A DNA stretch of 7,753 nt from Candidatus Diapherotrites archaeon CG08_land_8_20_14_0_20_30_16 (GTDB lineage Archaea; Iainarchaeota; Iainarchaeia; Iainarchaeales; 0-14-0-20-30-16). The notes below the pieces were generated by a model. It was given only the letters and a program-made list of their open reading frames with translations, did not search any database and was not told where the DNA came from. The stretch covers positions 1 through 7,753 of the forward strand of contig PEXK01000048.1 in NCBI GenBank assembly GCA_002779075.1, in the 5' to 3' direction. How positions within the stretch are numbered: position 1 is the first letter of the stretch; each line of letters begins with the position of its first letter. Positions 1-7,753 of this stretch are shown piece after piece. The position numbers and the translations under genes were made by a program.

Positions 1-308
1 CCTGAAGATTCTAAAGAAGCATCTTTTGCTAGACTAGGATAATTATCATACAAATATTGGCCTGTAAAATCAATCTGAGTATTATCAGAAACAAACCAAG
101 GCAAAACAGAACTGCCTACAAGTTCATAACCACCAACTGACTCGACCTGATAATACAAAGCTGTTTCTTTTTCTATTTCTTCATTTTGCATTTCATAACT
201 AAATTTATTTACTGTGACGTTTGGAACGAATTGCATTTTAATATCATTCTTTGATCCCATTTCATTTTTTATAGTATCTGTTACACTCATATTTAATATT
301 GTCCCTCT
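1..308 (-). other. Start of a C-terminal module conserved between the two tandem paralogues (residues 2248-2349+)
   Basis: The giant ORF reads RGTILNMSV...QFVPNVTV...ALYYQVESVGGYELVGSSVLPWFVSDNTQIDFTGQYLYDNYPSLAKDASLESS. The neighbour reads RGTVLDAKL...GFIPDLAI...SLFYEIIYNGESQIAESSLLPWFVSKESYEKTDFTGQKLFDTYPKVAVQSLSEDN. Shared exact DNA words are ggcctgtaaaatca (59..72 and 7515..7528) and agaaacaaacca (87..98 and 7549..7560). Their spacing differs by 6 nt, which is an in-frame 2-codon indel. Confidence 0.8.
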
Positions 309-3300
309 TTCTGATTCTGAATTCATACTTTTGAAATCAATATCTTTGGAAACATTTAAATGCGCTTTAGGATTTGAAGTTGTGTTATAATTTGAAAGCA
401 TTTGATTATTCAAACTAGCTGAATTTATTGTAATTAAATCACTTGTTTCTGTAAAATCTGAACCATATCCTTGTCTGTCTATTGTTCCATTCTCAACACC
501 AACTCTTCCATCAATTGGCAGGTAATAAAATACAGAATCATTAGTTACTGAGGCAATCTTTTTCAAAACAACCATAACAAAAGCATTATTCAAATCAAAA
601 CTTAATTCAGGATAAACTATATTAAAATGAACTTCATAAAGTCCTGAACCATTGGTCTGTTGGTTCTTTGTATATCCGTTATATATTATTATTCTATTAT
701 TATCAAATAAATTATCCAAGAAAGTATCTTTGATTAACTGCCCAACATTATCTGCAAATTCCGTTTCCAAATATGTTTTCTTGAAATCTTTTAAAAAGTC
801 TTGAGAATAGCCATCGTCAGCTAAATATACTTTGTAATGCAATAAATCCTGTATTGCAAATATTTGATTTTTATTATTTTCATTTATGCTTGGCAAGAAA
901 GTAAACAAATTCATTTTACCATCTGATGAAACAAAAGTAGTTGGGGTTTTTGATAAACATTGGCTCTTTAACACTTTTGCAAATAAATTCAAATCAAAAT
1001 CCATTTTCGAAACTATTTTCTCGTTTCCTGATGCATCAAACAAAGTTACAGTAATATTCAAAGTGTTGTCATAAAGTTGATTATAGCCAGAATTCAAATC
1101 TTTGATATCTAAATCCTTAACTAAAGGTATTTCAACATTCAGATATACTAAATTCGTTCCAACATCAATAGGCACCCCCTCTGACCCATAGTTTACTTGT
1201 ACTTTTTTGCCTGAAGAATCTGTTGCATAAACTTTGTATTGTGGAATTGGTTGAGGAGGATTAGAGGAAGTTAAGAAAATACCTAAATTTTTATCTAAAG
1301 TAATAGTCCAATAACCATCCTTAATACCCACATCTATTTTATCAAAGAAATTTGTACTTAAACCAGGATCTTGAAAATAGTTAATTGTTGATTCTTTATC
1401 TACTTTTTTATAATCTGGAATCATCTGGCATTTTATTCCTGAAAACTCACCCAAAAGGCTTTGTGCAAACTTCAATCTTTTCAAACCAGAAATTAATAAC
1501 TGTGTTGAATCACAATATTGTTTCACATTCCCTTCTACATCAGGGCTACAAAAGTTTTCATCAATACTATCGTCCCATTTATATTGTAATTTTGGTTTTG
1601 CATCAGGACCAGTAAAACCAACAACATCACCAGAAACATTAGTACATGCTTGTCCCACTTTGAAAGAAACCTCTTTTTCTGTGATATTGTGGAAAGCAAC
1701 ACGAATATTTCCTAATAAATGACCATCACCCAATACTCCAGAATTTATATCAATAGGATATGTTTTATAACACCATTCGGAATTGCAAGGCTTGCCATTA
1801 TAAAAAGTATTCAAATCCAAATTTGTGAAGGTTGCTTTAAACATACCAGTACCAGGGTAACCGCCAATAATTTCACCTTGATTTGCTCTTCCCCAAAGCT
1901 CTGACTTTAACTTACATGGAACAACAACATAAGTATCCCATTTAATATTATTAAATGAGCCACCACCACATTTTGGATAAAAAGTAACTGTTTTACCACT
2001 ACTTACTGTCGGGTCTTTGTCCCACCAACAATCATCTTCAGACAGGGTCAATTTAGGATCTGACCACAATATATGTTCTGTATCAACAACATAATCTTGA
2101 GAGCAGGTTAAGCTAAATTTTATGCTATCATCCCAATGTTTTGAACCTGTACAAAACCAGCCCTTACAGCCAACATGCCCTTTTATAACTTCTCTAGCAA
2201 TCAAGAATTGATAATGATCTTGGCCAGTTATTTTAAAAATATCACTGTAATTCGCGGTTCCATCTTCCCTTATTTTTATTGTATTTGTAGTTACGTTAAC
2301 ATCAGGATAATTAAGATCATTTAAAATAACAAATTTGTATTCCTGGTCATCATTTAAGTAAGTAGTAAATGCTGCAATAAATATAGTTATTCCAACCAAA
2401 AGAACACCAGCACCAATTAACCAGCCAACAAGTCTTGTAACTACTGCACCAAGAATATCAGTAGAAGATCCATGTCTAACAAGATCATCCAAATCCCCTA
2501 AATATATTTGGGAGTTTTTATTTTTTATTTGCAAAAGATTAACAAAATTGTTCACATCTGCAATAAAAAGAGAGCTTGGAATATTTGTATTGTAAACTAA
2601 CAATGTGTCTGAAAACAGCTTATTATTTAACTCATTATTTGTTTGGACGTGTGTATCCAAAAAAGGATTTTCAGAAAAAAGACCATTACTGTACGATGTT
2701 TGAACATTAACAGGCAAAATCTTAATCCTCTTATAGGACAGGTCTTTTAGTTGTTTAGCAAATATTTCTAATGCGTAAGCACCTGATACTTGAGGTCTTG
2801 ATATTTCTAATTCATTTTCCTTAGATGATAAAACAAATCCCTTATATAGGCTTGCATTATCAAATTTAAAGCCAGTATATTCATTACCTACATTCTCACC
2901 ACAACCAATTGGTATCTCCTTGTCATTTGCTTTGCAAATCATTATGTCTAGAGTTATTCCTTCACAAATATTTTTGAAAGTTAATTTAAATTTATCTTGA
3001 GGCAAAGCATAAGTTAGTGAACTATCAGGAGTATACTGCCCTAAAGACAAGACTAAAGTCTCTGTTATTTCTTTTCCTTTATCATCAAATACTTTCAAAC
3101 AATCTTCCAAATGCAAAACACTTACATCAAACTTCAATTCTTTTGATTCTACTTTCTTCAAGCCATCAGAAGTATTTACAAATGCAAAAATCTTTGCTTT
3201 CAAATGTTCCCTTCCAAAAATTCCTTTTGGAACAAAAGAAACAGCCCCTAAAAAGGGATTGTCCAGGTCTGCTTTCCAGTTTACTGCAAATATCTCTGGT

Positions 3301-6300
3301 ACTGATAATTTTAAGTTTGTGGTACCAGTTGAAAGACTAAATGAAAAACTGCCAATACCTAAAGAACCTGAATCATGTAGCAAAACTAAATAAGCAGAAT
3401 CAAAAACAACAGGATAAGGTTCTGAATATCCTTTACTGCTTGATTGAACAACACAAGTATTCAAAACAGATAAAGGAATTGTAATAGGTTTTACATCTGT
3501 TGCAAAACTTGTACTTTCAGAACCTGTGTTTAATGCAATTTCTAAACAGCCATCATCAGCATTAGTAGGATATCCCTGTGATACTATATTAATTTCAAAA
3601 GGAATTAATCTATTTATTGTCTCATCTTGAGTTCTAAATGTTACTTTGACAGCTCCAGAAAATTTAATTCCTTTTCCAATCTCAGCACTAATGTTATCAT
3701 TCAAAACTGCTTTAAAGAAGTCTTCCAATTCTAATTTAGCAATACCCGGCAGAGCGCCAACAGAATCATAATTCAATTGTATTCCTTGGATTTCTTTGTT
3801 TACGTATGTATTTGATAGATATGCTTTCATTACATCAATATTCAAAAAATTCTGCAAATTTAATGAATAATTATCAACTTGTAAATCTACGCTTTCTATT
3901 TTCAGTGTGGATGCACTATTATTTGTAATTATTAAACTGTCATAACCTTCTTTGTCTGTTGGATAAATCAAATCAATACTTAACTTTTCTTTATCAAACC
4001 CCAATATTTTGGTTGTTACTTGCAAATCCGGAGTAAAATCTTTTTGAGAATAAGATTCATAACCTTCTTTCTCAACTAATATCTGTACCAAAGTCCCAGG
4101 CGGCAAAGATGGAAGTAAACAGTCTGCTTTTCCTTGCAAATCTGTTTTTATATTTCTACAATCCCCTAAAACAAAATATGTTGTATCTGTTGGTTTCTTT
4201 ATTTTAACAGTAACAAGAGCGTCTTTTACAAAAGAATTTGTATCATCACTTACTGAAATACTTAAATTCTGTTGAATCCCGGGTGCCAATATTTTCTCGG
4301 GGAATACAGTCAAATTCAATTTTTTTGTTGTTGTTGATTTAAACAAAACAGATAATGCAGACTTATTATTTATTACCATTTTTTTATCATTATCTAAAAC
4401 AACAAAATTCAAAAAAGACTCCCCTAAAATAACTGGTTGCAAGCCTAATTGTCCAGAAATATATCTGTTCTTTATGTAATCTTTTATTTGATAACCCTTT
4501 ACAAATACACCAAAACTTTCCACCAAAGATTCAGATTTATTATCTGTTGGGCCTTTCAAATTATAATTCAAAAGTCTAATAAAAGAATGACTAGAAACAT
4601 CATTTTCAACAAAGGAAAGGGTTTCTTTTTGAGATTGTGCATTGAATATCTGCAGTGTGCCATTTTTTATAGTATTATCAGGACCACTTAAATTATTTGT
4701 CAAATCAAATGCAAACTCGTATTTTGTGTTTGGAGAAACTAAAAATTGGTCTTTTCCTTGTGATTCTAAATACAAATTAGTACTTTTATTAAGAAGAGTA
4801 TATCTTGAACAAAAATCATTATCTGTGCAAACACCAGATGCTCCTGCTAAAAATTCTTTTATTTCTGATGCAACACTTATATCATCAATTAACAAATCCC
4901 AACTAATCTTCAAAGAATCAAGAATTTTTACTGAACCATCATTCTTTACTTTCACTTTATAATATACATTATAAACTCCTGGATTTGTTTCATTCCAAAA
5001 TGATGAAATTATTTTTGCTTTGCCTATGGTGTTTTGTTCCATTTTGGAATCCAAATATTTTAAATCATAATTTGCAGAAGTATATGCATCTATTAATGAA
5101 AGTTTTTCAGCATCCAAATTTTGGTCATCGCCAACATTTAATTTGAATTCAAAAGGTTTTGATTCATACATATAAATCTTGAAACCTAAATAATAAATCC
5201 CGCCAATATTCAAACTAGGTTCTTCTGCACCTTCGAAATCACTAAAAATACCCAAGAAATCTACTTTTGGTTCTGCTTGTGTTAAAGGAACCATTGAAAC
5301 AGTGCTTTGCCAATTATAATTAGTCATTAACAAACGGGACTCACTGTAATAAGGTAGATAATTATCTGCTTTAACAATATAGTATAAGGAGGTGCCGGCT
5401 TTGAAAGAATGGGTTGTTTCGCCAGATGCGCTCAAAATCTTGCTTCCAGATTCTGTTAATGGTTTTTTATAAAATGTAACTAAAGCATTACTTTTTGGAT
5501 TATTTGATTCATCTGTTACTTTCAATTTCAACATAGAATAGCCTACAGGTAAAACTATATTGACATCTAATTCAGGAATTTTATCTGATTCTGCACCACT
5601 TAAAACAACAGTATTACTATATGCTTCATTAAAACCATTATATACTCTAAATTGATAGCTTCCAATTTGTAAAAGTGATGTTGACAAACCATTTTTATCT
5701 GTTGCAGGAAAGTTATCCAAAGATAATAATTCAAACTGTGTTGCAGGATCAATAACAAATACTTTTGCACCTTCTATAGGTAGATTGTCTTCATCCAACA
5801 CTTTAACATTAACTTTGACACTGTTATACAAAGTCTTTGTTTTTAGTGTGAAGATTTTTTCATTAAAAGAAGAATTAATTTGAATTTCATTATTTGCTAA
5901 AGCAAAAACTGAGTTTGAATCTGGTTCAAAATCCAAAAAATAATTATCTAATTTTGATACAGGAATACTTATTGCTCCATTCGATGTTGTGCCTTTGAAA
6001 ACTATTTTGCCTGTATTGTCTTTTAGCACTGAGTTCCCATTTATGTGCACATTGTTTTCATCAACAAAAGACAGAGAAACTATTTTTGCAAAAGTGTTCT
6101 CCAATGTAAAAACAATATTATTTACTTTATTTTCACTTGTTTTTATTTGTTGTGATGTATCCAAATAATCTTCTTTGGAAGCATAAACAATATAATTCCC
6201 AACAGGAAGATTTGTAAATAATTTTGTATTTCCAAAATCATTAGTTGTATCTTTATCTATTTCTTCTTTTTGGTTTTGAGCATCAAAGATACTTACTTTA

Positions 6301-7049
6301 GCACCAGAAACTGGCATAGCATTTACATCATAAACAGTTACTTTTATACTTCCTGCTGGCAAAGATGTTTGATTTTCTAAAACCTGTGTAATTAACCCTA
6401 AAGTAACAACACAAGATGTTGAATCACATGTCTCGCCAGACAATACTTTGTACCCATCTATTTGAACACTTATTCCTAAAATACCACAATTTTCAGGAAC
6501 ATTTATTGTTGTTGAACCAGAAGAAACATTTCTTTCTTTTTGAGCATCACCCAATTCTGTTGAGTCACAATTAAAACTTATATGTGCTGTTTTTGTTATT
6601 GTAATTCCTGATTCATCAAACAAAAAGATTGTTGTTGGCAGCATTTTGTAAATTCTATTCAAAGAAACATTAATAGTATCTGAGAAATCATATTCTGATT
6701 TTGAAATTGCATATTTCTTTATTGATATTGATTCAAGCGAAAGTTTATCGCTAACAGGCAATTCTAAAATAGCTTTTCCTTTTATTGCTTTCCCATCAAA
6801 TGTATTTCCATTTACATTTACACTGAAATCAAAACTCTCCACTAATTGGATGTTGTCTGATTTGAAAATAAATGTAACTTGTTCCTTTGAAGGAATTAAC
6901 AACCAAACAACCAAGCCTATAATTAATAAAATAACAACACATAATACAATCTTCAAAACTAGGCTAGATTTGATCTTCTCAACAAAGGACTTAAAAAAAG
7001 TCTTTGTTTGCTCAAAACTGTAGCTTTGTTTGTTATCTTCTAAAGGCAT
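1..7049 (-). CDS. Giant membrane-anchored, repeat-containing surface/adhesin-like protein; at least 2349 aa, 3' end cut by the window edge; absent from the supplied ORF track
   Basis: Manual translation of the reverse complement from ATG 7049..7047 gives 2349 sense codons plus 2 leftover nt (7049 = 3 x 2349 + 2). No TAA, TAG or TGA occurs in frame. The nearest upstream in-frame stop is TAA at 7094..7092, with no canonical start between it and the ATG. Residue numbering was checked against TGG codons at 5310..5312 (W580), 3276..3278 (W1258) and 2133..2135 (W1639). In DNA this AT-rich, an open frame of this length cannot be chance. The translation begins MPLEDNKQSYSFEQTKTFFKSFVEKIKSSLVLKIVLCVVILLIIGLVVWLLIPSKEQ. 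The product name is inferred from architecture only. Confidence 0.9.
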   Translation of the reverse strand, partial: MPLEDNKQSYSFEQTKTFFKSFVEKIKSSLVLKIVLCVVILLIIGLVVWLLIPSKEQVTFIFKSDNIQLVESFDFSVNVNGNTFDGKAIKGKAILELPVSDKLSLESISIKKYAISKSEYDFSDTINVSLNRIYKMLPTTIFLFDESGITITKTAHISFNCDSTELGDAQKERNVSSGSTTINVPENCGILGISVQIDGYKVLSGETCDSTSCVVTLGLITQVLENQTSLPAGSIKVTVYDVNAMPVSGAKVSIFDAQNQKEEIDKDTTNDFGNTKLFTNLPVGNYIVYASKEDYLDTSQQIKTSENKVNNIVFTLENTFAKIVSLSFVDENNVHINGNSVLKDNTGKIVFKGTTSNGAISIPVSKLDNYFLDFEPDSNSVFALANNEIQINSSFNEKIFTLKTKTLYNSVKVNVKVLDEDNLPIEGAKVFVIDPATQFELLSLDNFPATDKNGLSTSLLQIGSYQFRVYNGFNEAYSNTVVLSGAESDKIPELDVNIVLPVGYSMLKLKVTDESNNPKSNALVTFYKKPLTESGSKILSASGETTHSFKAGTSLYYIVKADNYLPYYSESRLLMTNYNWQSTVSMVPLTQAEPKVDFLGIFSDFEGAEEPSLNIGGIYYLGFKIYMYESKPFEFKLNVGDDQNLDAEKLSLIDAYTSANYDLKYLDSKMEQNTIGKAKIISSFWNETNPGVYNVYYKVKVKNDGSVKILDSLKISWDLLIDDISVASEIKEFLAGASGVCTDNDFCSRYTLLNKSTNLYLESQGKDQFLVSPNTKYEFAFDLTNNLSGPDNTIKNGTLQIFNAQSQKETLSFVENDVSSHSFIRLLNYNLKGPTDNKSESLVESFGVFVKGYQIKDYIKNRYISGQLGLQPVILGESFLNFVVLDNDKKMVINNKSALSVLFKSTTTKKLNLTVFPEKILAPGIQQNLSISVSDDTNSFVKDALVTVKIKKPTDTTYFVLGDCRNIKTDLQGKADCLLPSLPPGTLVQILVEKEGYESYSQKDFTPDLQVTTKILGFDKEKLSIDLIYPTDKEGYDSLIITNNSASTLKIESVDLQVDNYSLNLQNFLNIDVMKAYLSNTYVNKEIQGIQLNYDSVGALPGIAKLELEDFFKAVLNDNISAEIGKGIKFSGAVKVTFRTQDETINRLIPFEINIVSQGYPTNADDGCLEIALNTGSESTSFATDVKPITIPLSVLNTCVVQSSSKGYSEPYPVVFDSAYLVLLHDSGSLGIGSFSFSLSTGTTNLKLSVPEIFAVNWKADLDNPFLGAVSFVPKGIFGREHLKAKIFAFVNTSDGLKKVESKELKFDVSVLHLEDCLKVFDDKGKEITETLVLSLGQYTPDSSLTYALPQDKFKLTFKNICEGITLDIMICKANDKEIPIGCGENVGNEYTGFKFDNASLYKGFVLSSKENELEISRPQVSGAYALEIFAKQLKDLSYKRIKILPVNVQTSYSNGLFSENPFLDTHVQTNNELNNKLFSDTLLVYNTNIPSSLFIADVNNFVNLLQIKNKNSQIYLGDLDDLVRHGSSTDILGAVVTRLVGWLIGAGVLLVGITIFIAAFTTYLNDDQEYKFVILNDLNYPDVNVTTNTIKIREDGTANYSDIFKITGQDHYQFLIAREVIKGHVGCKGWFCTGSKHWDDSIKFSLTCSQDYVVDTEHILWSDPKLTLSEDDCWWDKDPTVSSGKTVTFYPKCGGGSFNNIKWDTYVVVPCKLKSELWGRANQGEIIGGYPGTGMFKATFTNLDLNTFYNGKPCNSEWCYKTYPIDINSGVLGDGHLLGNIRVAFHNITEKEVSFKVGQACTNVSGDVVGFTGPDAKPKLQYKWDDSIDENFCSPDVEGNVKQYCDSTQLLISGLKRLKFAQSLLGEFSGIKCQMIPDYKKVDKESTINYFQDPGLSTNFFDKIDVGIKDGYWTITLDKNLGIFLTSSNPPQPIPQYKVYATDSSGKKVQVNYGSEGVPIDVGTNLVYLNVEIPLVKDLDIKDLNSGYNQLYDNTLNITVTLFDASGNEKIVSKMDFDLNLFAKVLKSQCLSKTPTTFVSSDGKMNLFTFLPSINENNKNQIFAIQDLLHYKVYLADDGYSQDFLKDFKKTYLETEFADNVGQLIKDTFLDNLFDNNRIIIYNGYTKNQQTNGSGLYEVHFNIVYPELSFDLNNAFVMVVLKKIASVTNDSVFYYLPIDGRVGVENGTIDRQGYGSDFTETSDLITINSASLNNQMLSNYNTTSNPKAHLNVSKDIDFKSMNSESERGTILNMSVTDTIKNEMGSKNDIKMQFVPNVTVNKFSYEMQNEEIEKETALYYQVESVGGYELVGSSVLPWFVSDNTQIDFTGQYLYDNYPSLAKDASLESS
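1428..2168 (-). other. Cys/Trp-rich module (residues 1628-1874) with a recurring K-x-W-D-[DT]...C motif; no family recognised
   Basis: There are 12 Cys (1628, 1633, 1649, 1674, 1694, 1712, 1755, 1760, 1802, 1834, 1846, 1874) and 9 Trp (1631-1825) in about 250 aa. The ~1490 aa between the two helices hold only 4 Trp. Motif copies are SKHWDDSIKFSLTC, NIKWDTYVVVPC and QYKWDDSIDENFC. Two C-x4-C pairs occur (CKGWFC, CNSEWC). Confidence 0.6.
2364..2432 (-). other. Internal hydrophobic, transmembrane-like helix (residues 1540-1562) splitting the giant protein into ~1490-aa and >785-aa parts
   Basis: The segment LVGWLIGAGVLLVGITIFIAAFT is 23 uncharged residues. It is flanked by ...DILGAVVTR on the N side and YLNDDQEYK on the C side. 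The Y1564 codon at 2358..2360 is in frame. Confidence 0.7.
4020..4319 (-). other. Fifth, isolated carboxypeptidase-regulatory-like / PEGA-like repeat (residues 911-1010)
   Basis: The segment reads LNLTVFPEKILAPGIQQNLSISVSDDTNSFVKDALVTVKIKKPTDTTYFVLGDCRNIKTDLQGKADCLLPSLPPGTLVQILVEKEGYESY. The ending V-E-K-E-G-Y-E resembles the PEGA signature. An inserted Cys pair is present (C964/C977). Confidence 0.5.
5283..6350 (-). other. Four consecutive carboxypeptidase-regulatory-like / PEGA-like beta-sandwich repeats (residues 234-317, 322-405, 411-500, 505-589)
   Basis: Units of about 85 aa recur with the family pattern: alternating hydrophobic strand, D-x-N-x-P-[VI]-x-G-A-x-V, T-[DN]-x-x-G, G-x-Y, then Y. 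Examples are SIKVTVYDVNAMPVSGAKVSIFD...GNYIVYASKEDY and VKVNVKVLDEDNLPIEGAKVFVID...TDKNGLSTSLLQIGSYQFRVY. Others are KLKVTDESNNPKSNALVTFY...YYIVKADNYLPY and VSLSFVDENNVHINGNSVLKDNTGKIVFKGTTSNGAISIP. The nt boundaries are 6099..6350, 5835..6086, 5550..5819 and 5283..5537. Assignment is by eye, not by HMM. Confidence 0.6.
6894..6962 (-). other. N-terminal transmembrane signal-anchor helix (residues ~30-52) of the giant protein
   Basis: The segment LVLKIVLCVVILLIIGLVVWLLI is 23 mostly hydrophobic residues with one Lys near its N-terminal end. It follows a Lys-rich 29-aa tail (KTFFKSFVEKIKSS) and is followed by PSKEQ. No obvious AxA signal-peptidase site was seen. Confidence 0.75.
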
Positions 7050-7060
7050 AATACCACGAG

Positions 7061-7080
7061 TGTTCTTTCCTGTTCTTTCC
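7061..7080. repeat. Perfect 2 x 10-bp tandem direct repeat (tgttctttcc tgttctttcc; minus strand GGAAAGAACA x2) 12 nt upstream of the giant ORF start
   Basis: Read directly from the sequence. Positions 7061..7070 and 7071..7080 are identical. The repeat lies between the TATA-like element (7081..7088) and the ATG at 7049. Confidence 0.9.
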
Positions 7081-7110
7081 TTTATAAATATTTAATAGTC
7101 TTTTATATAT
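7081..7110 (-). promoter_or_regulatory. Candidate promoter for the giant ORF: palindromic TATA-like octamer tttataaa (7081..7088) plus a second AT-rich box (minus strand ATATATAAAA, 7110..7101)
   Basis: The minus strand reads ...ATATATAAAAGACTATTAAATATTTATAAAGGAAAGAACAGGAAAGAACACTCGTGGTATTATG. TTTATAAA resembles the archaeal TATA consensus (TTTAWATA-like). It is centred about 35 nt before the ATG, which would imply a leader of only ~8-10 nt. No convincing bacterial -35 (TTGACA-like) sits 17 bp upstream of a -10. No strong GGAGG lies 5-10 nt before the ATG. The call is speculative without transcript data. Confidence 0.3.
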
Positions 7111-7132
7111 TTAACTATTATTACACTAAACA

Positions 7133-7146
7133 GCATAATTTTATGC
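7133..7146 (-). terminator. Small perfect palindrome gcataattttatgc downstream of the upstream gene's stop; weak hairpin-terminator candidate
   Basis: The GCATAA/TTATGC arms are separated by 2 nt, giving in practice a ~5-bp stem with a 4-nt loop. The palindrome begins 34 nt after the TAG at 7182..7180. On the minus strand it is followed by TGTTTAG, which is only a short T run. The stem is AT-rich and short, so predicted stability is low. Confidence 0.2.
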
Positions 7147-7179
7147 GTTGGAAGTCACTTTTTGGGGTTATGTACACTA

Positions 7180-7753
7180 CTAATGAGGTTCATTAACAAA
7201 TACTCTTGTGCTTAACTCGTTTCCTGAAATACAAAGCAAATTAGAATCTATACCCTCTAAGACACTATTGAGATTTTCTATACCAAACTCTTTAGTATTA
7301 TTTATCTTTATGTTTGGATTTTCTAAATTAACTGTCTTTACATCTTCTATTAGAACAGAAGCATTGCTTGGAGCATAAATATAAGAATAAATGTTATAAT
7401 CTGCTAAATCTGTTACAGCTTCTTTAGTGTATTCTATTTTTGATGCTTTATTTGACACATTATCTTCAGATAATGATTGAACTGCAACTTTAGGATAGGT
7501 ATCAAAGAGTTTCTGGCCTGTAAAATCAGTTTTTTCATAGCTTTCTTTAGAAACAAACCAGGGTAAAAGGGAGCTTTCTGCAATCTGTGATTCTCCATTA
7601 TATATTATTTCATAGAAAAGACTTACAGGAGAATCTATTTGCTTGTTTTTCATTTTTGCTTCTGCTTTCCAAATTGCTAAATCAGGGATAAACCCAATAG
7701 AAATGATATTAGTGGGTGCTTTAGACAATTTAGCATCTAAAACAGTGCCTCTT
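7180..7753 (-). CDS. C-terminal 190 codons plus stop of an upstream paralogue of the giant protein; 5' end cut by the window edge
   Basis: This is track ORF 7180..7728, but position 7728 is a TTG. The frame stays open upstream to the edge (RGTVLDAK precedes it), so the listed start is an artefact. The stop is TAG at 7182..7180. The product aligns with the giant ORF tail: RGT[IV]L, then LPWFVS, DFTGQ-L-D-YP. Confidence 0.85.
   Translation of the reverse strand, partial: RGTVLDAKLSKAPTNIISIGFIPDLAIWKAEAKMKNKQIDSPVSLFYEIIYNGESQIAESSLLPWFVSKESYEKTDFTGQKLFDTYPKVAVQSLSEDNVSNKASKIEYTKEAVTDLADYNIYSYIYAPSNASVLIEDVKTVNLENPNIKINNTKEFGIENLNSVLEGIDSNLLCISGNELSTRVFVNEPH

What the first reader, a model, noticed from the sequence alone, without database searches (positions are those of the whole stretch)
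1..7049. A gene of more than 7 kb is hidden from the ORF track: one open minus-strand frame fills 91% of the window
The track shows only short plus-strand ORFs across 1..7049. The reverse complement, however, translates without a stop from ATG 7049 to the window edge: 2349 codons with protein-like, domain-structured sequence. The listed plus-strand ORFs in this span are antisense shadows. By comparison with the neighbour's C-terminus, the gene should continue about 90 codons beyond position 1, for a total of roughly 2440 aa. A single protein this large, with no enzymatic motif I can recognise, is the dominant and least explained object in the window.
Basis: seen in the sequence. Interest (0 to 1): 0.8.

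Follow-up and report, generated by a model that had tools for sequence, protein, structure and literature searches.

The report
Giant DPANN archaeal surface protein gene
The window really does hold one 7-kb gene, for a roughly 2,440-residue membrane-anchored surface protein; it belongs to an uncharacterised family found almost only in the tiny Iainarchaeota/Micrarchaeota (DPANN) archaea, where such genes sit in tandem and, in many related genomes, are followed by a conserved set of small membrane-protein genes.

Summary
Observation confirmed. The minus strand is open from ATG 7049 to the window edge: 2349 codons with no stop, chance about 2e-92. The ORF lister omits it only because it runs off the edge.

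Anatomy:
- an N-terminal signal-anchor helix;
- about 1480 aa of Ig-like/CarboxypepD_reg beta-sandwich domains;
- a Gly-rich hydrophobic segment;
- a Cys-rich stretch;
- a conserved C-terminal module with no Pfam, NCBIfam, PDB or viral-fold match.

Cysteines are conserved and lost in pairs on both sides of the hydrophobic segment, which argues that both halves are extracellular.

An exhaustive HMMER search found 359 family clusters, mostly 2300-2700 aa. Every named member is from Diapherotrites/Iainarchaeota, Micrarchaeota or an unclassified archaeon.

The genes lie in tandem arrays of 2-3 paralogs; the window itself shows the end of an upstream paralog. In many genomes the array is followed by four or five small multi-pass membrane-protein genes and, less often, a HerA-like protein without a Walker A motif.

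Best reading: one subunit of a lineage-specific cell-envelope module for cell-to-cell contact. Function is inferred, not shown. The literature has only a passing mention.

The parts
3..7049 (-). Coding sequence of the giant protein. Its 5' end is complete and its 3' end is cut by the window edge: 2349 of about 2443 codons.
   Evidence: Open frame. P0001 is 99.6% identical and 2443 aa long. First start codon after the in-frame stop at 7092-7094.
6960..7049 (-). N-terminal cytoplasmic tail, aa 1-30, Lys-rich. It is a degenerate version of the family's conserved tail motif (...YY.LEDKWY..LD...IPVY.IIDPIDKxxPSF).
   Evidence: Sequence. Family N-termini and a loose regex matching 55 of 85 members. 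A3/A5 consensus 'IDKxxPS'.
6894..6959 (-). Signal-anchor transmembrane helix, aa 31-52. A 30-residue n-region is too long for a typical cleaved Sec signal, so an N-in/C-out anchor is inferred.
   Evidence: Kyte-Doolittle peak of 3.55. An N-terminal hydrophobic helix is present in about 83 of 85 full-length members.
2457..6893 (-). Ectodomain 1, aa 53-1531: a chain of beta-sandwich (Ig-like, transthyretin-like, CarboxypepD_reg) domains with conserved Cys pairs.
   Evidence: Pfam CarboxypepD_reg, 64.8 bits, 2 stretches. Profile hits to NOMO2 and transthyretin-like chains. AF2 model of aa 560-1566 is nearly all-beta, pLDDT 78.7. Foldseek hits are to multi-Ig/MG proteins only. Cys pair patterns.
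6099..6350 (-). Best-scoring CarboxypepD_reg (PF13620) domain, aa 234-317.
   Evidence: E 9.5e-18, 64.8 bits against a cut-off of 32.3.
2355..2456 (-). Uncharged Gly-rich hydrophobic segment, aa 1532-1565 (ILGAVVTRLVGWLIGAGVLLVGITIFIAAFTTYL). It is probably a helical hairpin or re-entrant element.
   Evidence: Hydropathy. The equivalent Gly/Ala/Ser/Thr-rich uncharged stretch of 20-150 aa lies upstream of the YCD motif in nearly all members. AF2 draws two short helices at low confidence. Two family members hit the C19orf12-like model PF20721; I did not check which part of those proteins matches.
1665..2354 (-). Cys/Trp-rich region, aa 1566-1795. It varies across the family and is poorly modelled.
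   Evidence: Cys positions. pLDDT below 50 over most of model residues 1-230. Low alignment occupancy.
3..1664 (-). Conserved C-terminal module, aa 1796-2349; about 94 further residues lie beyond the window. Signature motifs: GFTG..AKPK...W / YCDSTQ (nt 1500-1517), DGYSxDFLxDF (nt 783-815) and FYYLPIDGRVG...RQGYG (nt 462-530).
   Evidence: Conservation peaks at aa 1801-1850, 2051-2100 and 2151-2200. Invariant columns. AF2 pLDDT mostly 80-95 over model residues 230-878. No PDB or BFVD fold match at E<=1e-3. No Pfam or PDB sequence match.
7050..7179 (-). Intergenic region and putative promoter. It holds an archaeal TATA-like TTTATAAA at 7080-7087, about 31-38 nt upstream of the ATG, and a perfect 9-mer direct repeat GGAAAGAAC x2 (10-nt period) at 7061-7081.
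   Evidence: Sequence. TRF row 7061-7081, period 10, 100% matches. No sigma-70 excess and no terminator. The promoter role is inferred.
7180..7752 (-). C-terminal 190 codons plus stop of an upstream tandem paralog of the same subfamily.
   Evidence: Translation. 34% identity to the C-terminus of P0001 over 194 aa, E 5e-33. Most likely recovered as the 190-aa fragment P0008 in the family search, not checked directly.

Best explanation
The window encodes most of a roughly 2443-aa surface protein of a DPANN archaeon. The organism is most likely Iainarchaeota/Diapherotrites-like, with about 30% GC.

Shown:
- It is a real gene and a member of a large, length-conserved family (about 2300-2700 aa).
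- It is homologous to that family over its whole length.
- It starts with one N-terminal signal-anchor helix.
- About 1480 aa of beta-sandwich domains follow.
- Next come a Gly-rich uncharged hydrophobic segment and a conserved C-terminal module of unknown fold class.
- Cysteines are conserved and lost strictly in pairs on both sides of the hydrophobic segment.
- Family genes lie in tandem arrays of 2-3 paralogs with conserved positions (g1, g2). In many genomes the array is followed by four or five orthologous small multi-pass membrane-protein genes. Less often a coiled-coil protein and a HerA/DUF87-like protein without a Walker A motif follow as well.

Inferred:
- The protein is anchored N-in/C-out, and both large parts are extracellular and disulfide-bonded.
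- The Ig-like chain acts as a stalk or scaffold that presents the C-terminal module. Its invariant residues are mostly Asp, Asn, Arg, Gln, Tyr, Trp and Phe, with no conserved Glu/His catalytic set. That fits a binding head (glycan or protein) better than an enzyme.
- Together with its paralogs and the small membrane proteins, it forms a lineage-specific cell-envelope module for contact with other cells or surfaces.

The confidence of 0.6 is for the whole statement. 'Real gene, family member, surface-anchored' is about 0.9; 'cell-contact function' is about 0.5.
For: Gene reality.

Family and size conservation: 359 clusters at E<=1e-3 and 265 at <=1e-10. 85 full-length representatives of 1949-3100 aa. 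Whole-length alignment with invariant Cys and motifs.

Taxonomy:
- All named members are Diapherotrites, Micrarchaeota or 'archaeon'.
- A YCDATQF DNA-pattern scan of GTDB representative genomes gave 120 loci. Of these, 100 encode the module, and 99 of those carry archaeal titles. They include the complete genomes CP010424.1 (AR10, 3 copies) and CP064981.1, and Ca. Iainarchaeum andersonii.
- Archaeal neighbours were seen: NOG1 GTPase, thermosome, ribosomal protein S8e, PolB.

Topology:
- N-terminal helix in about 83 of 85 members.
- Pairwise Cys patterns, for example (208,213), (964,977), (1372,1383) and (1674,1694,1712).
- The 1628/1633 pair is present in P0001 and, with one exception at 1633, absent from the rest of the 24-sequence alignment.
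- The central hydrophobic stretch passes the hydropathy threshold in only about half of the members, although the C-terminal module is conserved in all. This favours an even number of membrane crossings, or none.

Architecture: Pfam and PDB profile hits are to beta-sandwiches only. AF2 models. Foldseek.

Synteny:
- Tandem arrays.
- Orthologous g1/g2 positions.
- Small proteins orthologous one-for-one.
- At least 3 of the 4 small-protein families are present in 25 loci, one of them a duplicate, and the HerA-like protein in 12.

Against: - No experiment or expression data bears on function.
- The C-terminal module has no recognisable relative, so 'binding head' rests only on residue types.
- Predicted N-glycosylation sequons are not clearly enriched: 17 observed against 19.3+/-3.8 expected in the N-part, and 17 against 11.5+/-3.1 in the C-part.
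- The hairpin prediction is low-confidence. A single-span reading, with a cytoplasmic C-terminal part, is not formally excluded for this protein.
- From general knowledge, some Iainarchaeota such as AR10 have comparatively complete metabolisms and may not be obligate episymbionts. That weakens 'host attachment' relative to a general envelope role.
- Linkage to the small membrane-protein genes cannot be seen in this window. It is absent from the sequenced parts of the closest loci L001, L004 and L006, which end inside or just after the array.
Confidence: 0.6

Rival explanations
1. It is a structural envelope component rather than a contact protein. On this reading the protein is a scaffold or spacer of fixed length that spans the space between membrane and S-layer, or forms a second surface lattice. 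The paralogs would be hetero-oligomeric subunits, and the small membrane proteins would be their membrane base.
For: Protein length is strikingly conserved across 85 divergent representatives. Paralog positions are conserved. Short 'mini' members of 802-843 aa carry only an N-terminal helix, a Gly-rich region and the C-terminal module, which places that module at the cell's own membrane. The family is near-universal in Iainarchaeum-titled genomes, including ones that may be free-living. The Haloferax S-layer protein is among the generic Foldseek hits.
Against: The known Micrarchaeota S-layer protein is a different 101-kDa PF05123 protein. No S-layer domain is detected here. The Foldseek similarity is generic, with TM-scores of 0.1-0.2.
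Confidence: 0.25
2. It is the outer arm of a trans-envelope conduit. On this reading the Gly-rich hydrophobic segment, carried at the far end of the Ig-like stalk, inserts into a partner cell's membrane as a pore or fusion element. The giants would work together with the five small membrane proteins and the HerA-like protein as a transfer apparatus.
For: A glycine-rich uncharged hydrophobic stretch is conserved in character, though not in sequence, just upstream of the C-terminal module in nearly all members and in the mini members. Two members hit C19orf12-like PF20721; the matching region was not checked. There is conserved linkage to small multi-pass membrane proteins and to a DUF87/HerA-like protein. 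The nanohaloarchaeal giant proteins linked to VirB4-like ATPases offer an analogy (PMC10266531).
Against: None of the 12 HerA-like proteins has a Walker A motif, so no energising ATPase is evident. The DUF87 hit is marginal: 24.3 bits against a cut-off of 23.2. No fold match to any pore-forming or fusion protein was found in PDB or BFVD. The hydrophobic segment is weak or short in about half of the members. L005 has the small genes but no HerA-like gene nearby.
Confidence: 0.12
3. It is an alpha-2-macroglobulin-like protease trap anchored to the membrane.
For: Foldseek lists A2M, A2ML1, complement C5 and the E. coli alpha-2-macroglobulin ECAM among the top hits for the middle region. Relatives carry faint precomputed bMG3/MG4 Pfam hits.
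Against: A thioester motif C[GLA]EQ is present in 0 of 85 members. The models show no alpha-helical thioester domain; the segment is nearly all-beta. TM-scores of 0.1-0.2 show only repeated beta-sandwich similarity.
Confidence: 0.02
4. It is not a genuine gene: an assembly chimera, a frameshift-corrected artefact, or a gene of a mobile element or virus.
For: None found. The window is short and read mapping was not possible.
Against: P about 2e-92 for the open frame. A near-identical independent contig exists. Homologues are collinear over the full length. There are no matches in phage records, IMG/VR or PHROGs. Family members sit in the chromosomes of complete archaeal genomes.
Confidence: 0.01

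Closest known systems
The 'large (>1,800 aa) membrane-anchored proteins' clustered in a 42-kb region of the Diapherotrite Ca. Forterrea multitransposorum (Probst & Banfield 2018, PMC5905446)
   Same: Same lineage, same size class, membrane-anchored and tandemly clustered. The window protein's best full-length relative, P0005/P0152 (PIU22524.1), is annotated as a Candidatus Diapherotrites archaeon.
   Different: That paper gives one sentence and a cartoon. It has no domain analysis, no family definition and no mention of the C-terminal module, the Gly-rich segment or the linked small membrane-protein genes. I could not check sequence identity with the Forterrea proteins themselves.
SPEARE / giant membrane-anchored extracellular proteins of Nanohaloarchaeota (Hamm et al. 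2019; La Cono et al. 2023, PMC10266531)
   Same: These are also DPANN proteins: giant, cell-bound, rich in Ig-like domains, proposed to mediate host interaction, and adjacent to a HerA/VirB4-superfamily gene.
   Different: As PMC10266531 describes them, the two nanohaloarchaeal examples are 8,880 and 9,409 aa, begin with a Sec signal peptide and contain a VirB4/TraG-like ATPase domain. The window protein is about 2,440 aa, has an N-terminal signal anchor and shows no ATPase domain. No sequence relationship between the two families turned up in any search here.
Multi-Ig-domain bacterial surface adhesins and NOMO-type CarboxypepD_reg arrays (e.g. PrgB Ig-like domains 8beg; NOMO2 9c7v)
   Same: Strings of transthyretin-like/Ig-like beta-sandwich domains form an extended extracellular stalk.
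   Different: There is no LPXTG, RGD or Ca-repeat motif. The domains are not near-identical repeats: self-BLAST finds none and there are no DNA tandem repeats. The C-terminal module is unrelated.
Ced/Ted and type IV-like DNA or effector transfer systems of archaea (small membrane proteins plus a HerA/VirB4-like ATPase)
   Same: This resemblance is recalled from general knowledge of those systems, not tested here. The cluster composition is similar: several small multi-pass membrane proteins next to a HerA-superfamily protein.
   Different: The HerA-like protein lacks a Walker A motif in 12 of 12 cases. The small proteins match no known family. Giant surface proteins are not part of Ced/Ted. 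This is a resemblance only.

Membership tests
Unnamed Iainarchaeota/Micrarchaeota giant membrane-anchored protein family (defined here by profiles A3/A4) | Whole-length homology and a length of about 2300-2700 aa | tested here: met
   P0001 is 2443 aa. It aligns end to end with 23 members at 18-43% identity and is the top hit of the family profile.
Unnamed Iainarchaeota/Micrarchaeota giant membrane-anchored protein family (defined here by profiles A3/A4) | Single N-terminal signal-anchor helix | tested here: met
   aa 31-52; present in about 83 of 85 members.
Unnamed Iainarchaeota/Micrarchaeota giant membrane-anchored protein family (defined here by profiles A3/A4) | Invariant cysteine pairs (161/188, 741/747, 1168/1199, 1317/1362, 1802, 1846, 2031/2424) | tested here: met
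   All are present in the window protein or P0001. Cys2424 lies beyond the window edge and is seen only in P0001.
Unnamed Iainarchaeota/Micrarchaeota giant membrane-anchored protein family (defined here by profiles A3/A4) | Gly-rich uncharged hydrophobic stretch 200-350 aa upstream of YCD[AS]TQ | tested here: met
   aa 1532-1565, about 280 aa upstream of YCDSTQ at 1845.
Unnamed Iainarchaeota/Micrarchaeota giant membrane-anchored protein family (defined here by profiles A3/A4) | C-terminal module motifs YCD[AS]TQ, DGYSxDFxxDF and FYYxPxDGxVG...RQGYG | tested here: met
   Present at aa 1845, 2079 and 2174.
Unnamed Iainarchaeota/Micrarchaeota giant membrane-anchored protein family (defined here by profiles A3/A4) | Tandem arrangement with paralogs | tested here: met
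   The C-terminus of an upstream paralog lies at 7180-7752.
Unnamed Iainarchaeota/Micrarchaeota giant membrane-anchored protein family (defined here by profiles A3/A4) | Array followed by the sA-sD small membrane-protein genes | not testable with these tools
   The downstream side lies beyond window position 1, and the source contig could not be retrieved. The g1 ortholog in L005 has this linkage.
CarboxypepD_reg domain (PF13620) | Score above Pfam's gathering threshold | tested here: met
   64.8 bits against 32.3, at aa 234-317 plus a second stretch.
Alpha-2-macroglobulin / complement C3 family | Thioester motif CxEQ within a helical thioester domain | tested here: not met
   No C[GLA]EQ in any of 85 members. 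No helical domain of that size in either model.
Nanohaloarchaeal SPEARE giant proteins | Embedded VirB4/TraG-like ATPase domain; several-thousand-residue size | tested here: not met
   No ATPase domain by Pfam or NCBIfam; 2443 aa.
Archaeal S-layer proteins (PF05123-type, as in Ca. Micrarchaeum harzensis SLP_Mh) | S-layer N-terminal domain | tested here: not met
   No such hit. SLP_Mh is a distinct 101-kDa protein.
Ced/T4SS-like transfer systems (considered for the wider gene cluster) | Active HerA/VirB4 ATPase with a Walker A motif | tested here: not met
   None of 12 linked HerA-like proteins has G....GK[ST]. The DUF87 hit is marginal.

The most novel reading that the evidence does not exclude
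The tandem giants, the five small multi-pass membrane proteins, the coiled-coil protein and the HerA-like protein without a Walker A motif together form a previously undescribed cell-envelope apparatus. It would be specific to Iainarchaeota and Micrarchaeota. In this reading the Ig-like stalk carries the Gly-rich segment and the orphan C-terminal module to a partner cell, where the segment inserts into the partner's membrane. That would make it a candidate for the still-unidentified molecular basis of DPANN-host intercellular bridges.
Probability: 0.12. Interest if true: 0.9.

Novelty: new variant of a known kind. Interest (0 to 1): 0.55.

Why it matters
DPANN archaea are thought to live by physical contact with other cells, yet the proteins that make that contact are unknown outside a few cultured pairs. 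This family takes up roughly 1-2% of a ~1-Mb genome per array. It is conserved in length and in paralog order across many species-level Iainarchaeota and Micrarchaeota genomes. It also carries a large conserved module with no known relative. The linked, equally conserved small membrane-protein genes point to a multi-subunit envelope machine rather than a lone adhesin. That gives a concrete, testable candidate locus for proteomics, cryo-ET and multimer modelling in the cultured Micrarchaeota systems, and a marker motif (YCDATQF) for finding it in metagenomes. The window on its own adds one more member of the family, not a new principle.

Tried and rejected
1. Word-indexed homology search with the whole protein found only P0001 and P0002. 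With the 24-sequence full-length profile it was swamped by unrelated CarboxypepD_reg repeat proteins. With the C-terminal profile A4 it returned nothing, not even the query; I treat that as a tool failure. The exhaustive HMMER search is what revealed the family.
2. Pattern-based locus searches with A1 found nothing in genome, metagenome or viral contigs. A hand-made YCDATQF DNA pattern worked.
3. The source contig of P0001 is not on record, so the gene's 3' end and its downstream neighbours could not be read.
4. There was no match in phage records, PHROGs, Rfam or tRNA scans.
5. PDB searches by sequence or profile gave only beta-sandwich hits for the N-terminal half and nothing credible for the C-terminal half.
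7. Self-BLAST and TRF found no internal sequence repeats.
8. Alignments of 71 or more full-length members failed.
9. Rejected readings: alpha-2-macroglobulin (no thioester), S-layer protein, SPEARE membership (no ATPase domain) and a viral or mobile origin.
10. The small membrane proteins and the 326-aa upstream gene gave no informative link. The upstream gene is an MBL/beta-CASP nuclease and appears unrelated.

Full report
**1. The observation**

Translating the reverse complement of 1-7049 gives 2349 codons without a stop. The DNA is about 30% G+C. At this composition 8.6% of random codons are stops, so the chance of such a run is about 2e-92; the other five frames carry 110-275 stops. ATG 7049 is the first possible start after the in-frame stop at 7092-7094. 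The ORF tool lists only six short plus-strand ORFs in this span, because it drops ORFs that run off an end. The 'hidden gene' is therefore an artefact of the track, not of the sequence.

**2. Full length and integrity**

The protein database holds P0001, 2443 aa, from a 12,972-bp JGI contig. It differs from the window protein at 9 of 2349 residues and continues 94 residues past the window edge. The upstream gene fragment (7180-7752) is a paralog: 34% identity over 194 aa to the C-terminus of P0001, E 5e-33. Full-length collinear homologues of 2413-2472 aa exist on independent contigs. A chimeric or frameshift-repaired assembly is therefore very unlikely. Read mapping was not possible.

**3. 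Anatomy**

- **N-terminus.** A 30-residue Lys-rich tail is followed by one strongly hydrophobic helix, aa 31-52. An n-region that long is atypical of a cleaved signal peptide, so I read it as an N-in/C-out signal anchor (inference).
- **aa 53-1531.** Pfam finds only CarboxypepD_reg (64.8 bits, two stretches) and weaker Ig-like models at aa 233-319. A family profile hits only beta-sandwich chains in the PDB, such as NOMO2 and transthyretin-like proteins. An AlphaFold2 model of aa 560-1566 (37-sequence alignment, mean pLDDT 78.7, pTM 0.46) is almost entirely beta, organised as about nine beta-sandwich domains. Foldseek matches multi-Ig/MG-domain proteins: hydin-like ciliary proteins, PrgB, the alpha-2-macroglobulin/complement family and the Haloferax S-layer protein. 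TM-scores are only 0.1-0.2, so this is generic 'beads on a string' similarity. The domains are not near-identical repeats.
- **aa 1532-1565.** This is an uncharged Gly-rich hydrophobic stretch. AF2 draws it as two short helices at low confidence.
- **aa 1566-1795.** This region is rich in Cys and Trp, varies across the family and is poorly modelled.
- **aa 1796-2443.** This is the most conserved part. Its signature motifs are GFTG..AKPK...W...YCDSTQ, DGYSxDFLxDF and FYYLPIDGRVG...RQGYG, plus a C-terminal KLCIS...VFVNE. The AF2 model (40 sequences) has pLDDT mostly 80-95 here and shows mixed beta-sandwich and helical subdomains. It has no Foldseek match at E<=1e-3 in PDB or BFVD. It has no Pfam, NCBIfam or PDB sequence match.

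**4. Topology**

Cysteines come in pairs that are conserved or lost together across 24 divergent members. Examples are (161,188), (208,213), (741,747), (964,977), (1168,1199), (1317,1362), (1372,1383) and (1674,1694,1712). The 1628/1633 pair is present in P0001 and, apart from one sequence with a Cys at 1633, absent from the rest of the alignment. This is the signature of disulfides, and it appears on both sides of the central hydrophobic segment.

About half of the family does not pass a transmembrane-type hydropathy threshold at that position, yet keeps the C-terminal module. Both observations favour a hairpin, re-entrant or non-spanning segment with both large parts outside the cell. A single-span topology for this particular protein is not strictly excluded.

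**5. The family**

An exhaustive HMMER search with the C-terminal profile found 359 cluster representatives (E<=1e-3), 265 of them at E<=1e-10. Most are 2300-2700 aa, with the match at their C-terminal end. Of the 85 full-length representatives, about 83 have the N-terminal helix. Homology runs the whole length.

Every named member is 'Candidatus Diapherotrites', 'Candidatus Micrarchaeota' or 'archaeon', annotated as hypothetical or 'carboxypeptidase-like regulatory domain-containing'.

Of these, 100 encode the C-terminal module (hmmsearch E<=1e-5). Ninety-nine of the 100 carry archaeal titles, mostly 'Candidatus Iainarchaeum archaeon'. They include the complete genomes CP010424.1 (AR10, three copies) and CP064981.1, and Ca. 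Iainarchaeum andersonii SCGC AAA011-E11. The twenty bacterial-titled loci without the module are chance pattern matches. One 'Chloroflexi' bin does carry the module and is probably mis-binned.

Neighbouring genes are archaeal: NOG1-type GTPase, thermosome, ribosomal protein S8e, PolB. The closest relative of the window protein is the g1 protein of a Diapherotrites MAG, P0005/P0152.

**6. Genomic organisation**

Family genes lie in tandem arrays (aa per gene):

| Locus | Giants |
|---|---|
| L001 | 2413 / 2150 / 1092 |
| L002 | 2467 / 2457 / 2454 |
| P0007 contig | 2472 / 2192 / >=2018 |
| L005 | 2436 / 2227 |
| L007 | 2936 / 2370 / 2426 |
| L004, L006 | 2417-2453, then a cut g2 |

. Best-hit analysis shows orthologous positions. 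The window protein groups with the g1 proteins of L001, L004, L005 and L006, and the g2 proteins group together.

In L002, L005, L007 and AR10 (L071) the array is followed by small multi-pass membrane proteins of 81-145 aa. They are orthologous one-for-one and in the same order, at 25-39% identity. HMMs for four of them find at least three of the four in 25 loci, one of which duplicates another.

In AR10 and L007 the small genes are followed by a coiled-coil protein of about 200 aa and a protein of about 500 aa (38% identical between the two). The latter makes a marginal DUF87/HerA hit, and a canonical Walker A motif is absent in 12 of 12 homologues.

'Mini' members of 802-843 aa (L004, L006) consist of an N-terminal helix, a long Gly-rich region and the C-terminal module only.

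Most members also share a conserved cytoplasmic N-terminal peptide...YY.LEDKWY..LD...IPVY.IIDPIDKxxPSF, just before the helix. It is degenerate in the window protein.

**7. What it most likely does**

*Shown:* it is a membrane-anchored, multi-Ig-domain, Cys-paired protein. It belongs to a lineage-specific family and sits in a conserved multi-gene locus.

*Inferred:* it is surface-exposed. The beta-sandwich chain acts as a stalk or scaffold. The C-terminal module is a binding head: its invariant residues are Asp, Asn, Arg, Gln, Tyr, Trp, Phe, Gly and Pro, with no conserved Glu/His set. With its paralogs and the small membrane proteins it forms an envelope module for contact with other cells or surfaces. 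[quoted passage not shown]

*Rivals:*
- A purely structural envelope scaffold. The conserved length, the mini members and presence in possibly free-living Iainarchaeota favour it.
- A membrane-inserting conduit. The Gly-rich segment and the cluster composition favour it. The missing Walker A motif in the HerA-like protein and the lack of any pore or fusogen fold argue against it.
- An alpha-2-macroglobulin-like trap. This is rejected: no thioester in 0 of 85 members and no helical thioester domain.

**8. Comparison with known systems**

- It works like large multi-Ig surface proteins or adhesins.
- It is not a member of the SPEARE giants of Nanohaloarchaeota. The examples described in PMC10266531 are 8,880 and 9,409 aa and contain a VirB4-like ATPase domain.
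- It is not a member of the Micrarchaeota S-layer protein family, which is a 101-kDa PF05123 protein.
- It is not a member of the alpha-2-macroglobulins.
- The resemblance of the wider cluster to Ced/T4SS-like systems is only compositional.

**9. Verdict**

The object is a real, very large gene and is not an orphan. It is one member of an uncharacterised family, previously noticed only in passing, that marks Iainarchaeota and Micrarchaeota.

What is new here is the family definition, the structurally orphan C-terminal module, the conserved Gly-rich segment, and the linked genes for small membrane proteins and a HerA-like protein. I rate it a new variant of a known kind (giant DPANN surface proteins), of moderate interest. 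It carries a low-probability but high-value reading as part of an unknown cell-contact apparatus.

Noticed in passing
window 7061-7081 (minus strand), between the TATA-like TTTATAAA (7080-7087) and ATG 7049: A perfect direct repeat GGAAAGAAC-A-GGAAAGAAC with a 10-nt period lies in the putative promoter or 5' leader of the giant gene. It could be a regulator binding site or chance. The L001 upstream region shows nothing similar by eye.
   Followed up: partly
window ~2010-2027 (aa 1675-1680) and six other codons: The window protein differs from P0001 at nine residues. Three are clustered in the Cys/Trp-rich region (W1675L, D1679N, P1680L). This is strain-level microdiversity in the most variable part of the protein.
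   Followed up: no
L002 23867-25636; L005 24108-25966; L007 17351-19726; L071 1800-3783: Four or five small multi-pass membrane proteins (81-145 aa) follow the giant array. They have no Pfam or NCBIfam match and are orthologous one-for-one in conserved order. HMMs find at least three of four in 25 loci, including Ca. Iainarchaeum andersonii and AR10.
   Followed up: yes
L071 4537-6027; L007 20371-21912 (and 10 further loci): A conserved protein of about 500 aa lies next to the cluster. It makes a marginal DUF87/HerA hit, but a Walker A motif is absent in all 12 homologues, so it is a possible pseudo-ATPase. It is flanked by coiled-coil proteins of about 160-200 aa on the opposite strand.
   Followed up: partly
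L004 3610-6141; L006 78-2486: 'Mini' family members of 843 and 802 aa consist of an N-terminal helix, a long glycine-zipper-like region (GxxxG-rich) and the conserved C-terminal module, with no Ig-like stalk. The module can therefore stand alone at the membrane.
   Followed up: partly
N-termini of family members (e.g. P0023, P0029, P0034, P0047, P0050): A well-conserved cytoplasmic peptide, MGLKD.YY.LEDKWY..LDK....IPVY.IIDPIDKxxPSF, lies immediately before the signal-anchor helix. It could be a sorting or partner-binding signal. It is degenerate in the window protein.
   Followed up: partly
L001 4497-4939; L006 2552-3331, 6462-7968, 17440-18102: HicAB toxin-antitoxin pairs and an AbiEii gene lie just upstream of the arrays. 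In L006 an ORF6N-domain gene is inserted between g1 and g2, which suggests the locus tolerates mobile or defence insertions.
   Followed up: no
L069 (JAFCCG010000009.1, titled Chloroflexi bacterium): This is the only bacterial-titled locus that encodes the family module. It comes from a bin series with similar names (AB_...) to several Iainarchaeum MAGs, so it is probably a mis-binned archaeal contig.
   Followed up: no

Follow-up and report, generated by a model that had tools for sequence, protein, structure and literature searches.

Introduction

DPANN archaea rely on physical contact with other cells, yet to our knowledge descriptions of their surface proteins are very few. One that has been described is SLP_Mh, an S-layer protein from the Micrarchaeota, which is glycosylated, has a mass of 101 kDa, is related to PF05123 and contains almost no sulfur-containing residues (bioRxiv 10.1101/2021.04.28.441871). 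The proteins considered here resemble SLP_Mh as DPANN surface proteins with an N-terminal hydrophobic segment, but they belong to a different family, are Cys-rich and are two to three times larger. Surface proteins of archaea and bacteria that contain a CarboxypepD_reg domain (PF13620) offer a second point of comparison, since the protein studied here has one such domain at residues 234-317 and some of its relatives are named after it in the databases. The domain accounts for less than 4% of the protein, however, and the C-terminal module (C-module) and the junction preceding it, which are our subject, have no counterpart in Pfam, NCBIfam or the PDB. Literature searches returned nothing on a family of giant DPANN surface proteins, and none is named in the ARM-1 nanotube paper.

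The protein is encoded in a 7,753-nucleotide stretch of Diapherotrites DNA (the window). A preliminary description had drawn attention to a second hydrophobic helix far downstream of the N-terminal signal anchor, which, if it spanned the membrane, would place a large Cys-rich region in the cytoplasm. We therefore compared the protein with its relatives, and the apparent paradox, read from their sequences, seems largely to dissolve.

Results

The giant gene and its surroundings

An ATG at position 7049 of the minus strand opens a reading frame which is stop-free to the left edge of the window (1..7049), giving by translation 2349 codons, or residues 1-2349 of a 2443-residue giant surface protein. 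Its full-length version, P0001 (2443 aa), differs at nine of the 2349 shared residues, all of them within residues 1466-2303, so that the first 1465 are identical, and the 2443-codon frame is intact in two independent assemblies. The protein begins with a Lys-rich region of 29 residues followed by the signal anchor (residues 30-52; 6894..6962, minus strand), whose Kyte-Doolittle mean over 19 residues peaks at 3.55 at residues 34-52. Nearly all full-length family members have such an N-terminal hydrophobic segment; at the other end, a hydrophobicity scan of all 2443 residues of P0001 revealed no C-terminal hydrophobic segment or anchor. The sole Pfam match is the CarboxypepD_reg domain, a prealbumin-like beta-sandwich (6099..6350, minus strand; E 9.5e-18), which scores 64.8 bits against a gathering cut-off of 32.3. 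The most conserved domain of the family (FAIQDLLHY...FYYLPIDGRVG...RGTILN) lies towards the C-terminus at approximately residues 2055-2330 (60..887, minus strand), is common to more than 200 cluster representatives and is modelled by AlphaFold with a pLDDT of ~90.

Upstream of the gene is an intergenic region (7050..7179, minus strand) in which a TATA-like TTTATAAA at 7088..7081 and two tandem copies of GGAAAGAAC can be read directly, the former being a putative promoter element ~36 nt before the ATG. Beyond this lies the 3' end of a second, tandem family member (7180..7753, minus strand; profile hmmsearch E 1.5e-35), of which only the last 190 aa fall within the window. Over this region its product is 43% identical to the orthologue P0005 and 34% identical to P0001.

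The hydrophobic segment

The segment at residues 1540-1562 (LVGWLIGAGVLLVGITIFIAAFT; 2364..2432, minus strand) is, as first described, the only strongly hydrophobic stretch besides the N-terminal anchor. Its 19-residue Kyte-Doolittle mean of 2.48 is second only to that of the anchor, with no other 19-mer in the window protein above 1.3, and an approximate summation of Hessa biological-scale values gives about -2 kcal/mol, which is insertion-competent. The reported flanks are also as found: R1539 stands just before the helix and TYLNDDQEY just after it, the latter including the acidic motif NDDQE (residues 1566-1570; 2340..2354, minus strand), of which DDxQE is kept in the clade. The earlier count of more than 785 following residues agrees with the 787 that we find within the window, rising to 881 in P0001, and these do include a module of 12 Cys (residues 1628-1874; 1428..2168, minus strand). 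Hydrophobicity alone makes a weak statistical case, with 144 of 2000 residue shuffles (7%; p ~0.07) reaching a 19-mer of 2.48 or above; the protein is rich in I, L and V. We regard the segment as a real feature because its position is conserved: all eight close orthologues have it there, as do 38 of 95 members of the wider family.

Two ways in which the helix might have been explained away were considered. Burial as the core helix of a soluble domain is ruled out by an AlphaFold model of residues 1441-2443 (mean pLDDT 76.7), in which the segment has a pLDDT of 24-35 and no secondary structure, and lies between well-folded domains; the region after it is mostly beta, and long heptad-type helices are absent. 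The fusion of two genes by a sequencing frameshift is likewise ruled out, as six other full-length relatives (P0002, P0004, P0005, P0006, P0008 and the L003 ORF) have the same architecture in one continuous ORF.

Comparison with the orthologues

The helix does not stand alone in its closest relatives. All eight nearest orthologues (P0002-P0006, P0008, L002 and L003) have at this point a pair of hydrophobic helices, helix 1 and helix 2, each at least 18 residues long and linked by a short turn that reads IPVAGW in four of the eight proteins, an arrangement that the window protein does not share. Alignment indicates that a deletion of at least 18 aa has removed helix 1 from the window protein, leaving helix 2 and an 8-aa remnant, ILGAVVTR (residues 1532-1539; 2433..2456, minus strand), at whose position the orthologues hold 18 to ~80 extra residues. 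The segment itself is homologous to orthologue helix 2, with the shared pattern GW...small residues...DDxQE. On these alignments the window protein is an outlier of its own clade in having lost helix 1, and its internal "transmembrane helix", though real, is the surviving half of a variable hydrophobic loop. In the orthologues this loop would form a membrane hairpin, with helix 1 passing from outside to inside and helix 2 from inside to outside in the manner of a signal peptide, to judge from its hydrophobicity and a low-confidence AlphaFold model of P0004 (pLDDT ~30; H108-128, loop, H138-155); orthologue helix 1 is only marginally hydrophobic.

A variable loop at a fixed position

With the family defined by its C-module, a profile search returned 315 cluster representatives at a threshold of E<=1e-3, of which 207 also passed E<=1e-10. 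The family comprises at least 315 clusters of unannotated giant proteins from the Diapherotrites and Micrarchaeota, both DPANN archaea; a metagenome scan for further loci found none. The window protein carries every one of the C-module motifs, namely GxTG..A.PK...W...C...YCD(S/A)TQ, LL.F.AYL.DG(Y/F)S.DF..DF, FYY.P.DG.VG, RQGYG and a terminal ..C(I/V)s...f.(W)N. The downstream giants of one locus (L001) show no detectable relation to the C-module in that part and were left out of the evidence.

Across the family the hydrophobic loop occurs at one fixed point, hereafter the seam, ~840 aa before the C-terminus, the median distance from the insert to the YCD(S/A)TQ motif downstream of it being 212 aa. 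What is inserted varies greatly: among 95 members, 38 have strong helices, 30 weak Gly/Ala/Met-rich sequence and 27 little or nothing. The seam may consist of a 20-aa hydrophilic loop (in P0054 it is only this, set between two Cys), of Gly/Ala-rich low-complexity sequence or of one to three membrane-grade helices. The loop ranges from 17 to 150 charge-free residues and is missing from some paralogues, and so is dispensable as well as variable. The sequence that follows is consistently acidic, the 15 residues after the helix in 42 giants containing 21 K/R vs 128 D/E, with a net negative charge in 38 of the 42.

The C-module as an exported unit

In one genome (L005) the protein occurs in a split version, as two adjacent genes encoding a 1616-aa N-unit and, after 40 nt, a C-unit of 963 aa bearing a Sec signal peptide. 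Each aligns collinearly with its part of the giants, and it is at the hydrophobic loop that they are divided. A frameshift artefact is ruled out in this case by the true stop, the 40-nt spacer and the new start with its signal peptide. C-modules also exist as stand-alone proteins, and 25 of 39 Met-initiated examples begin with a classical signal peptide (ending, for example, in ..VSA-DE, ..IYA-DD or ..VNA-DS), two of them with a lipobox. These modules have a Gly-rich hydrophobic stretch right behind the signal peptide. One stand-alone gene, P0016, is complete and shares its Diapherotrites contig with a gene for a giant.

The Cys content tells a similar story. Ten Cys of the 12-Cys module are conserved across the orthologues, with all ten present in eight of nine proteins and seven in all nine, and the module holds the family motif GFTG..AKPK...W....C....YCDSTQ, common to distant members. 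Cys are gained or lost as pairs both after the seam (1628+1633, 1755+1760, 1874+2031 and 2093+2101) and before it (1508+1515 and 1520+1525). Counted over everything downstream of the N-terminal anchor, the Cys total is an even number in 31 of 38 giants, whereas the C-part taken alone has an even count in only 15 of 38, the distant members not being even; this suggested that a disulfide might bridge the seam. In distant members one conserved Cys immediately precedes the loop and another immediately follows it; the window clade is without these flanking Cys.

Taken together, the split gene, the signal peptides of stand-alone modules, the paired Cys, the acidic flank and the failure of AlphaFold to bury the segment indicate that the Cys-rich C-module is almost certainly extracytoplasmic, outside the cell. 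That both flanks of the seam may lie on the same side is supported indirectly by the paired Cys on either side of it, by members with no loop and by the stand-alone C-modules with signal peptides.

Discussion

A probable seam between two exported units

We consider, with moderate confidence, that the segment probably lies at a seam joining two exported units, in which helix 2 has been kept as a vestigial half-hairpin and is not a stop-transfer anchor. The first unit would be an N-terminally anchored stalk of ~1500 aa with many beta-sandwich domains, and the second an exported, Cys-rich head module of ~880 aa; the seam between them would carry the variable Gly/Ala-rich hydrophobic loop with both of its ends on the outer side of the membrane. 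In the window protein the remaining helix, oriented by its charges as a signal peptide would be (R before, DD/E after), may sit in or on the membrane of its own cell while the C-module stays out of the cytoplasm. Possible states are a re-entrant, an interfacial or a "frustrated" translocated segment, and the helix would serve as a secondary tether between stalk and head. The preliminary description had allowed that the segment might not span the membrane. This suggestion fits best in so far as type-I spanning is concerned, but a more exact description would be that of a hairpin or loop with both ends on one side, of which helix 2 survives.

There are points that sit awkwardly with such a seam. 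A 23-residue helix of about -2 kcal/mol following a translocated domain is classically a stop-transfer sequence; a single spanning helix cannot keep both of its ends outside, and the 8-aa remnant cannot provide a return crossing. The confinement of the allelic differences to residues 1466-2303 could in addition reflect relaxed constraint on the C-part of this paralogue.

Alternative explanations

Another suggestion, that the protein matures into two subunits, is unlikely. Here helix 2 would act as an internal export signal and be cut at its small-residue end by signal peptidase or a rhomboid-type protease. The stalk would stay anchored in the membrane, and the head would be either released or retained by non-covalent contacts; in distant members a disulfide could link the two. 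The seam is a natural point of fission and fusion, and where the C-unit occurs separately its signal peptide is of the cleavable type, making such maturation more plausible. Across the family the internal helices end in small and then acidic residues (ALAS..DD, SAS..ND, AAFTTYLNDD, ALAG-DPC, LFG-EDPC), much as the signal peptides of stand-alone modules do, and the conserved Cys on either side of the loop in distant members could join the two chains. The window protein offers R1539 before the helix and possible sites at IAA-F or AFT-T, but its h-region of 23 aa is long for a cleaved signal, the linking Cys are missing from its clade and, without helix 1, its helix 2 would not begin on the cytoplasmic side as a signal peptide must.

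It is rather improbable that the Gly/Ala-rich loop is instead displayed and enters the membrane of a host in the manner of an internal fusion loop, aiding these small symbiotic archaea in attachment or a bridge to partner cells. Its composition, its range of 17-150 residues and its absence from some paralogues are in keeping with this, as are the Cys-loop-Cys arrangement of many distant members, which may represent a disulfide-stapled loop, the Gly-rich hydrophobic stretch behind the signal peptides of stand-alone modules and the confinement of the family to DPANN lineages. Against it, Foldseek comparison with the PDB and with viral models gave no similarity to fusion proteins, the mostly beta region modelled after the helix has no long heptad-type helices, and the producer's own membrane would normally capture a membrane-grade hairpin during export. 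The existence of hosts for the Diapherotrites is itself uncertain.

Decay of the gene must also be weighed, and strikes us as quite improbable. The window protein would then be the product of the diverged one of two tandem genes, in which loss of helix 1 broke the topology and left a helix with no current function. The upstream tandem gene is indeed nearer to P0005 than P0001 is over the same region, helix 1 is missing from the window protein alone, and all nine allelic differences fall in residues 1466-2303. On the other hand, the intact 2443-codon ORF in two independent assemblies and the retention of all ten core Cys and the family motifs speak against decay, and the Cys pair 1628+1633 has been newly gained, contrary to what neutral decay would lead one to expect.

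A true single-pass type-I protein, with the 881-aa Cys-rich module in the cytoplasm, where it might bind metal and be coupled to a receptor at the surface, has in its favour one 23-residue helix of transmembrane-grade hydrophobicity with no hydrophobic segment further downstream, but is very unlikely, as the preliminary description sensed of the plain type-I reading though not of the metal-binding module that it proposed: the stand-alone modules and split C-unit bear signal peptides, Cys come and go in pairs, the acidic downstream flank is the opposite of the positive-inside rule, helix-less members retain the module, and domain searches detected no Cys/His metal-binding motif or cytoplasmic domain family.

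Implications

The seam between two exported units remains the reading that we prefer. The comparison also defines a large unannotated family of giant, tandemly encoded, Cys-rich surface proteins, in which a hydrophobic stretch in the middle of the ectodomain would mark where the units have repeatedly been fused, split, lengthened, shortened and deleted. For annotation, the C-module should not be called cytoplasmic. The seam is a defined element for studies of membrane tethering, cleavage or host-membrane insertion; if the last of these were true, a loop on Diapherotrites and Micrarchaeota giants would aid attachment or bridging to partner cells. What the window protein alone has to say is more modest, its paradox being mostly an artefact of viewing one degenerate member.

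Comparison with known systems

Re-entrant or monotopic hairpins of the caveolin, stomatin and reticulon type are ~30 residues long, and in the known examples it is the cytoplasmic face from which they enter. In the window protein, 31 residues poor in charge (ILGAVVTR + LVGW..AAFT), with GAG at the centre, could likewise dip into one leaflet and have both ends on the same side, but these ends would be outside, and the 23-aa part aligns as a complete helix 2 rather than as a pair of half-helices. A different parallel is provided by class I viral fusion proteins such as Ebola GP2 and the Env of avian sarcoma/leukosis virus (ASLV), which have disulfide-bounded internal fusion loops. Like these, distant family members have a Gly/Ala-rich hydrophobic stretch inside the ectodomain with Cys on both sides. 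The archaeal loop is, however, much longer and more variable (up to 150 aa) and lacks the flanking Cys in the window clade, and the protein has no coiled-coil after the loop, no C-terminal anchor and no fold match; the heptad-repeat helices and C-terminal TM anchor that mark class I fusion glycoproteins are both absent from the window protein.

A further comparison is with the viral glycoprotein precursors that have an internal hydrophobic hairpin or signal sequence, namely bunyavirus Gn-Gc, alphavirus p62-6K-E1 and flavivirus prM-E. There is no similarity in sequence or fold, the archaeal protein is a cellular one of ~2400 aa for which cleavage is only a proposal, and the window copy has helix 2 only. 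The order of parts is nevertheless alike, with an export signal, a first ectodomain, a stop-transfer helix, a turn, a signal-like helix and a second ectodomain following one another, and in both cases helix 2 ends in small residues and the two ectodomains can exist as separate polypeptides.

Position and conservation of the hydrophobic segment

The window has a G+C content of approximately 30% and carries on its minus strand a giant surface-protein gene which, on stop-free translation, begins with an ATG at 7049 and stays open for 2349 codons to the left window edge. A Kyte-Doolittle scan places the hydrophobic segment LVGWLIGAGVLLVGITIFIAAFT at residues 1540-1562 (window 2364..2432, minus strand), exactly where the preliminary description had located it, with a 19-mer mean of 2.48; the N-terminal anchor (residues 34-52, 3.55) is the sole higher peak and all else scores 1.3 or less. 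The segment is preceded by R1539 and followed by TYLNDDQEY, with 12 Cys further on within residues 1628-1874, and the only Pfam match of the protein is a CarboxypepD_reg beta-sandwich at residues 234-317. P0001, a near-identical database copy, is full length at 2443 aa and has no C-terminal hydrophobic segment. Given that a 19-mer as hydrophobic as the segment arises in 7% of residue shuffles of this I/L/V-rich protein, the case for a real feature lies in its conservation and not in hydrophobicity alone. Within the intergenic region (7050..7179) a TATA-like TTTATAAA at 7088..7081, around 36 nt 5' of the ATG, suggests by its position that the giant gene may have a very short leader; GGAAAGAAC occurs twice in tandem between this box and the ATG (~7080-7062).

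Eight orthologues share the same architecture: the database proteins P0002 to P0006 and P0008, and two ORFs from genome loci, one in L002 (a Candidatus Diapherotrites MAG) and one in L003 (an uncultured archaeon). Five are full-length giants, the L003 ORF reaches 2500 aa or more, and P0003 and the L002 ORF are fragments; identity is 25-40% over the C-terminal part, or over the full length for P0002. The preliminary description had asked whether orthologues conserve the helix, and all eight have a counterpart at the same site, within a longer hydrophobic region in which a Gly/Ala/Thr-rich helix (helix 1) is followed by a short turn, a stronger helix (helix 2), a few small residues and DDxQE. 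The turn reads IPVAGW in P0003, P0004, P0008 and the L002 ORF and IPVWGW in P0006, and in some orthologues a poly-Ala/Gly linker of up to ~60 aa precedes it. Rough summing on the Hessa scale makes helix 1 marginal and helix 2 competent for insertion (-1.2 to -2.3), P0006 being the exception (+1.45). In a low-confidence AlphaFold model, the P0004 region forms helices at 108-128 and 138-155 joined by a loop. The window protein aligns with helix 2 only, ILGAVVTR being all that is left before it, and has lost helix 1 through a deletion that, measured against P0002, comprises 18 residues or more; it is therefore the odd one out within its own clade.

A variable seam in a wider family

The C-terminal 900 aa, used as a profile in an exhaustive search, recovered 315 cluster representatives at E<=1e-3, 207 of them at E<=1e-10. 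Members are typically 2000-3250 aa long, most with an N-terminal hydrophobic anchor, and their genes are often arranged in tandem with further giant genes; where sources are named they are Candidatus Diapherotrites and Candidatus Micrarchaeota MAGs, and the proteins are called 'hypothetical' or 'carboxypeptidase regulatory-like domain-containing'. We located the seam, the junction between the anchored stalk and the Cys-rich C-terminal module, by taking the most hydrophobic 19-mer upstream of a conserved YCD(S/A)TQ motif, which follows the end of that 19-mer by a median of 212 aa. Among 95 members the seam holds a membrane-grade stretch in 38, a weaker Gly/Ala/Met-rich one in 30 and little or nothing in 27, and its charge-free stretch ranges from 17 to 150 aa. 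Many distant members have conserved Cys on either side of the stretch, one immediately ahead (..A[SDN][LV]C[AED]W.E..) and one immediately behind (..(D/E)DPC...DY[VI]INL), and in P0054 a 20-aa hydrophilic loop is all that separates them. Since the element may be long, short, weak or absent with both flanks conserved, its two ends would have to lie on the same side of the membrane. The hydrophobic loops of many distant members also contain a CPxC motif, which is of thioredoxin-like or metal type (WCPPC, WCPVC, WCPAC, FCPPC, NPCIPC, GCPVC); it sits at the N-terminal edge of a strong helix in P0039, P0086, P0087, P0089, P0094, P0107 and P0138.

Location and fold of the C-terminal module

Four independent lines agree that the C-terminal module is extracellular. 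Firstly, a classical signal peptide (basic n-region, hydrophobic core, small-x-small end, then acidic residues) opens 25 of the 39 family members that start with Met and are 700-1200 aa long, and two of these 25 have a lipobox. One such stand-alone module, P0016, is encoded by a complete gene that has a TATA-like box and, 12 nt upstream, an in-frame stop; the protein is collinear with window protein residues ~1590-2254, and its Diapherotrites contig also encodes a 2453-aa giant. Directly after the signal peptides comes a Gly-rich, moderately hydrophobic stretch, for example LIGGNIGVSIALGAVTGVV (KD 1.82), found at P0016 residues 25-125, P0066 residues 28-75 and the N-termini of P0022, P0079 and P0069, so that mature stand-alone modules would begin with a hydrophobic Gly-rich peptide.

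Secondly, a split giant occupies 3110-10892 of locus L005 (NCBI GCA_015657915.1, NPIE01004308.1) as two adjacent genes. The stalk protein (1616 aa) has an N-terminal anchor and beta-sandwich domains and ends in an acidic tail without a C-terminal anchor, and the head gene, 40 nt further on, encodes P0066 (963 aa) with its own signal peptide. The two align collinearly with the giant P0089 over its residues 1-1467 and 1625-2290, and because the break coincides with the hydrophobic loop of that protein (1456-1518) the seam is a natural point of fission or fusion.

Thirdly, cysteines change only pairwise among the orthologues, being gained or lost together at 1628+1633, 1755+1760, 1874+2031 and 2093+2101 and, before the seam, at 1508+1515 and 1520+1525. 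Among 38 giants whose internal helix is strong, 31 have an even total of Cys beyond the N-terminal anchor, whereas the count of either half alone is even in just 13-15; many members may thus have a disulfide that bridges the seam. Finally, the 15 residues after the helix contain 21 K/R against 128 D/E in 42 giants, the signature of an outside-facing flank. A cytoplasmic metal-binding module, the first explanation offered in the preliminary description, is therefore very unlikely.

An AlphaFold model of residues 1441-2443 (54 aligned sequences; mean pLDDT 76.7, pTM 0.76) makes the module mostly beta, with pLDDT ~90 over the last 400 residues. The hydrophobic segment is not buried in any domain of the model, where it corresponds to residues 88-125 and shows no secondary structure at pLDDT 24-35. 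Foldseek against the PDB and viral models gave no meaningful match, and neither did profile searches of PDB sequences, so the predicted fold is one without a characterised relative.

Readings of the lone helix

On the best-supported reading, the segment would be the surviving helix 2 of a hairpin or loop at the seam. The charges around it would orient it N-in to C-out, as in a signal peptide, but a lone helix that spanned the membrane could not leave the module outside. We prefer a re-entrant or interfacial helix, or a translocated 'frustrated' segment, acting as a secondary tether. It is also plausible that the helix serves internally as a signal for export or cleavage, yielding two subunits, in keeping with the existence of a split version and the resemblance of the helix ends to signal peptides.

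A further, unlikely possibility is that this tandem copy is decaying. Upstream of the giant gene lies the 3' end of a second minus-strand gene (7180..7753), whose last 190 aa belong to the same family (E 1.5e-35) and are 43% identical to the orthologue P0005 and 34% to the window protein, which makes these two tandem copies with the window gene the more diverged. All nine differences from P0001 over the 2349 shared residues fall in the C-terminal third (residues 1466-2303, window 1..2652) and none in residues 1-1465; three cluster at 1675-1680, adjoining the conserved Cys1674. Relaxed selection, diversifying selection or recombination could each account for such clustering, which together with the upstream neighbour is compatible with a diverging second copy. 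Against decay, the ORF is unbroken over its 2443 codons, and every core Cys and family motif has been retained. A helix destined for another membrane, like a fusion loop, is a speculative reading; the module bears no resemblance that we could find to known fusion proteins. The paradox posed by this single protein is largely explained.

Orthologues stand first in a conserved series of two or three giant genes (~2400, 2150 and 1100-2000 aa; L001 6045-23040, the P0006 contig and L003 5651-16593), all encoding N-terminal anchors and beta-sandwich domains; the downstream giants have no detectable C-terminal relatedness to the orthologues. The neighbourhood of giants and stand-alone modules is conserved across Diapherotrites contigs, and an NOG1-type GTPase, HicAB and other toxin-antitoxin pairs, AbiEii and AAA_14/STAND NTPases recur in the flanks of L001, L004 and L006.

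Our literature search found nothing on this giant DPANN surface-protein family, which appears to be undescribed so far, as do its seam and its history of fission and fusion. The seam as a family-level feature merits experimental follow-up with respect to DPANN cell-cell contact; the principles that underlie it are already known from hairpin anchors, internal signal sequences and disulfide-bounded hydrophobic loops.

Follow-up and report, generated by a model that had tools for sequence, protein, structure and literature searches.

Composition, conservation and possible roles of a cysteine- and tryptophan-rich module in a giant protein family of DPANN archaea

The 7,753 nt of contig PEXK01000048.1 analysed here (the window), from Candidatus Diapherotrites archaeon CG08_land_8_20_14_0_20_30_16, are nearly filled by a single minus-strand frame. 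It begins with an ATG at position 7049, is free of stops over 2349 codons (7049 to 1) and exits the window at its left end, so that residues 1–2349 of 2443 are covered. One part of this giant protein is markedly rich in Cys and Trp, and the locus raises the question of what such an island does: a sequence-only reading had suggested a possibly new, internally repeated binding domain forming the functional core of the protein. DPANN archaea are thought to need contact with other cells and, to our knowledge, almost none of their surface machinery has been characterised.

A giant protein, its tandem locus and its family

The features of the window are collected in Table 1. P0001 and P0152, which are 99% identical and have 2443 aa each, are full-length versions of the window protein. 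The full-length protein, as seen in P0001 and at locus L019, contains 29 Cys; 28 are counted in the window because the last 94 residues fall beyond it. The CarboxypepD_reg/Ig-like domain is the sole part of the giant protein that Pfam recognises. Cys residues outside the island include close pairs within the Ig-like region, at 161/188, 208/213, 741/747 and 964/977.

Table 1. Positions of features in the window
Feature	Residues (aa)	Window position	Strand	Basis or remark
Giant ORF, member of an unnamed DPANN family (~2200–3100 aa, membrane-anchored)		1..7049	−	Stop-free translation
N-terminal hydrophobic segment, probable signal-anchor	~30–52	6894..6962	−	Hydropathy scan
CarboxypepD_reg/Ig-like domain	234–317	6099..6350	−	Pfam PF13620, E = 9.5e-18
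Internal G/A-rich hydrophobic segment, central GW, acidic flanks on both sides	~1532–1573	2331..2456	−	Hydropathy scan
Linker and first β-strand (including ITGQDHYQF), leading into the module	1576–1627	2169..2324	−	AF2 strand at aa 1613–1624
Module N-half, Cys/Trp-rich predicted β-sandwich, subfamily-specific	1628–1790	1680..2168	−	Alignments and AF2
CKGWFC, private C-x4-C insertion	1628–1633	2151..2168	−	Missing from all homologues and the tandem paralogue (alignments)
CNSEWC, clade-specific C-x4-C loop	1755–1760	1770..1787	−	In 4 of 5 close homologues and the paralogue
Module C-half, family-wide element	1791–1880	1410..1679	−	Alignment of ~130 sequences; AF2
Hypervariable β-sandwich, directly after the module	1881–2030	960..1409	−	Identity to close homologues; long strands in AF2
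Most conserved C-terminal region of the family, part in the window	2031–2349	3..959	−	YL.DDG[YF]S.DF..DF; FYY.P.DG.VG......RQGYG
Upstream tandem paralogue, 3′ end (last 190 codons and stop)		7180..7752	−	34% identical to the C-terminus of the window protein

The giant gene has a tandem neighbour. At L019, giant genes stand in a row of three, and the full paralogue there is 44% identical to the window protein overall and 54% identical in the module. The tandem arrangement is also found at L002–L004, L006, L008, L010 and L017. Family loci comprise two or three tandem paralogues, often followed by a multi-TM protein of ~140 aa; at the window locus, the contig ends first. A metagenome scan with the C-terminus of the paralogue as query gave no match.

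An exhaustive representative search found 216 family representatives (50% identity level), mostly 2200–3100 aa long; 150 of them were listed (P0001–P0150), with phmmer E-values of 0 to 1e-8 among those listed. Since these 216 relatives exist, the word-indexed homologue search, which returned no match with the module sequence or with the 12-sequence alignment, does not reach the family. The family loci belong to MAGs of Diapherotrites, Iainarchaeota and Micrarchaeota and, as far as seen, the family is confined to DPANN archaea. A viral origin was rejected, tblastn against 50,697 phage records being without match. In NCBI, members are named ‘hypothetical protein’ or ‘carboxypeptidase-like regulatory domain-containing protein’ (e.g. 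PIU22524.1, MEW6295807.1, MDO8537984.1 and MBU1930772.1), and a literature search found neither a description of this family nor a function for any member.

The shared architecture consists of an N-terminal TM segment (found by the hydropathy scan in nearly all full-length members), CarboxypepD_reg/Ig-like domains (PF13620 was detected in P0002, P0012 and P0016 as well as in the window protein), in many members a further hydrophobic stretch around aa 1500, and the conserved region at the C-terminus. The window protein falls within the length class of the family and has its N-terminal anchor, its Ig-like/CarboxypepD_reg region, its internal hydrophobic segment and its C-terminal motifs; the conserved C-terminal region of ~650 aa contains W..C..YCD[AS]TQ, DG[YF]S.DF..DF and FYY.P.DG.VG..RQGYG.

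Composition and conservation of the module

Window positions 1428–2168 of the minus strand, where the island had been placed, encode exactly residues 1628–1874, and the counts given for it proved correct: the module has 12 of the 28 Cys and 9 of the 17 Trp of the in-window protein, with the Trp residues at 1631–1825. All the peptides quoted from it were located in the translation (SKHWDDSIKFSLTC, NIKWDTYVVVPC, QYKWDDSIDENFC, HILWSDPKLTLSEDDCWWDKD, CKGWFC and CNSEWC). The maximum of C + W per 247-aa window is 21, which was reached in 0 of 5000 residue shuffles; shuffles reached the density of the island in 3 of 5000 cases for Cys alone and in 9 of 5000 for Trp alone.

The repeat that had been seen in these residues fared worse. 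The peptides of the K-x-W-D-[DT] motif are present, but the pattern fits KHWDD only, the other two segments reading K-W-D-[DT]. When five W/C segments were compared pairwise against shuffles, only WDDSI..C at 1639 and WDDSI..C at 1825 stood out (p = 0.004, uncorrected for 10 comparisons), and the profile–profile comparison of four module sub-segments (hhalign) gave probabilities of 0.1–3.6%. The three sites are not conserved: homologues read TWTD, ELET and Y-x-W, and the tandem paralogue, in which 10 of the 12 Cys are kept, lacks Trp at the second site. The additional Trp and Cys that the window protein shares with this paralogue are best read as an elaboration specific to the lineage, not as a repeat. 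Internally repeated lectin folds (β-trefoil, β-propeller and tandem-repeat lectins) were rejected, no conserved internal repeat having been detected; a β-trefoil lectin match to the long model was non-significant (Foldseek probability 0.07–0.11).

Alignments show that the island is composite, with a subfamily-specific N-half joined to a family-wide C-half. The C-half has the pattern C1802..G.V.GFTG..A.PK..W1825..C1834..Y-C1846-D-S-T-Q, followed by a helix and then C1874. In ~130 family sequences, W1825, C1834 and C1846 are conserved at 97–100% (C1846 at 100%), C1802 at at least 90% and C1874 at ~87%; an equivalent of C1874 is missing in 21 of 126 family members, with no obvious loss of a partner. 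Over window positions 1471–1621, the C-half is 90% identical to the paralogue at the nucleotide level, and its AF2 pLDDT is 69–98 in the long model. This part of the protein (aa ~1791–1880) is the first element of the family-wide C-terminal region, with four near-invariant Cys, one invariant Trp, the Y-C-D-[AS]-T-Q motif and the helix.

The N-half is limited to a subfamily that comprises some twelve of the listed 150 representatives together with loci L001–L004, L016 and L017; outside the close clade, it could be detected only in P0042, P0044, P0095, P0085, P0050 and P0074. Counted from aa ~1613, the predicted β-sandwich has C1649, C1674, C1694, C1712 and W1719 conserved in the subfamily, and a TGxxxY motif in the preceding linker region is kept across the 12-sequence subfamily. 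Its AF2 pLDDT is ~60–96 across aa 1613–1725; confidence is moderate (pLDDT 70–75), and aa 1726–1795 are low in one model. The segment of aa ~1613–1790 is a predicted β-sandwich domain of one subfamily with extra, lineage-specific C-x4-C loops. In the majority of the family, a shorter segment carrying an A.EH.HGD motif takes the place of the Cys/Trp-rich N-half; homology between the two cannot be claimed (hhalign probability 0.3%).

Conservation of Cys among homologues, which the sequence-only reading had proposed as a check, was found at four positions family-wide and at four more subfamily-wide; C1755 and C1760, together with W1759, are kept in the close clade, and C1628 and C1633 are private. 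The richness in Trp is not conserved. The Trp residues retained are W1825 (family), W1719 (subfamily) and W1676 and W1759 (close clade); W1631, W1662 and W1704 vary or occur in this protein only, and near-identical strains differ at W1675, their substitutions W1675L, D1679N and P1680L being gathered in one loop. All eight variant codons between the two strains are nonsynonymous.

The idea that the island is the functional core holds in part: its C-half opens the conserved C-terminal region of the whole family, but the N-half belongs to a subfamily and other parts are better conserved, such as aa 920–1040 (0.51 among close homologues vs 0.38–0.41 for the module).

Cys residues appear to come and go two at a time. 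Neither C1674 nor C1694 is present in P0085, P0007 is without C1755 as well as C1760, and the two Cys of CKGWFC arose together. Where most family members have Cys, the window protein has Gln at aa 2325, and the consensus of the close clade contains no equivalent of the distal ‘CIG’ Cys in the family consensus; these two look like a further pair lost together. Such co-occurrence, seen in a few sequences, points to structural disulfides, and two of them, probably C1674–C1694 and C1649–C1712, may staple the N-half. The Cys residues would then serve mainly as structural disulfides of an extracellular domain. Extracellular disulfides are less certain in anoxic habitats, in which these archaea probably live.

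Surroundings of the module and its possible role

The internal hydrophobic segment is proposed to form a membrane hairpin just upstream of the module. Relatives have 45–50 aa here with a P-x-x-G-W turn, which is the length of a hairpin, and in P0002, P0004, P0024, P0128 and P0147 the scan returns the segment as a pair of neighbouring hydrophobic stretches; some Micrarchaeota-type members lack it. Downstream, 17 N-x-S/T sequons were observed vs 11.2 ± 3.0 expected, as many as in the N-terminal ectodomain, and the region is as acidic (pI 4.9) as that ectodomain. Judging by hydropathy and charge, the region after the hairpin would lie outside the cell; a single crossing of the membrane by the segment would instead put the module in the cytoplasm. 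The β-sandwich that follows the module (aa 1881–2030) has a mean identity to close homologues of 0.13 vs 0.34 overall and is missing from part of the family. Beyond it, the C-terminal region gives the highest-scoring match in most of the 150 listed homologues.

The reading we favour, with a probability of about 0.55, is that of an extracellular, disulfide-stapled structural or recognition domain following a hydrophobic hairpin, in an undescribed family of DPANN surface proteins. The island would lie next to the membrane, in the C-terminal portion of an acidic giant surface protein with a membrane anchor, and most likely provides a rigid scaffold or a recognition surface at the cell surface, beside the hairpin in the membrane. 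We infer a role in adhesion or recognition from this setting; strain or partner specificity would more probably reside in the hypervariable β-sandwich than in the module.

The module is a conserved but uncharacterised domain for which no described family was matched, in agreement with the earlier failure to name one. Searches of Pfam, NCBIfam and PHROGs with the whole protein and the module left the module and the C-terminal region unmatched, as did Pfam searches with each of the 12 subfamily members and with three relatives of full length; among PDB sequences, neither single sequences nor two profiles, including that of the 12 sequences, found a match. Foldseek searches of the PDB with two AlphaFold models gave nothing at E ≤ 1e-3, and nothing at E ≤ 0.2 for the module-only model; the 774-aa model had generic Ig-like matches only in the PDB and matches of TM < 0.2 only in BFVD.

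A lectin-like domain that binds carbohydrates or other ligands, possibly of the H-type and recognising glycans on the surface of a partner or host cell, is an unlikely but the most substantial alternative. H-type lectins are trimeric six-stranded β-sandwiches that bind GalNAc where the protomers meet. The best matches of the module-only model (E = 0.2–1, TM ≤ 0.43) are SLL-2, the Helix pomatia and H. aspersa agglutinins and discoidin I (C-terminal domain), along with the receptor-binding tips of phage tailspikes, tail fibres and pyocins; like these, the module is predicted to be a small all-β sandwich of ~100–150 aa, and it is borne by a giant surface protein. A phage ‘H-type lectin domain’ was also found in BFVD (probability 0.97, E = 0.053, TM 0.40), and the strain substitutions concentrated in one loop also speak for this reading. 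However, the PDB matches are below significance (E = 0.22–0.98, probability 0.15–0.38, TM by target 0.27–0.43, rmsd 5–8 Å), Pfam H_lectin (PF09458) or any CBM is unmatched in all 12 subfamily members even at E ≤ 1 (H_lectin also in the module itself), and the conserved Cys pattern is the module's own. The lack of an internal repeat and of conservation in most Trp, a position adjoining the membrane hairpin instead of a distal tip, and hypervariability that lies in the next domain along also speak against a lectin.

Less probable is an enzyme or ligand pocket formed by Y-C-D-x-x-Q and invariant Asp, Arg and Tyr of the C-terminal region, in which C1846 would be the nucleophile or a ligand; a hydrolase of envelope polymers is one example. 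Polar residues are near-invariant across ~130 divergent sequences (C1846, D1847, Q1850, D2079, D2084, D2088 and R2192), and in most of the family an A.EH.HGD..H motif resembling a metal site lies just upstream. That motif is absent from the subfamily of the window protein, however, no enzyme family is matched by sequence or fold, and C1846 is found together with three further near-invariant Cys, which is what disulfides would predict.

A cytoplasmic cluster of Cys binding Zn or Fe-S, with the internal segment as a single TM helix and the C-terminal 870 aa in the cytoplasm, is distinctly improbable. Twelve Cys within 247 aa would accord with it, as would the single continuous second segment given here by the hydropathy scan (1532–1555 at a threshold of 1.9, 1532–1567 at 1.8) and the Lys-rich flank that precedes the hydrophobic segment of P0042. 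On the other hand, the C-terminal flank of that segment is acidic in essentially all members, the stretch is of hairpin length in relatives and sequons are not depleted beyond it. The conserved Cys are 12–45 residues apart, CxxC/CxxH patterns, conserved His partners and a Pfam zinc domain were not found, and one of the two C-x4-C pairs is private and the other clade-specific.

The hairpin might also be a membrane-insertion device that, in concert with the disulfide-stapled module and the conserved C-terminal region, would allow Iainarchaeota/Micrarchaeota-type DPANN cells to dock onto, insert into or bridge a partner membrane, a conjecture to which we assign very little weight; its G/A-rich composition resembles viral class I fusion peptides. 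The Cys/Trp module would then be a rigid base or trigger domain, with aa 1881–2030 as the specificity determinant. A chance fluctuation of composition or a translation artefact without biological meaning is refuted by the shuffle test, the intact ORF and the Cys positions shared with homologues and the tandem paralogue, even though the similarity of the K-W-D motifs is itself at chance level.

Comparison with other surface proteins and significance

The SPEARE protein of Ca. Nanohaloarchaeum antarcticus is reportedly a giant surface protein of a DPANN episymbiont. Like such SPEARE-type giants of DPANN and CPR, the members of the window family are very large, membrane-associated, multi-domain proteins of an ultrasmall archaeon with a presumed role in cell-surface interaction; there is no detectable sequence relationship, and no domains are common to both beyond generic Ig-like folds. 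Unlike those giants, the family is encoded by two to three paralogues in tandem, with the gene of a small, conserved membrane protein behind them.

Archaeal S-layer proteins are described as containing hardly any sulfur amino acids; an example is SLP_Mh of Ca. Micrarchaeum harzensis, with the S-layer domain PF05123 (bioRxiv 10.1101/2021.04.28.441871). The window protein, likewise from DPANN, resembles S-layer proteins in being acidic (pI ~4.9), large, sequon-rich and, presumably, surface-exposed, and differs in its anchoring by an N-terminal TM segment and an internal hydrophobic segment. An S-layer reading was rejected, neither PF05123 nor another S-layer domain having been found by Pfam in this protein with its 29 Cys.

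What is new here is a widespread family of giant tandem membrane proteins whose C-terminal region has no relatives in Pfam, PDB or BFVD. The constrained Cys and Trp are now pinpointed, with C1834, C1846, W1825, D1847 and Q1850 as mutational targets, and boundaries for expression can be given for the module (aa 1576–1890), the variable domain (1881–2030) and the conserved core (2031–2443). Should neither host contact nor membrane bridging be true, the module would be merely another structural domain of unknown function; if either is, the family would offer a handle on how ultrasmall archaea meet their partners.

The giant gene and its relatives

The 7753 nt window (GC content about 30%) is filled almost entirely by one minus-strand ORF of 2349 codons, which begins with an ATG at position 7049 and reaches the left edge without a stop codon. 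Its full-length counterparts are known, namely P0001, a public protein of 2443 aa with 99% identity to the window protein, and L019, a 19 kb ENA contig with 99.87% identity across the entire window; thus, only the last 94 codons are missing. L019 carries a tandem array of three giant genes. Of the two neighbours, the upstream paralogue (at least 2260 aa) ends in a C-terminus of the same type as the window protein, and the similarity of the downstream gene product (at least 1605 aa) is confined to the N-terminal ~650 aa. The intergenic region 7050–7179 contains a TATA-like box, TTTATAAA, 31 nt before the ATG and, directly after it, two perfect direct copies of GGAAAGAACA, ending 11 nt before the start codon; together they look like an archaeal-type promoter and leader.

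An exhaustive HMMER search with residues 1540–2349 yielded 216 representatives, of which 119 scored E ≤ 1e-10. A word-indexed protein search returned no relatives and missed even P0001, so its empty results say nothing about the rarity of the family. Most representatives are 2200–3100 aa long and built alike. A hydrophobic anchor at the N-terminus precedes about 1500 aa with CarboxypepD_reg/Ig-like domains; a further hydrophobic stretch is often present near residue 1500, and the C-terminal region of ~650–700 aa is conserved. The GTDB genomes with related loci all belong to DPANN archaea (Candidatus Diapherotrites, Iainarchaeum or 'archaeon' MAGs); the proteins are named 'hypothetical protein' or 'carboxypeptidase-like regulatory domain-containing protein' in their sources (Diapherotrites and Micrarchaeota MAGs). 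Giant paralogues stand in tandem, two or three per locus, in L002–L004, L006, L008, L010, L017 and L019. In L003 and L004, a gene bearing the conserved C-terminal region is followed by a giant gene lacking it; L006, L008 and L010 each have two paralogues, both bearing it. In six related loci, a small conserved multi-TM protein of ~130–148 aa, which has no Pfam match, is encoded 3′ of the cassette and could serve as a partner of the giant proteins or in their assembly.

Coordinates of features in the window and in related loci
Feature	Contig or locus	Positions	Strand
Giant gene, in-window part	window	1–7049	−
Counterpart of window 1–7049	L019	6915–13963	
Tandem neighbours of the window gene	L019	2–6784; 14265–19079	
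3′ end of tandem paralogue, upstream of giant gene	window	7180–7752	−
TATA-like box	window	7088–7081	−
Direct repeat, two copies	window	7080–7061	−
Internal hydrophobic segment	window	2331–2456	−
Cys/Trp-rich module	window	1428–2168	−
W..C..YCDSTQ element, similar to paralogue	window	1471–1621	−
Second such patch, 98 nt	window	5319–5415	
Hypervariable domain	window	960–1409	−
Short ORFs overlapping the module, antisense to the conserved giant gene, unsupported	window	1385–1615; 1719–1904	+
Small multi-TM protein	L003	19890–20324	
Small multi-TM protein	L004	19176–19619	
Small multi-TM protein	L005	4171–4611	
Small multi-TM protein	L006	12440–12871	
Small multi-TM protein	L008	11253–11642	
Small multi-TM protein	L010	14498–14920	

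Composition and conservation of the Cys/Trp-rich module

On translation, the module corresponds exactly to residues 1628–1874, and a recount bore out all the counts and peptides quoted in the sequence-only reading: 12 of the 28 Cys and nine of the 17 Trp residues of the in-window protein are located here (Cys 4.9% vs. 0.8% elsewhere; Trp 3.6% vs. 0.4%). The island is sharp and far above chance, an origin by chance being excluded, as none of 5000 residue shuffles reached the top C+W count of 21 per 247 residues. The K-x-W-D-[DT] repeat proposed in the same reading did not hold. It fits exactly in one segment only; among ten pairwise segment comparisons, only that of WDDSI..C with WDDSI..C was mildly unusual (p = 0.004, uncorrected), hhalign between module profile segments detected no internal repeat (probabilities 0.1–3.6%), and homologues have TWTD, ELET and Y-x-W at the three 'motif' sites.

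Judged by its conservation pattern, the module is composite. The C-half (aa ~1791–1880) keeps the pattern G..C1802..G.V.GFTG..A.PK..Y.W1825....FC1834......Y-C1846-D-S-T-Q, followed by a helix and C1874, across the family; W1825 is retained in 127, C1834 in 129 and C1846 in all of 131 family sequences, C1802 in at least 90% and C1874 in ~87%. The N-half (aa ~1628–1790) was found only in the closest clade (P0002–P0007; loci L001–L004, L016 and L017) and in six weaker matches (P0042, P0044, P0095, P0085, P0050 and P0074). All 11 N-half sequences have C1649, C1712 and W1719; ten have C1694 and nine have C1674. The pair CNSEWC (aa 1755–1760) is confined to the close clade and CKGWFC (aa 1628–1633) is a six-residue insertion unique to the window protein; W1662 and W1704 show almost no conservation, and W1675 is polymorphic (W/L) even between the window protein and P0001. 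In most of the family (e.g. P0010, P0013 and P0017–P0020), an A.EH.HGD..H motif, which looks like a metal site, and then a Cys pair lie just upstream of W..C..YCDATQ. This shorter segment occupies the position of the N-half, and profile comparison (hhalign) found no similarity between the two.

The module had also been proposed as the functional core. Mean identity among close homologues is 0.38–0.41 in the module vs. 0.34 protein-wide, but the module is not uniquely such a core: within the clade, aa 920–1040 and 400–600 surpass it in conservation, and aa 2063–2339 are the best-scoring stretch family-wide. Between the window protein and the L019 paralogue, identity is 54% in the module and 44% overall; in this comparison, which the sequence-only reading had called for, the paralogue retains 10 of 12 Cys (only the private pair being absent) and six of nine Trp (none at the second 'motif'). 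A stretch of 151 nt encoding the W..C..YCDSTQ element (aa ~1810–1860) has 90% nucleotide identity to the upstream paralogue, and the same codon is used for 0.84 of identical residues there vs. 0.59 gene-wide; it may be a short gene-conversion tract.

Predicted fold and proposed extracellular placement

AlphaFold2 models of residues 1576–2349 (66-sequence alignment; pLDDT 75.5, pTM 0.71) and of the module only (aa 1590–1890, 40 sequences; pLDDT 70.4) agree in a β-rich N-half, with six strands within aa 1613–1714, a short helix and two further strands, and in a well-defined C-half with a terminal helix, aa 1848–1868. As the sequence-only reading had it, no named family accommodates the module: Pfam, NCBIfam and PHROGs gave no match, PDB sequence and profile searches and phage tblastn were all negative, and Foldseek found no significant match of the module model in the PDB. 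The long model retrieved only generic Ig-like folds from the PDB and only matches with TM < 0.2 from BFVD. The module's best matches, all sub-threshold, came from H-type lectins and from phage tail-fibre or tailspike tips (E = 0.22–1, TM ≤ 0.43). A glycan-binding lectin-like domain found no support beyond these matches and would be an unlikely lead. A catalytic or ligand pocket, to which the invariant YCD..Q and C-terminal Asp/Arg/Tyr motifs could belong, is less probable still.

We favour an extracellular, putatively disulfide-stabilised domain, because Cys residues are gained and lost two at a time: C1674 and C1694 are both missing from P0085, as are C1755 and C1760 from P0007, and the two Cys of CKGWFC were gained together. 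The close clade also appears to be without another pair that is typical of the family majority; the window protein has Gln at aa 2325, where the majority has Cys, and the close-clade consensus has nothing to match the terminal 'CIG' Cys of the family consensus. The closely paired Cys of the N-terminal Ig-like region point the same way, as does the resemblance of the region after the proposed hairpin (described below) to the N-terminal ectodomain, the two being equally acidic, with N-x-S/T sequons at least as frequent in the former. A cytoplasmic metal-binding Cys cluster is improbable, since the conserved Cys are 12–45 residues apart and lack His partners, which argues against zinc-type sites.

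About 50 residues before the module lies a G/A-rich internal hydrophobic segment (aa 1532–1573) with GW at its centre and acidic residues on either flank; in composition, it may be reminiscent of viral fusion peptides. Its counterparts in relatives comprise 45–50 aa around a central P-x-x-G-W turn, which is hairpin length; some Micrarchaeota-type family members have no such segment. The length, the turn and the acidic flanks on both sides fit a hairpin, which would send the chain back outside, better than a single span. It is very doubtful that the hairpin and the module, together with the conserved C-terminal region, act in cell–cell contact as a device for membrane insertion or bridging.

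Variation and the candidate specificity element

All 10 nucleotide differences between the window and L019 fall within the giant gene and alter eight codons, all nonsynonymously. The nine amino-acid differences from P0001 all lie within aa 1466–2303, with W1675L, D1679N and P1680L clustered in a single module loop. These strain-level changes may point to diversifying selection or may be assembly noise. Directly after the module, aa 1881–2030 form a predicted β-sandwich that varies more among close homologues than any other part of the protein (mean identity 0.13 vs. 0.34 overall); some family members lack it or have a different segment in its place. Its hypervariability makes it a candidate specificity determinant, more likely so than the module, whose moderate conservation suggests the part of a conserved base or scaffold.

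The module belongs to an undescribed family of giant proteins, seen so far only in DPANN archaea, for which no relatives among known domains were detected. Its kind would be a familiar one, that of Cys-stabilised extracellular domains in the giant surface proteins of ultrasmall archaea.

What the first reader, a model, noticed from the sequence alone, without database searches (positions are those of the whole stretch)
7180..7753. Head-to-tail giant paralogues sharing a C-terminal module
The last 190 codons of the upstream gene align with the end of the giant ORF (1..308). Shared elements are RGT[IV]L, an F[VI]P motif, L[YF]Y, LPWFVS and DFTGQxLxDxYP. By my count, identity is about 17 of 36 from LPWFVS onward. 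Exact 14-mer and 12-mer DNA matches are offset by an in-frame 6-nt indel. Two same-strand genes 130 bp apart with a conserved C-terminus imply a tandemly duplicated family. The conserved tail could be an anchoring, assembly or secretion-recognition module beneath variable outer regions. If the upstream gene is also giant, this is part of a multi-gene array.
Basis: partly seen in the sequence, partly recalled or inferred. Interest (0 to 1): 0.7.

Follow-up and report, generated by a model that had tools for sequence, protein, structure and literature searches.

The report
Tandem giant surface-protein paralogues, DPANN archaeon
The two neighbouring genes are real tandem duplicates of a roughly 2,440-residue membrane-anchored surface protein in a tiny groundwater archaeon, alike along their whole length and not only at the tail, and they belong to a row of at least three giant genes of unknown, probably adhesive, function.

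Summary
On the minus strand, the 190-codon upstream fragment (7752..7183) matches the end of the giant ORF (7049..3) with BLASTP E=2e-16 and a Smith-Waterman z of 15.7.

The window is a whole 7,753-bp contig of a Candidatus Diapherotrites (Iainarchaeia, DPANN) MAG. A 19-kb contig from another assembly (L020) is 99.87% identical and extends it on both sides. There the upstream gene is itself a giant of at least 2,260 aa.

- **Whole-length homology:** it is 44% identical to the window's giant (2,443 aa when complete) over about 2,300 aligned positions.
- **Sister genes:** the two are sister sequences in a tree (97% bootstrap).
- **Third giant:** a different type of giant gene (at least 1,605 aa) starts 18 nt downstream.

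So "tandem duplicates in a multi-gene array" is confirmed. "Conserved C-terminal module under variable outer regions" is not. The tail (35% identity) is among the least conserved parts; the middle is 51-54% identical. It carries no anchor or sorting signal.

The tail is the last beta-rich domain of an extracellular C-terminal arm. It has no Pfam, PDB or viral fold match, and only 18 relatives among 1.84 billion cluster representatives. Function is inferred (adhesion or cell contact) and untested.

The parts
7183..7752 (-). The last 190 codons of the upstream giant paralogue 'Y' (NCBI PIU22097.1, COT14_02975, partial). Its stop codon is at 7180-7182. This stretch is the C-terminal 'tail' domain.
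   Evidence: It is an open frame cut by the window edge. It is identical to the last 190 aa of the gene of at least 2,260 aa at L020:2-6784. The tail HMM matches it at E=5e-63.
7050..7179 (-). The 130-nt intergenic spacer. It holds an AT-rich TATA-like element (ATTTATAAAG, 7080-7089, about 36 nt before the ATG) and a 10-nt unit, AGGAAAGAAC, repeated twice in tandem (7062-7081).
   Evidence: Read directly from the sequence. The same 130-nt gap is present in L020. That this is a promoter is inference only.
3..7049 (-). The giant gene 'G1c' (PIU22096.1, COT14_02970, partial). The window holds 2,349 of its 2,443 codons; the last 94 codons and the stop lie beyond window position 1.
   Evidence: The full gene is at L020:6915-14246.
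6894..6962 (-). The N-terminal hydrophobic anchor of the giant, residues about 30-52.
   Evidence: Hydropathy scan. All full-length homologues have the same feature.
6099..6350 (-). A CarboxypepD_reg / Ig-like beta-sandwich domain (residues 234-317). This is the only Pfam family above its cut-off.
   Evidence: PF13620 at 64.8 bits against a cut-off of 32.3, in 2 stretches.
2352..2456 (-). The mid-protein hydrophobic segment (residues 1532-1566). In homologues it is a 50-70 aa two-helix hairpin. It separates the N-terminal arm from the C-terminal arm.
   Evidence: In lineages where the gene is split, the break falls here and the C-arm protein has its own signal peptide.
3..2351 (-). The C-terminal arm (residues 1567-2349 in the window), rich in cysteines. 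The tail unit occupies 3-542, and the part that aligns with the upstream ORF is 3-308.
1504..1621 (-). A stretch that is 117/118 nt identical to a variant of the third paralogue (L013, G1a type), against a 73% background. It is also 90% identical to paralogue Y. It is probably a gene-conversion tract in the most conserved motif (GFTGxxAKPK...YCDSTQ).

Best explanation
The window is the junction between two full-length tandem paralogues of a giant (about 2,440 aa) membrane-anchored surface protein. The host is a Candidatus Diapherotrites / Iainarchaeia (DPANN) archaeon.

**Shown**
- The upstream gene (Y) and the window's giant (G1c) are homologous from about residue 170 to the C-terminus.
- They are each other's closest relatives among the 11 family sequences compared.
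- An 18-nt gap separates G1c from a third giant of a different but related type (G2).
- The same MAG has a further G1 copy (G1a = P0007) in a second array.
- In related genomes the usual order is one G1, then G2, then often G3. The Y-G1c pair is therefore an extra tandem duplication.

**Inferred**
- Each G1 protein is held in the membrane by an N-terminal helix and a mid-protein hydrophobic hairpin.
- It displays two extracellular arms built of beta-sandwich domains. Both arms have even numbers of conserved cysteines.
- The shared 'tail' is simply the last domain (about 200-270 aa, beta-rich with one helix, an invariant Cys and a DFTG motif) at the free end of the C-terminal arm.
- Because this distal end is the most diverged part between paralogues, the likeliest role is a tip or binding domain. 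The paralogues would then give the cell several binding specificities for adhesion or cell-cell contact.
- The repertoire is probably reshuffled by gene conversion and deletions.
For: **Source.** P0003, which is 100% identical to the upstream ORF, sits on a contig of 7,753 bp. The NCBI names are COT14_02975 and COT14_02970.

**Extension.** L020 matches the window at 99.871% over 7,753 nt. It carries Y at 2-6784 (at least 2,260 aa), a 130-nt gap, G1c at 6915-14246 (2,443 aa), an 18-nt gap, and G2c at 14265-19079 (at least 1,605 aa).

**Identities.**
- Y against G1c: 44.2% over 2,309 columns.
- Y against G1a: 46.2% over 2,306 columns.
- G2c against the G2 genes of other arrays: 30-38%.
- By region: 41-54% over residues 171-1900 (21% in the short hydrophobic stretch 1531-1570), 32% over 1901-2180, and 35% in the tail.

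**Tree.** In an NJ tree on 2,263 columns, Y and G1c pair at 97%. G1a groups with orthologues from other genomes at 99%.

**Usual arrays.** A single tail-bearing giant of 2,413-2,482 aa is followed by a giant of 2,150-2,251 aa in L001, L003, L004, L017 and a JGI contig. L008 and L014 show the same order.

**Family size.** The tail profile found only 18 cluster representatives among 1.84 billion. All the complete ones are 2,417-2,472 aa, with the tail at the very end.

**Topology.**
- In split lineages the C-arm protein starts with a signal peptide or a lipobox-like ASAGC. The preceding piece ends in a transmembrane helix followed by basic residues.
- Each arm of P0001 has 14 cysteines.

**Tail model.** pLDDT is 80-97 over residues 60-270.

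**Exchange between paralogues.** A 117/118-nt tract is shared with the G1a variant in L013.
Against: - No function has been tested, and no homologue has been characterised.
- Fold searches of both models found nothing significant. The best results were E=0.13 (PDB) and E=0.0068 (BFVD) for the tail, and E=0.0023 (PDB) for the C-arm, all with low TM-scores. 'Adhesin' therefore rests on architecture alone.
- In the window's own giant the mid-protein hydrophobic stretch is only about 35 aa. A two-helix hairpin, and hence an outward-facing C-arm, is less certain for this copy than for its homologues.
- N-glycosylation sequons are not enriched over shuffles.
- Y's first ~170 residues have not been seen in any contig.
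- The low conservation of the tail could reflect relaxed constraint instead of diversifying selection.
Confidence: 0.85

Rival explanations
1. The upstream ORF is a short standalone gene that shares only the C-terminal module with the giant. It would be a secreted protein of about 800-960 aa consisting of the C-arm alone.
For: Such short tail-bearing genes do exist in this family, each with its own signal peptide: L003 (843 aa), L021 (802 aa), L012 (911), L015 (965) and L016 (899). In L011 and L016 a tail-bearing ORF cut by the contig end sits directly upstream of another giant gene; in L007 one lies about 2 kb upstream.
Against: In L020, which is 99.87% identical to the window, the upstream gene is at least 2,260 aa and aligns with the giant from residue 171 onward. 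The upstream tail is 44-46% identical to tails of the giant type but only 15-21% identical to the short type.
Confidence: 0.03
2. The shared tail is an anchoring, sorting or secretion-recognition signal, comparable to PGF-CTERM/archaeosortase tags or bacterial T9SS C-terminal domains. It would be conserved for that reason under variable ectodomains.
For: The tail is always at the extreme C-terminus and ends in a conserved motif, (K)LC(I/V)x4-8(V/F)(F/W)(V/W)N(E). A similar last ~40 residues closes the otherwise different G2 and G3 giants (HMM E=1.3e-5; hhalign E=0.003 but probability only 10%).
Against: The tail has no hydrophobic helix or basic end after the motif and no Pfam or NCBIfam sorting-signal hit. 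The unit is a folded domain of 200-270 aa, not a short tag. It is less conserved than the rest of the protein, not more. The protein already has transmembrane anchors.
Confidence: 0.08
3. The tail is an oligomerisation or assembly domain, for example a trimerising jelly-roll like TNF/C1q heads on phage fibres. It would bundle several giant chains, possibly from different paralogues, into one fibre.
For: The weak, non-significant top fold matches are dominated by TNF, C1q, 4-1BBL, capsid jelly-rolls and phage collagen/C1q tail-fibre tips. The domain sits at the end of a long arm. Several paralogues carrying the same end domain are encoded side by side.
Against: All these matches have E>0.006, TM-scores of 0.33 or less, and rmsd mostly 15-25 A. 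No multimer modelling was possible. Tail identity of 35% between neighbouring genes does not suggest a shared interface.
Confidence: 0.12
4. The apparent duplication is an assembly artefact, with collapsed or chimeric contigs from a mixed population.
For: There are signs of chimerism or variation around this locus. P0004 joins an ORF6N gene to the last 106 aa of the upstream gene. L013 carries a 118-nt patch that matches the window's giant.
Against: The two copies are only 35-46% identical at protein level, so they cannot be collapsed repeats. Two independent assemblies (the NCBI MAG contig and ENA k141_398680) give the same junction with the same 130-nt spacer.
Confidence: 0.02

Closest known systems
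Giant1-5 surface proteins of Apilactobacillus kunkeei (five consecutive genes of 3,000-8,000 aa; PMC12863079)
   Same: Both are head-to-tail arrays of paralogous giant extracellular proteins in a small genome. In both, the paralogues share a C-terminal beta-sheet domain and the presumed role is cell-surface interaction.
   Different: The A. kunkeei proteins are bacterial and have a Sec signal peptide and no transmembrane helices. Their C-terminus is DUF5776/SH3b-like and is thought to bind the cell wall. The paper reports no recent gene conversion. Here the proteins are archaeal, with transmembrane anchors, no DUF5776 or SH3b hit, homology along the whole length, and a probable conversion tract.
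Large surface proteins of DPANN archaea and CPR bacteria, such as the SPEARE proteins of Nanohaloarchaeota (from my own knowledge: Hamm et al. 2019)
   Same: These are very large membrane or surface proteins in ultra-small, probably host-dependent archaea, and are proposed to mediate host contact.
   Different: SPEARE proteins are defined by serine-protease, adhesion and restriction-endonuclease domains. No such domain was detected here; only CarboxypepD_reg/Ig-like domains were found. No sequence relationship was found.
CarboxypepD_reg (PF13620) / Big_1 beta-sandwich repeat adhesin-like proteins
   Same: The N-terminal arm has two PF13620 stretches above the cut-off. The AF2 model of the C-arm is a string of beta-sandwiches, and its only fold matches are generic Ig-like domains.
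   Different: These domains cover under 10% of the protein. The tail and most of the C-arm match no family.
PGF-CTERM / archaeosortase-dependent archaeal surface proteins (from my own knowledge)
   Same: Both are archaeal surface proteins with a conserved extreme C-terminus.
   Different: PGF-CTERM is a short PGF motif followed by a transmembrane helix and basic residues. This tail is a folded domain of about 200 aa with no hydrophobic end.

Membership tests
Iainarchaeia 'G1' giant surface-protein family (unnamed; defined here by P0001, P0002, P0007, P0008, P0009, P0012, P0020, P0021) | A C-terminal tail unit (FYYxPxDG...RQGYG...RGTxL...DFTG...KLCIS...VFVNE) at the extreme C-terminus | tested here: met
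   The tail HMM (built from A2) matches the upstream ORF at E=5e-63 and the window's giant at E=7e-66. In the search of 1.84 billion representatives, both are among only 18 hits.
Iainarchaeia 'G1' giant surface-protein family | Homology along the full length of about 2,400-2,530 aa | tested here: met
   The window's giant aligns with P0002 at 36% over 2,467 columns. Upstream gene Y (from L020) aligns with G1c at 44% over 2,309 columns and with G1a at 46% over 2,306. Y's first ~170 residues were not available.
Iainarchaeia 'G1' giant surface-protein family | An N-terminal transmembrane helix plus a mid-protein hydrophobic hairpin near residue 1,550 | tested here: met
   The giant has hydrophobic segments at 22-58 and 1532-1566. 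Y has a 42-aa hydrophobic stretch at the equivalent place, Y residues 1372-1413. Y's N-terminus is not available.
Iainarchaeia 'G1' giant surface-protein family | Being the first gene of a same-strand G1-G2(-G3) array, with an opposite-strand gene of about 330 aa upstream | tested here: not met
   G1c is followed by G2c after 18 nt, as in the usual arrays. However, its upstream neighbour is another G1 (Y), not the ~330-aa gene. This shows an extra tandem duplication and does not count against membership.
PGF-CTERM / archaeosortase sorting signal | A C-terminal PGF-like motif followed by a transmembrane helix and a basic tail | tested here: not met
   The C-termini read ...RVFVNEPH* and ...KVFVNELANQT*. 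There is no hydrophobic segment after residue 1566 and no NCBIfam hit.
T9SS-type C-terminal sorting domain | A match to the Por_Secre_tail / T9SS CTD profiles | tested here: not met
   The tail has no Pfam or NCBIfam hit at E<=0.1-1. No type IX secretion system is known in archaea (from my own knowledge).
TNF / C1q-like trimeric jelly-roll | Significant structural similarity to the TNF/C1q fold | tested here: not met
SPEARE proteins of Nanohaloarchaeota | Serine protease, adhesion and restriction-endonuclease domains in one giant protein | tested here: not met
   Pfam scans of G1c, Y and G2c found only CarboxypepD_reg, Big_1 and PEGA-type beta-sandwich hits.
A. kunkeei Giant1-5 type | C-terminal DUF5776 / SH3b-like domains, a Sec signal peptide and no transmembrane helix | tested here: not met
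   There is no DUF5776 hit, and transmembrane segments are present. The family definition is taken from PMC12863079.

The most novel reading that the evidence does not exclude
These genes may encode a previously undescribed class of archaeal 'two-armed' surface proteins. Each would be anchored by an N-terminal helix and a central hairpin, with a fold-novel tip domain on the C-terminal arm that sets partner or host specificity in a DPANN symbiont. The tandem and dispersed paralogues would act as a variable repertoire. This MAG and its near-identical contigs carry at least three G1 genes, two G2 genes and a short C-arm-only protein. The repertoire would be reshuffled by gene conversion, by fusion and splitting of the gene at the hairpin, and by deletions. 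That would make it a surface-variation system in ultra-small archaea.
Probability: 0.25. Interest if true: 0.65.

Novelty: new member of a known kind. Interest (0 to 1): 0.42.

Why it matters
DPANN archaea have tiny genomes and are thought to depend on contact with other cells, but the molecules that make that contact are mostly unknown. This organism spends a large share of its coding capacity on one uncharacterised family. One 19-kb contig holds nothing but three giant genes, and a second array lies on another contig of the same assembly. The family has a defined architecture, a tail domain with no known structural relative, and signs of exchange between copies. That makes it a concrete candidate for the surface or attachment apparatus of Iainarchaeia. 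The tail profile built here also gives a handle for finding more members. As a piece of genome biology, however, tandem paralogous giant surface proteins are a familiar pattern.

Tried and rejected
- **Collection scans with the 3-sequence tail alignment:** scans of metagenome contigs and genome contigs found nothing. The 16-sequence alignment was too divergent to give search patterns. A 7-sequence alignment then worked.
- **Viral origin:** an exact 51-mer from the window was absent from viral contigs.
- **Exact-protein look-ups:** these failed for P0001, P0004 and P0007. The decisive contigs came later through cluster members P0029 and P0026.
- **Are the G2/G3 C-termini the same domain?** Only the last ~40-45 residues match (HMM E=1.3e-5; hhalign E=0.003, probability 10%). 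I treat this as a lead, not a result.
- **Do L021's last gene and L020's first gene overlap?** They do not. L021's gene is G2 type and L020's is G1 type.
- **Promoter comparison:** aligning the regions upstream of G1 genes showed only AT-richness.
- **N-glycosylation sequons:** no excess over shuffles.
rejected, because at 35-46% protein identity the synonymous sites are saturated.
- **The conserved ~330-aa upstream neighbour in the usual arrays:** only weak metallo-beta-lactamase-fold hits, with no evident link.

Full report
**1. What is in the window**

All long open frames are on the minus strand. One frame is open from 7091 to position 3 (2,363 codons). Another is open from 7752 to 7183 (190 codons) and ends at a stop at 7182-7180.

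The giant starts at ATG 7049 (MPLEDNKQ...). The window's left edge cuts it off. The window's right edge cuts off the 5' part of the upstream ORF. The spacer between them is 130 nt (7050-7179).

G+C content is about 30% throughout.

**2.

- BLASTP of the 190-aa fragment against the giant gives 33/96 identities, 65.9 bits and E=2e-16 (fragment 1-90 against giant 2248-2341).
- The Smith-Waterman score is 159, against 49.1 +/- 7.0 (maximum 74) for 300 shuffles, so z=15.7.
- The exact DNA matches are a 15-mer and a 12-mer whose offsets differ by 6 nt.
Within the window only the first half can align, because the giant's last 94 codons lie outside it.
- A nearly identical full-length protein (P0001, 2,443 aa) shows that the similarity runs to both C-termini. 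It is 34% over 194 columns, E=4e-34, ending in ...LCISxNxLxxxVFVNE.

**3. Where the window comes from**

The upstream fragment is 100% identical to PIU22097.1 (COT14_02975, partial), which lies on a contig of exactly 7,753 bp. The giant is PIU22096.1 (COT14_02970, partial). Both are annotated as hypothetical proteins of a 'Candidatus Diapherotrites archaeon CG08_land_8_20_14_0_20' MAG.

The window is therefore the whole contig and cannot be extended in that assembly. All related loci found in GTDB genomes are Diapherotrites, Iainarchaeum or unnamed archaeal MAGs.

**4. The decisive extension**

The cluster of P0001 contains a member, P0029, on a 19,079-bp ENA contig, fetched as L020. The window matches L020:13963-6211 at 99.871%, with 10 mismatches and no gaps.

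L020 carries three genes on one strand and nothing else:

| Gene | L020 coordinates | Length | Note |
|---|---|---|---|
| Y | 2-6784 | at least 2,260 aa | 5' end cut by the contig |
| (gap) | | 130 nt | |
| G1c | 6915-14246 | 2,443 aa | complete |
| (gap) | | 18 nt | |
| G2c | 14265-19079 | at least 1,605 aa | 3' end cut by the contig |

Y's last 190 residues are identical to the window's upstream ORF.

**5. The two genes are full-length paralogues, not genes sharing a module**

Y aligns with G1c over 2,309 columns at 44.2% identity (G1c residues 171-2438). It aligns with a third copy, G1a, at 46.2%.

Identity of Y against G1c by region:

| G1c residues | Identity |
|---|---|
| 171-520 | 41% |
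| 521-900 | 51% |
| 901-1200 | 54% |
| 1201-1530 | 51% |
| 1531-1570 (hydrophobic stretch) | 21% |
| 1571-1900 | 52% |
| 1901-2180 | 32% |
| 2181-2247 | 48% |
| 2248-2443 (tail) | 35% |

The same profile appears between P0001 and five other family members. The tail and the region just before it are thus the least conserved long stretches. This is the opposite of 'a conserved tail beneath variable outer regions'.

**6. Tandem duplication and the wider array**

G1a is P0007 (PIU22524.1, COT14_00730, 2,453 aa), from the same MAG.

An NJ tree of 11 G1 proteins (2,263 columns, 100 bootstraps) pairs Y with G1c at 97%. It places G1a with orthologues from other genomes (P0020, P0021) at 99%. Y and G1c are therefore tandem duplicates of each other, though not recent ones.

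In the other genomes, a single tail-bearing G1 of 2,413-2,533 aa heads a same-strand array:
- G1 is followed 7-97 nt later by a G2 giant of 2,150-2,260 aa, and often by a G3.
- In most of these genomes, an opposite-strand gene of about 330 aa lies upstream.
- This holds for L001, L003, L004, L008, L014, L017, a JGI contig and L021.

G2 and G3 share only the N-terminal 450-1,100 residues with G1, at 22-26% identity. G2c is 38% identical to the G2 of array A and 30% identical to that of L001.

The second array in this organism is on L021, from the same ENA sample. It reads G1a, then a 220-aa ORF6N gene, then a G2 of at least 2,216 aa.

**7. What the tail is**

A profile of three tails was searched against 1.84 billion cluster representatives. 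It found 18 proteins. All the complete ones are 2,417-2,472 aa with the tail at the very end. The rest are fragments or more distant relatives that keep RGxxL, (C)xDFTG and (V/I)C(V/I)...(F/Y)WN.

- **Profile and sequence searches:** Pfam and NCBIfam find nothing in the tail, and a PDB sequence search with the tail profile finds only chance hits.
- **Tail model:** AlphaFold2 on the 16-sequence alignment gives a confident beta-rich domain with one helix. pLDDT is 80-97 over residues 60-270.
- **Tail fold searches:** Foldseek finds no significant match in PDB or BFVD. The weak top hits are jelly-roll-like (TNF, C1q, capsids).
- **C-arm model:** an 877-residue model of the whole C-terminal arm (pLDDT 67) is a chain of beta-sandwiches. 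It has only generic Ig-like matches.

**8. Topology (inference)**

- Every G1 has an N-terminal hydrophobic helix and a hydrophobic stretch near residue 1,550. That stretch is 50-70 aa, enough for two helices, in most members. It is only about 35 aa in the window's giant.
- In several lineages the gene is split exactly at this stretch (L003, L012, L015, L016, and the 802-aa protein of L021).
  - The C-arm protein then begins with its own signal peptide. In L012 and L016 that peptide has a lipobox-like ASAGC.
  - The preceding piece ends in a transmembrane helix followed by basic residues.
- Both arms of P0001 carry 14 cysteines. P0002 has 14 and 12.
- Together these points argue that both arms are outside the cell and that the tail is the free end of the C-terminal arm. 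It is not an anchor, since nothing after residue 1566 is hydrophobic.

I therefore read the tail as a distal tip domain. Its low conservation between paralogues fits a specificity-determining role, but relaxed constraint cannot be excluded.

**9. Signs that the paralogues interact genetically**

- L013 is a JGI contig 99.1% identical to L021. It carries a 118-nt stretch that is 117/118 identical to window 1621-1504, against a 73% background. The MAG's own G1a (P0007) differs there. Y is 90% identical over the same 151 nt. This looks like gene conversion.
- P0004, a 279-aa JGI protein, joins the first ~177 residues of the ORF6N protein to the last 106 residues of Y. The join falls at an 11-of-12-nt microhomology, TTTGATGCCTAT / TTTGATACCTAT. 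It is either a large deletion variant or a chimeric assembly.
- All 10 nucleotide differences between the window and L020 lie in G1c and are non-synonymous, changing 8 codons. I estimate the chance probability at roughly 0.1, assuming about three quarters of random changes are non-synonymous, so this is only a hint.

**10. Comparison with known systems**

The closest analogue in kind is the five-gene Giant1-5 array of Apilactobacillus kunkeei. Those paralogous giants share a C-terminal beta-sheet region thought to bind the cell wall (PMC12863079). The domains, anchoring and phylogenetic domain all differ here.

No defining feature of the following families is met: PGF-CTERM, T9SS C-terminal domains, TNF/C1q or SPEARE proteins (see the membership table). 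Two literature searches found no description of this family.

**11. Verdict**

The evolutionary part of the interpretation (tandem paralogues, a giant upstream gene, a multi-gene array) is confirmed with independent sequence. The functional part (a conserved anchoring or secretion module under variable ectodomains) is not supported.

This is an uncharacterised, rare, lineage-restricted member of a familiar kind: tandem giant surface proteins. A few features are worth a specialist's attention. These are the two-arm topology, the fused and split gene forms, a tip domain with no structural relative, and exchange between copies.

Noticed in passing
window 7183-7500 (-); L013:2962-3630; L021:17440-18102: A JGI protein (P0004, 279 aa, on a 7,651-bp contig) is an in-frame fusion. 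It joins the first ~177 aa of an ORF6N-domain protein to the last 106 aa of the window's upstream gene, at the microhomology TTTGATGCCTAT / TTTGATACCTAT. The intact ORF6N gene sits between G1a and G2a in the other array. This is either a deletion variant spanning more than 10 kb or a chimeric assembly.
   Followed up: partly
window 1504-1621 (-) against L013:1059-1176 and L020:4959-5109: A 118-nt stretch is 117/118 identical between the window's giant and a population variant of paralogue G1a, against a 73% background. The MAG's own G1a (P0007) lacks the patch. Paralogue Y is 90% identical over 151 nt at the same place. This is probably gene conversion in the GFTGxxAKPK...YCDSTQ motif.
   Followed up: partly
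window 133, 182, 945-946, 1165, 2653, 5992, 6124-6125, 6850: All 10 nucleotide differences between the window and the 99.87%-identical contig L020 are non-synonymous, changing 8 codons of the giant. There are none in the upstream gene or the spacer. The sample is too small to be significant, but it hints at diversifying or relaxed selection.
   Followed up: partly
window 7062-7081 (-) and 7080-7089 (-): The 10-nt unit AGGAAAGAAC occurs twice in tandem between a TATA-like ATTTATAAAG and the giant's ATG. It may be a leader or ribosome-binding feature. Conservation elsewhere was not checked.
   Followed up: no
L003:3610-6141, L012:8315-11047, L015:8042-10936, L016:7739-10435, L021:78-2486: In related lineages the C-terminal arm with its tail is a separate protein of 800-965 aa with its own signal peptide (lipobox-like ASAGC in L012 and L016). 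In L012 and L016 the N-terminal arm is itself split into pieces of about 1,550-1,600 aa and about 570 aa. The family therefore exists in both fused and split gene forms, broken at the mid-protein hydrophobic hairpin.
   Followed up: partly
L001:13293-19745, L004:17408-24091, L007:10839-18263, L017:10501-17256 (C-termini): The G2 and G3 giants end in ...HIFYYMPYD...NICYxxxxxYYYYNxxKLL. This resembles the G1 tail's FYYxPxDG...KLCIS...VFVNE. The statistical support is weak (HMM E=1.3e-5 over 45 residues; hhalign E=0.003, probability 10%).
   Followed up: partly
L021:2552-3939, 6462-6680 and 7526-7968; L001:4497-4939: HicA/HicB toxin-antitoxin genes and, in L021, an AbiEii-like gene lie just upstream of the giant-gene arrays. 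A conserved opposite-strand gene of about 330 aa (weak metallo-beta-lactamase-fold hits) lies close upstream of G1 in most genomes, immediately adjacent or with one small gene between.
   Followed up: no
window 2352-2456 (-): The mid-protein hydrophobic stretch of the window's giant is only about 35 aa, against 50-70 aa in homologues. The first helix of the presumed hairpin looks degenerate, which leaves this copy's topology uncertain.
   Followed up: no
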